Assembly (NCBI GenBank): GCA_965116475.1
Contig: OZ220691.1
Coordinates: 849,093 to 913,092 of the forward strand
Direction: 5' to 3'
DNA length: 64,000 nucleotides
Source of the DNA: Gemmatimonadota bacterium
Lineage (GTDB): Bacteria > Gemmatimonadota > Gemmatimonadetes > Palauibacterales > Palauibacteraceae
Shown in pieces: positions 1-64,000 of the stretch. The position numbers and the translations under genes were made by a program. How positions within the stretch are numbered: position 1 is the first letter of the stretch; each line of letters starts with the position of its first letter. The notes beneath the pieces are model-generated. The model was given only the letters and a program-made list of their open reading frames with translations. It was not told the origin of the DNA and did not search any database.

Positions 1-612
1 GGTGAGCCCGTGTCCGGCGTGCACGCCGAGGCCTGCGGCTGCCGCCCGGTCCGCCGCTTCCTCCAGCCGCCCGAGTTCGCGGTCGGCGCTCGCCCGGTCC
101 GCCGCGTTGGCGTATTCGCCGGTGTGAAACTCGATCGCCGCCGCGCCCGCCTCGACCGAGGCGTCGACGGAGGCGGGATCGGGATCGATGAAGAGCGACG
201 TGCGGATGCCGGCCTCCTGGAGCCGCGCCACGGCGGCGGCGATGCGCGCGGGATCCGCGGACAGGTCCAGCCCGCCTTCCGTCGTCAGTTCCTCCCTCTT
301 CTCGGGGACGAGCGTCGCCTGCGCCGGCCGCCAGCGTTCGGCGAGGGCAAGCACCTCTTCCTCGGCCGCGAGTTCGAGGTTGACGAAGGTGCGGACGGTC
401 GCCAGCAGGAGTTCCACGTCGCGGTCCTGGATGTGGCGGCGGTCTTCGCGGAGATGCACGGTGATCCCGTTCGCGCCCCCGAGTTCGGCGAGCACGGCGG
501 CCCGCACCGGGTCGGGTTCATCCGTGCCGCGCGCCTGACGGACGGTCGCCACGTGATCGATGTTCACGCAGAGCCGGCAGTCGACCAGGTGCGAGAAGCT
601 GCTGTTCGCCAT
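1..612 (-). CDS. pdxJ: pyridoxine 5'-phosphate synthase PdxJ (3' end runs off window)
   Basis: Hand translation of the minus strand from ATG at 612..610 gives MANSSFSHLVDCRLCVNIDHVATVRQARGTDEPDPVRAAVLAEL...GANGITVHLREDRRHIQDRD. This is the PdxJ N-terminus including the hallmark HLREDRRHI motif. It is absent from the ORF track because there is no stop inside the window. Confidence 0.85.
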   Translation of the reverse strand, partial: MANSSFSHLVDCRLCVNIDHVATVRQARGTDEPDPVRAAVLAELGGANGITVHLREDRRHIQDRDVELLLATVRTFVNLELAAEEEVLALAERWRPAQATLVPEKREELTTEGGLDLSADPARIAAAVARLQEAGIRTSLFIDPDPASVDASVEAGAAAIEFHTGEYANAADRASADRELGRLEEAADRAAAAGLGVHAGHGLT

Positions 613-656
613 GATGTGCTCCCGTTCCAGCCTCGACGGTTCACCGGTTCGCCGCG

Positions 657-1940
657 TCAGGCGGCGTCGGCTCGCTCCACGGCCAGGCCGCTCTCGCGCC
701 AGCGGCCGGCCACCCCGGCGGGCACGCGGGCCACGATGACCACGCACCCGGCTTCGTACGCGCGCTCCAGCACCTCCCCCTCCCGGTACGCCTCGGCGAG
801 TCGCGCGCCGTCGCTGGCGGGCAGGCTCACCCGCACTGTCTCGAGGCGGGCCCGCATCGCCGCCTGGAGCGCCTCGCGCAACGGCTGCAACCCGCCTCGC
901 TCCACGATCGAGGTCAGCACGTGCGGCCGGCCTTCCGCCGCCGCCCGCTCGCGGAGCGCCCGCTCCTCCTCGTGCGTGAGCCGGTCGATCTTGTTGAAGA
1001 CCTCGACCACCGGGCGGTCCGCCACGCCGGCCTCCGCCAGCACCCCCTCCACGGCCTCGCGCTGCGCGTCCCGGCTCGGCGATGAGGCGTCGATCACGTG
1101 CAGCAGGAGGTCGGCCTCGGCGAGTTCCTCCATCGTCGCGCGGAAGGATGCCACGAGATGATGCGGCAGCTTCCGGATGAACCCGACCGTGTCGGTGAGG
1201 AGGATCGGACCCGGACCTTCGAGATCGCAAACCCGGGTCGCCGAGTCCACCGTAGCGAACAGCCGGTCCTCGACGAAAACATCCGAGCCCGAGAGCGCGC
1301 GCAGGATGGAGGACTTCCCCGCGTTCGTGTAGCCCGTGAGCGCCACGGTGAACTGCTCGCTCCGCGCCCGGCGCTGGGTGACCCGCGCCCGTGCGATGTG
1401 GTCGAGCTTGCCCCGCAGCCGGGCCAGACGCCGGTCGATGAGCCGGCGGTCGGTCTCGATCTGCTGCTCGCCGGGCCCGCGCGCGCCGATGCCCCCGCCC
1501 TCCCGCGAGAGGTGGGTCCACATCCGCTTCAACCGCGTCCGCATGTACTGAAGCTGGGCGAGTTCGACCTGGAGCTTCGCTTCCGCCGTCCGGGCCCGGA
1601 GCGCGAAGATGTCGAGGATGAGCTCGGTCCGGTCCAGCGCCCGCACGCCGAGCGCCGCTTCGAGATTCGCCCCCTGCGCCGGCGTGAGTTCCTCGTCGAA
1701 GATGGCGAGCGTCGCGCCGTGCTCCCGGAGCGCCCGCCCCAGGCTTTCGACCTTCCCCTTGCCGATGAAGGTCGAGGCGTTCGGCCTGCGCAGCCGCTGC
1801 ACGACCGCGCCCCGGACATCGGCGCCCGCCGTTCCCGCAAGGCGGGCGAGTTCCTCGAGGTGTTCGTCCACCGTCTCCTGGGGCATGTCCGTCGGCGGCG
1901 CCCCCACGAGCACCGCGCGCTCCGCCGCACCGTCCGACAT
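657..1940 (-). CDS. hflX: GTPase HflX
   Basis: C-terminal 427 aa of the 773-aa ORF: G-domain motifs TGYTNAGKSS, DTVGF and NKID plus HflX N-domain (LVG...RTELILDIFALRARTAEAKLQVELAQLQY). Start taken at MSDGAAERAVLVG (ATG 1940..1938), which overlaps the rarA stop (TGATG). The upstream 346 codons of the ORF are an Arg/Gly-rich GC artefact. Confidence 0.9.
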   Translation of the reverse strand: MSDGAAERAVLVGAPPTDMPQETVDEHLEELARLAGTAGADVRGAVVQRLRRPNASTFIGKGKVESLGRALREHGATLAIFDEELTPAQGANLEAALGVRALDRTELILDIFALRARTAEAKLQVELAQLQYMRTRLKRMWTHLSREGGGIGARGPGEQQIETDRRLIDRRLARLRGKLDHIARARVTQRRARSEQFTVALTGYTNAGKSSILRALSGSDVFVEDRLFATVDSATRVCDLEGPGPILLTDTVGFIRKLPHHLVASFRATMEELAEADLLLHVIDASSPSRDAQREAVEGVLAEAGVADRPVVEVFNKIDRLTHEEERALRERAAAEGRPHVLTSIVERGGLQPLREALQAAMRARLETVRVSLPASDGARLAEAYREGEVLERAYEAGCVVIVARVPAGVAGRWRESGLAVERADAA

Positions 1941-3451
1941 CACTCTGTCGATCGATTCTCCTCCGTGGTCTCGCCGCCCGTTCCGGCGCCCGTTCCGGCG
2001 CCCGTTTCGGCCTCCGTTTCGGCCTCCGGGTCTCCCCGGGAGCCCGCTTCCTCTGCCGCCCGCGCCCGGCTGGCGCGAATCGCTTCGAGCCTGCGCCTCG
2101 CCTCCGCTTCCCAGCCGCGTCCCACCGGATCGTACCAGCGGCTTCCGCGCAGCGACTCCGGAAGGTAGGACTGGGCGGCCACGCCGTCTTCCTCGTCGTG
2201 ATCGTAGCGATACCCCGATCCGTACCCGAGTTCCTTCATGAGCCGCGTGGGCGCGTTCCGGATATGGAACGGGACGGGCTCGGCGGGCGTTTCGCGCGCC
2301 GAGCGGGCCGCGGCGCCGAAGGCCCGGTAGACCGCGTTCGATTTCGGGGCGATGGCCAGATAGGTCACCGCCTGCGCCAGGGCCAGATCGCCCTCGGGGC
2401 TGCCGAGAAAGTGGTACGCGTCCCGCGCCGCGATCGTGACCGCCAGCGCGCCGGGATCCGCGAGTCCGACATCCTCGGCGGCCATGCGGACGATGCGCCG
2501 GGCCAGGTACATGGGATCCTCGCCGCCGTCCAGCATCCGTGCGAGCCAGTAGAGCGCGGCGTCCGCGTCCGAGCCGCGGACGGCCTTGTGCAGGGCGGAG
2601 ATGAGGTTGAAGTGCTCCTCGCCCGACTTGTCGTAGCGCGCGAACCGCTTCTGCAGCGCCGCCGCCACGTGATCCTCGGAGATCGCGGGAACGCCGGCCA
2701 CGCCGGCCAGATCCGCCGCCGTCTCGAGCGCGTTGAGGGCGCGGCGGGCGTCCCCGTCCGATTCGGTCCCGAGCCGGGCGAGGGCGTCGTCGTCGATGGA
2801 GAGGCCCGTGGCTCCGAGCCCGCGCTCCCGGTCCCGCAGCGCGCGGGCACAGATCTCCGAGACGTCGTCCGGCGCGAGCGGCTCGAGGACGAAGACGCGG
2901 GTGCGGGAGAGGAGCGGGCCGACGACCTCGAAGCTGGGGTTCTCCGTCGTGGCCCCGATGAGGGTGATGGCGCCGCACTCGACGTGCGGGAGGAGGGCAT
3001 CCTGCTGCGCCCGGTTGAAGCGGTGGATCTCATCGACGAAGAGGACGGTGCCGCGGCCGGTGGCCGCGCGCCGCGCCTTCGCCTCCTCCAGGACGCGGCG
3101 GACGCGGGGGATCCCGTCGGTGACGGCGGAGAAGGGGACGAACGCGGCTTCCATCCGGCCGGCGAGCAGCCCGGCGAGGGTCGTCTTTCCGGTGCCCGGC
3201 GGACCCCAGAAGATGAGGCTCGGGACGCGTCCACTCTCGATGAGTTGGCGCAGGGGCCGGTCCGCGCCGACGAGTTTCGGCTGTCCGACGAACTCTTCCA
3301 GCGTCCGCGGCCGCATGCGGGCGGCGAGCGGCGAGTCGGCCAGGGCGGCATCCCGGGCCCGGGCGGCCCCCGGCTCGCCCGCGGGCGCGGGCTCGGCGGG
3401 CGGGGCGGCGCGCGCTTCCATGCCGGCGAACAGGCTCGGCTCGTCAGCCAT
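1940..3451 (-). CDS. rarA: replication-associated recombination protein A (AAA+ ATPase RarA/MgsA)
   Basis: Walker A GPPGTGKTT, Walker B LFVDEIHRFN, and the MgsA C-terminal tetramerisation region. Start chosen at MADEPSLF (ATG 3451..3449) rather than 3496, to limit overlap with the upstream gene. Confidence 0.85.
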   Translation of the reverse strand: MADEPSLFAGMEARAAPPAEPAPAGEPGAARARDAALADSPLAARMRPRTLEEFVGQPKLVGADRPLRQLIESGRVPSLIFWGPPGTGKTTLAGLLAGRMEAAFVPFSAVTDGIPRVRRVLEEAKARRAATGRGTVLFVDEIHRFNRAQQDALLPHVECGAITLIGATTENPSFEVVGPLLSRTRVFVLEPLAPDDVSEICARALRDRERGLGATGLSIDDDALARLGTESDGDARRALNALETAADLAGVAGVPAISEDHVAAALQKRFARYDKSGEEHFNLISALHKAVRGSDADAALYWLARMLDGGEDPMYLARRIVRMAAEDVGLADPGALAVTIAARDAYHFLGSPEGDLALAQAVTYLAIAPKSNAVYRAFGAAARSARETPAEPVPFHIRNAPTRLMKELGYGSGYRYDHDEEDGVAAQSYLPESLRGSRWYDPVGRGWEAEARRRLEAIRASRARAAEEAGSRGDPEAETEAETGAGTGAGTGGETTEENRSTE

Positions 3452-4823
3452 CGGCGCCGGACGGCCCGTTACCGGCTGCACCGGTCGGGGGCGCATCGGG
3501 GGGGCGCGACGCCTCCGCGAGCGCGCCGATCTCGATCAGCCGGCGAGCCTCTTCGAGGAGGGGCTCGCGCTCGTTGCGGCCGGGGTCCTCGATGACCTGT
3601 TCGAGCAGCTCGTCCAGCAGCAGCCGAACGAGCGGACCCGGCGACATGCCGAGTGCGAGGAGGTCGTCCCCGTTGACCGCGAGACGCGCCAGATCGAGCA
3701 CCGGGTCTTCTTCGCGCTCTTCCCGGACGCGCTCGAGGGTCGCCTCGAGGTAGCGCTCCGCCCGCGTCTCTCCGGCGGCGTGGGCGGCGGCGAAGTGCAG
3801 TTCGAACAGGTCCTCCCACGCGCCGCCGACCGCTGCGAGCCAGCGTCGATGCTCCGCCGCGGAGTCCAGCGGCCCGACGAAGGGGAGGTACAGCCGGACG
3901 AGCCGCGCGACGTAGCGCCGGTCCGCGTTGGAGAACTTGAGCCGCGAGAGCAGCGACTCGGCGGCTTCGGCCCGCCCGTCCGGTGTTTCGGACGCGGGCA
4001 CGAGCAGGCTCGCAAGGCGCACGTTCGCGGCGTGCGCCGGGGCCGCATCGACGGCGCCGAGCGCGGACCGCCACGCGTCGCCGTCGGCCACGAGCCCGAG
4101 CAGCTCCGGGTACCAGTGGCCCAGCGCCCCGCAGTCCGCGTAGAGCTCCAGCGCGGCCGAAGGCTTCGGGTCCGCCAGGACCTTGAGCAGCTCCTCGCGC
4201 ACGCGCTCGGCCGACAGCCCGGCCAGACCGCTCACGGCCTCCCGCATCGCTTCGTCGGTGCGCGCCTCCACCGCCCACTCGAATCGTCCCGCGAACCGGA
4301 AGCCGCGCAGCACGCGCAGGTAGTCCTCGCGGAAGCGCGCTTCGGGTTCGCCGACGGCGCGCAGGATCCCGTCTTCGATGTCCTCCGCGCCGTCCCACTC
4401 GTCGCGCACCTCGCCGGTGGCGGGCCGCCAGGCGATGGCGTTCGCCGTGAAATCCCGCCGGCTCAGATCCTCCTCGATGGAATCGGCGAAGGCGACCCGC
4501 GCGTGGCGGCCATCCGTCTCGACATCGCGCCGGAACGTCGTCACCTCGTAGGCGTGGTCCCCGTCGAGGACCGTCACGGTCCCGTGCGACACGCCGACCG
4601 GGACGGTCCGCGGAAAGAGCCGCATCACGTCCTCCGGCCGCGCAGCCGTCGTCAGGTCCCAGTCCGGCTCGGGCAGGTCGGGCGTCCCTCCGATCTGGGC
4701 GACGTAGGCGTCGCGGATCGAGCCGCCCACGGCCCAGGCCTCGAAACCCGCGGCCTCGAGCCGTTCCGCGGTACGGGAGAACCCGGGCGAGGGGGAGAAT
4801 CGGCCCGGATCGATCGCGCTCAC
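3444..4823 (-). CDS. tRNA nucleotidyltransferase / poly(A) polymerase family protein (CCA-adding-like)
   Basis: Pol-beta-like head GGSIRDAYV...DLTT and RRDFTANAIA motif typical of class II CCA/PAP enzymes; 459 aa. Confidence 0.8.
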   Translation of the reverse strand: MSAIDPGRFSPSPGFSRTAERLEAAGFEAWAVGGSIRDAYVAQIGGTPDLPEPDWDLTTAARPEDVMRLFPRTVPVGVSHGTVTVLDGDHAYEVTTFRRDVETDGRHARVAFADSIEEDLSRRDFTANAIAWRPATGEVRDEWDGAEDIEDGILRAVGEPEARFREDYLRVLRGFRFAGRFEWAVEARTDEAMREAVSGLAGLSAERVREELLKVLADPKPSAALELYADCGALGHWYPELLGLVADGDAWRSALGAVDAAPAHAANVRLASLLVPASETPDGRAEAAESLLSRLKFSNADRRYVARLVRLYLPFVGPLDSAAEHRRWLAAVGGAWEDLFELHFAAAHAAGETRAERYLEATLERVREEREEDPVLDLARLAVNGDDLLALGMSPGPLVRLLLDELLEQVIEDPGRNEREPLLEEARRLIEIGALAEASRPPDAPPTGAAGNGPSGADG

Positions 4824-4842
4824 GACATTCTCAGCCGCGTTC

Positions 4843-5625
4843 TCAGCCGCACAACACGCTGCCGCCGTTCACGTTGAGGATTTCGCCCGTGATGTGCCGG
4901 GCCGCGTCGGAGAGAAGGAAGCAGATGGGCCCGGCGATGTCCTCGGCCGTGGCGACGCGCCCGAGCGGAATGAGGGCCAGCGCGGCGCGCCCGGCCTCCC
5001 CCTGAAGCGCAGGCGACGACATGTCCGTGTCGACCCAGCCGGGGGCGACGGCGTTCACGTTGATCGATCTCGGACCAAGTTCGGTCGCGACCGACTTGCA
5101 GAACGCGTTGATCGCTCCCTTGGACGCGGCGTAGTGGCTGTGCTCCGCCTCACCCCGCTGCGATGCCGTGGAGGACACGAGGACGATCCTCCCGTCCGCC
5201 CGCATGCGCACCGCCGCTTCCCGCGTGCTCGCGTAGATCGACGTGAGGTTCGTCTCGATCATGCGTCGCCACTCGTCCGCTTCGAGCGACTCGATGGGGC
5301 GCGCGTCCACGTTCCAGATGCCGGCGTTGCCCACGAACCCGTCCAGCCCGCCGAACTCGGCATCGGCGCGCTCGAACAGCTTCCGGCACTCCGCCGTGTC
5401 GGCGAGATCCGCGCCGGCGCACCAGTGGCGCCCGTCCGGGGCGAGCGCGTAGGCCTCTTCGACCGCCTGCCGCCCCTCTGCCTCCGCCCGGTGGTAGGCG
5501 ACGCCGACGGATGCGCCGGACGCCGCGAGGCACCGCACGGTGGCTCGTCCGATCCCGCGCGACCCACCCGTTACGAGCACGCGCTTGCCCGCGAGACCGG
5601 GCAACCCCGGTACGCTCGATGTCAT
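4843..5625 (-). CDS. SDR family oxidoreductase (FabG-like 3-oxoacyl reductase fold)
   Basis: TGGSRGIG Rossmann motif, NAG, and the S...YxxxK catalytic triad (YAASK). Confidence 0.85.
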   Translation of the reverse strand: MTSSVPGLPGLAGKRVLVTGGSRGIGRATVRCLAASGASVGVAYHRAEAEGRQAVEEAYALAPDGRHWCAGADLADTAECRKLFERADAEFGGLDGFVGNAGIWNVDARPIESLEADEWRRMIETNLTSIYASTREAAVRMRADGRIVLVSSTASQRGEAEHSHYAASKGAINAFCKSVATELGPRSINVNAVAPGWVDTDMSSPALQGEAGRAALALIPLGRVATAEDIAGPICFLLSDAARHITGEILNVNGGSVLCG

Positions 5626-5629
5626 TCCG

Positions 5630-5989
5630 TCATCTCCTCCTTGTTTCCCCCTCGTTGAATCGTTCGCCGATCAGCCCGCGCGGACCCACCTCCTCGGCGA
5701 GTCGGCTTGCCCGCGCGGCGCTCCCCCCGAGAGCCGGATCCGCCGCCGCCTCGAGCGCGTAGGTGAGGATCGCGTCGGCGGCGAGCAGCGTCACCGCCTC
5801 CGAGCGGGTTGCTTCACCTTCCGCCGCGACCGCCAGCGCATCGAGCGCCGCGTGGACGAGTCCGACCTCGCCCTCCGCCAGACGTCCCTTGACCAGCGGC
5901 CACACCGCCTCCCCGAGCTCTGCCGGTGCGCTCTGGAGCCGCCCTGCGAGCCAGGTTTCGAGCGTGAGAGCGCCGGGTTCGGCCGGCAC
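5630..5989 (-). CDS. hypothetical small Ala-rich helical protein (weak call)
   Basis: 365-nt gap between the alaS stop and the SDR start. Part of ORF 5630..6139 lies past the alaS stop, and GTG at 5989..5987 gives about 119 aa (VPAEPGALTLETWLAGRLQS...). Low complexity and no recognisable family, so it may be non-coding. Confidence 0.25.
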   Translation of the reverse strand: MPAEPGALTLETWLAGRLQSAPAELGEAVWPLVKGRLAEGEVGLVHAALDALAVAAEGEATRSEAVTLLAADAILTYALEAAADPALGGSAARASRLAEEVGPRGLIGERFNEGETRRR

Positions 5990-5990
5990 G

Positions 5991-8693
5991 TCAAGCACCC
6001 GACAGGGCGGGCACCCGCTCGGAAGCCCAGGCCCAGGCCGCTCCGAGTCCGTCTTCCGTTCGCGACGGGTCGCCCACGCCCCCCTGCGCGAAGCGCGCGC
6101 CCCCGCCGCCGCCGGAACCCGTCGCCCGGCTCGACACACGGACGAGGTCGCCCGCCTTCACGCCCAGCCGGATGAGGTCGTCCGACACGACGGAGATGAA
6201 CGCATGGCGGTCCTCGTCCGGGAACACGACATGGACGACAGCGGCGCCCGACCCCATTCCGCCGCGCAGGCGATCGCCGAGCGCGCCGAGGTCCGTGCCC
6301 GCGGGCACCTCCAGGCGCCCCGACACGAAGCGCGCCCCGTTCGCGTCCGCCGCCCCCGTCGCTCCCGCTCCTGCGAGCAGCGTCTCCAGTTGTCGGTCCG
6401 CGGCAGCTCCCCTCCGCCCCCGAACTTCTTCGGCGAGCGCGTCGCGTTCTTCGAGGAGCCGGTCCATGCGCGCGGTCAGATCCGTCGGTTGGCAGCGCAG
6501 CCGCGCGGCCAGTTCGGCGAGCAGCCGGTCGCGCTCCAGTTCCCGCCGGTAGGCCCCCTGCCCCGTCACAGCCTCGATACGCCGGATCCCGGCCGCGACG
6601 CCCGTCTCGGCCACGATCCGGAACGTCCCGATCTGGCCCGTCGTGCGGACGTGCGTGCCGCCGCACAGCTCCAGGCTGAGGCCCGGAACCTCGATCACGC
6701 GCACGATGTCCCCGTACTTCTCTCCGAACAGGGCCATCGCCCCGGCCGCGATCGCCTCGTCGTAGTCCCGCTGCGACGCGTCGACGTCGTGGTTGCCGAG
6801 GATCGCTTCCGTCACCTCCGCTTCGATGTCCGCCCGTTCCTCCGGCGTCAGCGGTCCCCGGTGGCTGAAATCGAAGCGCAGCCGGTCCGGGGCGACGAGC
6901 GAGCCGGCCTGCTGCACGTGCTCGCCCAGCCGGTTGCGGAGCGCGGCGTGCAACAGGTGCGTCGCCGTGTGATTCCGCTCCGTCTCGTGCCGCGCCGGAT
7001 CCACCTGCGCGAGCACCGTGTCCTCGACCCCCTCGGCTTCTCCCCCGGCTTCGGGCAGCGAGCCGTCAGCGAGCACCCCCGCGACCACGGTCCGGCCGTC
7101 GTCGTCCCAGACCTCGGAGATGTCCACCGCCCACCCGTCTCCCGCGACCCGGCCGGTGTCGGAGACCTGTCCCCCGCTCTCCAGGTAGAAGGGATTCCGT
7201 GCGAGCAGGAACGCGTGCCGCCCATCGCCGGACCAGCGCCGGCAGTCCGTTTCGACTTCGAGGTCCCCGTAGCCCACGAATTTCTGTGGTCGGGGGCCGA
7301 GGGAAGCGGTCGCCTGGATCGAACCGACGAGCCCGCCCGTAAGAGTCGCCACCGCGTCGATGGGCGCCACTTTGCCACCCTCGCGCGAACGGGCGCGCTG
7401 GGCTTCCAGGGCCTCGCCGAAGCCCTCCCAGTCCACGCCGTAGCCGCGTTCGCGGGCGATGAGGCCTGTGAGGTCCTCGGGGATGCCGTACGTGTCCTTG
7501 AGCTTGAACGCGACGTCGCCCGCGACCGTGCCCGAACCTCCCTCCGGCATCGCGCGGTCGATCTCGCGCATGCCGCCCTCGATGGTCGACAGGAAGAGTT
7601 CCTCCTCCGCCCGCGTCGTCGAGAGGAGGTGTTCCCGCCTCGCCTCCAGTTCGGGGAAGGTGGCCGACATGCGGTCCGCGACGACGCCCACGAGGTCGTG
7701 CAGGAGCGGGTCGCGCCGCCCGAGCAGCCAGTAGTGCCGCACCGCCCGGCGCAGGATCCGGCGCAGCACGTACCCCCGCTTCTCGTTCGAGGGGAAGACG
7801 CCGTCGGCGAGCAGGAACGCCACGGCCCGGGCGTGATCCGCCAGCACGCGGAAGGCGACGCCGTCCTCCCAGTCTTCCGGCGCTCTCGAGTACTCGATCC
7901 CGAGTCCCTCCTCCGCCGCCTCGATGATCGGGAGGAAAAGGTCCGTGTGGTAGTTCGTGCCCACGCCCTGCAGCAGCGCCGCGATCCGTTCGAGTCCGGC
8001 GCCGGTGTCGATCGAGGGCGCGGGGAGCGGCGTGTCCGTCCCGTCCGGTGCGCGGTCGAACTGCATGAACACGAGATTCCAGAACTCGATGATCGCGTCC
8101 GCCTCGCCCGCCGCCTCGAACTGCGCGTCGGTGATGCGGTCATCGCGCTCCGCGCGCAGGTCGTAGTGCAGTTCCGAGCACGGACCGCACGGACCGGTGT
8201 CGCCCATCTGCCAGAAGTTGTCCTTGTCCCCCATGCGCCGGATCCGCGATTCCGGGATCGAGGTCCGTTTCAGCCAGAGGTCGAAGGCGTCGTCGTCGTC
8301 GTGGTGGACCGTGGCCCACAGGCGTTCGGGCTCGAGGCCGAGGTCTCCGGTCACCCACTCCCAGGCGAAGTCGATCGCGTCGCGCTTGAAGTAGTCGCCG
8401 AAGGAGAAGTTCCCGAGCATCTCGAAGAAGGTGTGGTGGCGCGCGGTTCGCCCCACCTCCTCGAGGTCGTTGTGCTTGCCGCTGACGCGGAGACATTTCT
8501 GGGACGTGACGGCGCGAGGGGGGTGCGGGCGTTCCGTCTCTCCGGTGAAGATGCCCTTGAACTGCACCATCCCGGCGTTCGTGAACATGAGGGTCGGGTC
8601 ATCCGCGGGGACGAGCGGGCCGCTGGGCCGATGCTCGTGCCCCTGCCGCTCGAAACAGGAGATGAAACTCCGCCGGAGTTCGTCCGCCTTCAT
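5991..8693 (-). CDS. alaS: alanine--tRNA ligase
   Basis: 900 aa. Class II aaRS core (FTNAGMVQFK, HHTFFEMLGNFSFGDYFK), editing domain HxxxH (HTATHLLH...) and C-terminal DHHA1 domain. Confidence 0.95.
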   Translation of the reverse strand: MKADELRRSFISCFERQGHEHRPSGPLVPADDPTLMFTNAGMVQFKGIFTGETERPHPPRAVTSQKCLRVSGKHNDLEEVGRTARHHTFFEMLGNFSFGDYFKRDAIDFAWEWVTGDLGLEPERLWATVHHDDDDAFDLWLKRTSIPESRIRRMGDKDNFWQMGDTGPCGPCSELHYDLRAERDDRITDAQFEAAGEADAIIEFWNLVFMQFDRAPDGTDTPLPAPSIDTGAGLERIAALLQGVGTNYHTDLFLPIIEAAEEGLGIEYSRAPEDWEDGVAFRVLADHARAVAFLLADGVFPSNEKRGYVLRRILRRAVRHYWLLGRRDPLLHDLVGVVADRMSATFPELEARREHLLSTTRAEEELFLSTIEGGMREIDRAMPEGGSGTVAGDVAFKLKDTYGIPEDLTGLIARERGYGVDWEGFGEALEAQRARSREGGKVAPIDAVATLTGGLVGSIQATASLGPRPQKFVGYGDLEVETDCRRWSGDGRHAFLLARNPFYLESGGQVSDTGRVAGDGWAVDISEVWDDDGRTVVAGVLADGSLPEAGGEAEGVEDTVLAQVDPARHETERNHTATHLLHAALRNRLGEHVQQAGSLVAPDRLRFDFSHRGPLTPEERADIEAEVTEAILGNHDVDASQRDYDEAIAAGAMALFGEKYGDIVRVIEVPGLSLELCGGTHVRTTGQIGTFRIVAETGVAAGIRRIEAVTGQGAYRRELERDRLLAELAARLRCQPTDLTARMDRLLEERDALAEEVRGRRGAAADRQLETLLAGAGATGAADANGARFVSGRLEVPAGTDLGALGDRLRGGMGSGAAVVHVVFPDEDRHAFISVVSDDLIRLGVKAGDLVRVSSRATGSGGGGGARFAQGGVGDPSRTEDGLGAAWAWASERVPALSGA

Positions 8694-9280
8694 CGTGTAT
8701 CCGCCTCAGCCTGCCAGTTGACCTCGATCCACGCCCGAATGCGACTCGCGGCGAACCCGCGCCGGGCCAGGTAGTCGAACAGCCGCCGACGCGCCTTCGA
8801 CGGGTCCGCGCCCGTCAGCCTCCGCGCCCGGGCCGTCGCGACGCGCTCGAGGAGCGCCTCTTCCGTCGCGCCCTCCTCCGCCATCGCTTCGCGGATGCCG
8901 CGATCCGCATCCTCCCGCGACACACCCCGGGCGAGAAGGTCGGACTGCATGCGTCGGGTTCCACAGGGCCGGAGCCGGATGCGGTCCCGCGCGAAGCTGG
9001 CGGCGAACTGCGCGTCGTCGAGATACCCCAGCGCCGCGAGACGTTCCAGTGCGTGTTGAATCGCGGCCCGGTCGATCCGGTCCCGCCGCAGCCGACGCTC
9101 CGTTTCCCGGCGACTCCTCGGGCGCACGGAAAGATAGCGCAGCCCGACGAACATCGCTTCGGCGCGCCCGCCCGCCGCCTGGACGGCTTCGAGCTCCGCG
9201 GACCGGAGCCGGAGTCCGACATCGAGCCGCAGTCGATGCACGTCCTCGTCCGGAAGCCGACAGAGGGAAGCGCCGTCCAA
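8690..9280 (-). CDS. recX: recombination regulator RecX
   Basis: 196 aa three-repeat helical RecX-like protein. Classic recA-recX-alaS synteny. Its stop overlaps the alaS start. Confidence 0.85.
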   Translation of the reverse strand: MDGASLCRLPDEDVHRLRLDVGLRLRSAELEAVQAAGGRAEAMFVGLRYLSVRPRSRRETERRLRRDRIDRAAIQHALERLAALGYLDDAQFAASFARDRIRLRPCGTRRMQSDLLARGVSREDADRGIREAMAEEGATEEALLERVATARARRLTGADPSKARRRLFDYLARRGFAASRIRAWIEVNWQAEADTR

Positions 9281-9363
9281 CTGGATTTCGGTCCAGCCGG
9301 AGCGGCGCTTGACGGGGACGAGGCCGGTGATCTCCCCGGTTGTGAGGCGGTCGGGGCCGGAAT

Positions 9364-10464
<1,101 letters not shown>

Positions 10465-10538
10465 TTCACGCTCTCCCGATTTCCGAGGGGTCCGCCGGGC
10501 CGATGACGGGGAGTCGATCACCCGCCGCGGCGGAGGTT

Positions 10539-10567
10539 GACAATACCACGCCGGACGACCTTTCGCA
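10539..10567 (-). promoter_or_regulatory. candidate sigma70-type promoter for recA
   Basis: Minus strand reads TTGCGA, a 17-nt spacer, then TATTGT, about 75 nt upstream of the recA start codon. The same DNA read on the plus strand holds a perfect TTGACA hexamer at 10536..10541. Confidence 0.3.
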
Positions 10568-10711
10568 ATTTCTTCGGTTTTGCTCCGACCGTCGAATCCG
10601 GCCGTCCAGAATCAGGATGGAGCGACGCCTCAACGCGGCGTCAACGACCCTCGGGAGGGATGTGAGTCAGGAGTGGTCGCCGGGCTCGCTTGAGGCTGTG
10701 GGGGAGGCGCG

Positions 10712-11098
10712 TCAGGGGCCGGGGGCGAGGTCGATTCCGCAGGCGGGACAGAAGGCTTCGCCGCCGACCAGGACTTCGGGGCATGCCGGGCATGTCCGGG
10801 GGGATGCCGTGGGCTCCCGGGGCTCGGGGGCGGGAGCCTTCGTGGGTCCACGGGCGGCGGCGTCCCGGGCGTCGATGGCCGCGCGCTCAAGGCGGGCCCG
10901 CGTGGCCTGGTACTCCTCTTCCTGGAGCTTGCCCGTTCGGTACTCCAGCTCGAGATCGCGGAGCGCCTCGATGGCGGCGTCGCGGCGCTCCGCAGCGCCG
11001 AGCGACGCGCCCGTGTCTTCGCCGGACCGGATCGCGGCCCAGATGATCGTGGCCAGCAGCACCGCGAGGATGACGCCGAAGAGGATGAATCCGGTCAC
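10712..11098 (-). CDS. small membrane protein with C-terminal zinc ribbon
   Basis: N-terminal TM helix (FILFGVILAVLLATIIWAAI), a charged coiled segment, then CPACPEV...CPAC, a four-Cys zinc ribbon. Its start overlaps the stop of the upstream TIGR00725 gene. Confidence 0.6.
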   Translation of the reverse strand: MTGFILFGVILAVLLATIIWAAIRSGEDTGASLGAAERRDAAIEALRDLELEYRTGKLQEEEYQATRARLERAAIDARDAAARGPTKAPAPEPREPTASPRTCPACPEVLVGGEAFCPACGIDLAPGP

Positions 11099-11616
11099 TC
11101 GTTCACCTCCCGTGGCGAACGCCGCTTCCGACGCGGACGCCCCTCCCGCCGATCCGCCGCGAGTTCGAGGGCCCGCGCCGCCGCCCCCGCCGCGTCCGCG
11201 GCCGCCTCGTCAACGACGCTTTCGGGCAGCGATGACGCGAGTCCGATTACGGGCACACCGAACTTCCGGCAGAACGCCGCCTCGCTGAGCGTGCCCCACT
11301 CGCCGGCGATCGCGACCACCGCCTCGGAGGCCCGCGCCACGATGACGTTCCGCGCCTCTCCGAGCCCGGTCGGGATCGGGATGTTGACCCCGTCCGCCGC
11401 CGCGCCCGGATCGCCGCCGGGCAGGATCCCCAGCACGGTCCCCCCTTCCGACGAGGCTCCGTCCGCCGCCGCCCGCATGACGCCGCCCATGCCGCCGCAG
11501 ACGACGATGGCCCCGGCGCGGGCGAGGGCCGCCCCCACCGCGTGAGCCAGGCCCGCTTCCGCCGGTGCCGCGTCTCCCGAGCCGATGACGCCGATCCGCA
11601 GCGGCCGCAAGCTCAC
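11095..11616 (-). CDS. TIGR00725 family protein (SLOG/Rossmann-like, LOG/DprA-related)
   Basis: LRIGVIGSG...AIVVCGGMGGVMRAAADGA...GILP...ARNVIVARASEAVVAIAGEWGTLSEAAFCRKFGVPVIGL matches the TIGR00725 consensus. Start is GTG at 11616..11614 (VSLRPLRIGVIG), which overlaps the dtd stop as GTGA. The upstream 100 codons of the ORF are Gly/Arg-rich artefact. Confidence 0.75.
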   Translation of the reverse strand: MSLRPLRIGVIGSGDAAPAEAGLAHAVGAALARAGAIVVCGGMGGVMRAAADGASSEGGTVLGILPGGDPGAAADGVNIPIPTGLGEARNVIVARASEAVVAIAGEWGTLSEAAFCRKFGVPVIGLASSLPESVVDEAAADAAGAAARALELAADRREGRPRRKRRSPREVNE

Positions 11617-12047
11617 CGCTCCAGTTGGAGGGTGACGGGGCCGTCGTTGACCAGCTCCACCTCCATCATCGCGCCGAACTCCCCCTCGGCGACCTCGCCG
11701 CCCCTTCGGCACAGCTCCACGAAACGGCCGTAGAGCGCCCGGGCCGCCTCCGGCCGCGCCGCCCCCGTGAAGGAAGGGCGCCGTCCGCGCGACGCATCCC
11801 CGTACAGGGTGAACTGGGACACGACCAGAAGCGCCGCCCCGACCTCCCGCGCCGAGCGGTTCATGCGGCCTTCCGCGTCCGCGAACAGACGCAGGTTCCA
11901 GAGCTTGTCCGCCATCCACGCCATCTTCGCCTCGGAATCATCCGGCGCGAAACCCGCGAGGACGGCCAGCCCGGGGCCGATCGCTCCCACGACCTCGCCT
12001 CCGACCCGGACGCGGGCCTCACTGACTCGCTGAATCACGACTCGCAA
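11613..12047 (-). CDS. dtd: D-aminoacyl-tRNA deacylase
   Basis: RVVIQRVSEARVRV...VSQFTLYGD is the DTD signature. TTG start at 12047..12045 gives the canonical M-R-V-V-I-Q-R-V N-terminus. Confidence 0.85.
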   Translation of the reverse strand: MRVVIQRVSEARVRVGGEVVGAIGPGLAVLAGFAPDDSEAKMAWMADKLWNLRLFADAEGRMNRSAREVGAALLVVSQFTLYGDASRGRRPSFTGAARPEAARALYGRFVELCRRGGEVAEGEFGAMMEVELVNDGPVTLQLER

Positions 12048-12907
12048 TTGCGTCGTCCCTTGCCGACCCCGGCCGCTCGCGGCTGACCGCTTTTTCCACA
12101 GCACGTCAAAATCGGTGAACGACGAAAAGATGCGACAGCGCTCGGTCCCGGGCGACTCCGCTGGCGACCGATCTGGCGGTCCGTTTCAAAATCCACGTTT
12201 TTTGGACAAAATACCCACAATTTATGGACATCATTTTTTTGAAAAAACGAGAAGCTTGATTCGAAGCGATGAGGCCTTCGGAGCGGCGTCATGCGCTGGC
12301 TGGGAATCGGATAGGACGAAGCGGATGAAGGGGAGCCAGCCCGCAGGCACCCGGCATCCTCGTCCGGGGCTCCGGCGGCGATCCACTTCAGGGGTCCGTC
12401 AACGATCCGCGATCCCGGCGAGGGGGCGCCCCCACGGGGCACTCTGGAAGATCGCGAACAGGCGAACAGGTATGGGTAGATGCACTCAGCCCCTGGCCAC
12501 CCGAAGGTGTCAGGGGCTGAGCAAGGAAGCTTGTTTACGGCCAACTACCGCCCGGTCCTGGTAGCTTGCGCGGTCTTCCAGAACCTCTCCGCGAGCCTGG
12601 TACCGTCTGTCCGACCAGCTGTGCTCGATCCCTCTTCCCTCGGTCGCCTCGTTCCGTCGCCGGAACTCCGCTTCCTCAGGCCCGGGACTCGCGCCCCGGT
12701 TTCGCGATCTCGCGTCGGGCAACTCGCGGTGCGGTCATCGGCCTCGACCTCCGGTCGGTCGGTGCCGCCTCCCTTAGCACGCCCTGATTCTAAAAAGATT
12801 TTTTTGGGTCGTCAACCTCAAACAGCGGCGAGTCGTATTTTTTTCAAAAATTGATTGATTGAATGGCCATTCCCCGTGCCGATTCGCGGGAGAAAACCGG
12901 ATTTTGT

Positions 12908-14911
12908 TCAGCGGCCGTGCCAGAGGTCGGTGGGGGCGGCGTCGATGCGCGAGCCGAATCGTTCGACGTGGGCGAGGAGGCGGTTGAGGAGGGCCTCCGG
13001 GGGCAGCGTTCGGCGGAGGCCGGCGACGGTCGCGATGATGACCAGGCGTTCGCGGGCCCGGGAGAGAGCGACGTTGAGCAGGCGGGGGAAGTCCCGGTTC
13101 CGGCGCTCGTCGAGGAACCAGCTGCGGCCGGGAGGCGCGTCCACGGTGTCGATGAGGACGAGGCGCTTCTCGCGCCCCTGGAAGCGGTGGATCGTGCTCA
13201 CCTCCAGTTCGGCGGGGGCGGCGCGACCGAGCCTGCGGCGGACGAGGTCGTTCAGGTGACGGGTCTGGGCGCGGTAGGGAGAGACCACCGCGATGTCGTC
13301 GATTCCGTCGCGGGCCGCCGAGCCGAGAAAGTCCGCGACGGCCTCGGCGTGAGCCCGGTTGCGCCGCGATCCATCCACGCGTTCGACCCGCGGATCGAGT
13401 TCGCTCGTGTCGAGCACGGTGAGGGCGGCCCGCTCCGTGGCCCGGCCCGTGGCCCGGCCGGCCGCGCGCTCCGCGATCTCCGGTGCGTCCCGGAGCCGCC
13501 CGCCGTAGAAGAACTCACTCACCAGTTCGCGGATGTCGGGCGCCATCCGGTATTGGAGGTCGAGCATCGCGCACAGCCCGTCGTTGGGTGAGGGCAGCAT
13601 GTCGTCGGCTTCACCCACCACGCCGGCTTCGCGGAACAGGTCGGTGCGCAGCCAGCGCATGGCCGCCGGGGCGGTGCTCGACACGACCGGGGGAAGCTGC
13701 TGGAAATCGCCGACGGCGATCGCGGGGCCCGCGACCCTCGAGGCAGCGAGCGCCACGTAGGGAAGCGGCGCCGTGCTCGCCTCGTCGATGAGCAGGGACT
13801 CGAACCTCAGCTCGCGGAGTTCCTCCCGAATCGAGAGCCGGGCGAAGGTGGTGAGGACGATGTGCGCCTCCTCCAGCGCGCGTTCCGCCTGGCGCGCGAT
13901 CTCGAGCATGACGCGGCCCAGGGCGCGCGCGGACTCCGCATCGCCCCGCGAGCGCGCGAGCGAGAGCAGGCGTCCGGCCCGGGCGTAGGGGTTGAGGGCG
14001 GGAGCCCCCTCGCGCGTCGCGGCCGGCGGGCGGGTGCGCAGCCGCCCCTCATGCTCCGCGAGCGTCCGGTCCACGCCGCCGGCCCCGCCCTCGATCCGGC
14101 GCGCCAGCGCCGCGCCCAGGTCGATGCGCGAGTCGGGCGCGGCGCCGAGGTCGAACCCCACGCGAATGATCCGGTCGCTGTCGAGCATGGCCGGATCCGC
14201 GATGGAGGCGAGGCGGCGCGCGATCTCGTCCACGGCCCCGTTGGTCGTCGCCGCGACGAGCACCCGGCCGCGGAGCGCGAGTTCAAGCGCCGCGCGCGCC
14301 ACGAGGCGGGACTTGCCGGTCCCGGGCGGACCCCAGACGAGTTGGGCGCTGCTGCCCAGCACCCGTTCCAGGGCGTCGCGCTGCGGCTCGTTCAGGTCAG
14401 CGGAAGAGTCGAGACGCGGGGACTCCCGGCCGAGGCGCGGCGGCAGGCGGCCGAAGGCACCGAGCACGGTGTCCGGGAAGAAGTCCCCCGGCTCGTGCCC
14501 CACCTCGGCCAGCCGCGTGGAGAGTTCGCGGAGGAGCCACGTGGGATCGAACTCGAGCTCGGCGCCGTCGAGGCGCTCTCCGAGCCACTCCGGGCTCACG
14601 GCCTGCAGGAGCCCGAGCGTGCGGTCGAAACGGTGGACGACACCGAGCGCGTCGCGCCCACCCGCGTGGATGCGCACGCGGTCCTCCGCGCGGATGTCGT
14701 ATGTTCCCCCCGCGATCTGGAAGGCGTAGCGATAGCCGGTCCCCACCTCTCCCCGCAGGCGTCCGGAGAGCGCCGGGATCGGCCCGTCCAGACGGCGGCG
14801 GGAGAGGTCGGCCGCGACCGCCTCGATCTCCTCCTCGATCGCCACGCGGAGATCCGCCAACAGAAGCCACAACGACTCCCGGGAGTCAGGAGCTTGCATG
14901 CCGGACCACAC
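12908..14911 (-). CDS. Upf1/DNA2-like superfamily I helicase (AAA_11 + AAA_12) with a 170-aa N-terminal domain of unknown function
   Basis: Walker A GPPGTGKS, motif II LLIDEAS, motif III DFQQLPPV, motif V/VI VSTIHRFQGREKRLVLID and LLNVALSRARERLVII. 667 aa. An alternative start is M5 at 14899. Confidence 0.8.
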   Translation of the reverse strand: MWSGMQAPDSRESLWLLLADLRVAIEEEIEAVAADLSRRRLDGPIPALSGRLRGEVGTGYRYAFQIAGGTYDIRAEDRVRIHAGGRDALGVVHRFDRTLGLLQAVSPEWLGERLDGAELEFDPTWLLRELSTRLAEVGHEPGDFFPDTVLGAFGRLPPRLGRESPRLDSSADLNEPQRDALERVLGSSAQLVWGPPGTGKSRLVARAALELALRGRVLVAATTNGAVDEIARRLASIADPAMLDSDRIIRVGFDLGAAPDSRIDLGAALARRIEGGAGGVDRTLAEHEGRLRTRPPAATREGAPALNPYARAGRLLSLARSRGDAESARALGRVMLEIARQAERALEEAHIVLTTFARLSIREELRELRFESLLIDEASTAPLPYVALAASRVAGPAIAVGDFQQLPPVVSSTAPAAMRWLRTDLFREAGVVGEADDMLPSPNDGLCAMLDLQYRMAPDIRELVSEFFYGGRLRDAPEIAERAAGRATGRATERAALTVLDTSELDPRVERVDGSRRNRAHAEAVADFLGSAARDGIDDIAVVSPYRAQTRHLNDLVRRRLGRAAPAELEVSTIHRFQGREKRLVLIDTVDAPPGRSWFLDERRNRDFPRLLNVALSRARERLVIIATVAGLRRTLPPEALLNRLLAHVERFGSRIDAAPTDLWHGR

Positions 14912-16334
14912 CGACTGGAGCGGGGATACCTTGCGCGCAGCGCTCGGGCGCGCGGCGGAATGGACCGTCGACTACCGGAAGCGCGTCGAGGAACGACCGG
15001 TCCTCCCCGCCATCGCCCCCGGCGATGTGCGCCGCGCGCTCGCGAAGGGGCCGCCGCGCGCCCCGGAACCCTTCGAGCGCGTGCTGGCCGACTTCGACGA
15101 GCACATCGTTTCCGGTCTCACCCATTGGAATCATCCGGGCTTCCTCGCCTATTTTTCGAGTTCGACGCGGGCGCCGAGCATCGCGGCGGAGCTCCTCGTC
15201 GCCGCCGTCGGCGTGAACGCAATGTTGTGGCGAACCTCGCCCGCCGCGACCGAAGTCGAGCGCATCGCGGTGGACTGGCTGCGGCAGGCCACAGGCCTCC
15301 CGGAAGCCTACTCCGGGCTGATCTTCGATACGGCGTCGACCTCCACCTTCACGGCCCTTCTCGCGGCGCGCGAGCGGGCGGGCGCCGGAGTGCGCGACGA
15401 CGGGCTCCCGGGGGGACCTGCCCTCGCGGTGTACACCTCCGAGCAGTCCCACTCCTCGGTGGAGAAATCCGCCATCGCGGCCGGACTCGGCCGGCGCTCG
15501 GTCCGGCGCATCGAGACCGACGCCGCGTTCCGGATGCGCCCGGAGGCGCTCGAAGCGGCCCTCGCCGACGACCTCGAGAGGGGGATTCGGCCGGCCATGG
15601 TGTGCGCGACGGTCGGCACGACGTCCACGGCGAGCGTCGACCCCGTCCCCGCCATCGCCGCCATCGCCGAACGGTACGGCGTCTGGCTCCACGTCGACGC
15701 CGCCTACGCGGGGCCGGCGGCCATGATCTCCGAACGGCGGCCCCTCTTCCGCGGCTGGGAGGCGGCGGACTCCATCGTCCTCAATCCCCACAAGTGGATG
15801 GGGACCTCGCTCGACTGTTCGGTGCTCCTGTACCGGGATGCGGACCCCTTCCGGGCCTCGCTCGCGCTGACGCCGACCTACCTCGAATCGGAGGACGACG
15901 AGACGAACCTCATGGACATCGGTCTCGCCCTCGGCCGCCGCTTCCGGGGGCTCAAGCTGTGGGTGCTGTTCCGCTGCGTGGGGACGGAGGGCCTCGCCGA
16001 GACCATGCGCCGGCACATCGCGATGGCCGAGAACGCCGCGGCCCGGCTCGTCGAGGGCGGGGTGTTCGAACTCGCGGCGCCGGTCTCCTTCAGCACCGTC
16101 TGCTTCCGTGCCGCGCGAGAAGGCGATCCAGCGGGCGAAGAGCGGTGGAACCGCGACATCGTCGCCCGCGTTAACGCCGGTGGACGCTCGTTTCTCTCGC
16201 ACACCGAACTCGACGGGCGTTATACTGCGAGGTTGTCCGTCGGGAGCGTTCACACGGAGGAGCGCCACGTGGACGACGCGCTCGAGGCGCTCCATCGGGC
16301 CGCCGCCGACCTTTCACCGGGAGAACCGGGTTGA
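14898..16334 (+). CDS. group II pyridoxal-dependent decarboxylase (aromatic-L-amino-acid / tyrosine decarboxylase-like)
   Basis: HWNHPGFLAYF, the S-x-H-K lysine in NPHKWMGTSLDC, and the overall AADC fold; 478 aa. Confidence 0.85.
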   Translation: MPDHTDWSGDTLRAALGRAAEWTVDYRKRVEERPVLPAIAPGDVRRALAKGPPRAPEPFERVLADFDEHIVSGLTHWNHPGFLAYFSSSTRAPSIAAELLVAAVGVNAMLWRTSPAATEVERIAVDWLRQATGLPEAYSGLIFDTASTSTFTALLAARERAGAGVRDDGLPGGPALAVYTSEQSHSSVEKSAIAAGLGRRSVRRIETDAAFRMRPEALEAALADDLERGIRPAMVCATVGTTSTASVDPVPAIAAIAERYGVWLHVDAAYAGPAAMISERRPLFRGWEAADSIVLNPHKWMGTSLDCSVLLYRDADPFRASLALTPTYLESEDDETNLMDIGLALGRRFRGLKLWVLFRCVGTEGLAETMRRHIAMAENAAARLVEGGVFELAAPVSFSTVCFRAAREGDPAGEERWNRDIVARVNAGGRSFLSHTELDGRYTARLSVGSVHTEERHVDDALEALHRAAADLSPGEPG

Positions 16335-17029
16335 ACGCCAGATTCCGTTTCGGACCCTTCGTAGCCGTCGCCGGCATCGTCTCCGGCATCGTCCTCACGG
16401 CCGGCTGCGCCGCGGAGGCCGGGAGCACGCAGGAGCGCTCCATCGTCCCACCCGATGCCCAGCTGGCGCGCGAGCGGGCGGACCGCAGCCGCATCAAGGG
16501 CGAGGAAGGCGCGCCCGTGAGGGTGGTGGAGATCTCCGACTTCCAGTGCCCCTACTGCCGTCAGTTCCACGAGCAGACGCTGACGAAGATCGACAGCGCC
16601 TACATCTCCAAGGGCAAGGTCAGCTACCTGTGGATCGCCTACGCGAATCCCGGGCATCCGGAGGCCTTCGTGTCCACCGAGGCGGCCTACTGCGCCGGAG
16701 CCACGGGCAAGTTCTGGCCCATGCACGACATCCTGTTCGAGCGCCAGGACGAGTGGAGCGGCGCCGCAGACCCCTATGCGCTCTTCGTCGGATACGCGGA
16801 GGAGATCGACATCGACCCCGAGTCGTTCGGCTCCTGCGTGCGGAACAGCACGCTCGCCCCGCTCGTGCTCCGCGACTACACCAGCGTCACCCAGGCCGGG
16901 ATCTCGAGTACGCCCTATTTCATCCTGGGCGACAGCGTGGCCCTTCGGGGCGCGGCCGACTTCGGCACCTTCTCCTCGGCGATCGACACCCTGCTCGTGC
17001 TGAAGGGCGGCGACACCCCGTCGCAGTGA
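16331..17029 (+). CDS. DsbA-family thiol:disulfide oxidoreductase lipoprotein
   Basis: Signal peptide plus lipobox (LTAGC) and a thioredoxin CPYC active site. TTG start overlaps the decarboxylase stop (TTGA). Confidence 0.8.
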   Translation: MNARFRFGPFVAVAGIVSGIVLTAGCAAEAGSTQERSIVPPDAQLARERADRSRIKGEEGAPVRVVEISDFQCPYCRQFHEQTLTKIDSAYISKGKVSYLWIAYANPGHPEAFVSTEAAYCAGATGKFWPMHDILFERQDEWSGAADPYALFVGYAEEIDIDPESFGSCVRNSTLAPLVLRDYTSVTQAGISSTPYFILGDSVALRGAADFGTFSSAIDTLLVLKGGDTPSQ

Positions 17030-17046
17030 CCGGGTCGCGCCCCGGG

Positions 17047-19365
17047 TCACGGACCGCCGAGGCGGATTCGGGGCCTTTCGAGCGCTTCGGCGATGCCGGT
17101 TCCCTCGCCGATGCGGTAGGCGCGGTCAAGCGCGAGGCCGGTGAGCCGGTCAACGGTGCCTGAACCCGGCCAGCGGATCTCGATGGACTCGATCCGGCTC
17201 GCCCGGCCCAGCCCGATCTCCTGGCGGAGCGGGTTCGAGCCGAAGCTCCCGCCCGTGCCGACCCGGCGATGGATCCGTCTCATCCCGTCCGGACCCTCGA
17301 CCGTCACCGCGATGCGGGCGCCGATCCCGGGCCGGTTCGCCCGCTCGCCCACCAGCGTGAGCGCGATCCAACGATGGTCGAACCCCGGGTTCTCGTACAG
17401 GGCGTTCGGCGAGAGGTCGCCCTCCATGGCGCCGCCGAGCTGGATGTGGACGTCGGTGTCTCCGTCGTTGTCGATGTCCACGAAGGAGACGTCATGTCCC
17501 TTGTGCAGACTCCCGAATCCGCCCGCGCCGGTGATCTCCTCGAAGCGGTCGCCGAGGTTGCGGAACATCCGGTTCGGCATCAGTTGCCGGAGGTCGGGGT
17601 CGCCGGTCCCGACGAGGAAGTCGAGCCAGCCGTCGCCGTCGAGATCGCCGTAGTTCGATCCCATCGCATACATGATCCGGTCGAGGCCCTGCGCGGCCGT
17701 GACATCGGCGAAGGTGCCGTCCCCCAGGTTCCGGTACAGGCGCGGGAGGGCGGCGGAGTGCGGTTCGCCGGTCATCTCGCGCACGAGGTCCGCGGTCTGC
17801 GCGGCGTAGCCCGCGACGTAGATGTCGAGCCAGCCGTCGTTGTCGAAATCCCAGAACCAGGTCGGGAAGCTGGCCGGCGGCTCGCCCACGCCGGCCCGGT
17901 CGGTCGCATCCTCGAAGGCCCAGCCGCCGTCTTCGGTCGGACCCAGGTTCCGATACAGGCGATTGGAGGCATGGAGGATCGAGAGATAGAGGTCCGGACG
18001 GCCGTCGTTGTCGTAGTCCCCCCACGCGACGCCCTTCACGAAATCCGTCACGCGGAGGCCGACGGTCGCACCGACCTCCTCGAACGTGCCATCGCCCCGA
18101 TTCCGGTAGAGTTCGCTGCGGTGGGCCAGACTGTCTCTCGATTCGTTCCCGATGAAGAGGTCGAGCCAGCCGTCGCCGTCGAAGTCCGCCCACGCGCCGG
18201 TCTGCGTCGGGTGCTCGGAATAGAGGCCGGCCTCGCGCGTCACGTCGGAGAAGACGCCGCCGTCGTTGCGCAGGAGCGAGTTGGGGAGCGGCTGGACGAG
18301 CCACCCGCCGCGGAGCACGAAGACATCCGCGTCGCCGTCGTTGTCGTAGTCCGCGTGGACGAGGTTGAGGCCGCCCAGGAGGCCCTGGAGCCCCGCCTCG
18401 GCCGTGCGGTCGACGAAGCGGCCCGCGCCGTCGCTCTCGAAGTAGCGGAGTTGGTGGAGCAGTCCGCGGGAAGACGTCATCACGTCCGGCAGGCCGTCGC
18501 CGTTGAGGTCGTCGACGATGGCGCCGCCGGAGAGGGAGACGGCATCCAGGCCGGCCCGCGCGGCCACGTCCTCGAACCGGGGGAAATCCCCTGCCCCGCC
18601 CACGGCCGCCGCCTCGATCCGGTACTCGGGCGGCACGCTGTCGGGCCACGTGCCGGCGGTCATGGCAGCGAGGTTCAGGACCCAGCGCGCCCGCAGGTCG
18701 TCGGGGCGCAACTGCAGGAGCGAGCGGTGCCAGCCGATCGCCGCGTTGAGGGCCGCGCGCGCCGAATCCGAGACCGGGCCGGGGGCGGTCGACGGGATCG
18801 CGGGCCAGCAGGGGGAGCGCGCGAGGGCCGGCTCGACGGTGCCCGCGGCGGGCCCCGCGGTGGGGCATGCGACCTCGGCGCCGAGGCGCAGGAAGGCGAT
18901 CCCGATGAGTTCCTCGATGGAGCGGCGGAAGCCGGGGAAGGGCTCGGCCGGAGTGCCCTCCAGCGTCTGGTCGACGAAGATGAGCTGTTCGAGCGCGGGC
19001 TGGGTGTGCCCCGCGTTGAGGAGTTCGCGCGCGGCGTTCGCGACGCGGACGAGCATCTCCGCGCCGTCGGGCGACGGCGGCAGGTTCGTGAGGTAGCGGA
19101 GGCGCGCCGTGTTGAGTTGCTCATCGAGCAGGGGGTCGGCCGAATCGGCCAGGGCGAGCAGGCGGGCTGCCATCTCGCGCGTCCCGTCCGAGGGACCGGG
19201 ACGGGCACCGGGGGGACCGTCGGCCGGCTCTCCGCAGCCGATGGGCAGCACCACGGCGACCAGCGCCACAGGGAGCAGCGCCGCCGCCGTCCGCCGTCGA
19301 TCCGGCGAACTGCGGACCCGTGCAACGGCGCCCCGCGCGCCGGCAGCGGCGTTGGCGGCATTCAT
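17047..19365 (-). CDS. CRTAC1-family protein (FG-GAP/VCBS repeats + ASPIC/UnbV C-terminal domain) lipoprotein
   Basis: Repeated DxDxDGxxD FG-GAP calcium-binding motifs and C-terminal ASPIC-UnbV (RIAVTVEG...IEIRWPGSG). Start chosen at MNAANAAAG, giving signal PIGCGE. Its ATG overlaps the stop of the next gene (ATGA). Confidence 0.8.
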   Translation of the reverse strand: MNAANAAAGARGAVARVRSSPDRRRTAAALLPVALVAVVLPIGCGEPADGPPGARPGPSDGTREMAARLLALADSADPLLDEQLNTARLRYLTNLPPSPDGAEMLVRVANAARELLNAGHTQPALEQLIFVDQTLEGTPAEPFPGFRRSIEELIGIAFLRLGAEVACPTAGPAAGTVEPALARSPCWPAIPSTAPGPVSDSARAALNAAIGWHRSLLQLRPDDLRARWVLNLAAMTAGTWPDSVPPEYRIEAAAVGGAGDFPRFEDVAARAGLDAVSLSGGAIVDDLNGDGLPDVMTSSRGLLHQLRYFESDGAGRFVDRTAEAGLQGLLGGLNLVHADYDNDGDADVFVLRGGWLVQPLPNSLLRNDGGVFSDVTREAGLYSEHPTQTGAWADFDGDGWLDLFIGNESRDSLAHRSELYRNRGDGTFEEVGATVGLRVTDFVKGVAWGDYDNDGRPDLYLSILHASNRLYRNLGPTEDGGWAFEDATDRAGVGEPPASFPTWFWDFDNDGWLDIYVAGYAAQTADLVREMTGEPHSAALPRLYRNLGDGTFADVTAAQGLDRIMYAMGSNYGDLDGDGWLDFLVGTGDPDLRQLMPNRMFRNLGDRFEEITGAGGFGSLHKGHDVSFVDIDNDGDTDVHIQLGGAMEGDLSPNALYENPGFDHRWIALTLVGERANRPGIGARIAVTVEGPDGMRRIHRRVGTGGSFGSNPLRQEIGLGRASRIESIEIRWPGSGTVDRLTGLALDRAYRIGEGTGIAEALERPRIRLGGP

Positions 19366-22300
19366 GAGCCTTCGCCTCTTCTCAGCGTAACCTCCGGTGC
19401 TCCGGACCCCGGCGTACCAGCCTCTACCACTCCGCCCTCCACCACCCCGGCCTCCACCGGGAACGTTTCCTCGATGCCGTCCGGCCAGCGGACCGTGAGG
19501 GCGCGGATGTCCGCCGCGCGCCCCAGCACCTGCACGAACCCGTGGAAAGACCAATACCCGCTCCCCAACTGGATCTCCCGCGCGGGACCGCTGCTTCCAT
19601 CGGCGTATCGGGGGCGCAGCCTGGCGCCGGCGATGCCGGGAGACGCCCCGTCCGCGGACGCACCGCCTGCGGACGCGCCGCCCGGAAACGCCCCACCCAT
19701 GGACAGCCGAACGCGCAGCCCGGGGGCTCCGCCCTGCCCCCGGAAGATGAGGGTCTCGGCGCCGTTCTGCCCGACGGCCAGGTCCCAGCGCCCATCGGCA
19801 TCGAAGTCGGCCACGGCGGCCGCGCGGGCGTCCCCGTACACCTCGATTCCGCTCCGCGCCGCGTCGAGGACCGTGAACCCGCCCGCTCCGTCGCCGAGCA
19901 GCACGGCCCCGCGACCCGCGTCATGGCGTCCGAGACCGCGCGGCGTCGCGAAGTAGTTCTGCGCCAGAAAGAGATCCTCGCGACCGTCGCGGTCGAAGTC
20001 CGCCACGGCGACGCCGAAGGCGGGGGCGAGTTGGGCGGCCGCCGGCAGCGGGCGCGGCTCGAATCGACCGCCGACGTTGAGAAAGACGGTGTGGAGCAGC
20101 GTGACGGCGCTCGTCCGGTAGAGTCCCGTGCGCCCCGTTCCGAGGAGGTCGTCGACGGAACTCCGGGCGAAGGCTTCGAACGTGGGGGCCTCGCGCCGCA
20201 GGAAGGGGAGCGTCGTCCCGAGTGCGAGCAAGTCGCGCACGGGCCGGCGGACGCCGTCGGCCCCGGTCTCGAACTCGATGAGGTCGACGAGCCCGTTCCC
20301 GTCGAAATCTGACGCGACCACGCCGACCGGCCGCTCGGGGCTCGCGAAGCGCCCGGTGTTCGCTCCCCATGCCGTCACCGCCAGGTCCGGACGGCCATCG
20401 CCGTTGAAGTCCCCGGTCGCGATGCCGTTCCAGCGGCCGGTGTCCGCGCCCAGACCCCAGGCGTCCGTCGCGTCGCGGAAACGCCCTCCGTCGTTCTCCA
20501 GCAGCCGCACGGCCCCCCACTCCAGGGCGAGGAGAAGGTCGGGATCGCCGTCATCGTCGACATCGGAGAACACGGCGCCGGAGACAAGGCCGACCTGCCG
20601 CAGGGTCTCGGAGGCGTCCGCGTCGACAACCCAGTCGCCGCCCTCGGCCAGAAGCAGTCTCGAGTCGGCGGGCAGGGGGTAGGCGCCGGGGGTCGCGCGG
20701 GCGCCGGCGAAGAGGTCGAGGTCGCCGTCTCCGTCGACATCGGCGGCCGCCAGAGGCCCCGTCGCGTGGCGGCTTGGCGGGACGGCCGGCGCGGGGCCCG
20801 CATCGAGGCGGGCGAGGGGCGGAATCGCGTCGAGGTCGGCGGGCGAGAGGGCTTCCCAGGAGCTGACGCCCGCGATGATGACCGGGCGACCGGCCGTGGG
20901 GAGCGCGATGATGGATGTGTGGTCGCCGACGGCGGGGGCGCCGATGGGCACGGGGTCCATCAGCCGCCCGGCTTCGTTGACGGCGAGCTGGGCGCGCCCC
21001 CCCGCCCCCGCCCCGACGAGCAGATCGGGATCGCCGTCCGCATCGGCATCGATCCACGCCGCGCCCGGGCCGCCCCGGGACAGCTCGAGTGGCACGAGCG
21101 GCTGCCGGGCCAGCTCGTCGAAGGCCGATTCGCCATGCCGCCCGACCGCCTCCGAGCCCGCAAAAAGCGCCGCGCCGCTCCCCGGGCCGATGTCGGGGCC
21201 CGGGCCGCCATCCGCGGGCGGCCTCACCTCGTAGGCGTGGTTCGCGAGCACCCGGACCGTCCGGCTCCGTCCCGACGGCCAGGTGATCGTCGCTTCCGCC
21301 GCCTCGCCATCGCCGATCGCGAAGGTGAGCCCGGGATCCGAACCGGAGAGGTACATGCCGCCCGACGTCACCTGCCGCGTCTGGTCCGGCCTGACCGATC
21401 CCGCCGCGGCCGTACCCGCGAGCACGACGCGCGCCCCGATCGCCTGCGTGTTGCGGCCCTCCCCGAGTACGCGCAGGGCGACCCGCGCCCGGCCGGCGTC
21501 GTTGCGCAGCATGAGAGGCGGTTCGTCCAATCGCGTGATCACCACGTCGCGGTCGCCGTCGCGGTCGAAGTCCGCCGCCGCGATGCCGTGGCTCACGTCG
21601 GGCTCCGTGCCGTATCCCCACTCCCGGGTCATGGGGACGAAGGCGCCGTCGCCGAGATTGCGGAAGGCGAGGTTCCGCAGCCGGAGTGGCGGGAACACTC
21701 CGAGTTCCTCGCGCCAGTCGACCTGGATGCGGCGGGTCCGCAGCGCCTCCTGCGTGTCCCCGTCGAGCGGGTCCCATCCGTGTCCGTTCGTGATCAGCAG
21801 GTCCTCGTAACCGTCGAGGTCGACGTCGAGGAACATCGCCCCCCAGGTCCATTCCGAGGCGTCGAGCCCGGCGGCCCGCGCCGTCTCGGCCCACGTCCCG
21901 TCGCCGCGGTTGAGCTGCAGGGTGTTCCGGTCGGCCGACACCCGCGCCGCGTGGCCGCCGGGGGGCGTCCATGCGGCCGCGCCGAGGGCGACCTGCTCCC
22001 GTCTCCTCACGGAATCCAGCGAAAGCATTTCGGTGGTCACGAAGTCCGTGTCGCCGTCGCCATCGATGTCGGAGAAGTCGACCCCCATCGAGGAGGTGCT
22101 CTCGGTGCGGAAGGAGAGCCCCGACGCGGCCGTGAAGATGCCCCCATCGTTCAGCCAGAACCCGTCCCGGCTGCCCAGGTCGTTGGCGACGAAGAGGTCG
22201 GAATCCCCGTCGTCGTCCGCGTCGAAGAAGCGCGCGACGAGTCCCCACTCTCTCGGCACGTCCGTGACCGGCTCGCCGTCCGCATCCCGGAACGTGCCGC

Positions 22301-23318
22301 CTCCGGGGTCGACGGGCTCGAAGCGGCCCGACCCATCGTTGAGGTAGAATTCGTCCGGATCCGCGAGTTCGAAGCGCAGCACGCCTTCGCCCTCGCGCAC
22401 GAGCCGGTAGTGCTCGTCGAACGGGGGGTGGATCACGAACCCATCGCCGACGGGTTCGGCGATCTCGCGCGGCCTTCGTTCCGCGGGGCTGAAGAGGTCG
22501 TCCCCCTGGACCGTCTTGTAGTTGGCGAAGTACGCGTCGAGGTCTTCATCCCCGTCGATGTCGGCGAGGGCGAGCGTGCTGCTCCCCCATTCCCCCTCGA
22601 ACCCCGGCGCCGCTTCCTCGAAGACGCCGCTCCCGTCGTTCAGGAGGAGGGCGTTCGTCCCTCCGTGCACGGCTACGAAGAGGTCCAGGTCGCCGTCGCC
22701 GTCCGCATCGGCGAGGACGGCGCCCCGCGACAGCCGGTCGCCGAGCCCGGCCCCGGAACGCTCCGTCACGTCCTCGAAGCGCCAGCCCCCCAGATTGCGG
22801 TAGAGGACGTTGGGCCGGTCCAGCATGCAGAGGTAGAGGTCGACCCAGCCGTCACCGTCCACATCTCCGAGCGCCACGCCGACGCCGTGGATGAGCGTAC
22901 GATTCGCCAGCCGGGCCGCGCGCGACACGGTGGGGACCGCCTCGATGCCCGTTCTCCGCGGCGCCAGCGAGGTGAAGCCGCCTCCGGACTCACCCTCGAA
23001 CGACAGGAGGCGCGCGCGCGTTCCGTCCTCCTCGACCCAGTCGATCGAGATGGACGGGACAGAGGCATCGCAGGCGGCGAAGAGGCCGGCGGCGCAGGCT
23101 GCGGCGGAAAAAACGCGGAAGCGGGTTTTGCCGCGGGCGGCTATTCGCCGTCTCCGCGGAAGACGGACCGCATCCCCTCCACCGCGTCTCGGGCCCCTTC
23201 CGCCGCGCGCGCGAAGACCGCGGCGAGTTCCCGTTTCCCGGTGCCGACGAGCGGGATGTCGAAGGTGAAGTGGACGGCCACGCCGGCGGGGCGAACGTTC
23301 TCCTTCGGATCGGTCCAC
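19362..23318 (-). CDS. giant CRTAC1-family protein, two tandem FG-GAP + ASPIC/UnbV modules
   Basis: 1318-aa ORF with two FG-GAP/ASPIC modules. Signal-like KTRFRVFSAAACAAGLFAAC lies 63 codons inside the ORF. No in-frame ATG/GTG/TTG precedes it after the 23318 ATG, so the start is uncertain. Confidence 0.75.
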   Translation of the reverse strand: MDRSEGERSPRRRGRPLHLRHPARRHRETGTRRGLRARGGRGPRRGGGDAVRLPRRRRIAARGKTRFRVFSAAACAAGLFAACDASVPSISIDWVEEDGTRARLLSFEGESGGGFTSLAPRRTGIEAVPTVSRAARLANRTLIHGVGVALGDVDGDGWVDLYLCMLDRPNVLYRNLGGWRFEDVTERSGAGLGDRLSRGAVLADADGDGDLDLFVAVHGGTNALLLNDGSGVFEEAAPGFEGEWGSSTLALADIDGDEDLDAYFANYKTVQGDDLFSPAERRPREIAEPVGDGFVIHPPFDEHYRLVREGEGVLRFELADPDEFYLNDGSGRFEPVDPGGGTFRDADGEPVTDVPREWGLVARFFDADDDGDSDLFVANDLGSRDGFWLNDGGIFTAASGLSFRTESTSSMGVDFSDIDGDGDTDFVTTEMLSLDSVRRREQVALGAAAWTPPGGHAARVSADRNTLQLNRGDGTWAETARAAGLDASEWTWGAMFLDVDLDGYEDLLITNGHGWDPLDGDTQEALRTRRIQVDWREELGVFPPLRLRNLAFRNLGDGAFVPMTREWGYGTEPDVSHGIAAADFDRDGDRDVVITRLDEPPLMLRNDAGRARVALRVLGEGRNTQAIGARVVLAGTAAAGSVRPDQTRQVTSGGMYLSGSDPGLTFAIGDGEAAEATITWPSGRSRTVRVLANHAYEVRPPADGGPGPDIGPGSGAALFAGSEAVGRHGESAFDELARQPLVPLELSRGGPGAAWIDADADGDPDLLVGAGAGGRAQLAVNEAGRLMDPVPIGAPAVGDHTSIIALPTAGRPVIIAGVSSWEALSPADLDAIPPLARLDAGPAPAVPPSRHATGPLAAADVDGDGDLDLFAGARATPGAYPLPADSRLLLAEGGDWVVDADASETLRQVGLVSGAVFSDVDDDGDPDLLLALEWGAVRLLENDGGRFRDATDAWGLGADTGRWNGIATGDFNGDGRPDLAVTAWGANTGRFASPERPVGVVASDFDGNGLVDLIEFETGADGVRRPVRDLLALGTTLPFLRREAPTFEAFARSSVDDLLGTGRTGLYRTSAVTLLHTVFLNVGGRFEPRPLPAAAQLAPAFGVAVADFDRDGREDLFLAQNYFATPRGLGRHDAGRGAVLLGDGAGGFTVLDAARSGIEVYGDARAAAVADFDADGRWDLAVGQNGAETLIFRGQGGAPGLRVRLSMGGAFPGGASAGGASADGASPGIAGARLRPRYADGSSGPAREIQLGSGYWSFHGFVQVLGRAADIRALTVRWPDGIEETFPVEAGVVEGGVVEAGTPGSGAPEVTLRRGEGS

Positions 23319-23824
23319 CCGCCGTCAGGGTCGAGGGCGCCCTCGATGTGCACCTCGACGGTGTCCGAGACCGCCCCCACCTCCTGCGCCACCTTGGAGA
23401 GCCGGGTGGCGAGCGCGTCGTTCCGTGAGGGGTTCGACTCCCGCTCGTCGAGCCAGAGGGCGGGGGGGGCGACATCGATGTGGACGTAACCCAGCATGAC
23501 CTCGCCATCGAGTTGGAGCGCGTCGTGGCCCGGCACGTCCGACTCGGGCGAAGCCAGGTAGGTACCGAGCCCCTCGGTGCCGATGTTGGCGAGGCCGAGC
23601 GACATCTCATCAATGACGAGTTCGACCATGGCGGAGGGCGCGTGGAGCGTGTCCAGGGCGCCGGACTCCAGGATGTCGAGTTCCGACTGGTCGTAGGCGA
23701 CGGCGCGGAAGAACCAGGAGAGCGGTTCCTGACGGCCCTCGAAGAGGTCCCGCGCCCCCAGTCCCCGGTCGCGGAGGGCGCTGAGGAGTAGTGCGCTCAA
23801 CTGGTGTCGCGTGATTTCGGCCAC
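23141..23824 (-). CDS. hypothetical cytoplasmic protein
   Basis: 227 aa with balanced composition and no family recognised. Its stop TAG sits 2 nt upstream of the signal-peptide codons of the giant CRTAC1 gene. Confidence 0.55.
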   Translation of the reverse strand: MAEITRHQLSALLLSALRDRGLGARDLFEGRQEPLSWFFRAVAYDQSELDILESGALDTLHAPSAMVELVIDEMSLGLANIGTEGLGTYLASPESDVPGHDALQLDGEVMLGYVHIDVAPPALWLDERESNPSRNDALATRLSKVAQEVGAVSDTVEVHIEGALDPDGGWTDPKENVRPAGVAVHFTFDIPLVGTGKRELAAVFARAAEGARDAVEGMRSVFRGDGE

Positions 23825-23858
23825 GGTTCGTCCGACGCTTCCGGGTTCGCCTGATCGC

Positions 23859-24434
23859 CTAGGGGGTGATCATGACGTGGGCGTTCGCCGTGCCCGCCGC
23901 CATCAGCCAGGCGCCCCTCGTCGCCCGCGTGGGGAGGCCGAGGTCTTCGGCCGTCGCGAAGGGCGTGTAGATCACCGTCTGGTGCCGCTGCACCGCGTCC
24001 ATGTCTCCGGACCAGCCCTCGGCCGCGTAGATCGCGTGCAGGAAGGCGTAACCCGGCATCTCCAGCGTGCCCGCCTCGATCTCGGCCATCCGCTGCTCGA
24101 CGTTGGGGCGGCCGGTGGTCCCCTGCGCAGTGAGTTCGCGGCCGCGCGCCATGTAGGGCTCCAGCGACTCGTGGTAGCAGGCGGTGTGAAATCCGTCGGC
24201 GCCCGGGTCATCCGCGATGCAGATGAACGGTCCGGCGCCCTCGCGCAGCGTCACCCACTCGTCCCCCTGCTTCTGGATGACCTTCGCGGTCGCCTGCTCC
24301 GTCTCGGTGGGGATGGGCGCAACGGCGAGCGCGGTCGCGTCCTGCGCGGCCAGATTCGCGGGAACGACCGACAGCGCGGCAACCGACAGCGCGACGAGGG
24401 CCACGGCGAGGGCGGTGAACGAGCGACGAAACAT
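23859..24434 (-). CDS. hypothetical secreted protein
   Basis: Start at MFRRSF with signal peptide ALAVALVALSVAALSVVPANLAAQ; 191 aa; no family recognised. Confidence 0.6.
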   Translation of the reverse strand: MFRRSFTALAVALVALSVAALSVVPANLAAQDATALAVAPIPTETEQATAKVIQKQGDEWVTLREGAGPFICIADDPGADGFHTACYHESLEPYMARGRELTAQGTTGRPNVEQRMAEIEAGTLEMPGYAFLHAIYAAEGWSGDMDAVQRHQTVIYTPFATAEDLGLPTRATRGAWLMAAGTANAHVMITP

Positions 24435-24602
24435 GCGGTCCTCCTGGGGCTGGGACTTTCGGAGAATAGGCACTCGGCAGCGCCGCCGCGCAATCGAGAG
24501 CCCGCGCTGCGTTGCGCGCGGCCGTCACGCGGTCAAGATTCGCGGCGCCGCCGCACACGCGGCCGGACCGTGGACCAACACCGTGGATAATGGGAGTCGC
24601 CC

Positions 24603-25745
24603 TTGAGCGTTCGAATCTGTGTCCCGCGGGAGACCGCCGCCGGGGAGTCGCGGGTCGCCCTCACGCCGGACGGGGCCAGGCGCCTGCGCTCGGATGAGAT
24701 TTCGATCGCCATCGAGGCGGGGGCGGGACGGGCGGCCGGCTTCCCCGACGCGGACTACGAGGAAGCGGGCGTGGAGATCGTGCCCGATGCCGGCCGGCTC
24801 CTGGGCGAGGCCGACATCGTATTCAAGGTCGCTCCTCCCTCGGAGACCGAGGCGGACGGACTCAGGGAGGGCGCGGTCCTCGCGTGCCTCCTGCGCCCGC
24901 ACGAGAACGCGGCGCTGATCGAGCGGCTCGCCGGGGGCGGAGTCACGGCGCTCGCGCTGGAACTCGTGCCGAGAATCACGCGCGCGCAGTCGATGGACGC
25001 CCTCTCTTCGCAGAGCAACCTGGCGGGCTACAAGGCCGTCCTCCTCGGCGCGAACTCGCTCGGACGGATCTTCCCTCTCCTCATGACGGCGGCGGGGACG
25101 CTCTCCCCGGCGCGCGTGCTCGTGCTGGGGGCCGGGGTCGCAGGCTTGCAGGCGATCGCGACGGCGCGCCGGCTCGGCGCCGACACCTGGGGTTACGACA
25201 TCCGGGCCGCCGTGCGCGAGGAGGTCGAGAGCCTCGGCGCGAAGTTCGTGGACCTCGACGAGGGCGCCGACGAAGCCAGTGCGGGCACGCCGGAGGACGC
25301 GGAGACCGAAGGCGGTTACGCGAAGGAGATCGAGGAGGCGGAGCAGGCCCGGCAGCGCGAACTGCTCGCGCAGCACGTCGCGCGAGCGGACGTCGTCATC
25401 ACGACGGCCCTGGTGCCGGGGCGCCGCGCGCCCGTGCTGATCACCGACGAGATGGTGGACCGGATGAAGCCGGGCTCGGTGGTCGTCGACCTGGCCGGCG
25501 AGGCCGGCGGCAACTGCTCGCTGTCGGCGCCCGGGGAGACGGTCGTGGAGCGCGGCGTGACGATCCACGCACCGCTCAACGTGCCCGGTTCGCTGCCTTA
25601 CCACGCCAGCCAGTTGCTCGGACGCAACCTCTCCGCGCTCGTGAAGCCGATGATCGGGGAGGAGGGCGTGTCGGTGGACCTGGAGGACGATGTGATCGGG
25701 CCCTGCTGCGTGACCCACGCGGGAGAGATCCGGTTCGGCGCGTGA
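24603..25745 (+). CDS. pntAA: NAD(P) transhydrogenase subunit alpha part 1 (dI, AlaDH-like)
   Basis: VRICVPRE...TPDG N-terminus and NAD-binding GAGVAGLQAI; TTG start. Confidence 0.9.
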   Translation: MSVRICVPRETAAGESRVALTPDGARRLRSDEISIAIEAGAGRAAGFPDADYEEAGVEIVPDAGRLLGEADIVFKVAPPSETEADGLREGAVLACLLRPHENAALIERLAGGGVTALALELVPRITRAQSMDALSSQSNLAGYKAVLLGANSLGRIFPLLMTAAGTLSPARVLVLGAGVAGLQAIATARRLGADTWGYDIRAAVREEVESLGAKFVDLDEGADEASAGTPEDAETEGGYAKEIEEAEQARQRELLAQHVARADVVITTALVPGRRAPVLITDEMVDRMKPGSVVVDLAGEAGGNCSLSAPGETVVERGVTIHAPLNVPGSLPYHASQLLGRNLSALVKPMIGEEGVSVDLEDDVIGPCCVTHAGEIRFGA

Positions 25746-25829
25746 CGAAGCGCGTGCCGCGCGCATGACGACGGAGCCCGGAGCCGCGGCCGCGCGCCCC
25801 GGGCAACACTCAACGACGAGGCCTGGCCG

Positions 25830-26123
25830 ATGGAAGGAACGCTCCTGATCGGACTGTATGTGTTCGTGCTCGCGATGTTCGTGGGCTTCGAACTCATCAC
25901 GAAGGTGCCGCCCACGCTGCATACGCCGCTCATGTCGGGGTCCAACGCCATTTCCGGGATCTCGATCGTGGGCGCGCTGCTCGTGATCGGACGCGCCGGC
26001 GATGCGCTTCTCATGCGGTGGATCGGGCTGGCGGCGCTGATCCTCGCCACGATCAACGTCGTCGGCGGCTTTCTCGTCACCGACCGCATGCTCCAGATGT
26101 TCAAGAGCAAGGACGCGAGCTGA
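25830..26123 (+). CDS. pntAB: NAD(P) transhydrogenase subunit alpha part 2 (membrane dII)
   Basis: 97 aa, three TM helices; canonical short PntAB. Confidence 0.9.
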   Translation: MEGTLLIGLYVFVLAMFVGFELITKVPPTLHTPLMSGSNAISGISIVGALLVIGRAGDALLMRWIGLAALILATINVVGGFLVTDRMLQMFKSKDAS

Positions 26124-26126
26124 GCG

Positions 26127-27533
26127 ATGGAAATGTCAGGATTCTCGACGGCCATCCCGCTCGCCTACCTGGCGTCCGCGGTTCTCTTCATCCTCGGGAT
26201 CAAGCGGCTCAGCCACCCGGACACGGCGGCGGGCGGCAACAGGCTCGCCGCCATCGGCATGCTGCTCGCGGTAATCGCGACGCTGCTCGAGAGCGGCCTG
26301 GAGTACACCTGGATCATCGCCGGCGTCGCTATCGGGGGGCTGATCGGCGCCGTCATGGCCCGCACCGTGAAGATGACCGCCATGCCGGAGATGGTGGCGG
26401 TGTTCAACGGGTTCGGCGGGGCCGCCTCCGGGCTCGTCGCGGTCGGGGAGTACCTGCGCGTCGCCGGTGGTGCGGGCGGCGCGGAGACGCTCGCCATCGA
26501 CTCCGGCGTGTCGATCATGGCGGGGACGCTGATCGGCGCCGTCACCTTCTCCGGCAGCATGATCGCGTTCGGGAAGCTGCAGGGGTTCGTGACGGGCAAC
26601 GCGATCTCGAATCCGCTCGTGAAGTTCTCCGCCGGCCTCCTGCTGGGCTTCGCGGTGGTCCTGGCGGTCTACCTGGTCGGCTTCGAGTCGAACCTCGTCT
26701 TCTACTGGTGCCTGATCGCGGCCGCGCTCATCCTCGGCGTCCTGTTCGTGATCCCGATCGGGGGCGCGGACATGCCCGTGGTGGTGGCGCTGCTCAACTC
26801 CTATTCGGGGCTCGCGGCGGCGTCGGCCGGGTTCGTGCTCGGGAACAACGCGCTCATCATCTCGGGCGCGCTGGTGGGCGCCTCGGGGCTCATCCTCACC
26901 GGCATCATGTGCCGCGCGATGAACCGCTCGCTGGCGAACGTCCTGTTCAGCGCCTTCGGCACGGGATCGGCGGCGGCCGGGCGCGCGGCGGACGGTGACC
27001 GGGTGGCGACGCCGATCGAGGCCGAGGATTCCGCCATGGTCCTCGGCTACGCGTCGCAGGTCATCTTCGTCCCCGGCTACGGGCTCGCGGTGGCGCAGGC
27101 GCAGCACCGGGTGCGCGAACTCGCCGACCTGCTCACCGAGCGCGGCGTCTCCGTGCGCTACTGCGTGCACCCGGTGGCGGGGCGGATGCCCGGCCACATG
27201 AACGTCCTCCTCGCCGAGGCGAACGTGCCCTACGAGCAGCTCTGCGAGCCCGAGGACGTGAACCCGGACATGGAGAACATCGACGTCGCCGTGGTCGTGG
27301 GGGCGAACGACGTCGTGAACCCGCTCGCGCGCGACGACCCCTCGAGCCCCATCGGCGGCATGCCGATCATCGAGACGGACCGCGCGAAGACGTGCATCGT
27401 CATCAAGCGCTCGCTCTCCGTGGGCTACGCCGGCATCGACAACCCGCTCTTCTACCTGCGGAACAACCGCATGTTCTTCGGGGACGCCTCGGACGCCCTC
27501 GCCCGCATCACGGAGGAAGTGAAGCAACTCTGA
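26127..27533 (+). CDS. pntB: NAD(P) transhydrogenase subunit beta
   Basis: Membrane dII domain plus C-terminal dIII NADP-binding (VPGYGLAVAQAQH...GANDVVNP); 468 aa. Confidence 0.9.
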   Translation: MEMSGFSTAIPLAYLASAVLFILGIKRLSHPDTAAGGNRLAAIGMLLAVIATLLESGLEYTWIIAGVAIGGLIGAVMARTVKMTAMPEMVAVFNGFGGAASGLVAVGEYLRVAGGAGGAETLAIDSGVSIMAGTLIGAVTFSGSMIAFGKLQGFVTGNAISNPLVKFSAGLLLGFAVVLAVYLVGFESNLVFYWCLIAAALILGVLFVIPIGGADMPVVVALLNSYSGLAAASAGFVLGNNALIISGALVGASGLILTGIMCRAMNRSLANVLFSAFGTGSAAAGRAADGDRVATPIEAEDSAMVLGYASQVIFVPGYGLAVAQAQHRVRELADLLTERGVSVRYCVHPVAGRMPGHMNVLLAEANVPYEQLCEPEDVNPDMENIDVAVVVGANDVVNPLARDDPSSPIGGMPIIETDRAKTCIVIKRSLSVGYAGIDNPLFYLRNNRMFFGDASDALARITEEVKQL

Positions 27534-27782
27534 AGGCTGGCGGGGTGAGTTGCGCAACCTCAAGCGCCCTGGCGTTGCTCGATATCCGCACGAAGCCCGA
27601 TTCCGTGACAGGGCAGGTGGCCCGGGATAGCGACCCGCCCCGCCGTGATTGTCGCGGCACCCGTGGATAATCTAGGTTGGCGGGCCGCGGTCCGACCGGG
27701 CATGGCGTCCGGGAGATCCGCCGAAAACCGCAGCGAATCAAAAGCGAATCAAGTGTGCCGCCGTAACAGGAGCGAACGCCCC

Positions 27783-37693: not shown

Positions 37694-38823
37694 CGCGCGC
37701 GCCGCAGGGCGTGGAGCTGCGCGGCGTCGAGAAGCGATACGGCGAGATCGCGGCCGTCCGGGCGCTGGATCTGGAGGTCCGGCCGGGAGAGCTGGCGGTG
37801 CTGGTGGGGCCCTCGGGGTGCGGGAAGAGCACGCTGCTGCGCCTTATCGCCGGGCTCGTCGAACCCACCTCGGGAGAGGTGTGGATCGGGGGACGGCGCG
37901 TGGACGATGTCGAGCCGGGCGCTCGCGACGTGGCCATGGTGTTCCAGAGCTACGCGCTCTACCCGCATATGACCGTGGCCGCGAATCTGGGCTTCGGCCT
38001 GCGTGTGCGGGGCACGCCGCGCGACGAGCTCGAGCGGCGGGTGGAGGAGACCGCCGCCACGCTCGGCCTCTCCGACCTGCTGTCGCGGAGGCCGGGCGAG
38101 CTGTCCGGCGGACAGCGTCAGCGGGTGGCCCTGGGACGCGCCATGGTGCGCGATCCCGGCGTATTCCTCTTCGACGAACCGCTCTCGAACCTGGACGCGG
38201 AGCTGCGGCTGCGGACGCGCGACGAGATCGCGGCTCTGCACCGGCGCCTCGGCACGACGATGATCTTCGTGACGCACGACCAGGTGGAAGCGCTGTCCCT
38301 CGGCCAGCGGGTCGCGGTGATGGACCGTGGCCGACTCCAGCAGGTGGGTACGCCGGATGAGGTCTACCGCCGACCCGCCAACCTGTTTGTGGCGGGCTTC
38401 GTGGGGTCGCCGCCCATCAACCGCATCCCTCTGTCGCGCGACGAACGAGGGTGCCTCGCGGGCGGTCCGTTCACCCTGCGCGCGCCGTCGTACCTCGACC
38501 GGGCGACGCTGGGCGTGCGGCCGGAGGACCTCGCCATAGTCCCCGCGGGGGCGCAGGATTCAAGCGAGGCGGGCGACGCCACCGAAGCGGGCGACTTCCG
38601 GGCCGTCGTGCTCCGCGTGGAGGCGCTGGGCAGCGAGCAGCGCCTGCACCTGGACGGCCCCGGCGACGCGGCCTGGGTGGCGCGCGCGGGCCCCGTCCTT
38701 CGGATCGCCCCCGGGGACCGGGTGAACGCGTCGGTCGCGTGGGAGCGCAGCCACCTGTTCGGTCCGGATGGCCGCCGCGAGGAGGCCGCGCCGCGACCGA
38801 TGGACCGGGCGGGCCCCCGATGA
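37690..38823 (+). CDS. carbohydrate ABC transporter ATP-binding protein (MalK/UgpC-like)
   Basis: Walker A GPSGCGKST, signature LSGGQRQR, Walker B LFDEPLS and the C-terminal TOBE-like domain. GTG start overlaps the GH stop (GTGA). Confidence 0.9.
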   Translation: MTRAPQGVELRGVEKRYGEIAAVRALDLEVRPGELAVLVGPSGCGKSTLLRLIAGLVEPTSGEVWIGGRRVDDVEPGARDVAMVFQSYALYPHMTVAANLGFGLRVRGTPRDELERRVEETAATLGLSDLLSRRPGELSGGQRQRVALGRAMVRDPGVFLFDEPLSNLDAELRLRTRDEIAALHRRLGTTMIFVTHDQVEALSLGQRVAVMDRGRLQQVGTPDEVYRRPANLFVAGFVGSPPINRIPLSRDERGCLAGGPFTLRAPSYLDRATLGVRPEDLAIVPAGAQDSSEAGDATEAGDFRAVVLRVEALGSEQRLHLDGPGDAAWVARAGPVLRIAPGDRVNASVAWERSHLFGPDGRREEAAPRPMDRAGPR

Positions 38824-40139
38824 CGCGCCCCCGGCCGGGCACCCGCAGATCCCTGCCGGCCACCACCGCTCGCGGCGTGGTCTGCGCCGCCCTCATCCTT
38901 GGGGCGGTCGGCTGCGCGCCCAGCGAATCGGACATCGTGCTGCGCGTGGCCCTTTGGGCCGGGGGGCACGAACTCGAGATCGAGCGGCAGGTGGCCGACC
39001 GCTACGAGGCGCAGCACCCCGGCGTCCGCATCGCGCTCGAATCAGCCCCCAACGGATACGAGGAGCGCCTGCTGACCTCGATCGCGGCGGGGCGTCCGCC
39101 GGACGTCTACCTCATGGACTCGCCGGACATCCCGACCTTCGTGGAGCGCGGGCTGGCGCTGGACCTCGCGCCGTACGAGGAGGCGCTCGGCTGGCGGCCG
39201 GACAGCGTGTTCAGGCAGGTGGCGGACGCGTTTCGCCGGGGCGCGTCGATGTTCGCGCTGCCGAAGGACTTTACGCCGATGGTCCTGTACGCGAACCGGA
39301 CCGTGCTCGCCGCCGCCGGCGTCGAAGACCTTCTGCCCGCGGCGAACTGGACCTGGACGGACTTCCGGCAGGCCGCGGAGGCGGTCGTCGCGGACGCCGA
39401 CGGCGACGGCCGCGACGACGTGTTCGGGTTCGACTTCCCGCGCAACCTGTACCAGTGGGTTCCATTCGTGTGGTCGGCGGGCGGCGACATCCTCGCGCCC
39501 GGCGGCGGCACGGCGGCAGGCTACCTGGACGGGCCGGAAGCGCTGCAGGCCTACCGCTTCCTCACGGCTCTGGCGGAGGACGGCCTCACGCCGGGCGCGC
39601 AGTTCGTGCAGCAGGGAGACCCCGCGCGGGAGGCGCGCTTCGCATCGGGCGGACAGGCGTTCCTGCTCTCGGGCCACTGGACGCTCCCCGTGTTCCGCGA
39701 CCTGGTGGAAACGGGCGACCTGGACCTGGCCATCGTCCCCATCCCGCACCATCCCTCGCGGACAGCAGCGACCAGCGTGCTGTACGCGTCCGGGTGGGCC
39801 GTGCCGCCGAACGCGACGCACCTGCGCCGGGCCATCGACCTGGCCGGCTTCCTCGCCTCGCCCGACGCGCAGCGCATCCGGGCGCGGTCGGGACTCGCCA
39901 TTCCGTCGCGGATGGATGTGGCGGCCGAGATCGCGGCGGCGGACGGCACGGGAGTGGAGCGTGCGTTCGTCGAGTTGGTCGAGGGCGCGCGGATGACGTG
40001 GGGCGCCCGCGTGCGCGACTTCTCCCGCATCGAGGCGCTGGCGGTGGAGATCATGGACCGCCGCCTGATTCGGGGAGAGCCCCTCGCAGCGAGCGCCGCG
40101 GACGTGGCCCGCCGCATCGACGCGGAGCTGGGGCGGTGA
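38820..40139 (+). CDS. ABC transporter substrate-binding lipoprotein (sugar family 1)
   Basis: MTRPRPG...LILGAVGCAPS lipobox. 439 aa. ATGA overlap with the ATPase stop. Confidence 0.85.
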   Translation: MTRPRPGTRRSLPATTARGVVCAALILGAVGCAPSESDIVLRVALWAGGHELEIERQVADRYEAQHPGVRIALESAPNGYEERLLTSIAAGRPPDVYLMDSPDIPTFVERGLALDLAPYEEALGWRPDSVFRQVADAFRRGASMFALPKDFTPMVLYANRTVLAAAGVEDLLPAANWTWTDFRQAAEAVVADADGDGRDDVFGFDFPRNLYQWVPFVWSAGGDILAPGGGTAAGYLDGPEALQAYRFLTALAEDGLTPGAQFVQQGDPAREARFASGGQAFLLSGHWTLPVFRDLVETGDLDLAIVPIPHHPSRTAATSVLYASGWAVPPNATHLRRAIDLAGFLASPDAQRIRARSGLAIPSRMDVAAEIAAADGTGVERAFVELVEGARMTWGARVRDFSRIEALAVEIMDRRLIRGEPLAASAADVARRIDAELGR

Positions 40140-41917
40140 GCCGCGCGCGGCAACCGGCCCTCGCCGCCCTTGCCGCCGTCGTCCTGGCCGCCGGGCTGGC
40201 GCTGGTGCTGGCCGTCGGCGCCGGCCGCGGGCACAGCGTCCGCGTGGATTCGGCCGAAGCCGAAGCGCGCATGGCGGCCGCGCTGTGGGAGGAGGCGGGC
40301 GGCGCCCGGGCGGTCACCGCACTGCTCGGTGAACGAGCGACGATCCTCGGCGCGGGCGCCGGAGGCGACGGGGCGGGGGCATACGCGTACGAGGCCGGCA
40401 CCCTCGAGCCCGCCGCCTGGATCGCGGTCGCGCCGCGCCGCGCGTACGGCCCGCTGGGGGCCCTCCCCGGCGCGGCCGGCGCCATCGCGCTGGCGGGCGC
40501 CGCGCTCATCGCCGGCTGGGCCGCGGGCCGGCGCCGCGGGCCGGCCCGTTCTCGCTACCCGGGGGGCATCGCGCTCCTCTCCATCGGCTGCGTCGCCCTG
40601 GCGGCGGCCGTCACCGGGCGGTGGGCGGACCGCGAACTCCGATCGCTGAGCGCCGCCACGGTGGCCCAGGGGGCACAAGCGGTCGAGCGGGCCCTGGCGA
40701 GCGGCGCGGAGCCGGCCCGCGCCGCCCGGGTCGCCCACCTCCCCTGGGCCGAGGACCACTCGCTGGAGGCCACCGGCGAGCAATGGACCATGCCGCCTGA
40801 AGTCGCGGCGGCCATCGCCGCCTCGCCCGACCGAGCCACGCAGCCCGCCGGCACGCCCGCGGGGACGCCGTACACGGTGGAAGCGGGCGGCGCCACGTGG
40901 CACGCGGCCCGCGCCGCCGACATCCACGTCGCGTTCCTCGGCTACGAGCGTACCGCCTCGCCCGCCCTCGCGCTGGCCGCCGCGGCCGCGCTCGCCACCC
41001 TGCTGGTCGCGCTGGCGCTCCACCTCGTGCAACTCGCGGCCCGTCCCCGCGTCCTGCGCCGAACCCTCGCGGCGTGGGGCCTCCTCGCGCCGGCCGCGGC
41101 CCTCATCCTCGCGTTCACGCTCGGGCCGCTCCTCTTCTCCCTCTGGATCTCGCTGCACGAGTGGCGCCTCATCGATCCCGCGCCGCTCTTCCTCGGATTC
41201 GACAACTACGCGGCGCTGCTCGGCGACGGCGAGTGGTGGTCGGCGATCGGGAACACGGCGCTGTTCACGCTGCACGTGCCCGCCGCGATGGCCGTCGCCC
41301 TCGCCCTCGCGCTCCTCACCCGGGGGTCGCGCCGCGCCGCGCGCTGGGCCCGGCTCGCCCTCTTCCTCCCCGGCATCACGAGCGTGGCGGCGATCGCCGT
41401 GGTGTGGAAGTGGCTGCTCAGCGACCGGTACGGGCTGCTGAACCGGGGCCTGGAGCGCATCGGGCTCGAGTCCGTCCCGTGGCTCAGCTCGCCCGACACC
41501 GCGCTGATCAGCCTGATGCTGATCGGCATCTGGATGGTGGTGGGCTACCAGATGGTCGTCTTCCAGGCGGGCCTCGCCGCGATCCCGCGCGACTGGTACG
41601 ACGCGGCCCGGGTCGACGGCGCGGGGCCGTGGCAGCGCCTCCGCCACGTCACCCTGCCCGGCCTGCGCCACACGCTGTTCTTCGTGCTCGTCACGTCCGT
41701 CATCGGGTCCTTCCAGGTGTTCGGACTCGTCTACGTGATGACCGAGGGCGGCCCGCTGGGCGCCACTGACGTCGCCGTATATCACATCTACCGCGAGGCG
41801 TGGGAGTTCCTGCAGTTCGGCAACGCGGCGGCGATGAGCTGGATGCTGTTCGCCGTCGTGTTCGCCGCCACGTGGCTGCACTTCCGCTTCCTCGATACGC
41901 GGCGCGCCCATGGCTGA
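40136..41917 (+). CDS. MalF-like carbohydrate ABC permease with about 300-aa N-terminal 4-TM extension
   Basis: C-terminal 290 aa is a canonical type I permease (EAA-like motif region AARVDGAGPWQRLRHVTLPGL). The in-frame upstream 300 aa are Ala-rich but hold 4 predicted TM helices and a roughly 130-aa loop, reminiscent of the MalF N-terminus. The GTG at 40136 overlaps the SBP stop. An alternative start is GTG near 41024. Confidence 0.65.
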   Translation: MSRARQPALAALAAVVLAAGLALVLAVGAGRGHSVRVDSAEAEARMAAALWEEAGGARAVTALLGERATILGAGAGGDGAGAYAYEAGTLEPAAWIAVAPRRAYGPLGALPGAAGAIALAGAALIAGWAAGRRRGPARSRYPGGIALLSIGCVALAAAVTGRWADRELRSLSAATVAQGAQAVERALASGAEPARAARVAHLPWAEDHSLEATGEQWTMPPEVAAAIAASPDRATQPAGTPAGTPYTVEAGGATWHAARAADIHVAFLGYERTASPALALAAAAALATLLVALALHLVQLAARPRVLRRTLAAWGLLAPAAALILAFTLGPLLFSLWISLHEWRLIDPAPLFLGFDNYAALLGDGEWWSAIGNTALFTLHVPAAMAVALALALLTRGSRRAARWARLALFLPGITSVAAIAVVWKWLLSDRYGLLNRGLERIGLESVPWLSSPDTALISLMLIGIWMVVGYQMVVFQAGLAAIPRDWYDAARVDGAGPWQRLRHVTLPGLRHTLFFVLVTSVIGSFQVFGLVYVMTEGGPLGATDVAVYHIYREAWEFLQFGNAAAMSWMLFAVVFAATWLHFRFLDTRRAHG

Positions 41918-42731
41918 CCGCGCGGTCGCGCCCCGGACGGCGCGGGGGCTCCTGCTCGCCGCGGCCTGCCTCGTCATGGCCGCGCCCTTCGCGTGGATGG
42001 CGCTCACGAGCCTCATGGGACAGCTCGAGGTGTTCGCCGGCGGGAGCCTCCTGCCGCGGCCGCCGCGGTGGTCCAACTATCCGGAGGCGCTGACGGTCCA
42101 GCCCTTCGGGCGCTACTTCCTGAATTCGGCCCTGTTCGCGACCGCGGTGGCGGCGGGCCAGGTCGCGACCTCGGCCACGGCCGGGTACGCCTTCGCCCGC
42201 CTCGACTTCCCGGGACGGGACGGGCTCTTCATGCTCTTCCTGTCGACGATGATGGTGCCCGCGGTCGTCGTCCTCATCCCCCGTTTCCTCGTCATCGAGG
42301 CCCTCGGCTGGATCGACACCTACCAGGGACTCATCTCCACGGAACTCGTCTCGGTGTGGGGCATATTTCTCATGCGCCAGTACTTCCGGACGGTGCCGCG
42401 CGAGCTGGAAGACGCCGCGCGCGTGGACGGCGCCGGGCGGGTGCGCATCTTCTGGAGCGTCGCCCTGCCGCTCGCGAAGCCCGCCGTGGCCACGCTCGCC
42501 CTGTTCGCGTTCGTCGACGCGTGGAAGAACCTGCTGTGGCCGCTCCTCGTGACCCGCTCCACGGAGATGCGGGTCGTCGAGGTGGGGATCGCCGCCTTCC
42601 ATTCGACCTACGAGATCAACTGGCCCTACCAGATGGCGGCCGGCGTCGCCGCCGTGCTGCCCATCGCCCTCCTCTTCCTCTTCACCCAGCGGTACTTCGT
42701 GCGCGGCATCCAACTGGAAGGCATCCGCTAG
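41910..42731 (+). CDS. carbohydrate ABC permease (MalG/UgpE-like)
   Basis: 273 aa, 6 TM, with EAA motif EDAARVDGAGRVRIFWSVALPLAKP. 8-nt overlap with the upstream permease. Confidence 0.9.
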   Translation: MADRAVAPRTARGLLLAAACLVMAAPFAWMALTSLMGQLEVFAGGSLLPRPPRWSNYPEALTVQPFGRYFLNSALFATAVAAGQVATSATAGYAFARLDFPGRDGLFMLFLSTMMVPAVVVLIPRFLVIEALGWIDTYQGLISTELVSVWGIFLMRQYFRTVPRELEDAARVDGAGRVRIFWSVALPLAKPAVATLALFAFVDAWKNLLWPLLVTRSTEMRVVEVGIAAFHSTYEINWPYQMAAGVAAVLPIALLFLFTQRYFVRGIQLEGIR

Positions 42732-42732
42732 C

Positions 42733-44583
42733 GTGATGCGGGTCGGGGCGCTCGAGGCGCGGCGCTGGGCCGGGCTCGTGTTTGCGGCCGGGCACGGCGA
42801 GGGGATCGGCCTCCGCCTCGTCTTCACCACACCTGACGGCGAGCGGCGGGAGTTGGAGGACTGGTACTGGATGGTCTCCCGTGTCGGTCCCCACGCGCCG
42901 GATGGATCCTACGCGCGCATGGAGTTCGACCTCGCCGCCGAGACGTCGGCGGACTCCCGCCCTGCGCGGAGCACGCTCATACTGGAGTGGTCGCGGCGCG
43001 AGAATGCCGTGGCATTGCGGGCGGTGGCGCGAGCGCCGGGCCGTGTGGCGTTGGTGGGGGACGATCCGTGGGGGTGGAAGACGACGTGGGAGAAAGCGTC
43101 CGAAGGCTGGCGGGCCGCGCTGGAAGGCATGGAGATCGCCGCCGCCTTCGCGCCTCGGGCGGGGGAACGCGCGGCCACGGTGGTCGCATGGGAGCCGCGA
43201 GGGGCGCCGTCCGGATCCACGGCCGCTCTGGACCGCGCCCAGCGCCTTCTCCCGGAGGTGGACCGCTGGATCGACGACGCGCGCGCCGACTGGGACCGTC
43301 GCCGTCCACGTGGGTCGGGGGCCGCGGAAGGACTCGTCGAAGCCGTTGCTGACCACGCGGTGTGGAATGTCCTCCTCCAGCCGGAAACCGGACGCCTGTA
43401 CGCGCCGGCGGGTCGTCGCTGGATCTTCCCGAAGCCCCGGCGCGCTGTACGGGAAGAGCCGCCCGGGCCCGACGACTGGACGGTGTTCGGGTGGGATTCC
43501 TTCTTCAACGCGCTCGCGCTCGCCACCGCGTCGGGGCGGTTGGCGTGGGAGGTGCTCCTCGCCGGGCTCGAGTCGCGCTATCCGAACGGGAACGTGCCCA
43601 ACTGGAGGAGCCGGCGCGGGGGCACGCCCGACCGCTCCCAGCCCCCGATCGGGTCGTTCGCCGCCTTGAAGCTGCACCTCACCTGCCCTGACGAGGACGC
43701 ACTGGCGGCGGCCTGGACAGGGCTTCGCGCGTGGAACGACTGGTGGGTGGCGGACAAGGGCGGACGCCCGCGCCGCGAGGGCCTCACCCCGGGACTGCTG
43801 GCGTGGGGCTCGGATGCGGCGCTGATTCCGCCATGCAAACAGCTTCCGGAGTGGGAGGTGGGCGCCGGCGGCCACCAGCGCGCGGCGTGGGAGTCGGGCC
43901 AGGACGACCTGCCGCTGTGGGAGGAGGCGGAATGGGATCCGGAGCGGGAAGTCCTCGCCATGTCCGCCGTCGATCTGTGCAGCTACCGCGCGCTGGACCT
44001 CGAATGCCTGGCGCGGATCGCCGCCATCCTGGGCGACTCGGCGGAGGCGGAGCGGCTGGAGGCCGAGCGCCGCCGGCTGGTCGCGACGATGAACCGGGTG
44101 CTGTGGTCCGAAGCCGCCGGGCTCTACCTGGACGAGCTGCCTGCCGGTCGCTCTCCTCGTGTGGCGGCGTCGAACTTCCTTCCCCTGATCGCCGGCGTGC
44201 CGTCAACGCGGCGGGCGCGGCGCATGATCGGCGTGCTGCGCGACCCCGCGCGCTTCCGGGGACAGTGGATGCTGCCCACCATCTCGCGCGACGACCCGGC
44301 GTTCGAGGACCAGCAGTACTGGCGCGGCTCCATCTGGCCGCCCATGAATTACCTCGTGCTGCAGGGACTGCGGCGGTACAGGTTCGACGAACTCGCAAAC
44401 GAACTGGCATGGAAGGGGGCGCTCATGTTCCTCGCCGACCTCCGGCGCACGGGGTTCTGCCGCGAGAACTTCGACGCGCGCAGCGGTCGGGGGCGGGGGC
44501 ACCGCTTCCAGAGCTGGGGACCGCTGTTCGCGCTCGGCGCGATCGAGGAGACCGTCAACGGCTGTCCATGGCGCGGACGGTAG
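42733..44583 (+). CDS. six-hairpin glycoside hydrolase, clan GH-G (GH63/GH37-like)
   Basis: QQYWRGSIWPPMNYLVLQGL matches the Q-W-x-x-P-x-x-W-P-P signature of trehalase and mannosylglycerate-hydrolase-type enzymes. 616 aa, no signal peptide. Confidence 0.75.
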   Translation: MMRVGALEARRWAGLVFAAGHGEGIGLRLVFTTPDGERRELEDWYWMVSRVGPHAPDGSYARMEFDLAAETSADSRPARSTLILEWSRRENAVALRAVARAPGRVALVGDDPWGWKTTWEKASEGWRAALEGMEIAAAFAPRAGERAATVVAWEPRGAPSGSTAALDRAQRLLPEVDRWIDDARADWDRRRPRGSGAAEGLVEAVADHAVWNVLLQPETGRLYAPAGRRWIFPKPRRAVREEPPGPDDWTVFGWDSFFNALALATASGRLAWEVLLAGLESRYPNGNVPNWRSRRGGTPDRSQPPIGSFAALKLHLTCPDEDALAAAWTGLRAWNDWWVADKGGRPRREGLTPGLLAWGSDAALIPPCKQLPEWEVGAGGHQRAAWESGQDDLPLWEEAEWDPEREVLAMSAVDLCSYRALDLECLARIAAILGDSAEAERLEAERRRLVATMNRVLWSEAAGLYLDELPAGRSPRVAASNFLPLIAGVPSTRRARRMIGVLRDPARFRGQWMLPTISRDDPAFEDQQYWRGSIWPPMNYLVLQGLRRYRFDELANELAWKGALMFLADLRRTGFCRENFDARSGRGRGHRFQSWGPLFALGAIEETVNGCPWRGR

Positions 44584-44593
44584 GGTCGTCCCG

Positions 44594-46807
44594 ATGAGGC
44601 GTGTGGAGTCGGCCGACCGGTCGGAGCGGGCGACGCTGGTCATCCTCGCCGCTGGGCGATCCACGCGGTTCGGTCGCGCCAAGCAGCTCGAACCGATGGG
44701 GCCGGGCGGCGCGTCGCTGCTCGAGTACGCGGTGTACGACGCCCTGCGCGCGGGCTTCGAGCGTTTCGTGCTCGTGGTGCGCGAGAGCCAGCGCGACGAG
44801 TTCGAGGCGCGTCTGGCTCCACTGCGCGCGGCGGGGGTCTCTCTCTCCTTCGCTTGCCAGCGCCTGGTCCACCCCGACCTCGTCCCCCTCGCCCCACCCG
44901 GGCGCGTCCGGCCCTGGGGCACGGGATTCGCCGTGTTGGCCGCGGCGACGGCCCTGACCCATCGCGGCGCGTTTGCCGTCTGTAACGCGGACGACTTCTA
45001 CGGGCGGGTCGCGTACGAGCGCCTGGCGCACGCGCTCGCGACGCCTCCCTCGGGTATCCGCGCCTTCGCGGTGACCTCCCCCTTGACCCACACCCTGTCG
45101 GCCTTTGGAGGCGTGTCGCGCGGCCTTTGCGAAGCGGGGCCCGACGGCACACTCCTCCGGATGACGGAAGGCCTGGATCTGCGCCTCGACGGCGACGCGC
45201 CCGGGGACGCTGCGCGGACGGGCGAAGGAGCCGAGCCCTCGGCCGGCCGCCCCTGCGTCGTCGGGCACACTCCCGCCGGCGCAGCGGTCCGGGTGGACGC
45301 GGACAGCCAGGTGTGCATGGGTCTGTGGGGATTCTTCCCCGACATCCTGCCCCTGCTGGAGGAACGCTTCCGGGATTTCGTCGCTGCCTCCCCGGGGACC
45401 GAGGACGAGTTCTACCTGTCGGAGACCATCGGCGATCTTGCGGCCGCCGAACGGACGCGCTGCGGCCTGGTGCCCGCGGGCCCGGGATGGATGGGCGTCA
45501 CTTTCCCCGGAGACCGCGAGGGCGTCGCCGTGTCGCTTCGGCAACTGACCGAGGCCGGCGCCTATCCCGTCGATCTCTGGACGCCGCACGTTCACGCGAA
45601 GCCGGTCCGCGCGGCTCAGGCGTCGCTCTTCAGTCCGCCGCAGGCGCCGCCGAGTGGGGTGGCGACCGCTCCAGGGCGCATCAACCTGATCGGCGAGCAC
45701 ATCGACTACAACGGCCTGCCGGTGCTGCCGATGGCTCTCGACCGACACGTCCGGCTGGATTTCGAGGCGCTGCGGTACTCGACGGTCGAACTCGAAGGCG
45801 ATTCCGCCCACGGTTCGTTCGCCTTCCGGCTGGACCGCACCACAGAATCCGCACCCCGGGGCCACTGGTCGAACTACGTGAGGGCCGCGGCCAGGGGATT
45901 GCTCGACCACGGCGTGGAACTGAAGCGAGGCATCAGGGGAACGGTCACGGGCACCGTGCCGGTGGCGGAGGGGCTGTCGTCCTCTTCCGCCCTTGTAGTG
46001 GCGTCCGCGCTGGCCCTGTTACACGCGAACGAAGCGGACGTAGAGGCCCTGGAACTGGCGGCGCTTCTCGCCCGGGCCGAGCGTTATGTCGGCGTGCAGG
46101 GCGGCGGGATGGACCAGGCCGCGTCGCTCTGCGGAAAGGAAGGGCACGCGCTGCGGATCGACTTCGGACCGCTGCGCGTGACACCCGTGCCGGTGCCGGA
46201 GGGGTGGCGCTGGGTCGTCGCCTCGTCGTTGACGCGCGCCGAGAAGGCGGGAGCGGTCCGCGAGTTGTACAACGAGCGGCGGGCCCAGTGCGCGGAGGCC
46301 CTCGAACGGGTGGGTCAGGCTTCCTGGCTGGAGGTCGTGGAAGCCGGCCGGGCCGAGTTCGAATCCATCCTGGCCGGGGCACAGAGGTCGCTGCCGCTCA
46401 CGTTGTGGAGGCGCTTTCGCCACGTGGCCACCGAGGGTCGCCGGGTGATCGAGGCCGAGCGCGCGCTTCGCGACGGCAACATGGCGGCCTTCGGCCGGCT
46501 GATGAACGCATCGCACGCCAGCCTGCGCGATGACTTCGGCGTGAGCACGCAGGCGCTGGACGAGATCGTGGGCGTGGCCCTCGAGGCGGGGGCGGCCGGC
46601 GCGCGGCTCACGGGCGCGGGATTCGGCGGCTGCGTGGTCGCGCTCTGCCCCGCGAACGAGGCGAAGGGCGTGATCGAAGCCCTGCTCGATCGCTTCTACG
46701 CCCCCCGAGGAGGGGTCGACCGCCGTGCCCTCTTCGTCGCCGACGCCGCCGACGGCGCCACCGTAACGAGCGGTGGGCCGTTGGCCGTCTCGACAGGCGA
46801 TAGCTAG
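44594..46807 (+). CDS. bifunctional sugar-1-phosphate nucleotidyltransferase / GHMP sugar-1-kinase (galactokinase-like), Fkp-like domain order
   Basis: N-terminal LVILAAGRSTRFG...KQL nucleotidyltransferase motif. C-terminal PGRINLIGEHIDYNGLPVLPMAL (GalK signature), GLSSSSALVVASALAL (GHMP motif 2) and GAGFGGCVVAL (motif 3). 737 aa. Confidence 0.8.
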   Translation: MRRVESADRSERATLVILAAGRSTRFGRAKQLEPMGPGGASLLEYAVYDALRAGFERFVLVVRESQRDEFEARLAPLRAAGVSLSFACQRLVHPDLVPLAPPGRVRPWGTGFAVLAAATALTHRGAFAVCNADDFYGRVAYERLAHALATPPSGIRAFAVTSPLTHTLSAFGGVSRGLCEAGPDGTLLRMTEGLDLRLDGDAPGDAARTGEGAEPSAGRPCVVGHTPAGAAVRVDADSQVCMGLWGFFPDILPLLEERFRDFVAASPGTEDEFYLSETIGDLAAAERTRCGLVPAGPGWMGVTFPGDREGVAVSLRQLTEAGAYPVDLWTPHVHAKPVRAAQASLFSPPQAPPSGVATAPGRINLIGEHIDYNGLPVLPMALDRHVRLDFEALRYSTVELEGDSAHGSFAFRLDRTTESAPRGHWSNYVRAAARGLLDHGVELKRGIRGTVTGTVPVAEGLSSSSALVVASALALLHANEADVEALELAALLARAERYVGVQGGGMDQAASLCGKEGHALRIDFGPLRVTPVPVPEGWRWVVASSLTRAEKAGAVRELYNERRAQCAEALERVGQASWLEVVEAGRAEFESILAGAQRSLPLTLWRRFRHVATEGRRVIEAERALRDGNMAAFGRLMNASHASLRDDFGVSTQALDEIVGVALEAGAAGARLTGAGFGGCVVALCPANEAKGVIEALLDRFYAPRGGVDRRALFVADAADGATVTSGGPLAVSTGDS

Positions 46808-46841
46808 AATGGCGGGGATGGATCAGGACAGGATTCTGCCG

Positions 46842-47051
46842 ATGCAAACCTACACTGCCGTCGTGGAGCGCTGCCCCGACACGGGCCTGTATGTGGGCTA
46901 TGTGCCCGGTTTCCAAGGTGCGCACAGCCAAGGCGAGACCCTTGAGGAACTCAACCGGAATCTCAAGGAAGTGATCGCCATGCTTCTCGAGGAGGGGACG
47001 CCCGCACTCGTTGGCGAGTACGTCGGGACCCAGACCGTCGTCCTGGCCTAG
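46842..47051 (+). CDS. hicB: HicB-family antitoxin (UPF0150)
   Basis: MQTYTAVVERCPDTGLYVGYVPGFQGAHSQGETLEELNRNLKEVIAMLLEEG is the HicB/UPF0150 consensus pattern; 69 aa. Confidence 0.75.
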   Translation: MQTYTAVVERCPDTGLYVGYVPGFQGAHSQGETLEELNRNLKEVIAMLLEEGTPALVGEYVGTQTVVLA

Positions 47052-47057
47052 GCTCGG

Positions 47058-47285
47058 GTGCCGCCGGTCCCCGTCCTCAAGCCGCGCGAGGTCGTTTCAA
47101 TCCTCCGTCGGCTCGGTTTCAAGGAAGTGCGACAGCGGGGGTCCCATAAGCGGTTCCGCCATCCTGATGGTCGCGCAACGACCGTACCCGTCCACGGCGG
47201 CCGGGACGTGTCACCCATACTGCTCCGAAGGATCGCCCGCGAAATCGGCCTGACGATTCACGAGTTCGTTGAGCAGCGGCGATAG
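47058..47285 (+). CDS. hicA: HicA-family mRNA-interferase toxin
   Basis: [59 protein letters not shown] is the YcfA/HicA dsRBD-like fold signature (GSH..F.HP). GTG start 6 nt after the hicB stop. Confidence 0.8.
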
Positions 47286-47292
47286 GGAAACC

Positions 47293-50200
47293 ATGAAGCA
47301 CACCGGTAGCGGCGTAACCACGATGCAGGGCTCTGGGTCAAGCTGGAAGTCGGGAAACCAGCAACACCGTCTTCCATACGCGGCCATCCTGTGCGCCGCC
47401 TTGGCGGTAGTCTCGTGCGATGGCCCGGGGCCCCGCGCTCGGATCTCGGAGGAGGTGCGGGTGCTGGACACCTACCCGTTTTCGGATCCGAATCCCGTGC
47501 CGGTACTGGCCACCGACCGGCGGCTGTACCCCTACCATACGTTCGAGGGATACGCGGCGACGTCGGAGCCCCGGGAGTGGAAGGTCGTGACGATGGAGAA
47601 CGACCTCATCGAGGTCTTCGTCCTCCCCGAGGTGGGCGGCAAGGTGTGGGGGGCCGTGGTGAAGGCGACCGGCCACGAGTTCATCTATCGGAACGAAGTG
47701 ATGAAGTTCCGGGACATCGCGCTGCGCGGTCCGTGGACCTCGGGCGGTCTCGAGTTCAACTTCGGCGTCATCGGGCACACGCCGGCCACCGCCACGCCCG
47801 TCGACTACCTCCTGCGCGAGAACGCGGACGGCAGCGTGAGCACGATCGTCGGCGCCACCGACCTCCCATCGCGGACGCCGTGGCGGGTCGAAATCCGGCT
47901 TCCGCCGGACCGGGCCGCCTTCGAGACGCGCGTCCTGTGGTACAACCCGACCCCGCTGGAGCAGCCTTACTACAACTGGATGACGGCCGCGGCCTTCGCG
48001 CAGGACGACCTTGAACTGTTCGTGCCCGGCAACGCCTACCTGGAGCACTCCGGCCGGGCGCGCCCCTGGCCCGAGGACGAGGAGGGGCGCTTCCTCCCCC
48101 TCTACCGCAACAACGCGTTCGGGGGACACAAGTCCTACCACGTCGTCGGGGCCCTGAACGACTTCTTCGGCGGCTACTACCACGACGAGGACTACGGCTG
48201 GGGGCACTGGGCTCCGCACGAGGAGATGCCCGGGCGCAAGATGTGGCTGTGGGCGCTCTCCCGCGCCGGCGGCATCTGGGAGGATCTGCTCACCGACACG
48301 GACGGCCAGTACGTCGAGTTCCAGGCGGGGCGGCTGCATGCGCAGTACGCGCCCGGGGCGGACAGGAATCCGATCTCGCAGGCGGGGTTCGATCCGCTCT
48401 CGGCGAGCCGCTGGACGGAGTGGTGGTTCCCGCTGGAGGGAACGGGCGGCCTCACGGACGCCTCCCCGCACGGCGCCATGCACGTCGAGCGGGTGAGCGA
48501 CGGCCTGCGGGTCGTGGTCCAGGCGTTCGGATCCGGGGTCGACACCGTGGCGGTATGGTCGGACGGTGAACAGATCGCCGCCCGGGCGGTGGCCTTCGAG
48601 GCCCTGGATCCGCTGACGGTCGAGTTCGACGTCGCGCCCGGGCGTCCGTGGCGTGTCTCGCTCCCGGGGCTCCGCCTGGAAGCCTGCTCGAGACCGGGCG
48701 CAACCGGTCTCGCCGGGGTGTGCGGATTCGGCGGAGAGCCCTCGGTGTCCCGACCGTTCGGGACGAACGCCGAGGCATGGGAGGCACTACCGGAAACGGA
48801 CCGCCTGGTGTTCGAGGCGAGGGAGTTGGTGCGGGGCCGGCGCCATGCCGACGCGCGGACGCGGTACGACCGCGCGCTCGCCGCCGAGCCGTGGAACCGG
48901 GAGGCGCTGCTCGGTCTCGGCGCGCTGGCGTTGAGGTCGGCTCGCTACGAGGAGGGCCTCGCCCACGCCCGGCGGGCGCTCCAGCTCGACACCTACGATC
49001 CGGAAGCCAACTTCCTCGCCGGCAACCTGTATCTCGCCCTGGGGCGCCGGGCGGATGCGCTCGACTCGTTCGGCTGGGCCGCCCGGTCAGTGGAGTTCCG
49101 GGCCGCGGCGCGCACTCGGCTGGCGGAATTGGCGCTGGAGGCGGGGGACATGGCCGAAACACGCCGCCACGCCGCTCTGGCACTCGACCACGACCGCGTG
49201 AGTATTCCGGCCCGCGAGGCGCTGGCGATCGCGGCGCGGCTCGAGGGAGACGAAGCGGGTGCGGCGCGCGTGCAGGCGGAACTGCTGGAACTGGATCCGC
49301 TGAACCATTTCGTGCTGGCCGAGCGCTATCTCGCGGCGCGGGCCGCAGGATCCGTCAGCGCGGAGGCGGCGGACGGAGCCGAAGCAGCGCGCCTCACCGC
49401 CTCGATGCGGAGCGAGTATCCGGGACAGACGCTGCTGGAACTCGCCGTGGGGTACGCGAACCGCGGGCTGGACGCCGATGCCGCGCGCTTGCTGGAGTTG
49501 GCGGACGAGGTGGGCGGCGGCCCCGTCGCCGCGGCGTGGCTCGCCTTTCTGACGCAGGATCCGGACCTGCTGCGCGCGGGGGCCGATCCCGCCTTCGCCT
49601 TCCCCTACCGCCCCGAAACGCTGCCGGTCCTGCGCTGGGCGGCCGCCGAAGACGCGCACTGGGGCTGGCGTTACCTGCTGGGCCTGAACCTGTGGGCGCT
49701 CGATCGCGACGCCGAGGCGGCCGAGGTGCTGGGGACCCTGGGCGACGAACCCGACTACGGCCCCGCCTATGCGGCGCGCGCACACCTGACTGAAGCCATG
49801 GGCGGCGACCCGAGTCCCGATTTCCTGCGCGCCGTCGCGGTGGATCCCGGGAGCCGCCTCCTCCACATCTCCCTCATCCGGCATCTGCAGGAAACGGGAC
49901 GGTGGGCGCAGGCGCGCGAGGCGTCCGGCCGGGGAACGGGACTCTTCCCGGACGACTTCAACCTCGCCCTCCTCCACGTGCGAGGGCTCATCCAGGCGGG
50001 CGAGTACCGCGAAGCCAACGGGATCCTTGCCGGCACCCGCGTACTACCCTCGGAGAACTCCGGCGAGGCCCACCGGCTGTACGAGTTCGCGCACGTCGGC
50101 GCCGCGCTGGACGAACTGGAGGCCGGGAACCGCCCGGCCGCCCGCCGTCACCTGGAGGCCGCGCTGCTGTGGCCGGAATCGCTCGGCCAGGGCCGTCCCT

Positions 50201-50406
50201 TCGACCCTGACGACCGGCTGGTGCGGTTCCTGTTCGACGCGGCGGCGGAAAACCCCGATGGCGTACCCCGGGCCTTCGAGACCGTCACCATCGCCTCGCT
50301 GCGCGCCCGCATCGATTCGCTCGGCGCCGCCCCGTCCCCGATCGCGACGATCGAGCAAGACCTCCTGCGCCGGGCCCTCTCCGCCGCCGCCCGCCTGGAA
50401 CGCTAG
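47293..50406 (+). CDS. large lipoprotein with N-terminal beta-rich domain (possibly DUF5107-like) + C-terminal TPR repeats
   Basis: Start at MKHTGSG, 8 nt after the hicA stop. Lipobox AVVSCDG. The C-terminal 500 aa contains multiple TPR-like helical pairs (ALAAEPWNREALLGLGALALR... and similar). 1037 aa. Confidence 0.7.
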   Translation: MKHTGSGVTTMQGSGSSWKSGNQQHRLPYAAILCAALAVVSCDGPGPRARISEEVRVLDTYPFSDPNPVPVLATDRRLYPYHTFEGYAATSEPREWKVVTMENDLIEVFVLPEVGGKVWGAVVKATGHEFIYRNEVMKFRDIALRGPWTSGGLEFNFGVIGHTPATATPVDYLLRENADGSVSTIVGATDLPSRTPWRVEIRLPPDRAAFETRVLWYNPTPLEQPYYNWMTAAAFAQDDLELFVPGNAYLEHSGRARPWPEDEEGRFLPLYRNNAFGGHKSYHVVGALNDFFGGYYHDEDYGWGHWAPHEEMPGRKMWLWALSRAGGIWEDLLTDTDGQYVEFQAGRLHAQYAPGADRNPISQAGFDPLSASRWTEWWFPLEGTGGLTDASPHGAMHVERVSDGLRVVVQAFGSGVDTVAVWSDGEQIAARAVAFEALDPLTVEFDVAPGRPWRVSLPGLRLEACSRPGATGLAGVCGFGGEPSVSRPFGTNAEAWEALPETDRLVFEARELVRGRRHADARTRYDRALAAEPWNREALLGLGALALRSARYEEGLAHARRALQLDTYDPEANFLAGNLYLALGRRADALDSFGWAARSVEFRAAARTRLAELALEAGDMAETRRHAALALDHDRVSIPAREALAIAARLEGDEAGAARVQAELLELDPLNHFVLAERYLAARAAGSVSAEAADGAEAARLTASMRSEYPGQTLLELAVGYANRGLDADAARLLELADEVGGGPVAAAWLAFLTQDPDLLRAGADPAFAFPYRPETLPVLRWAAAEDAHWGWRYLLGLNLWALDRDAEAAEVLGTLGDEPDYGPAYAARAHLTEAMGGDPSPDFLRAVAVDPGSRLLHISLIRHLQETGRWAQAREASGRGTGLFPDDFNLALLHVRGLIQAGEYREANGILAGTRVLPSENSGEAHRLYEFAHVGAALDELEAGNRPAARRHLEAALLWPESLGQGRPFDPDDRLVRFLFDAAAENPDGVPRAFETVTIASLRARIDSLGAAPSPIATIEQDLLRRALSAAARLER

Positions 50407-51716
50407 CAGCCCGCAGGCGCTCCGTCGCGGCCGGCGGTCCCCTCCTCCGCCGCGAGCGCCACGCCCTCTTCCTCGTCCACCCGCAGCAGGAGCAGGAACC
50501 CCGCCGCGAGAAACACGAGGATGGAGGCGATGGCCCAGCGGTGGCTGCCCGTGGCGCCCAGGATGAGCCCGTAGGAGAGCGGCCCGGCCGCGGCGGACAG
50601 GCGGCCGGAGAAGGCGTAGAAGCCGAACAGTTCGCCCTGCTTGCTCTCGGGCACGAACGACCCGAGGAGGGCGCGGCTGCCCGCCTGGTTCGGGCCCACC
50701 ATGAGCCCGAGGAGTATGGCCGCGGCCCAGAACATCGGGAGATCCCGCGCGGACCATGCCATGACGATCGCCACCATCAGCAGCACGAGGGTGATGGCGA
50801 TGGTTCGCTTCCCGCCGATCCGGTCCTGGACGAAGCCGAAGCCGATCGCGCTCGCGCCGGCCGTCAGATTCACGACGATGCCGAGGATGAGGAGGTCGGC
50901 CGTCTCCATCCCGAACTCGACCCCCGCGAAGATCGCCGCCATGGCGAAGGCGGTCGCGAGCCCGTCGTTGTAAACGAGACGCGCCACGAGGAGGCGGACG
51001 GCCTGGCGATAGCGCCGCAGGTCCCGGGCCGTGTTCGCGATGCGCCCGAAGCCCATCCGCACGCAGGTGCCGAGCGGCGCGCGGCGGCGAGGCTGCCGCT
51101 CCCGAAGGAAGAGAAAGACCGGAATCGAGAACACGAGGAGCCAGCCGGCGGCGAGGAGGTTCGTGGACCGCACGTTCAGTCCCCCGTCCTCCGGCAGCCA
51201 GCCGCTGACCATGCCCAGCGCCAGCACGAGGCAGAGAAGGCCGCCGAAGTACCCGAGACCCCAGCCCAGCCCGGATATCCGTCCCATGTTCTCTCGCGTC
51301 GAGATCTCGGGCAGGAACGCGTTGGCGAGCGACTGCATCGACTCGTAGGCGACGCTGGCCCCGATGAAAACGAGGGCGGCGATCCACGCATCGCCCGGCC
51401 CCATGCCGAAGAGGCCCGCGGTGAGGGCGCCGCAGACCACAGTGGCGATGAGCAGGAACCGCTTCTTGAGGCCACCGTAATCCCCCATGGCGCCCACCAC
51501 CGGCATGATGAGCGCGGTCGTGACCGCGGATACCGTGACCGCGCGCGTCCACCAGACGCCCCCCAGCACCTCGTCGGGAGCGATCGAGCGCGCGAACCAG
51601 GCGGAGAAGATGAACGTCACGACGATCGTCCCGAAGGCCGAGTGGGCGAAGTCGTACATCGCCCAGGAGACGATCTCCCGGCGCGCGACGGGCGGGGCTT
51701 GAGGGGTAGAGTTCAC
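50403..51716 (-). CDS. MFS transporter (UMF1/Atg22-like family)
   Basis: 12 TM helices; 437 aa. Convergent 4-nt overlap with the TPR gene. Confidence 0.85.
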   Translation of the reverse strand: MNSTPQAPPVARREIVSWAMYDFAHSAFGTIVVTFIFSAWFARSIAPDEVLGGVWWTRAVTVSAVTTALIMPVVGAMGDYGGLKKRFLLIATVVCGALTAGLFGMGPGDAWIAALVFIGASVAYESMQSLANAFLPEISTRENMGRISGLGWGLGYFGGLLCLVLALGMVSGWLPEDGGLNVRSTNLLAAGWLLVFSIPVFLFLRERQPRRRAPLGTCVRMGFGRIANTARDLRRYRQAVRLLVARLVYNDGLATAFAMAAIFAGVEFGMETADLLILGIVVNLTAGASAIGFGFVQDRIGGKRTIAITLVLLMVAIVMAWSARDLPMFWAAAILLGLMVGPNQAGSRALLGSFVPESKQGELFGFYAFSGRLSAAAGPLSYGLILGATGSHRWAIASILVFLAAGFLLLLRVDEEEGVALAAEEGTAGRDGAPAGC

Positions 51717-51951
51717 TCGCGACGGCCTTTCGAGTCCGGCGGGGCGCGTTTCGAGGGCTCAAGCGTATCACCGATACTCCGCGTGACGCGACCCGTCCGG
51801 CTGAGCGCGCCCGCCCCTACCGGCGGCCGGCACGCGACGCCGCCGGTTTGTCGCGAACGCATGGCGCGGGGTAGGTTTGCGGGAGGGTCGCCATCGAAAC
51901 CGGCGTTCCCGGCGACGTTCCCATATGAAGCACACGAGACGGAAGATCCAC

Positions 51952-53952
51952 ATGTCTGAACATACTGCTGCGAACGCGGGATCCCACGTCAGCGAGGCCG
52001 AGGCGCGGAAGGTCGCCGAGGCCGCGCGCGAGACGGACTGGACGGGACGAACCTTCGTCCGGAACCTCTTCCTCGGGAAGCTCCGGCTCGACGCGATCCA
52101 CCCCTATCCCGACCCGGACGACTTCATCTCCGACCGGGCCCGCGCGTGGACCGAGGAGCTGCGCATCTTCCTGCGCGACGAGGTGGATTCGGACGGCATC
52201 GACCGGGACGGCAAGATCCCGTCCGAGGTCGTCCGGGCGCTCGCCGAGCGCGGCGCCTTCGGCATCAAGGTGCCGGAGAAGTACGGCGGGCTCGGGTTCA
52301 ACCAGACGGAGTACGCGAACGCGATGCGCGTCGTGGGTTCGATCGACGGCAACGTCGTCGCCCTGCTCTCCGCGCATCAGTCGATCGGCGTGGGGCAGCC
52401 GCTCAAGATGTTCGGCACCGAGGCGCAGAAGGAGGCCTACTTCCCCCGGCTCGCGAAGGGGGCCGTCAGCGCCTTCGCGCTCACCGAGAACGACGTGGGG
52501 TCGGATCCCGCCCGGCTCACGACGTCCGCCGAGCGCACGGAGGACGGGTCCGCCTTCATCCTGAACGGCGAGAAGCTGTGGTGCACGAACGGCACCCTGG
52601 CCGAACTCTACGTCGTCATGGCGCGCCACCCCGACACGGGCCGCATTTCCGCCTTCATCGTCGAGCGCGACTGGCCGGGCGTCGAAGTCGTGCGGCGCTG
52701 CCATTTCATGGGACTCAAGGCGCTCGAGAACGGGATCATCCGCTTCACCGATGTCCGCGTGCCGGCCGAGAACCTCCTCTGGAAGGAAGGGAGCGGACTC
52801 AAGCTCGCGCTCATGACGCTGAACACGGGCCGCCTGACGATTCCGGCCTCGTCGGTGGGCGGGGCGCAGGCCGCGCTCGAGGCGTGCCGGCGCTGGTGCG
52901 CGGAGCGCATCCAGTGGGGCGTGCCGGTCGGCAGGCACGAGACGATCGCGCACTACCTGACGTCGATCGCCTCCCGGACGTACGCCATGTCGGCGATCGC
53001 CGACCTCACGCAGTCGATGGCGGACCGGGGCGGCTACGACATCCGGCTCGAGGCCGCGATGGCGAAGCTCTGGAACACGGAAACGGGCTGGCAGCTCGTC
53101 GATGACGCCCTGCAGGTGCGGGGCGGGCGCGGCTACGAGACGGCGGACTCGCTCACGGCGCGCGGCGAGGAACCCGTCGCCGTCGAGCGCTGGCTGCGCG
53201 ACTTCCGGATCAACCGGATCTTCGAGGGATCGAGCGAGATCCTGCGCCTGTTCATGGCCCGCGAGGCCGTCGACCGGCACCTCCAGATCGCGGGCGACCT
53301 CGTCGACCCCCGGCTCGGCCTCGGCGCGAAGCTCAAGGCCCTGCCGAAGGCCGCCTGGTTCTATGCGACCTGGTACCCGACGACATGGATCGGCTGGAGC
53401 CTGCCGCCACGCTTCGCGAGCCACGGGCGGCTGGCGAAGCACCTGCGCTACGTCGAGCGGAACAGCCGCAAGCTGGCGCGCACGATCTTCCACCTCATGC
53501 TGCGCCACGGGCCGAAGCTCGAGCGGCGCCAGGGTCTGCTCTTCCGCTGCATCGACATCGGCGCGGAGCTGTTCGCGATCGCGGCCGCCGTTACGAGGGC
53601 CGACATGCTGCGCCGCCGGGCAGGGGACGAGGCGCGCGACGAGGCCCGCGAGGCCGTCCGCCTCGCCGATTCGTTCGCGGCCGGGTCACGCCAGCGCATC
53701 GGCGAACTCTTCCGCCGCATCCGCTCGAACCACGACGTGGCGGACTACCGCATCGCCCAGGACATCATGGCCGGCAACTTCGAGTGGATGGAGCGCGACA
53801 TCGTCGGCCTCCAGAAAGCCGCGCTCGAGGCTTGGCGGGGCGGTGCGGCGGACCTGCCGTCGGAGCATGGATCCGACGGGACTCCACCCGAACCCTTCGA
53901 GGAGCCCCGCTCGGATCTCCGTCCCGCGAGCGCCGGCGCCGAGGCCGTCTAG
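51952..53952 (+). CDS. long-chain acyl-CoA dehydrogenase family protein with C-terminal extension
   Basis: ACAD N/M/C domains ([27 protein letters not shown]). Start at MSEHT with GGAAG 10 nt upstream. 666 aa. Confidence 0.85.
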
Positions 53953-54006
53953 CGTCGCCCGGCCGGATCCAGAGTCGATCGGCCGGGACCGGTCAGCCGG
54001 TGTCGG

Positions 54007-54609
54007 TCAGCCGGACGGGTCGGTTACGCCCTCCACATCGAGGCGGGTCTCGTGGCCGCATAGCGTGCCGGCCAGGACGGCGGCCACGGACGGTTCCGTG
54101 CCGGAGGGGTCCAACCCCCCGCTCAGCGCCAAGTCGATGCTGCAGGATCCGGACCGCCCATCGGACTGCCAGTCCAGCGCTCCGGCCACCGAACCCTCCA
54201 GGGTGAACGCCTCGAACAAACCAATGAAGCTGGTGGTGGTCCGTTCGCGAACGCCGGGGCTGCCGTCCACGGTGAACCGCATCCCGCCGTTCGACACCTC
54301 GCAGCCGCTCGGTGAGGCCGTAAAATCGGTCGTCAGCCTCACCGTGTCGGCCACCGACTCGTCCATGATCGAGCTCGTGATGGTGATCTGTCCCCCCAGG
54401 GGGCACGCGACCACGAAGCTGTTCTCGGAGCCGCCGATGATCGTGGCGGCGGTGTCGCTCTGAATCGCCCGCATCGCCTCGAACAGCGCCACGGACTCGG
54501 CCGCGGAGAGCGGCTCTCCCGTGGTGGGCGGTTCCGTCGTTCCTTCGCTGCAGCCGGACACGAGGGCGCCGGCGAGGAGCACGGCGATCACGTTTCGTCG
54601 GTCGAACAT
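54007..54609 (-). CDS. hypothetical lipoprotein
   Basis: Start at MFDRRNV; signal plus lipobox LVSGCSEG; Ser/Thr/Gly-rich beta-type sequence; 200 aa. Confidence 0.55.
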   Translation of the reverse strand: MFDRRNVIAVLLAGALVSGCSEGTTEPPTTGEPLSAAESVALFEAMRAIQSDTAATIIGGSENSFVVACPLGGQITITSSIMDESVADTVRLTTDFTASPSGCEVSNGGMRFTVDGSPGVRERTTTSFIGLFEAFTLEGSVAGALDWQSDGRSGSCSIDLALSGGLDPSGTEPSVAAVLAGTLCGHETRLDVEGVTDPSG

Positions 54610-54730
54610 CCCTTCCTCCCTTCCTCCCTGGCCGGATTCCGGCTTGCGCGGAGCCATGTCGGTTCCCCGGCGGCCCGGCACGTCATCCCGCTTGGAATAT
54701 ATGCAGGCGGGCCACGCGGCGCCGAGCGGA

Positions 54731-56567
<1,837 letters not shown>

Positions 56568-56580
56568 GGGAAGATAGGGG

Positions 56581-57702
56581 TCACGCGTCCGTCGCGCCCG
56601 CCGCGCCCGCCGCACGCAGGGCTCCGACGATCAATTCGCCCATCCGCGCCGTCGACACCGGCGGCCGGTCCCCGTCGGCGTGGAGATCCGCCGTGCCGTA
56701 TCCGTCGTCGAGCACGCGGTTCACGGCGGCCCGCACGGCGTCCGCCTCCTCTGGCAGCGCGAACGCGAGTTCGAGCATCATGGCCACGGAGAGGATCGCG
56801 CCGATGGGGTTCGCGACCCCCCGCCCCGCGATGTCCGGCGCCGCGCCGTGAACGGGCTCGAAGAGGCCGATGTCGCCCCCCACGCTCGCCGACGGCAGCA
56901 TGCCCAGGCTCCCGGCGAGCACCGCCGCCTCGTCGCTCAGAATGTCGCCGAACAGGTTGCTGGTCAGGAGGACGTCGAACTGGCGCGGATTGTGGATCAA
57001 CTGCATCGCGCAGTTGTCCACGAGCATGCTGGAGAACTCGATGTCCGGATAGTCGCGGGATACTTCTTCGGCGATGCGGCGCCAGAAGATCGACGACTCC
57101 AGGACGTTCGCCTTGTCTATCGACGTCACCTTCCGCCGCCGCGCACGCGCGAGTTCGAACGCCGACACGGAGATCCGCCGGATTTCCTCCTCCGTATAGA
57201 TCTCGGTATCGAATGCGACGCCGTCCCCGATTCCGCGCGGATGTCCGTAGTAGATGCCCCCGAGCAGTTCGCGGACGACGACGAGGTCCACGCCGCGGAC
57301 GCACTCGGGACGCAGCGGAGATCGGTCCACGAGCGCCTCGGGCACGGAGACGGGCCGGATGTTCGCATGGTTTTCAAGCAGGCGCCGCAGATCCAGCAGC
57401 CCCCGGGAGGCGTCGACCCGCGCCCCGTCCACGGAGCGCACCGAGAGGCCGACCGCTCCCACGAGCACGGCGTCGACCTCCACGGCAAGCGCCCGCGTTT
57501 CCTCCGGCAGAGGATCTCCGAACCGCTCGAGCGCGCCATCACCGATGGTGGCCTCAACGATGTCGAACCGGTGGCCGTGGATCTCGCCGACGGCCTCCAG
57601 CACGCGTCGCGCCTCGAGGAGGACCTCGGGGCCGATGCCGTCGCCGGGCAGAAAGAGGACGCGCCCGCCCACGGAGCGTCTACTTCCGCTCGCGTCTTGC
57701 AA
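56581..57702 (-). CDS. leuB: 3-isopropylmalate dehydrogenase
   Basis: LPGDGIGPEV N-terminus, NLFGDILSDEAA and the IDH/IMDH signature. The start may lie downstream of 57702, because the 5' end overlaps the PIN gene by 23 nt. Confidence 0.9.
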   Translation of the reverse strand: MQDASGSRRSVGGRVLFLPGDGIGPEVLLEARRVLEAVGEIHGHRFDIVEATIGDGALERFGDPLPEETRALAVEVDAVLVGAVGLSVRSVDGARVDASRGLLDLRRLLENHANIRPVSVPEALVDRSPLRPECVRGVDLVVVRELLGGIYYGHPRGIGDGVAFDTEIYTEEEIRRISVSAFELARARRRKVTSIDKANVLESSIFWRRIAEEVSRDYPDIEFSSMLVDNCAMQLIHNPRQFDVLLTSNLFGDILSDEAAVLAGSLGMLPSASVGGDIGLFEPVHGAAPDIAGRGVANPIGAILSVAMMLELAFALPEEADAVRAAVNRVLDDGYGTADLHADGDRPPVSTARMGELIVGALRAAGAAGATDA

Positions 57703-58105
57703 GGTCGCGGGGAGTCAGGACGTGAGTACCCTCGGGAGGGTTGTCGACGAGAAGGCGGTCGCCTGTAACGAGCCGGCTGCCTGCACGGCTGGCAAGCAGG
57801 GCCCAGAGGTGGTTGTCGCGGGCGTCCGGCGCCCCGCCGCCGGCCGCGGGTTCGCACCATATCGCGTTTGCGGTCAGTTCGGTGAGGAGTCCGTCAATCT
57901 CCTGCTCATTCAAGCCGTGCAGCCTCACGAGCGCGGGGCGGCGCAACACGGTCGCGTACTCCGCGATCAGATCCTCGGACATGAGATACAGGAGACCTCC
58001 ATCGAGCATGGCGTCCAGGATCTCCGCGGTGGGACTCGTCGCATCCGACGTGATCAGCGCCGAGACGACCACGTTGGTGTCCACAACGAATACAGCCGGG
58101 GTCAC
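57680..58105 (-). CDS. PIN-domain toxin (VapC-like, TIGR00305-type)
   Basis: GTG start gives VTPAVFVVDTNVVVSAL with conserved acidic Asp (DTN) and C-terminal GD. 141 aa. Confidence 0.7.
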   Translation of the reverse strand: MTPAVFVVDTNVVVSALITSDATSPTAEILDAMLDGGLLYLMSEDLIAEYATVLRRPALVRLHGLNEQEIDGLLTELTANAIWCEPAAGGGAPDARDNHLWALLASRAGSRLVTGDRLLVDNPPEGTHVLTPRDLARRERK

Positions 58106-58124
58106 GGCTCGAACCCGGCGCCCG

Positions 58125-58364
58125 CTACCGCCCCTCGCGGTGCAGCCCTGTCTCGCGGACCGCAACGGCCATGGCTTCGTCCGCTGCCAGTGCGGCGCGT
58201 CCACGGGCCTTGGCCACAATCTCCCTGGCCGTGTTGATCGGTCGGACGCCTCTCAACTCCAGGCTCTCCTCGATGATCGCACCCATCGAGCGACCCTGCC
58301 GAGCCGACGCTTCCTTCAGGGCGCGATGCGTGCGGGCGCTCAGGCTGATGGTGAGTCGGGGCAT
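58125..58364 (-). CDS. ribbon-helix-helix antitoxin (CopG/VapB-like)
   Basis: MPRLTISLSARTHRALKEASARQGRSMGAIIEESL is a beta-strand plus two-helix RHH pattern. 79 aa, 19 nt upstream of the PIN gene. Confidence 0.6.
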   Translation of the reverse strand: MPRLTISLSARTHRALKEASARQGRSMGAIIEESLELRGVRPINTAREIVAKARGRAALAADEAMAVAVRETGLHREGR

Positions 58365-58471
58365 GTCGTGCGTCCTCGCGCTGTCGGGCTCTCCAGGTGG
58401 CCGGATGTCACCATAGCACCAAAGCACCAGAAAGGGCAATGAGGCCGAGCGAGTGGCGCCGGGCCGACACG

Positions 58472-59260
58472 CTAGCCGAAGCCACCGCCGAATCGCTCCA
58501 CGAACGTGCGCTCGCGGTCGGTGAGGGCGGACCACCCCGCGGCCCTGAGCTTGTCAGCGATGCGCTCGTATTCGGCCCGGTTCACGGGATGAAGGGTGCT
58601 CGGCTCGATGCGGCCCCACTTCACGTTCAACTCCCGCTCTCCCATGCGGGCGCCGGGACTCTCGGCCTTCCTGCGGAACTGCGCCGCGGCGGAGCGCGTG
58701 GCCCGCCACCTCAGGTAGAGCCAGCCGCCGAGAAACCCGCCCAGGTGCGCGAAGTGCGCCACGCCCCCGCCGACGCCGCCCAGGCCCAGCCACAGGGAGA
58801 GCAGGGTGAAAAAGATGACGAGGAAGCGGACCTGCACCGGGATGACGAACCAGATCATCACCCGATCGCGCGGCCAGTAGCGCGCGTAGCCGAAGAGCAC
58901 GCCGTACACGGCCGCCGAAGCGCCGACCATCGGCACGTAGAGGCTGCCCTGCGACATCGTGAGGACGGTCCAGAGGATGTGGACGAGGGCTCCCACGAGC
59001 CCGGCCAGCAGGTACATCCTGAGGAAACTCTTCGACCCGAGCAGCGCTTCGAGCTTCGGCCCGAAGAAGAAGAGCGCGAGCATGTTGAAGAAGATGTGGG
59101 ACACGCCGCCGTGCAGGAACTGGTAGGTGAGGAGCGTCCACGGCCGCGTCAGGACCTGGGCCGGGACGAGCCACAACTCCGACATCATGGCCGGATTCAT
59201 GCGCGTGAACACGTAGGCGACGACGTTGATCAGGAGGAGCTGGCCGACGACGCGGGTCAT
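58472..59260 (-). CDS. rhomboid-family intramembrane serine protease with C-terminal cytoplasmic extension
   Basis: Start at MTRVVGQLL. TM helices, catalytic GASAAVYG (GxSx) and AHLGGFLGG (His). 262 aa. Confidence 0.8.
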   Translation of the reverse strand: MTRVVGQLLLINVVAYVFTRMNPAMMSELWLVPAQVLTRPWTLLTYQFLHGGVSHIFFNMLALFFFGPKLEALLGSKSFLRMYLLAGLVGALVHILWTVLTMSQGSLYVPMVGASAAVYGVLFGYARYWPRDRVMIWFVIPVQVRFLVIFFTLLSLWLGLGGVGGGVAHFAHLGGFLGGWLYLRWRATRSAAAQFRRKAESPGARMGERELNVKWGRIEPSTLHPVNRAEYERIADKLRAAGWSALTDRERTFVERFGGGFG

Positions 59261-59958
59261 GCCGTCATCATCTCCGTGAACTGTCCGGCCAGCGCGGGTC
59301 CGACGCCGGCGTCTTCGTGCTTGAAGAAGGCGTAGACCCGGTCCCACCCCGACGCGCGCAGCCGCGCGGCCCAGGCCTCCAGCTCCTCCGTGGAGTACGC
59401 GCTGCGGCGCAGCCGGAGGTAACTCCAGTCCGCCGTCTCGACGAGGGGCGCATCGTCTCCGTCGTCCGTCTCCGCGAGGCAGAGGGCGGAGTTCCGGGCG
59501 CGGAGGATGTCGAACACCGCCTCGTCGAACCACGAGGCGTGCCGAAACTCGAAGGCCGAGGTGCCGGGGTTCGGAAGCTGGTCCACGAAACGCGCGAGCC
59601 GTTCATCGTCCCGTTTGAAGTTCGGTGGAAGCTGGTACAGGATGACGCCGGCGCGATCCGCCATCACCGACGCCGTCTGCACAAGATACTCCGTCTCCTC
59701 CTCCGCGTTCTGCAACCGCTTGAAGTGCGTGATGCGGCGCGACGCCTTGAGCGCGAAGCGGAAGCCGTCGGGCACGGCCCCGGCCCAGTTCTCGAGCACG
59801 CTCTCGCGCGGCATGCGGTAGAAGGTGTTGTTGATCTCGACGGCGCGAAGCCGGCTGCCGTAGAAGGACAACATCTCCCTGTTGGGGAGATCCTCCGGAT
59901 AGAAGCTGCCTTTCCACGCGGGATAGCTGTAGCCGCTCGTGCCGATCCAGACCTGCAT
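59257..59958 (-). CDS. DUF72 (UPF0759/YecE) family protein
   Basis: MQVWIGTSGYSYPAWKGSFYP...FYQLP is the typical DUF72 TIM-barrel-like signature. Its stop overlaps the rhomboid start (ATGA). Confidence 0.8.
   Translation of the reverse strand: MQVWIGTSGYSYPAWKGSFYPEDLPNREMLSFYGSRLRAVEINNTFYRMPRESVLENWAGAVPDGFRFALKASRRITHFKRLQNAEEETEYLVQTASVMADRAGVILYQLPPNFKRDDERLARFVDQLPNPGTSAFEFRHASWFDEAVFDILRARNSALCLAETDDGDDAPLVETADWSYLRLRRSAYSTEELEAWAARLRASGWDRVYAFFKHEDAGVGPALAGQFTEMMTA

Positions 59959-64000: not shown

What the first reader, a model, noticed from the sequence alone, without database searches (positions are those of the whole stretch)
12048..12907. 860-nt non-coding, lower-GC island between dtd and the SF1 helicase
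Neighbouring genes here are packed with overlaps, yet this gap has no convincing ORF. Track ORFs inside it are low-complexity. GC drops locally, with A/T runs unusual for this genome (tttttttgaaaaaac at ~12230; aaaaagatttttttgggtcg at ~12790; gtatttttttcaaaaattgattgattgaatgg at ~12835). It holds a strong hairpin at 12486..12521 (CTCAGCCCCTG...CAGGGGCTGAG with nested CACC-CGAA-GGTG) and a perfect GGGGGCGCCCCC palindrome at 12422..12433. I checked by eye for tmRNA, RNase P and SRP-RNA hallmarks and saw none (no AAGTCCGG, no tRNA-like T-arm; only a weak AAGGAAGC resemblance to SRP domain IV). Candidates are a structured ncRNA, a long regulated leader for the dtd operon, or the decayed remnant of an inserted element.
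Basis: seen in the sequence. Interest (0 to 1): 0.55.

Follow-up and report, generated by a model that had tools for sequence, protein, structure and literature searches.

The report
New structured RNA gene beside DnaA boxes
The "empty" 860-base gap holds a previously undescribed, strongly conserved ~300-nucleotide structured RNA gene of marine Gemmatimonadota, and it is always followed by a cluster of binding sites for the replication initiator DnaA.

Summary
In detail: 12048-12907 is non-coding.

The gap has three parts, all read on the minus strand:
- **RNA gene.** A sigma-70 promoter (TTGACG-17-TAGAAT, with an upstream TTTTTGAAAAAAA element) drives a 304-nt RNA (12782..12479).
- **Spacer.** 12478..12251 is unconserved. 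It contains the GGGGGCGCCCCC palindrome.
- **DnaA-box module.** A second copy of the AT element is followed by phased DnaA-box-like 9-mers (12246..12092), just upstream of dtd.

Evidence for the RNA:
- Thirty distinct homologues (250-309 nt) were found in Palauibacterales-like Gemmatimonadota.
- The RNA is more conserved than the flanking genes.
- In the 83-pair model, 85.5% of cells pair, against 32-46% when partners are slid. 45 pairs show compensatory changes.
- G·U pairs and GNRA/UUCG tetraloops fix the strand.
- It matches none of the 4227 Rfam families, and ARAGORN finds no tRNA or tmRNA.

The RNA and DnaA-box module stay together in a second, unrelated gene context. They are absent where helicase and dtd abut.

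The RNA's function is unknown. The DnaA-box cluster may be oriC; I put this at about 0.35.

The parts
12837..12850 (-). Upstream AT element of the RNA promoter. It reads TTTTTGAAAAAAAT in RNA sense and lies about -57 to -70 from the predicted start.
   Evidence: TTTTTNAAAAAA is present at this position, about 20 nt upstream of the -35, in all 27 homologous loci. It is a direct repeat of 12233-12246.
12810..12815 (-). -35 hexamer TTGACG.
   Evidence: Found by the promoter scan, with 10 of 12 matches and a 17-nt spacer; shuffles give a mean of 0.2 sites. 23 of the 27 loci have TTGAC at this position, four have TTGCx, and the sixth base varies.
12787..12792 (-). -10 hexamer TAGAAT.
   Evidence: Found by the promoter scan. 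In 30 sequences the T, A and final T of TAnnnT are invariant or nearly so. Many lineages have an extended TGTATAAT form.
12479..12782 (-). The structured non-coding RNA: 304 nt, from GCGUGC... to ...GAGUGCAUC. It is the window's copy of a new family.
   Evidence: nhmmer gives E=2e-92 and finds a single copy in the window. There are 30 distinct homologues. In the 83-pair model 85.5% of cells pair, and 45 pairs carry double changes. The MFE is -156.9 kcal/mol with z=-5.0, against z=-2.35 for the opposite strand. There are 268 G·U cells against 98 A·C cells. No Rfam hit at E<=10.
12485..12521 (-). 3' terminal stem-loop of the RNA (CUCAGCCCCUG-AC-ACC-UUCG-GGU-GGC-CAGGGGCUGAG), followed by the conserved tail UGCAUC.
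   Evidence: Perfect 11-bp arms. 96% of cells pair in this 16-pair helix and 7 pairs show double changes (helix 12). The tip is UUCG or GCAA in 23 of 30 sequences. L079 has U6 directly after the hairpin, making it a canonical intrinsic terminator there.
12599..12604 (-). Invariant GGUACC in a large internal loop of the RNA.
   Evidence: Invariant in 30 of 30 sequences and unpaired in the consensus model.
12568..12571 (-). Invariant GCGC in the loop of hairpin UCUGG-AAGACCGCGCAAGCUA-CCAGG.
   Evidence: Invariant in 30 of 30 sequences. The enclosing stem covaries (helix 11).
12251..12478 (.). Unconserved spacer. It contains the palindrome GGGGGCGCCCCC at 12422-12433.
   Evidence: Identity to relatives is 44-60% and the length is 138-251 nt, while the RNA next to it is 77-99% identical. 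The palindrome is absent from the relatives. The spacer is not an inverted copy of the RNA.
12233..12246 (.). Second copy of the AT element (ATTTTTTTGAAAAA), directly adjoining the DnaA-box array.
   Evidence: Direct repeat of 12837-12850 at 93% identity. It is present in front of the box array in most of the 15 lineages printed, clearly as TTTTTNAAAAA in 11 of them.
12189..12231 (.). Array of DnaA-box-like 9-mers spaced 10-12 nt apart. ATGTCCATA (12231..12223, minus) has 2 mismatches. ATACCCACA (12211-12219, plus) has 2. TTGTCCAAA (12209..12201, minus) has 1. AAATCCACG (12189-12197, plus) has 3.
   Evidence: Homologous loci carry clearer arrays, with 2-4 boxes at 0-1 mismatch, often 11 nt apart. 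This is one of only two 300-nt bins in the 64-kb window with 5 or more such boxes, and the other lies inside a gene.
12092..12100 (+). DnaA box TTTTCCACA, 1 mismatch. It reads TGTGGAAAA in the RNA/dtd sense.
   Evidence: It is conserved as TGTGGAAAA in the four closest loci, L068-L071. In other lineages a TTATCCACG box, usually followed by a TGTGGATT-like box, lies about 55-65 nt past the array.
11613..12047 (-). dtd (D-Tyr-tRNA deacylase), with a TTG start at 12047..12045. It is the first gene of the dtd-SLOG-hyp-recA-recX string.
   Evidence: PF02580, E=4.5e-56. Synteny is shown.
12908..14911 (-). SF1 (AAA_11/AAA_12) helicase. Its stop codon bounds the gap.
   Evidence: Pfam. Homologues are named Candidatus Palauibacter / Gemmatimonadota.

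Best explanation
The gap holds a stand-alone gene for a new family of structured non-coding RNA, followed by a DnaA-binding DNA module.

**Shown.** Everything reads on the minus strand.
- A strong sigma-70-type promoter (upstream TTTTTGAAAAAAA element, TTGACG, a 17-nt A/T-tract spacer, TAGAAT) starts transcription near 12782.
- The 304-nt product folds into a multi-helix body closed by a GGGAGG/CUUCCU helix.
- Hairpin tips carry GNRA or UUCG tetraloops.
- It ends in a GC-rich stem-loop (12521..12485) plus a conserved UGCAUC tail.

**Inferred.**
- The RNA acts in trans as a folded molecule, as an RNP scaffold, a ligand or protein binder, or a self-associating RNA.
- Its invariant unpaired GGUACC and GCGC, both self-complementary, are the likely contact surfaces.
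- It is not a cis leader of dtd.

**The downstream module.** After a neutral spacer comes a conserved unit: a second AT element and a phased array of DnaA boxes, with one or two further boxes about 60-100 nt beyond it. This unit always accompanies the RNA gene. It most likely binds DnaA. Whether it is the chromosomal origin or a secondary DnaA-box cluster is not settled.
For: **Non-coding.**

**Promoter.** Found in the window. An upstream AT-rich element, a -35 hexamer (TTGAC in 23 of 27 loci, TTGCx in four) and a TAnnnT -10 are present in all 27 loci.

**Homologues.**
- One copy in the window and one per locus in 35 fetched loci.
- 30 distinct sequences, from genomes whose helicase is 46-100% identical.

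**Selection on the RNA.** It is 99, 92, 84, 85, 79 and 77% identical to six relatives (L068, L069, L070, L071, L072, L074). The last 600 nt of the helicase gene is 85, 86, 72, 74, 67 and 63% identical in the same six. The spacer is 44-60%.

**Structure.**
- RNAalifold on 10 sequences predicts 70 pairs, 29 of them compensatory.
- On 30 sequences with the 83-pair model, 85.5% of cells pair, against 32-46% when partners are slid by 1-3 columns.
- 45 pairs have double changes, against 14-20 when slid.
- The covariation score is 0.339, against at most 0.118 when slid.
- 0 of 500 shuffles reach the observed value on four of five measures.

**Strand.** z=-5.0 against -2.35 for the opposite strand. 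268 G·U cells against 98 A·C cells, and GNRA/UUCG tips.

**3' end.** L079 has U6 after the hairpin.

**Independence from its neighbours.**
- L092, L110 and L129 carry the RNA between an M1 peptidase gene and hypothetical/TonB/JAB genes.
- L077 and L078 have helicase and dtd 13 nt apart with no RNA.

**DnaA module.** Boxes at 0-1 mismatch lie 110-400 nt (mostly 150-300 nt) downstream of the RNA in 24 of 26 loci with sequence. The remaining two have 2-mismatch boxes.
Against: - There is no expression data, so the transcript, its ends and its abundance are all inferred.
- The window copy has no U-tract after the hairpin. Termination there is unproven, and read-through towards dtd is possible.
- No sigma-70 consensus promoter was found for dtd itself. 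Some cis contribution to dtd-operon transcription therefore cannot be excluded.
- The closing helix P1 and the 5'/3' GUG/CAU pairing have no double compensatory changes, only G-C to G-U changes or invariance (helices 1-2).
- The alignment is sequence-based (MAFFT) and the structure was derived from it, so some helices (4, 8, 11) pair in only 69-73% of cells.
- The trans-acting role and the dimer idea rest on no direct evidence.
Confidence: 0.75

Rival explanations
1. Origin-coupled RNA. The DnaA-box array plus AT element is the chromosomal origin (oriC), or part of it. The RNA gene would belong to the origin functionally, either because strong transcription towards the AT element and boxes helps or gates unwinding, or because the RNA itself acts on initiation.
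For: - The RNA and the DnaA-box module co-occur in all 26 loci with downstream sequence, and in two unrelated gene contexts.
- The boxes are phased about 11 nt apart and adjoin an AT element.
- Cumulative G-C falls from 0 to 12.9 kb, stays flat until 23 kb, then rises until 50 kb.
- All eight genes I called between 1.9 and 14.9 kb are on the minus strand. Of the 20 called between 14.9 and 50.4 kb, 15 are on the plus strand.
- This is the largest non-coding stretch near that switch.
Against: - The skew minimum is a plateau. The global minimum is at 23,038 and a local one at about 12,900.
- The skew largely follows coding strand.
- Gene orientation is mixed beyond 50 kb.
- No dnaA, dnaN, gyrB, parAB, gidAB or rpmH/rnpA gene is in the window or in the second context.
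- The AT element is only 13-14 nt, and I did not recognise DnaA-trios.
- Non-origin DnaA-box clusters are known. B. subtilis has six outside oriC (PMC3245932).
- The spacer between the RNA and the boxes varies in length and sequence. This argues against an RNA II-like primer mechanism.
Confidence: 0.15
2. Cis-regulatory leader. The RNA would be a riboswitch-like or attenuator element controlling read-through from its promoter into dtd-SLOG-recA.
For: - It has the same orientation as dtd and lies upstream of it in 19 loci.
- The 3' hairpin lacks a U-tract in most lineages.
- No separate consensus promoter for dtd was found.
Against: - The RNA's 3' hairpin is about 430 nt from the dtd start, and about 230 nt of that is unconserved and varies in length.
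- No alternative terminator/antiterminator pairing is conserved.
- L092, L110 and L129 have different downstream genes.
- L079 has a full terminator.
- L077 and L078 express the same operon layout without the element.
- No Rfam riboswitch matches.
Confidence: 0.07
3. A highly divergent copy of a universal RNA (RNase P RNA, tmRNA, 6S or SRP RNA) that Rfam models fail to recognise.
For: The size (250-309 nt), the single copy, the strong promoter and the 5'/3' end pairing all resemble housekeeping RNAs.
Against: - No hit to any of those models, even at E<=10 with relaxed filters, on the window copy and on homologues of three other subtypes.
- ARAGORN finds no tmRNA.
- There is no P4-type GAGGAAAGUCC, no tag ORF and no T-arm/CCA end.
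- The fold is a branched body, not the 6S rod with a central bubble.
- The element is missing from this position in the L077/L078 lineage.
Confidence: 0.02
4. A decayed remnant of a gene or mobile element, with chance hairpins.
For: The GC content is locally lower. The 14-nt AT direct repeats flank the RNA and spacer.
Against: - The RNA is more conserved than the flanking coding DNA and shows compensatory changes.
- There is no protein similarity.
- Nothing matches in the plasmid, phage or viral collections.
- The AT repeats are themselves conserved across deep lineages while the spacer between them decays.
Confidence: 0.01

Closest known systems
Orphan large structured bacterial ncRNAs (raiA motif RNA, OLE, ROOL, GOLLD, HEARO). 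This comparison rests on my own knowledge of these Rfam families.
   Same: It is long for a bacterial ncRNA (250-309 nt). It has many covarying helices, GNRA/UUCG-capped hairpins and blocks of invariant unpaired nucleotides. It has its own promoter and no known function. It was recognised by comparative genomics alone.
   Different: It has no sequence or structure match to any of them (Rfam 15). It is shorter than OLE, ROOL or GOLLD. It is confined, as far as sampled, to marine Gemmatimonadota (Palauibacterales and relatives). It is tied to a DnaA-box array, not to phage or membrane-protein genes.
Non-origin DnaA-box clusters (B. subtilis DBCs, PMC3245932; E. coli datA/DARS, PMC4585315) and oriC itself.
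   Same: It is a cluster of 4-6 TTATCCACA-like boxes, partly in helical phase, in an intergenic region next to an AT-rich element.
   Different: No DnaA binding has been tested. There is no dnaA or dnaN nearby. The cluster is invariably preceded by a structured-RNA gene transcribed towards it, which to my knowledge is not described for oriC, DBCs, datA or DARS.
Transcription units that fire towards or within origins: E. coli mioC, Caulobacter hemE Ps, ColE1 RNA II (own knowledge).
   Same: A strong promoter lies about 530 nt upstream of an AT element and DnaA boxes and is oriented towards them.
   Different: Those transcripts are mRNAs, or a primer whose 3' part hybridises at the origin. Here the transcript is a conserved folded RNA that ends in a stem-loop, and the intervening spacer is unconserved.
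c-di-GMP-II riboswitch (RF01786).
   Same: The loop AGCGCAACCGACC of one hairpin resembles the UGGUGCAACCGGCC segment of the aptamer.
   Different: It scores 16 bits against a gathering score of 53.5, with 49 model positions deleted. This is a chance-level, sub-threshold resemblance.

Membership tests
Any Rfam 15 family (4227 covariance models) | Score at or above the family's gathering threshold. | tested here: not met
   The only window hit is a TPP riboswitch at 56.5 kb. Nothing hits inside 12048-12907 at E<=10. Nothing hits in the RNA of six homologous loci or of the L086 and L092 subtypes.
RNase P RNA (bacterial type A/B) | CM match to RF00010/RF00011, and a conserved P4 strand GAGGAAAGUCC with ACAGAA...CCGGCUUA. 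| tested here: not met
   No hit at E<=10. The motifs are absent from the sequence.
tmRNA | A tRNA-like domain (T-arm, 3' CCA) and a tag reading frame, as detected by ARAGORN or Rfam. | tested here: not met
   ARAGORN finds 0 genes in the window and in 10 homologous loci. There is no Rfam hit.
6S RNA | A rod-like, mostly double-stranded fold with a large central bubble, and an RF00013 match. | tested here: not met
   The consensus is a branched multi-helix body. There is no Rfam hit.
Riboswitch / cis-regulatory leader | An aptamer directly followed by an expression platform next to the regulated ORF, with a consistent class of downstream gene. | tested here: not met
   The RNA is about 430 nt from dtd, and about 230 nt of that is unconserved. 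L092/L110/L129 have different downstream genes.
Intrinsic (Rho-independent) terminator, for the 3' hairpin | A GC-rich stem-loop immediately followed by a U-tract. | tested here: inconclusive
   The stem is present in all sequences. The window copy and most others have a UGCAUC/UACAUC tail instead of a U-tract. L079 has U6.
Chromosomal origin oriC | A cluster of DnaA boxes. | tested here: met
   The window has 5 boxes at <=2 mismatches within 300 nt, against a background of about 0.5. Of the 26 loci, 22 have 2-4 boxes at 0-1 mismatch, two have one, and two have only 2-mismatch boxes.
Chromosomal origin oriC | An adjacent AT-rich unwinding element, with or without DnaA-trios. | tested here: inconclusive
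   Only a 13-14-nt TTTTTNAAAAAA element adjoins the boxes. I did not recognise trios by eye and did not run a formal search.
Chromosomal origin oriC | Coincidence with the GC-skew minimum and the leading-strand gene-orientation switch. | tested here: inconclusive
   There is a local minimum at about 12.9 kb, but a plateau runs to 23 kb and the global minimum is at 23,038. The orientation switch is at 14.9 kb. Only 64 kb is available.
Chromosomal origin oriC | Whole-genome skew or coverage peak; DnaA binding; autonomous replication. | not testable with these tools
   This needs the full 3.62-Mb contig, read mapping or experiments.
Chromosomal origin oriC | Usual neighbours (dnaA, dnaN, gyrB, parAB, gidAB, rpmH/rnpA). 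This is frequent but not obligatory. | tested here: not met
   None was found among the genes I called in the window (Pfam run on all but five short ones) or in the second context.

The most novel reading that the evidence does not exclude
The RNA gene and the DnaA-box/AT module form one functional unit at the chromosomal replication origin of Palauibacterales-like Gemmatimonadota. On this reading a conserved, folded ~300-nt RNA is encoded at oriC, transcribed towards it, and takes part in or reports on initiation. It could do so through transcription-coupled unwinding, through DnaA acting as a roadblock or regulator of read-through, or through the RNA binding initiation factors. No origin-linked structured RNA of this kind is described for bacterial chromosomes, as far as I know or could find.
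Probability: 0.15. Interest if true: 0.85.

Novelty: new member of a known kind. Interest (0 to 1): 0.62.

Why it matters
New bacterial RNAs of 250 nt or more with this density of covarying helices and invariant loop nucleotides are uncommon. In the past, RNAs of this sort have turned out to be ribozymes, riboswitches, RNP cores or self-assembling RNA cages.

This one comes from an uncultured, globally abundant marine order (Palauibacterales, formerly PAUC43f; PMC10469786) for which no RNA biology is known.

Its fixed partnership with a DnaA-box array gives a concrete, testable link between a structured RNA and replication-initiator binding sites. If the array proves to be oriC, it also locates the origin in this lineage away from dnaA.

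In practice, the promoter, RNA and box coordinates can be used directly to annotate dozens of public MAGs.

Tried and rejected
- **Genome scan swamped.** It returned only four Gemmatimonadota loci, three of them useful. I switched to exact-protein look-ups and to a DNA-pattern scan of metagenomes.
- **Unrelated pattern hits.** 33 of the 57 metagenome hits to the 3'-hairpin pattern had no nhmmer match. On inspection they are unrelated terminator-like or coding hairpins, with no shared upstream motifs and no Rfam family. I therefore dropped the idea of a wider superfamily sharing this 3' module.
- **No full covariance model.** All covariation counts therefore rest on MAFFT sequence alignments.
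- **No extra tertiary pairs.** A scan of all column pairs for additional or pseudoknot pairs gave only 2-bp stacks that look like phylogenetic correlation.
- **Spacer is not an RNA copy.** The local alignment score was 25, against a shuffle mean of 20 and a maximum of 30.
- **Second DnaA-box hot spot is chance.** The hot spot at 28.75-29.05 kb lies inside a 1103-aa Sortilin/BNR gene and consists of 2-mismatch boxes.
- **No match elsewhere.** Plasmid, phage and viral collections gave nothing.
- **No small ORF behind the SD-like GGAGG.** No start codon is conserved there (alignment).
- **Group II intron idea not pursued.** The 5' GUGC and the AGC at the base of the 3' hairpin recall a group II intron 5' end and domain V. 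However, there is no Rfam Intron_gpII hit, no domain VI, no host gene, and the RNA has its own promoter.
- **Literature.** Searches for a Gemmatimonadota ncRNA or an origin-linked RNA found nothing relevant.
Full report
**1. Checking the observation**

- the two AT runs ATTTTTTTGAAAAA (12233-12246) and ATTTTTTTCAAAAA (12837-12850);
- the run aaaaagattttttt at 12793-12806;
- a perfect 11-bp inverted repeat at 12485-12495 / 12511-12521;
- the palindrome GGGGGCGCCCCC at 12422-12433.

GC content drops to 0.52-0.57 at both ends of the gap, in a 0.71-GC window.

Flanking genes show position-specific GC of 0.85-0.97 at the third codon position. No frame inside 12060-12900 exceeds 0.78. The six longest ORFs in the gap have no Pfam match at E<=0.01.

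The neighbours are Dtd (PF02580; real start TTG at 12047) and an AAA_11/AAA_12 SF1 helicase ending at 12908, both on the minus strand.

**2. Organism and synteny**

The helicase has hundreds of close homologues, named Candidatus Palauibacter / Gemmatimonadota by their sources. Palauibacterales is the marine PAUC43f group (PMC10469786).

Exact-protein look-ups show a conserved gene string: PLP-decarboxylase (divergent), helicase, gap, dtd, SLOG, hypothetical, recA, recX, alaS. The gap is 700-1000 nt in genomes whose helicase is 54-90% identical to the window's.

In L077/L078 (helicase 52% identical) the helicase and dtd genes are 13 nt apart. The whole island is therefore a presence/absence character.

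**3. Anatomy of the gap**

Aligning seven gaps in the sense of the flanking genes (the window's minus strand) shows four conserved blocks and one neutral block.

*Block 1, promoter.* It reads TTTTTGAAAAAAA, about 20 nt, TTGACG, a 17-nt spacer made of an A-tract then a T-tract, then TAGAAT. The consensus scan finds it at 12815..12787, with 10 of 12 matches. It is the only such site in 2 kb, where shuffles give a mean of 0.2. The same architecture is present in all 27 loci examined: 23 have TTGAC at the -35 and four have TTGCx, and many have an extended TGTATAAT -10. The T, A and final T of the -10 are invariant or nearly so in 30 sequences.

*Block 2, RNA.* About 300 nt of very high conservation, starting 6-7 nt after the -10 (GCGUGC...).

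*Block 3, spacer.* 138-251 nt and 44-60% identical between relatives. It holds the GGGGGCGCCCCC palindrome, which relatives lack.

*Blocks 4 and 5, DnaA-box module.* A second copy of the AT element, then a set of 9-mers resembling DnaA boxes, then dtd.

**4. The RNA is real, structured and on the minus strand**

*Homologues.* nhmmer finds one copy in the window and one in each related locus. One metagenome scan with the 3'-hairpin pattern added about 22 more. This gave 30 distinct sequences of 250-309 nt.

*Selection.* The window RNA is 99, 92, 84, 85, 79 and 77% identical to its homologues in six relatives (L068, L069, L070, L071, L072, L074). The helicase 3' coding DNA is 85, 86, 72, 74, 67 and 63% identical in the same six. 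The adjoining spacer is 44-60%.

*Covariation.* RNAalifold on 10 sequences predicts 70 pairs, 29 with compensatory double changes. The table compares an 83-pair consensus over 30 sequences with the same structure after sliding every 3' partner by 1-3 columns.

| Measure | Observed | Partners slid |
|---|---|---|
| Cells forming a standard pair | 85.5% | 32-46% |
| Pairs with double changes | 45 | 14-20 |
| Covariation score | 0.339 | at most 0.118 |

None of 500 shuffles reaches the observed value for four of the five measures.

*Strand.*
- The window sequence folds at -156.9 kcal/mol, z=-5.0. Its complement gives z=-2.35.
- Model pairs include 268 G·U cells but only 98 A·C cells.
- Hairpin tips are GCGA, GAAA, GCAA, GUAA or UUCG. 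These are RNA-specific signatures that would be lost on the other strand.

*3' end.* In L079 the terminal hairpin is followed by UUUUUU. This marks it as the transcript's 3' end.

*Subtypes.* Subtypes differ by whole-domain insertions and deletions. A domain of about 55 nt is present only in the Palauibacter-type sequences. An insertion of about 25 nt is present in the L003 type. The core is retained in all.

*Invariant unpaired nucleotides.* These include GGUACC (12604..12599) in a large internal loop and GCGC (12571..12568) in a hairpin loop. Both are self-complementary.

*Less certain helices.* The closing helix pairs an invariant GGAGG with a C/U-varying CCUCC-like strand. Only G-C to G-U changes are seen there, so that helix is plausible but not proven (helix 2).

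**5. What it is not**

- Rfam 15 (4227 models) gives no hit in the gap at E<=10. It also gives none in the RNA of six homologous loci, nor in the two most different subtypes searched alone with the most permissive filters.
- The best Rfam score is a 16-bit partial resemblance of one loop to c-di-GMP-II, whose threshold is 53.5.
- ARAGORN finds no tRNA or tmRNA in the window or in 10 loci.
- There is no match in the plasmid, phage or viral collections.
- Literature searches found no description of it.

It is therefore a new family, not a member of a known one.

**6. It is an independent gene, not a dtd leader**

In 19 loci the order is helicase, RNA, dtd. In L092, L110 and L129 the same RNA, with the same promoter, lies between an M1-peptidase gene and hypothetical/TonB-C/JAB genes.

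Three points argue against a riboswitch or attenuator role:
- the unconserved spacer, which also varies in length;
- the roughly 430 nt from the hairpin to dtd;
- the full terminator in L079.

I cannot exclude read-through that contributes to dtd transcription. No consensus promoter for dtd was found.

**7. The DnaA-box module**

While reading L092 I noticed perfect DnaA boxes (TGTGGATAA) downstream of the RNA.

A systematic count shows that 24 of 26 loci have boxes at 0-1 mismatch to TTATCCACA/TTGTCCACA, lying 110-400 nt (mostly 150-300 nt) after the RNA. The other two have 2-mismatch boxes. None except one lineage has such boxes upstream of the RNA.

The recurrent layout is:
- an AT-rich element, clearly TTTTTNAAAAA in 11 of the 15 printed lineages;
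- 3-8 nt in most lineages;
- usually two or three boxes in one orientation (three in six of the 15 printed lineages), 10-13 nt apart;
- a TTATCCACG-like box about 55-65 nt further on in 10 of the 15, followed in eight of them by a TGTGGATT-like box 3-5 nt away.

The window's version is more degenerate:

| Position | Strand | Sequence | Mismatches |
|---|---|---|---|
| 12231..12223 | minus | ATGTCCATA | 2 |
| 12211-12219 | plus | ATACCCACA | 2 |
| 12209..12201 | minus | TTGTCCAAA | 1 |
| 12189-12197 | plus | AAATCCACG | 3 |
| 12092-12100 | plus | TTTTCCACA | 1 |

This is one of only two 300-nt bins in 64 kb with five or more boxes. The other lies inside a gene.

**8. Is it oriC?**

*For.*
- The box array sits next to an AT element.
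- Cumulative G-C falls until about 12.9 kb and rises from about 23 kb.
- All eight genes I called between 1.9 and 14.9 kb are on the minus strand. Of the 20 called between 14.9 and 50.4 kb, 15 are on the plus strand.
- The module persists in two unrelated gene contexts.

*Against.*
- The skew minimum is a plateau and tracks coding strand.
- Gene orientation is mixed beyond 50 kb.
- There are no dnaA, dnaN, gyrB, parAB or gidAB genes in either context.
- The AT element is short.
- DnaA-box clusters outside oriC are well known (PMC3245932).

I put oriC at about 0.35. A functional coupling of the RNA to it (the novel reading) I put at about 0.15.

**9. Mechanism**

*Shown:* a conserved promoter, a conserved covarying fold, a conserved 3' stem-loop, independence from neighbouring genes, and linkage to DnaA boxes.

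*Inferred:* the RNA is made as a discrete, probably abundant transcript and works in trans through its folded shape. The invariant palindromic loop sequences GGUACC and GCGC are candidate sites for tertiary contacts, a protein partner or homodimerisation. The DnaA-box module binds DnaA. Its role could be origin, titration site, or roadblock to read-through, and that remains open.

**10. Verdict**

The finding is real. It resolves into a new structured-RNA gene plus a DnaA-box module. The leader and remnant options are not. Interest is moderate to high. It would be high if the origin link holds.

Noticed in passing
window 56469-56567 (-), with thiC at 54731-56419 (-): A TPP riboswitch (RF00059, 59.1 bits) sits directly upstream of a ThiC radical-SAM gene. 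This is an ordinary, known arrangement. It fits the description of Palauibacterales as thiamine producers (PMC10469786).
   Followed up: partly
L077 and L078, 5974-5988: In a lineage whose helicase is 52% identical, the helicase and dtd genes are only 13 nt apart. The whole RNA/DnaA-box island is absent there, although the rest of the synteny (SLOG, recA, recX, alaS) is kept.
   Followed up: partly
window 12837-12850 and 12233-12246: The same 14-nt AT element (ATTTTTTT[C/G]AAAAA) occurs twice, 604 nt apart. One copy lies upstream of the RNA promoter and one sits against the DnaA boxes. Both copies are conserved in most lineages examined, the upstream copy in all 27 loci, while the DNA between them partly decays. 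The factor that binds them is unknown.
   Followed up: partly
L003 ~8350-8375; also L108, L104, L134, L130, L119: One RNA subtype carries an insertion of about 25 nt (UCUGUCUGAAGGCGGGUCGAAUCC) containing a T-loop-like GGGUCGAAUCC. ARAGORN reports no tRNA or tmRNA.
   Followed up: partly
window 1.9-50 kb: All eight genes I called between 1.9 and 14.9 kb are on the minus strand. Of the 20 called between 14.9 and 50.4 kb, 15 are on the plus strand. Cumulative G-C has a broad minimum between 12.9 and 23 kb. This pattern resembles a replication origin but is not decisive in a 64-kb window.
   Followed up: partly
L096, L097, L106, L107, L120, L121, L123, L125, L131: Nine soil-metagenome contigs share an almost identical hairpin (AAGCCCCCGCTGCCCGCCACGCCGGGGGCTGAGTGCATCG) that lies inside a coding region. 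They matched my search pattern by chance and are unrelated to the RNA.
   Followed up: partly
window 12126-12133 (GCATCTTT in minus sense): This short block is conserved in all Palauibacter-type loci, between the box array and the last DnaA box. It echoes the RNA's 3' tail GCAUCU. Its meaning is unknown.
   Followed up: no
window 11095-11919 (-) and 12908-14911 (-): The mechanical ORF for the SLOG/LDcluster4 gene over-extends into dtd; its real start is probably near 11616. The helicase start is also ambiguous: public calls range from 644 to 694 aa, against 667 aa for the longest ORF here.
   Followed up: no
window 1940-3496 (-), 3444-4823 (-), 9364-10521 (-): Genes for RarA/MgsA, a CCA-adding/poly(A) polymerase-family enzyme and RecA lie on the dtd side of the island. 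This is a loose grouping of replication, repair and tRNA-quality genes near the DnaA-box cluster.
   Followed up: no

Follow-up and report, generated by a model that had tools for sequence, protein, structure and literature searches.

A putative galactose-activating nucleotidyltransferase-galactokinase fusion encoded behind an ABC importer and two GH63-type hydrolases in a sponge-associated Gemmatimonadota bacterium

The fused gene described here was found in a window (the whole stretch of DNA that was analysed, 64 kb) from a sponge-associated Gemmatimonadota bacterium. It closes a series of forward-strand genes that overlap or abut one another between 35351 and 46807, and that we therefore regard as one operon. 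The first gene (35351-37693, +), whose start codon is uncertain, encodes GH63a, a 780-aa MGH1-like hydrolase (Pfam PF22422, E 4e-44; weak match to YgjK). The genes for an ABC importer follow: an ATPase of the MalK/MsiK type with a TOBE domain (37681-38823, +; Pfam ABC_tran and TOBE_2), which likely begins at a GTG codon at 37681 or 37690; a solute-binding lipoprotein (38820-40139, +; Pfam SBP_bac_1 and SBP_bac_8) with a lipobox in its N-terminus (...LILGAVGC); and two permeases (40136-42731, +), the one encoded at 40136-41917 having a long N-terminal extension and the other encoded at 41910-42731, both of which match Pfam BPD_transp_1. GH63b, a 616-aa GH63/MGH1-like hydrolase (42733-44583, +; Pfam MGH1-like_GH, Trehalase, and GH63), has Thermus TTHA0978 and Escherichia coli YgjK as its closest PDB entries, and its gene ends 10 nt before the start codon of the fused gene. 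An earlier note on this DNA had placed two clan GH-G glycosidases and a sugar ABC importer upstream of the fusion, and the Pfam and PDB matches bear out both, the two glycosidases being hydrolases of the GH63/MGH1-like type. In 18 of the 20 fused loci, the gene for GH63b immediately precedes the fusion, and GH63a and the ABC genes are conserved together in 14 of these loci. Because the binding protein is a lipoprotein while neither GH63a nor GH63b has an evident signal peptide (judged by eye, the starts being uncertain), import probably precedes hydrolysis, which reverses the hydrolyse-then-import order previously suggested.

Downstream of the operon, a DUF5107 and TPR lipoprotein is encoded at 47293-50406 (+), and its membership in the pathway is uncertain. 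Its fold would suit a cytoplasmic mutarotase (GalM) acting in the pathway, but this role was rejected because the protein carries a lipoprotein signal, and its Bacteroidota homologues adjoin SusC/SusD or other glycan-degrading genes and not gal genes. A literature search on DUF5107 returned nothing relevant.

The fused gene (44594-46807, +) is an uninterrupted ORF with an ATG start that encodes 737 aa followed by a stop codon, exactly as the earlier note described it. Third-position GC is 0.80-0.92 along the whole ORF and continuous through the junction, showing that one coding frame spans both halves. Pfam placed NTP_transf_3/NTP_transferase at aa 16-176 and the galactokinase signature at aa 353-386, followed by GHMP_N (aa 427-515) and GHMP_C (aa 623-702), and the same four-domain architecture occurs in about 36 protein clusters (90% identity). 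In the AlphaFold model (mean pLDDT 88.7) there are two folded domains, an N-terminal sugar-1-phosphate nucleotidyltransferase domain (aa 1-330; 44594-45583, +) and a C-terminal galactokinase domain (aa 358-737; 45665-46804, +). They are joined by a disordered linker of about 28 aa (aa 331-357, TPHVHAKPVRAAQASLFSPPQAPPSGV; 45584-45664, +), in which pLDDT falls below 50 at aa 332-348. The bounds of the linker follow from the similarity to free-standing homologues, which stops at about aa 329 for the nucleotidyltransferase and begins at about aa 357 for the kinase. The model leaves the relative orientation of the domains undefined (pTM 0.64) and gives no support to physical channelling.

The C-terminal half scores 256.5 bits against the NCBIfam equivalog model for galactokinase, TIGR00131 (curated cut-off 226.65), and contains the galactokinase signature PF10509 (E 2.6e-16, aa 353-386). 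All three motifs of a GHMP anomeric kinase that had been reported for it are in place: the GRxNLIGEHxDY-type motif APGRINLIGEHIDYNG at aa 359-374, motif II (GLSSSSA) at aa 460-466, and motif III (GAGFGGC) at aa 674-680, with matches to PF00288 and PF08544. The PDB sequences matched by this half include GALK2, Lactococcus lactis GalK, and human GALK1, and both the PDB sequence search and Foldseek (GalK structures at E 1e-30 to 1e-33) give only galactokinases and GalNAc kinase as its best solved relatives. The kinase thus groups firmly with galactokinases and not with mevalonate or homoserine kinases, a point on which a check had been proposed. We take the residues that contact galactose or act in catalysis to be Arg36, Glu42, Asp45, Asp183, and Tyr233 in L. 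lactis GalK, and Arg37, Glu43, His44, Asp46, Asp186, and Tyr236 in human GALK1. On alignment to 1PIE and GALK1, the corresponding residues R362, E368, H369, D371, D507 (the catalytic Asp of GGGMDQ), and Y559 (the sugar-binding Tyr) are kept in the fused protein. The top PDB sequence match is human GalNAc kinase (196 bits, 7e-57), with classical GalK at 160-163 bits (7e-47); identity as a GalNAc kinase, which this match would suggest, is disfavoured because GalNAc kinase has Phe in the alignment where Tyr559 is kept. We infer that the kinase half belongs to the GalK subfamily and phosphorylates D-galactose at C1 with ATP, and the hexose for which the earlier note could offer no name is probably galactose, given that every galactose-contacting residue is kept.

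The N-terminal half is related most closely to 3PNN, a solved protein for which neither a function nor a publication was found in the literature. The match spans aa 12-328, nearly the whole of the domain and of 3PNN, with an E value of 1e-51 (1e-91 with a family profile). In the PDB search with the family profile, the only other solved relatives were UTP-glucose-1-phosphate uridylyltransferases of the GalU type (6e-8 to 4e-3), and the profile matches eleven GalU/UGPase sequences, this similarity being confined to the first ~125 residues. PF00483 was matched at 23.1 bits (cut-off 21.2), and a Foldseek run with the full-length protein gave matches to the kinase only among the best 50 listed. The motif AAGRSTRFG lies at aa 19-27, and the G-x-x-T-R loop with R25, G27, and K30 is conserved in the family (27 members), in which K30, Q89, G109-T110, and D133-D134 vary hardly or not at all. 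Q89, G109-T110, and D133-D134 align to motifs of GalU, including GLGHAV and LADD, in which enzymes of that type have their base-contacting Gln, G-x-G-H-A-type loop, and metal-binding Asp-Asp. Where these enzymes have the nucleotide/pyrophosphate loop G-x-G-T-R-x(n)-K, the domain has AAGRSTRFGRAK, with Ser replacing the second Gly. The N-terminal domain is predicted to be a nucleotidyltransferase of the 3PNN/GalU type whose nucleotide is most likely UTP, judging from the GalU relationship and from a homologue of UDP-glucose 4-epimerase that neighbours its relatives.

The two halves are encoded by separate genes of one operon in 48 of 80 genome loci, which belong to relatives in the Longimicrobiales, so that the search for split genes in related genomes suggested earlier was successful. 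Complete chromosomes of Palauibacter and Longimicrobiales are among the genomes, e.g., NZ_OZ253465.1, NZ_OZ244907.1, OZ242312.1, and OZ241869.1. The order in these loci is nucleotidyltransferase, a vSGLT-like Na+/sugar symporter, and galactokinase; among solved proteins, the symporter is closest to vSGLT, the Na+/galactose transporter of Vibrio (E 4e-31). A divergent epimerase gene lies upstream in 13 of the 48 split loci, and the best PDB match of its product is the short-form UDP-glucose 4-epimerase 4ZRM (E 2e-80). Genes for an M20 peptidase and an SDR protein lie downstream in fused and unfused loci alike, which therefore occupy the same chromosomal neighbourhood. By the Rosetta-stone argument, the split state within one operon suggests that the two halves are functionally coupled. 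The two fused lineages were never sister groups for either domain (0/40 bootstraps in simple neighbour-joining trees), and their linkers differ in length (about 28 aa versus about 85-90 aa). A single origin of all fused genes was rejected owing to this non-monophyly in both domain trees, and the data indicate that nucleotidyltransferase and galactokinase were probably fused twice independently. On each occasion, the fusion may have followed the loss of the middle gene from an ancestral operon in which a Na+/sugar symporter gene lay between those for the nucleotidyltransferase and the galactokinase. In addition, a third lineage has a canonical PF00483 nucleotidyltransferase fused to a GalK. In the metagenome-assembled genome JAPPGH01, a fused locus (L006) occurs together with an unfused locus (L067) of different read coverage, which may reflect mis-binning.

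The pathway that we propose would begin with uptake of a glycoside by the ABC importer and its cleavage by the two apparently cytoplasmic GH63 hydrolases, which would release galactose. The C-terminal GHMP domain would then convert D-galactose and ATP to α-D-galactose-1-phosphate, and the N-terminal GalU-related domain would convert Gal-1-P and an NTP, most likely UTP, to UDP-galactose and pyrophosphate. Together with a UDP-hexose 4-epimerase and owing to the reversibility of the pyrophosphorylase step, this would amount to a variant of the Leloir pathway that is independent of GalT, which could supply UDP-Gal and also feed carbon into glycolysis, while the tethering of the two activities might keep free Gal-1-P low. 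In the split relatives, the two genes flank that of a vSGLT-like importer and adjoin that of an epimerase of the GalE type, which is how an operon for galactose utilisation is laid out; the nucleotidyltransferase would there take the place of GalT. We consider it fairly probable that a single protein takes galactose through Gal-1-P to UDP-Gal and so activates an imported sugar directly, as a GalT-independent Leloir variant placed behind an importer and hydrolases. The GH63 enzymes count against galactose: to our knowledge, those characterised so far release glucose or mannose and not galactose, and galactose would have to be the aglycone of the imported glycoside, or else the GH63s would need a new specificity. 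The 64-kb window contains no gene of the GalE type, and neither do the 10-kb flanks of the fused loci.

Several other explanations have to be weighed against this one. We give next to no credence to the fusion being an artefact, i.e., a frameshift or an assembly error that joined two neighbouring genes, since the ORF is intact, with no stop between the halves, in 20 of 20 fused loci from independent Gemmatimonadota metagenome-assembled genomes, several of them complete, closed chromosomes. This result rules out such an artefact, and both the recurrence of the four-domain architecture in the 90% identity clusters and the unbroken codon-position GC at the junction agree with it, while no observation was found that favours an artefact. 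It is quite improbable that the N-terminal domain does not catalyse the consecutive step, but uses another nucleotide for an unrelated substrate, or has a regulatory or oligomerising role in what is otherwise an ordinary galactokinase. The name given to the fused proteins at NCBI, simply "galactokinase", the replaced second glycine of G-x-G-T-R (AAGRSTR), and the only remote likeness of the domain to characterised enzymes would be in keeping with this idea. It is opposed by the fact that fused and free-standing members alike keep K30, Q89, G109-T110, and D133-D134 with few exceptions or none, that the free-standing form shares an operon with the kinase in 48 loci, that this domain pair was apparently fused twice independently, and that the third lineage joined a canonical PF00483 nucleotidyltransferase to GalK. 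The conserved residues, co-operonic pairs, and repeated fusions argue for selection on the coupled reaction.

That both domains act on a different sugar (GalNAc, L-arabinose or D-xylose, galacturonate, or another galacto-configured sugar) and yield a different nucleotide sugar is unlikely, if less so. Some bacterial GalKs are promiscuous, such as the xylose-accepting GalK of Solitalea, and a bacterial GalK/uridyltransferase pair that produces UDP-xylose is known (PMC11267548); moreover, GalNAc kinase leads the PDB matches (7e-57 versus 7e-47 for GalK), and the 3PNN family has no assigned substrate. On the other hand, every galactose contact is kept, including Tyr559, in place of which GalNAc kinase has Phe, the equivalog-level galactokinase model is passed, and the partner transporter and partner epimerase are closest to a Na+/galactose symporter and UDP-glucose 4-epimerase, respectively. 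A slightly better, yet still minor, chance may be allowed to the same two-step chemistry in a purely anabolic salvage, in which the recovered sugar is re-activated for the cell's own glycan synthesis and does not serve as a carbon source. The known natural kinase-pyrophosphorylase fusions Fkp, FKGP, and GKUP are salvage enzymes (PMC11982464, PMC3938481), and the fused loci of Palauibacter have no accompanying epimerase gene. A dedicated ABC importer and two hydrolases in one operon are, by contrast, the usual layout for nutrient acquisition, and the unfused orthologues are accompanied by an importer resembling vSGLT and by an epimerase of the GalE type, which would turn the product towards UDP-glucose. 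This galactose-utilisation layout of the split relatives speaks against the earlier note, which had favoured salvage over catabolism. The two roles are mutually compatible.

A broader proposal than the GalT-independent variant favoured above is speculative, and we put it forward as possible but doubtful. According to it, the 3PNN-type nucleotidyltransferase would be a UDP-galactose pyrophosphorylase that replaces GalT, giving a bacterial pathway of the Isselbacher type across Longimicrobiales and Palauibacterales; selection against the build-up of Gal-1-P would have led to the two independent fusions with galactokinase; and in symbionts of sponges and corals, the fused enzyme would have been recruited behind the importer and GH63s for a host glycoside containing α-glucosyl-galactose, e.g., the Glc-Gal units of collagen. 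Neither galactose nor galactokinase nor GH63 is mentioned in the paper that described the Palauibacterales.

These findings provide a first functional lead, and a testable one, for a family whose structure has been solved (3PNN) while no activity is known for it, and they point to GalT-free use of galactose in a poorly studied bacterial phylum. Half of the fused enzyme has been overlooked, because public annotation calls it only "galactokinase". The protein is a candidate for a natural one-protein catalyst from galactose to UDP-galactose, of the kind that glyco-engineers recently built artificially (PMC11267548). It also appears to exemplify how consecutive enzymes are fused again and again around an intermediate that is toxic, with three apparently independent kinase-nucleotidyltransferase fusions, two having the 3PNN-type domain and one the canonical domain.

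There are precedents for the proposed chemistry in plant galactokinase with USPase (PMC6329318), Fkp (PMC11982464), zebrafish GKUP (PMC3938481), and a GalK-uridyltransferase chimera (PMC11267548). Fkp comprises an N-terminal pyrophosphorylase and a C-terminal GHMP anomeric sugar kinase, which between them take a free sugar through two steps to the nucleotide sugar (PMC11982464). The earlier note had called the protein Fkp-like. As regards domain order this stands, since Pfam and AlphaFold confirmed that the pyrophosphorylase precedes the GHMP anomeric kinase as in Fkp and FKGP; as regards descent it does not, because both halves come from other subfamilies, and homology to Fkp was rejected for this reason. 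Fkp is a GTP-using protein of 949 aa, with an N-terminal domain (aa 1-496) that includes a β-helix subdomain, a folded three-helix linker, and a kinase of the fucokinase subfamily (PMC11982464), while the fused protein has a 330-aa N-terminal domain of the 3PNN/GalU type, a disordered linker of about 28 aa, and a kinase of the GalK subfamily. No match to the Pfam Fucokinase/GDP-fucose-pyrophosphorylase family was found in it at E <= 0.01, no fucokinase is among its 27 PDB sequence matches at E <= 1e-3, and the predicted secondary structure, a mixture of strands and helices, shows no evident β-helix segment. It is a fusion independent of Fkp.

Compared by description, the zebrafish glucuronokinase/UDP-glucuronate pyrophosphorylase DrGKUP is similar in having an N-terminal GT-A-type nucleotidyltransferase and a C-terminal GHMP sugar-1-kinase. 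The enzyme is UTP-dependent, and its bacterial-like nucleotidyltransferase of ~260 aa has free-standing homologues in bacteria and archaea (PMC3938481). DrGKUP differs from the fused protein in being eukaryotic and in having a glucuronate-specific kinase of the glucuronokinase subfamily, and the galactokinase equivalog score makes membership of the fused protein in the zebrafish-type GKUP unlikely. The Isselbacher pathway of plants and Leishmania uses galactokinase, UDP-sugar pyrophosphorylase, and UDP-glucose 4-epimerase without GalT (PMC6329318, PMC4722067), and the proposed route from Gal through Gal-1-P to UDP-Gal would share both its chemistry and its logic of Gal-1-P removal. Its enzymes, however, are separate proteins, and its pyrophosphorylase belongs to the large eukaryotic USP family and not to the 3PNN/GalU type. 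3PNN itself, a "conserved domain protein" of 303 aa, is the closest solved relative of the N-terminal domain, but is free-standing. GalK and glucose-1-phosphate uridylyltransferase of Solitalea canadensis make a UDP-sugar from the free sugar, and engineered ScGPUT-ScGalK chimeras were active in vitro, the pyrophosphorylase-first order generally giving more product; as natural examples of such fusions, the authors named only the fucose and glucuronate enzymes (PMC11267548). Those chimeras are man-made and act on xylose, whereas the fused protein described here is natural and has a nucleotidyltransferase of a different family.

The fusion gene at 44594-46807(+) uses one reading frame from start to stop: it opens with an ATG and runs for 737 codons, just as the earlier note described. 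Because long spurious ORFs are common at the GC content of the window (~71%), codon-position composition was checked; GC3 was 0.80-0.92 in each 300-nt slice of the ORF, and second-position GC was low, as expected. A locus scan limited to a single genome from each species gave 80 loci, 20 of them with the fused gene, and the terminal stop was the sole stop codon in 20/20. Since several of these assemblies are closed chromosomes, an apparent fusion created by a frameshift or an assembly artefact is ruled out, and the stop or frameshift between the halves that the earlier note had considered is absent.

This nucleotidyltransferase-galactokinase fusion is real, and it is rare. The titles of the 80 loci were nearly all Gemmatimonadota or Longimicrobiales (three bear a "Gammaproteobacteria" bin label), and sponge or coral metagenomes were the source of many. 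The protein database held the identical sequence and ~36 clusters (70-90% identical) of the same four-domain architecture, all of them from Gemmatimonadota and the named ones from "Candidatus Palauibacter." Among 1.84 billion cluster representatives searched exhaustively with HMMER, only two had the fusion, namely the Palauibacter cluster and a ~800-aa form (P0037/P0038). P0291 (658 aa), in which a canonical PF00483 nucleotidyltransferase (aa 4-220) is joined directly to GalK, is an unrelated, independent third fusion, seen in two separate read-archive assemblies (L089, 4377-6353; L090, 3002-4978) with no sugar genes near it in either.

Pfam assigned aa 16-176 to a nucleotidyltransferase domain, aa 353-386 to the galactokinase signature, aa 427-515 to GHMP_N, and aa 623-702 to GHMP_C. 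Alignment to free-standing nucleotidyltransferases spans aa 14-329 and that to free-standing kinases aa 357-724, which delimits a linker at about aa 331-357; in the AlphaFold model (81 input sequences; mean pLDDT 88.7) the two domains are confidently folded and residues 332-348 disordered. The protein passes the NCBIfam galactokinase equivalog TIGR00131 (256.5 bits; cut-off, 226.65), and the NCBIfam models for mevalonate, homoserine, and shikimate kinases fall far short of their cut-offs on it, which goes against the mevalonate or homoserine kinase affiliation weighed beforehand. The architecture and class of chemistry proposed from the sequence, a pyrophosphorylase followed by a sugar kinase, were right.

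Sequence and fold both relate the kinase half to human GalNAc kinase, L. lactis GalK, human GALK1, Pyrococcus GalK, and yeast Gal1/Gal3. Although human GalNAc kinase scores highest, Y559 argues against that identity, as the human enzyme has Phe at this position. The galactose contacts, which we take from the structure papers on L. lactis GalK and human GALK1 and read from alignments to solved galactokinases, are all kept (R362, E368, H369, D371, the catalytic D507, and Y559); calling the hexose unknown was too cautious. The N-half aligns across its full length with PDB 3PNN, a "conserved domain protein" lacking annotation (E 1e-51), and a profile of 27 N-domain family members retrieved 3PNN at 1e-91. 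Beyond 3PNN, this profile matched GalU-type UTP-glucose-1-phosphate uridylyltransferases over the first ~125 residues (6e-8 to 4e-3) and, weakly, two MobA-related proteins only. K30, Q89, G109-T110, and D133-D134, invariant or nearly so in the family, align to the GalU nucleotide loop, base-contacting Gln, GLGHAV loop, and LADD metal site. For the 3PNN family the fusion is a useful lead to function, and the enzyme is of moderate value in practice and for annotation.

Related genomes do keep the halves apart: 48 of the 80 loci encode them as separate genes, and the order, with gene calls made for three example loci, is nucleotidyltransferase, SSF symporter, kinase. Eight further loci carry the nucleotidyltransferase and symporter without a kinase match: four end at a contig edge, and no kinase was found within 8 kb downstream in the other four. 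Among solved structures, the symporter is nearest to the Vibrio Na+/galactose transporter vSGLT (E 4e-31), followed by human SGLT1/2. A divergent epimerase gene lies immediately upstream in 13 loci, with short-form UDP-glucose 4-epimerases as its best PDB matches (4ZRM, 2e-80; 7YS8; 2P5U). Importer, kinase, nucleotidyltransferase, and 4-epimerase together are what a gal operon contains, except that the nucleotidyltransferase stands where GalT would be. Assembly JAPPGH01 (Ca. Palauibacter rhopaloidicola) has both a fused locus (L006) and an unfused one with the epimerase (L067), on contigs that differ in coverage (431x versus 585x); either fused and unfused paralogues coexist there or one contig is mis-binned.

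An opposite-strand M20 peptidase gene followed by a short-chain dehydrogenase gene lies downstream both in the fused locus L003 and in several unfused loci, indicating that the fused gene occupies the ancestral neighbourhood. Loss of the symporter gene from between the two enzymes is the simplest way in which the fusion could have arisen. Free-standing nucleotidyltransferases (e.g., L001, 5062-6225; L005, 5236-6225) end in Pro/Arg/Asp-rich tandem repeats of variable length (LWDARPT LWDARPT ...), and such a floppy tail may have eased in-frame joining to the kinase. Neighbour-joining trees built for each domain recovered the fused clade of Palauibacter as monophyletic in 40/40 bootstraps; the second fused lineage joined it in 0/40, being more like unfused sequences, and has a linker of ~85-90 aa of different sequence. 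These simple distance trees, together with the linkers, point to two independent fusion events.

From 35351 to 46807, genes overlap or abut in the order GH63a (35351-37693), ABC ATPase, solute-binding lipoprotein, two permeases, GH63b (42733-44583), and the fusion gene, which begins with its ATG 10 nt past the GH63b stop. GH63b is directly upstream in 18/20 fused loci, and the full importer set is present in 14/20. The binding protein has a lipobox and no signal peptide is evident in either hydrolase (by eye, starts being uncertain), so import would precede hydrolysis and activation, the reverse of the hydrolyse-then-import order proposed earlier. The nearest relatives of GH63b are Thermus TTHA0978, which hydrolyses mannosyl- and glucosyl-glycerate, and E. 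coli YgjK. GH63 enzymes characterised so far release glucose or mannose, and galactose would therefore have to be the aglycone. YgjK reportedly accommodates 2-O-alpha-glucosyl-galactose, a lead only as to the imported glycoside. The first permease (40136-41917(+), ~590 aa) is unusually large for a CUT1-type protein, with a long Ala/Gly-rich N-terminal extension before BPD_transp_1. Divergent from GH63a is a 250-aa ORF (34593-35345(-)) with a strong coding signal (GC3 0.86) and no Pfam match, which could be an unrecognised operon regulator.

The next large gene after the fusion encodes a DUF5107 and TPR protein, found within ±10-kb flanks in 19/20 fused loci, the independent lineage included. 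A first reading of it as the missing GalM was dropped: it carries a lipoprotein signal and its Bacteroidota homologues adjoin SusC/SusD or other glycan-degrading genes, so an extracytoplasmic protein that handles carbohydrates is the likelier identity. The fusion and DUF5107 genes are separated by an inserted pair, a HicB-like antitoxin (UPF0150/HicB_lk, 46842-47051(+)) and a HicA toxin (47058-47285(+); PF07927, E 3e-21), and L003 has a UPF0150 gene at the same spot. Immediately upstream of the sugar operon and downstream of the pntAB transhydrogenase genes, 27645-34558(+) encodes a Sortilin/BNR-repeat protein (1103 aa) and a leucine-rich-repeat protein (867 aa) that has an M66-like metallopeptidase region; such eukaryote-like repeat proteins are typical of sponge symbionts.

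Domain identities, conserved residues, and genetic linkage are demonstrated by the analyses above; from them we infer the substrate, nucleotide, kinetic coupling, and role of the fusion enzyme as follows. The kinase domain would convert galactose and ATP to Gal-1-P, and the N-domain Gal-1-P and UTP to UDP-Gal and PPi; carbon could then reach Glc-1-P via the 4-epimerase and a reversible UDP-glucose pyrophosphorylase reaction, and the earlier exclusion of simple catabolism is unproven. Plants take a galactokinase/pyrophosphorylase route in place of GalT (PMC6329318). Natural kinase-pyrophosphorylase fusions of the same domain order serve fucose (Fkp/FKGP) and glucuronate (zebrafish GKUP; PMC11982464, PMC3938481), and these alone are given as natural precedents in a 2024 paper on engineered GalK-uridyltransferase chimeras (PMC11267548). 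In the literature we found no natural GalK fusion described, and public annotation calls the fused proteins "galactokinase." Fkp (949 aa) has an N-domain with a beta-helix, a linker folded as three helices, specificity for GTP, and a kinase of the fucokinase type (PMC11982464), none of which was found in the Gemmatimonadota fusion, so the kinship with Fkp first proposed was wrong; the protein would work as Fkp does but lies outside the Fkp family. Among the engineered chimeras, those with the pyrophosphorylase in front generally yielded more product (PMC11267548).
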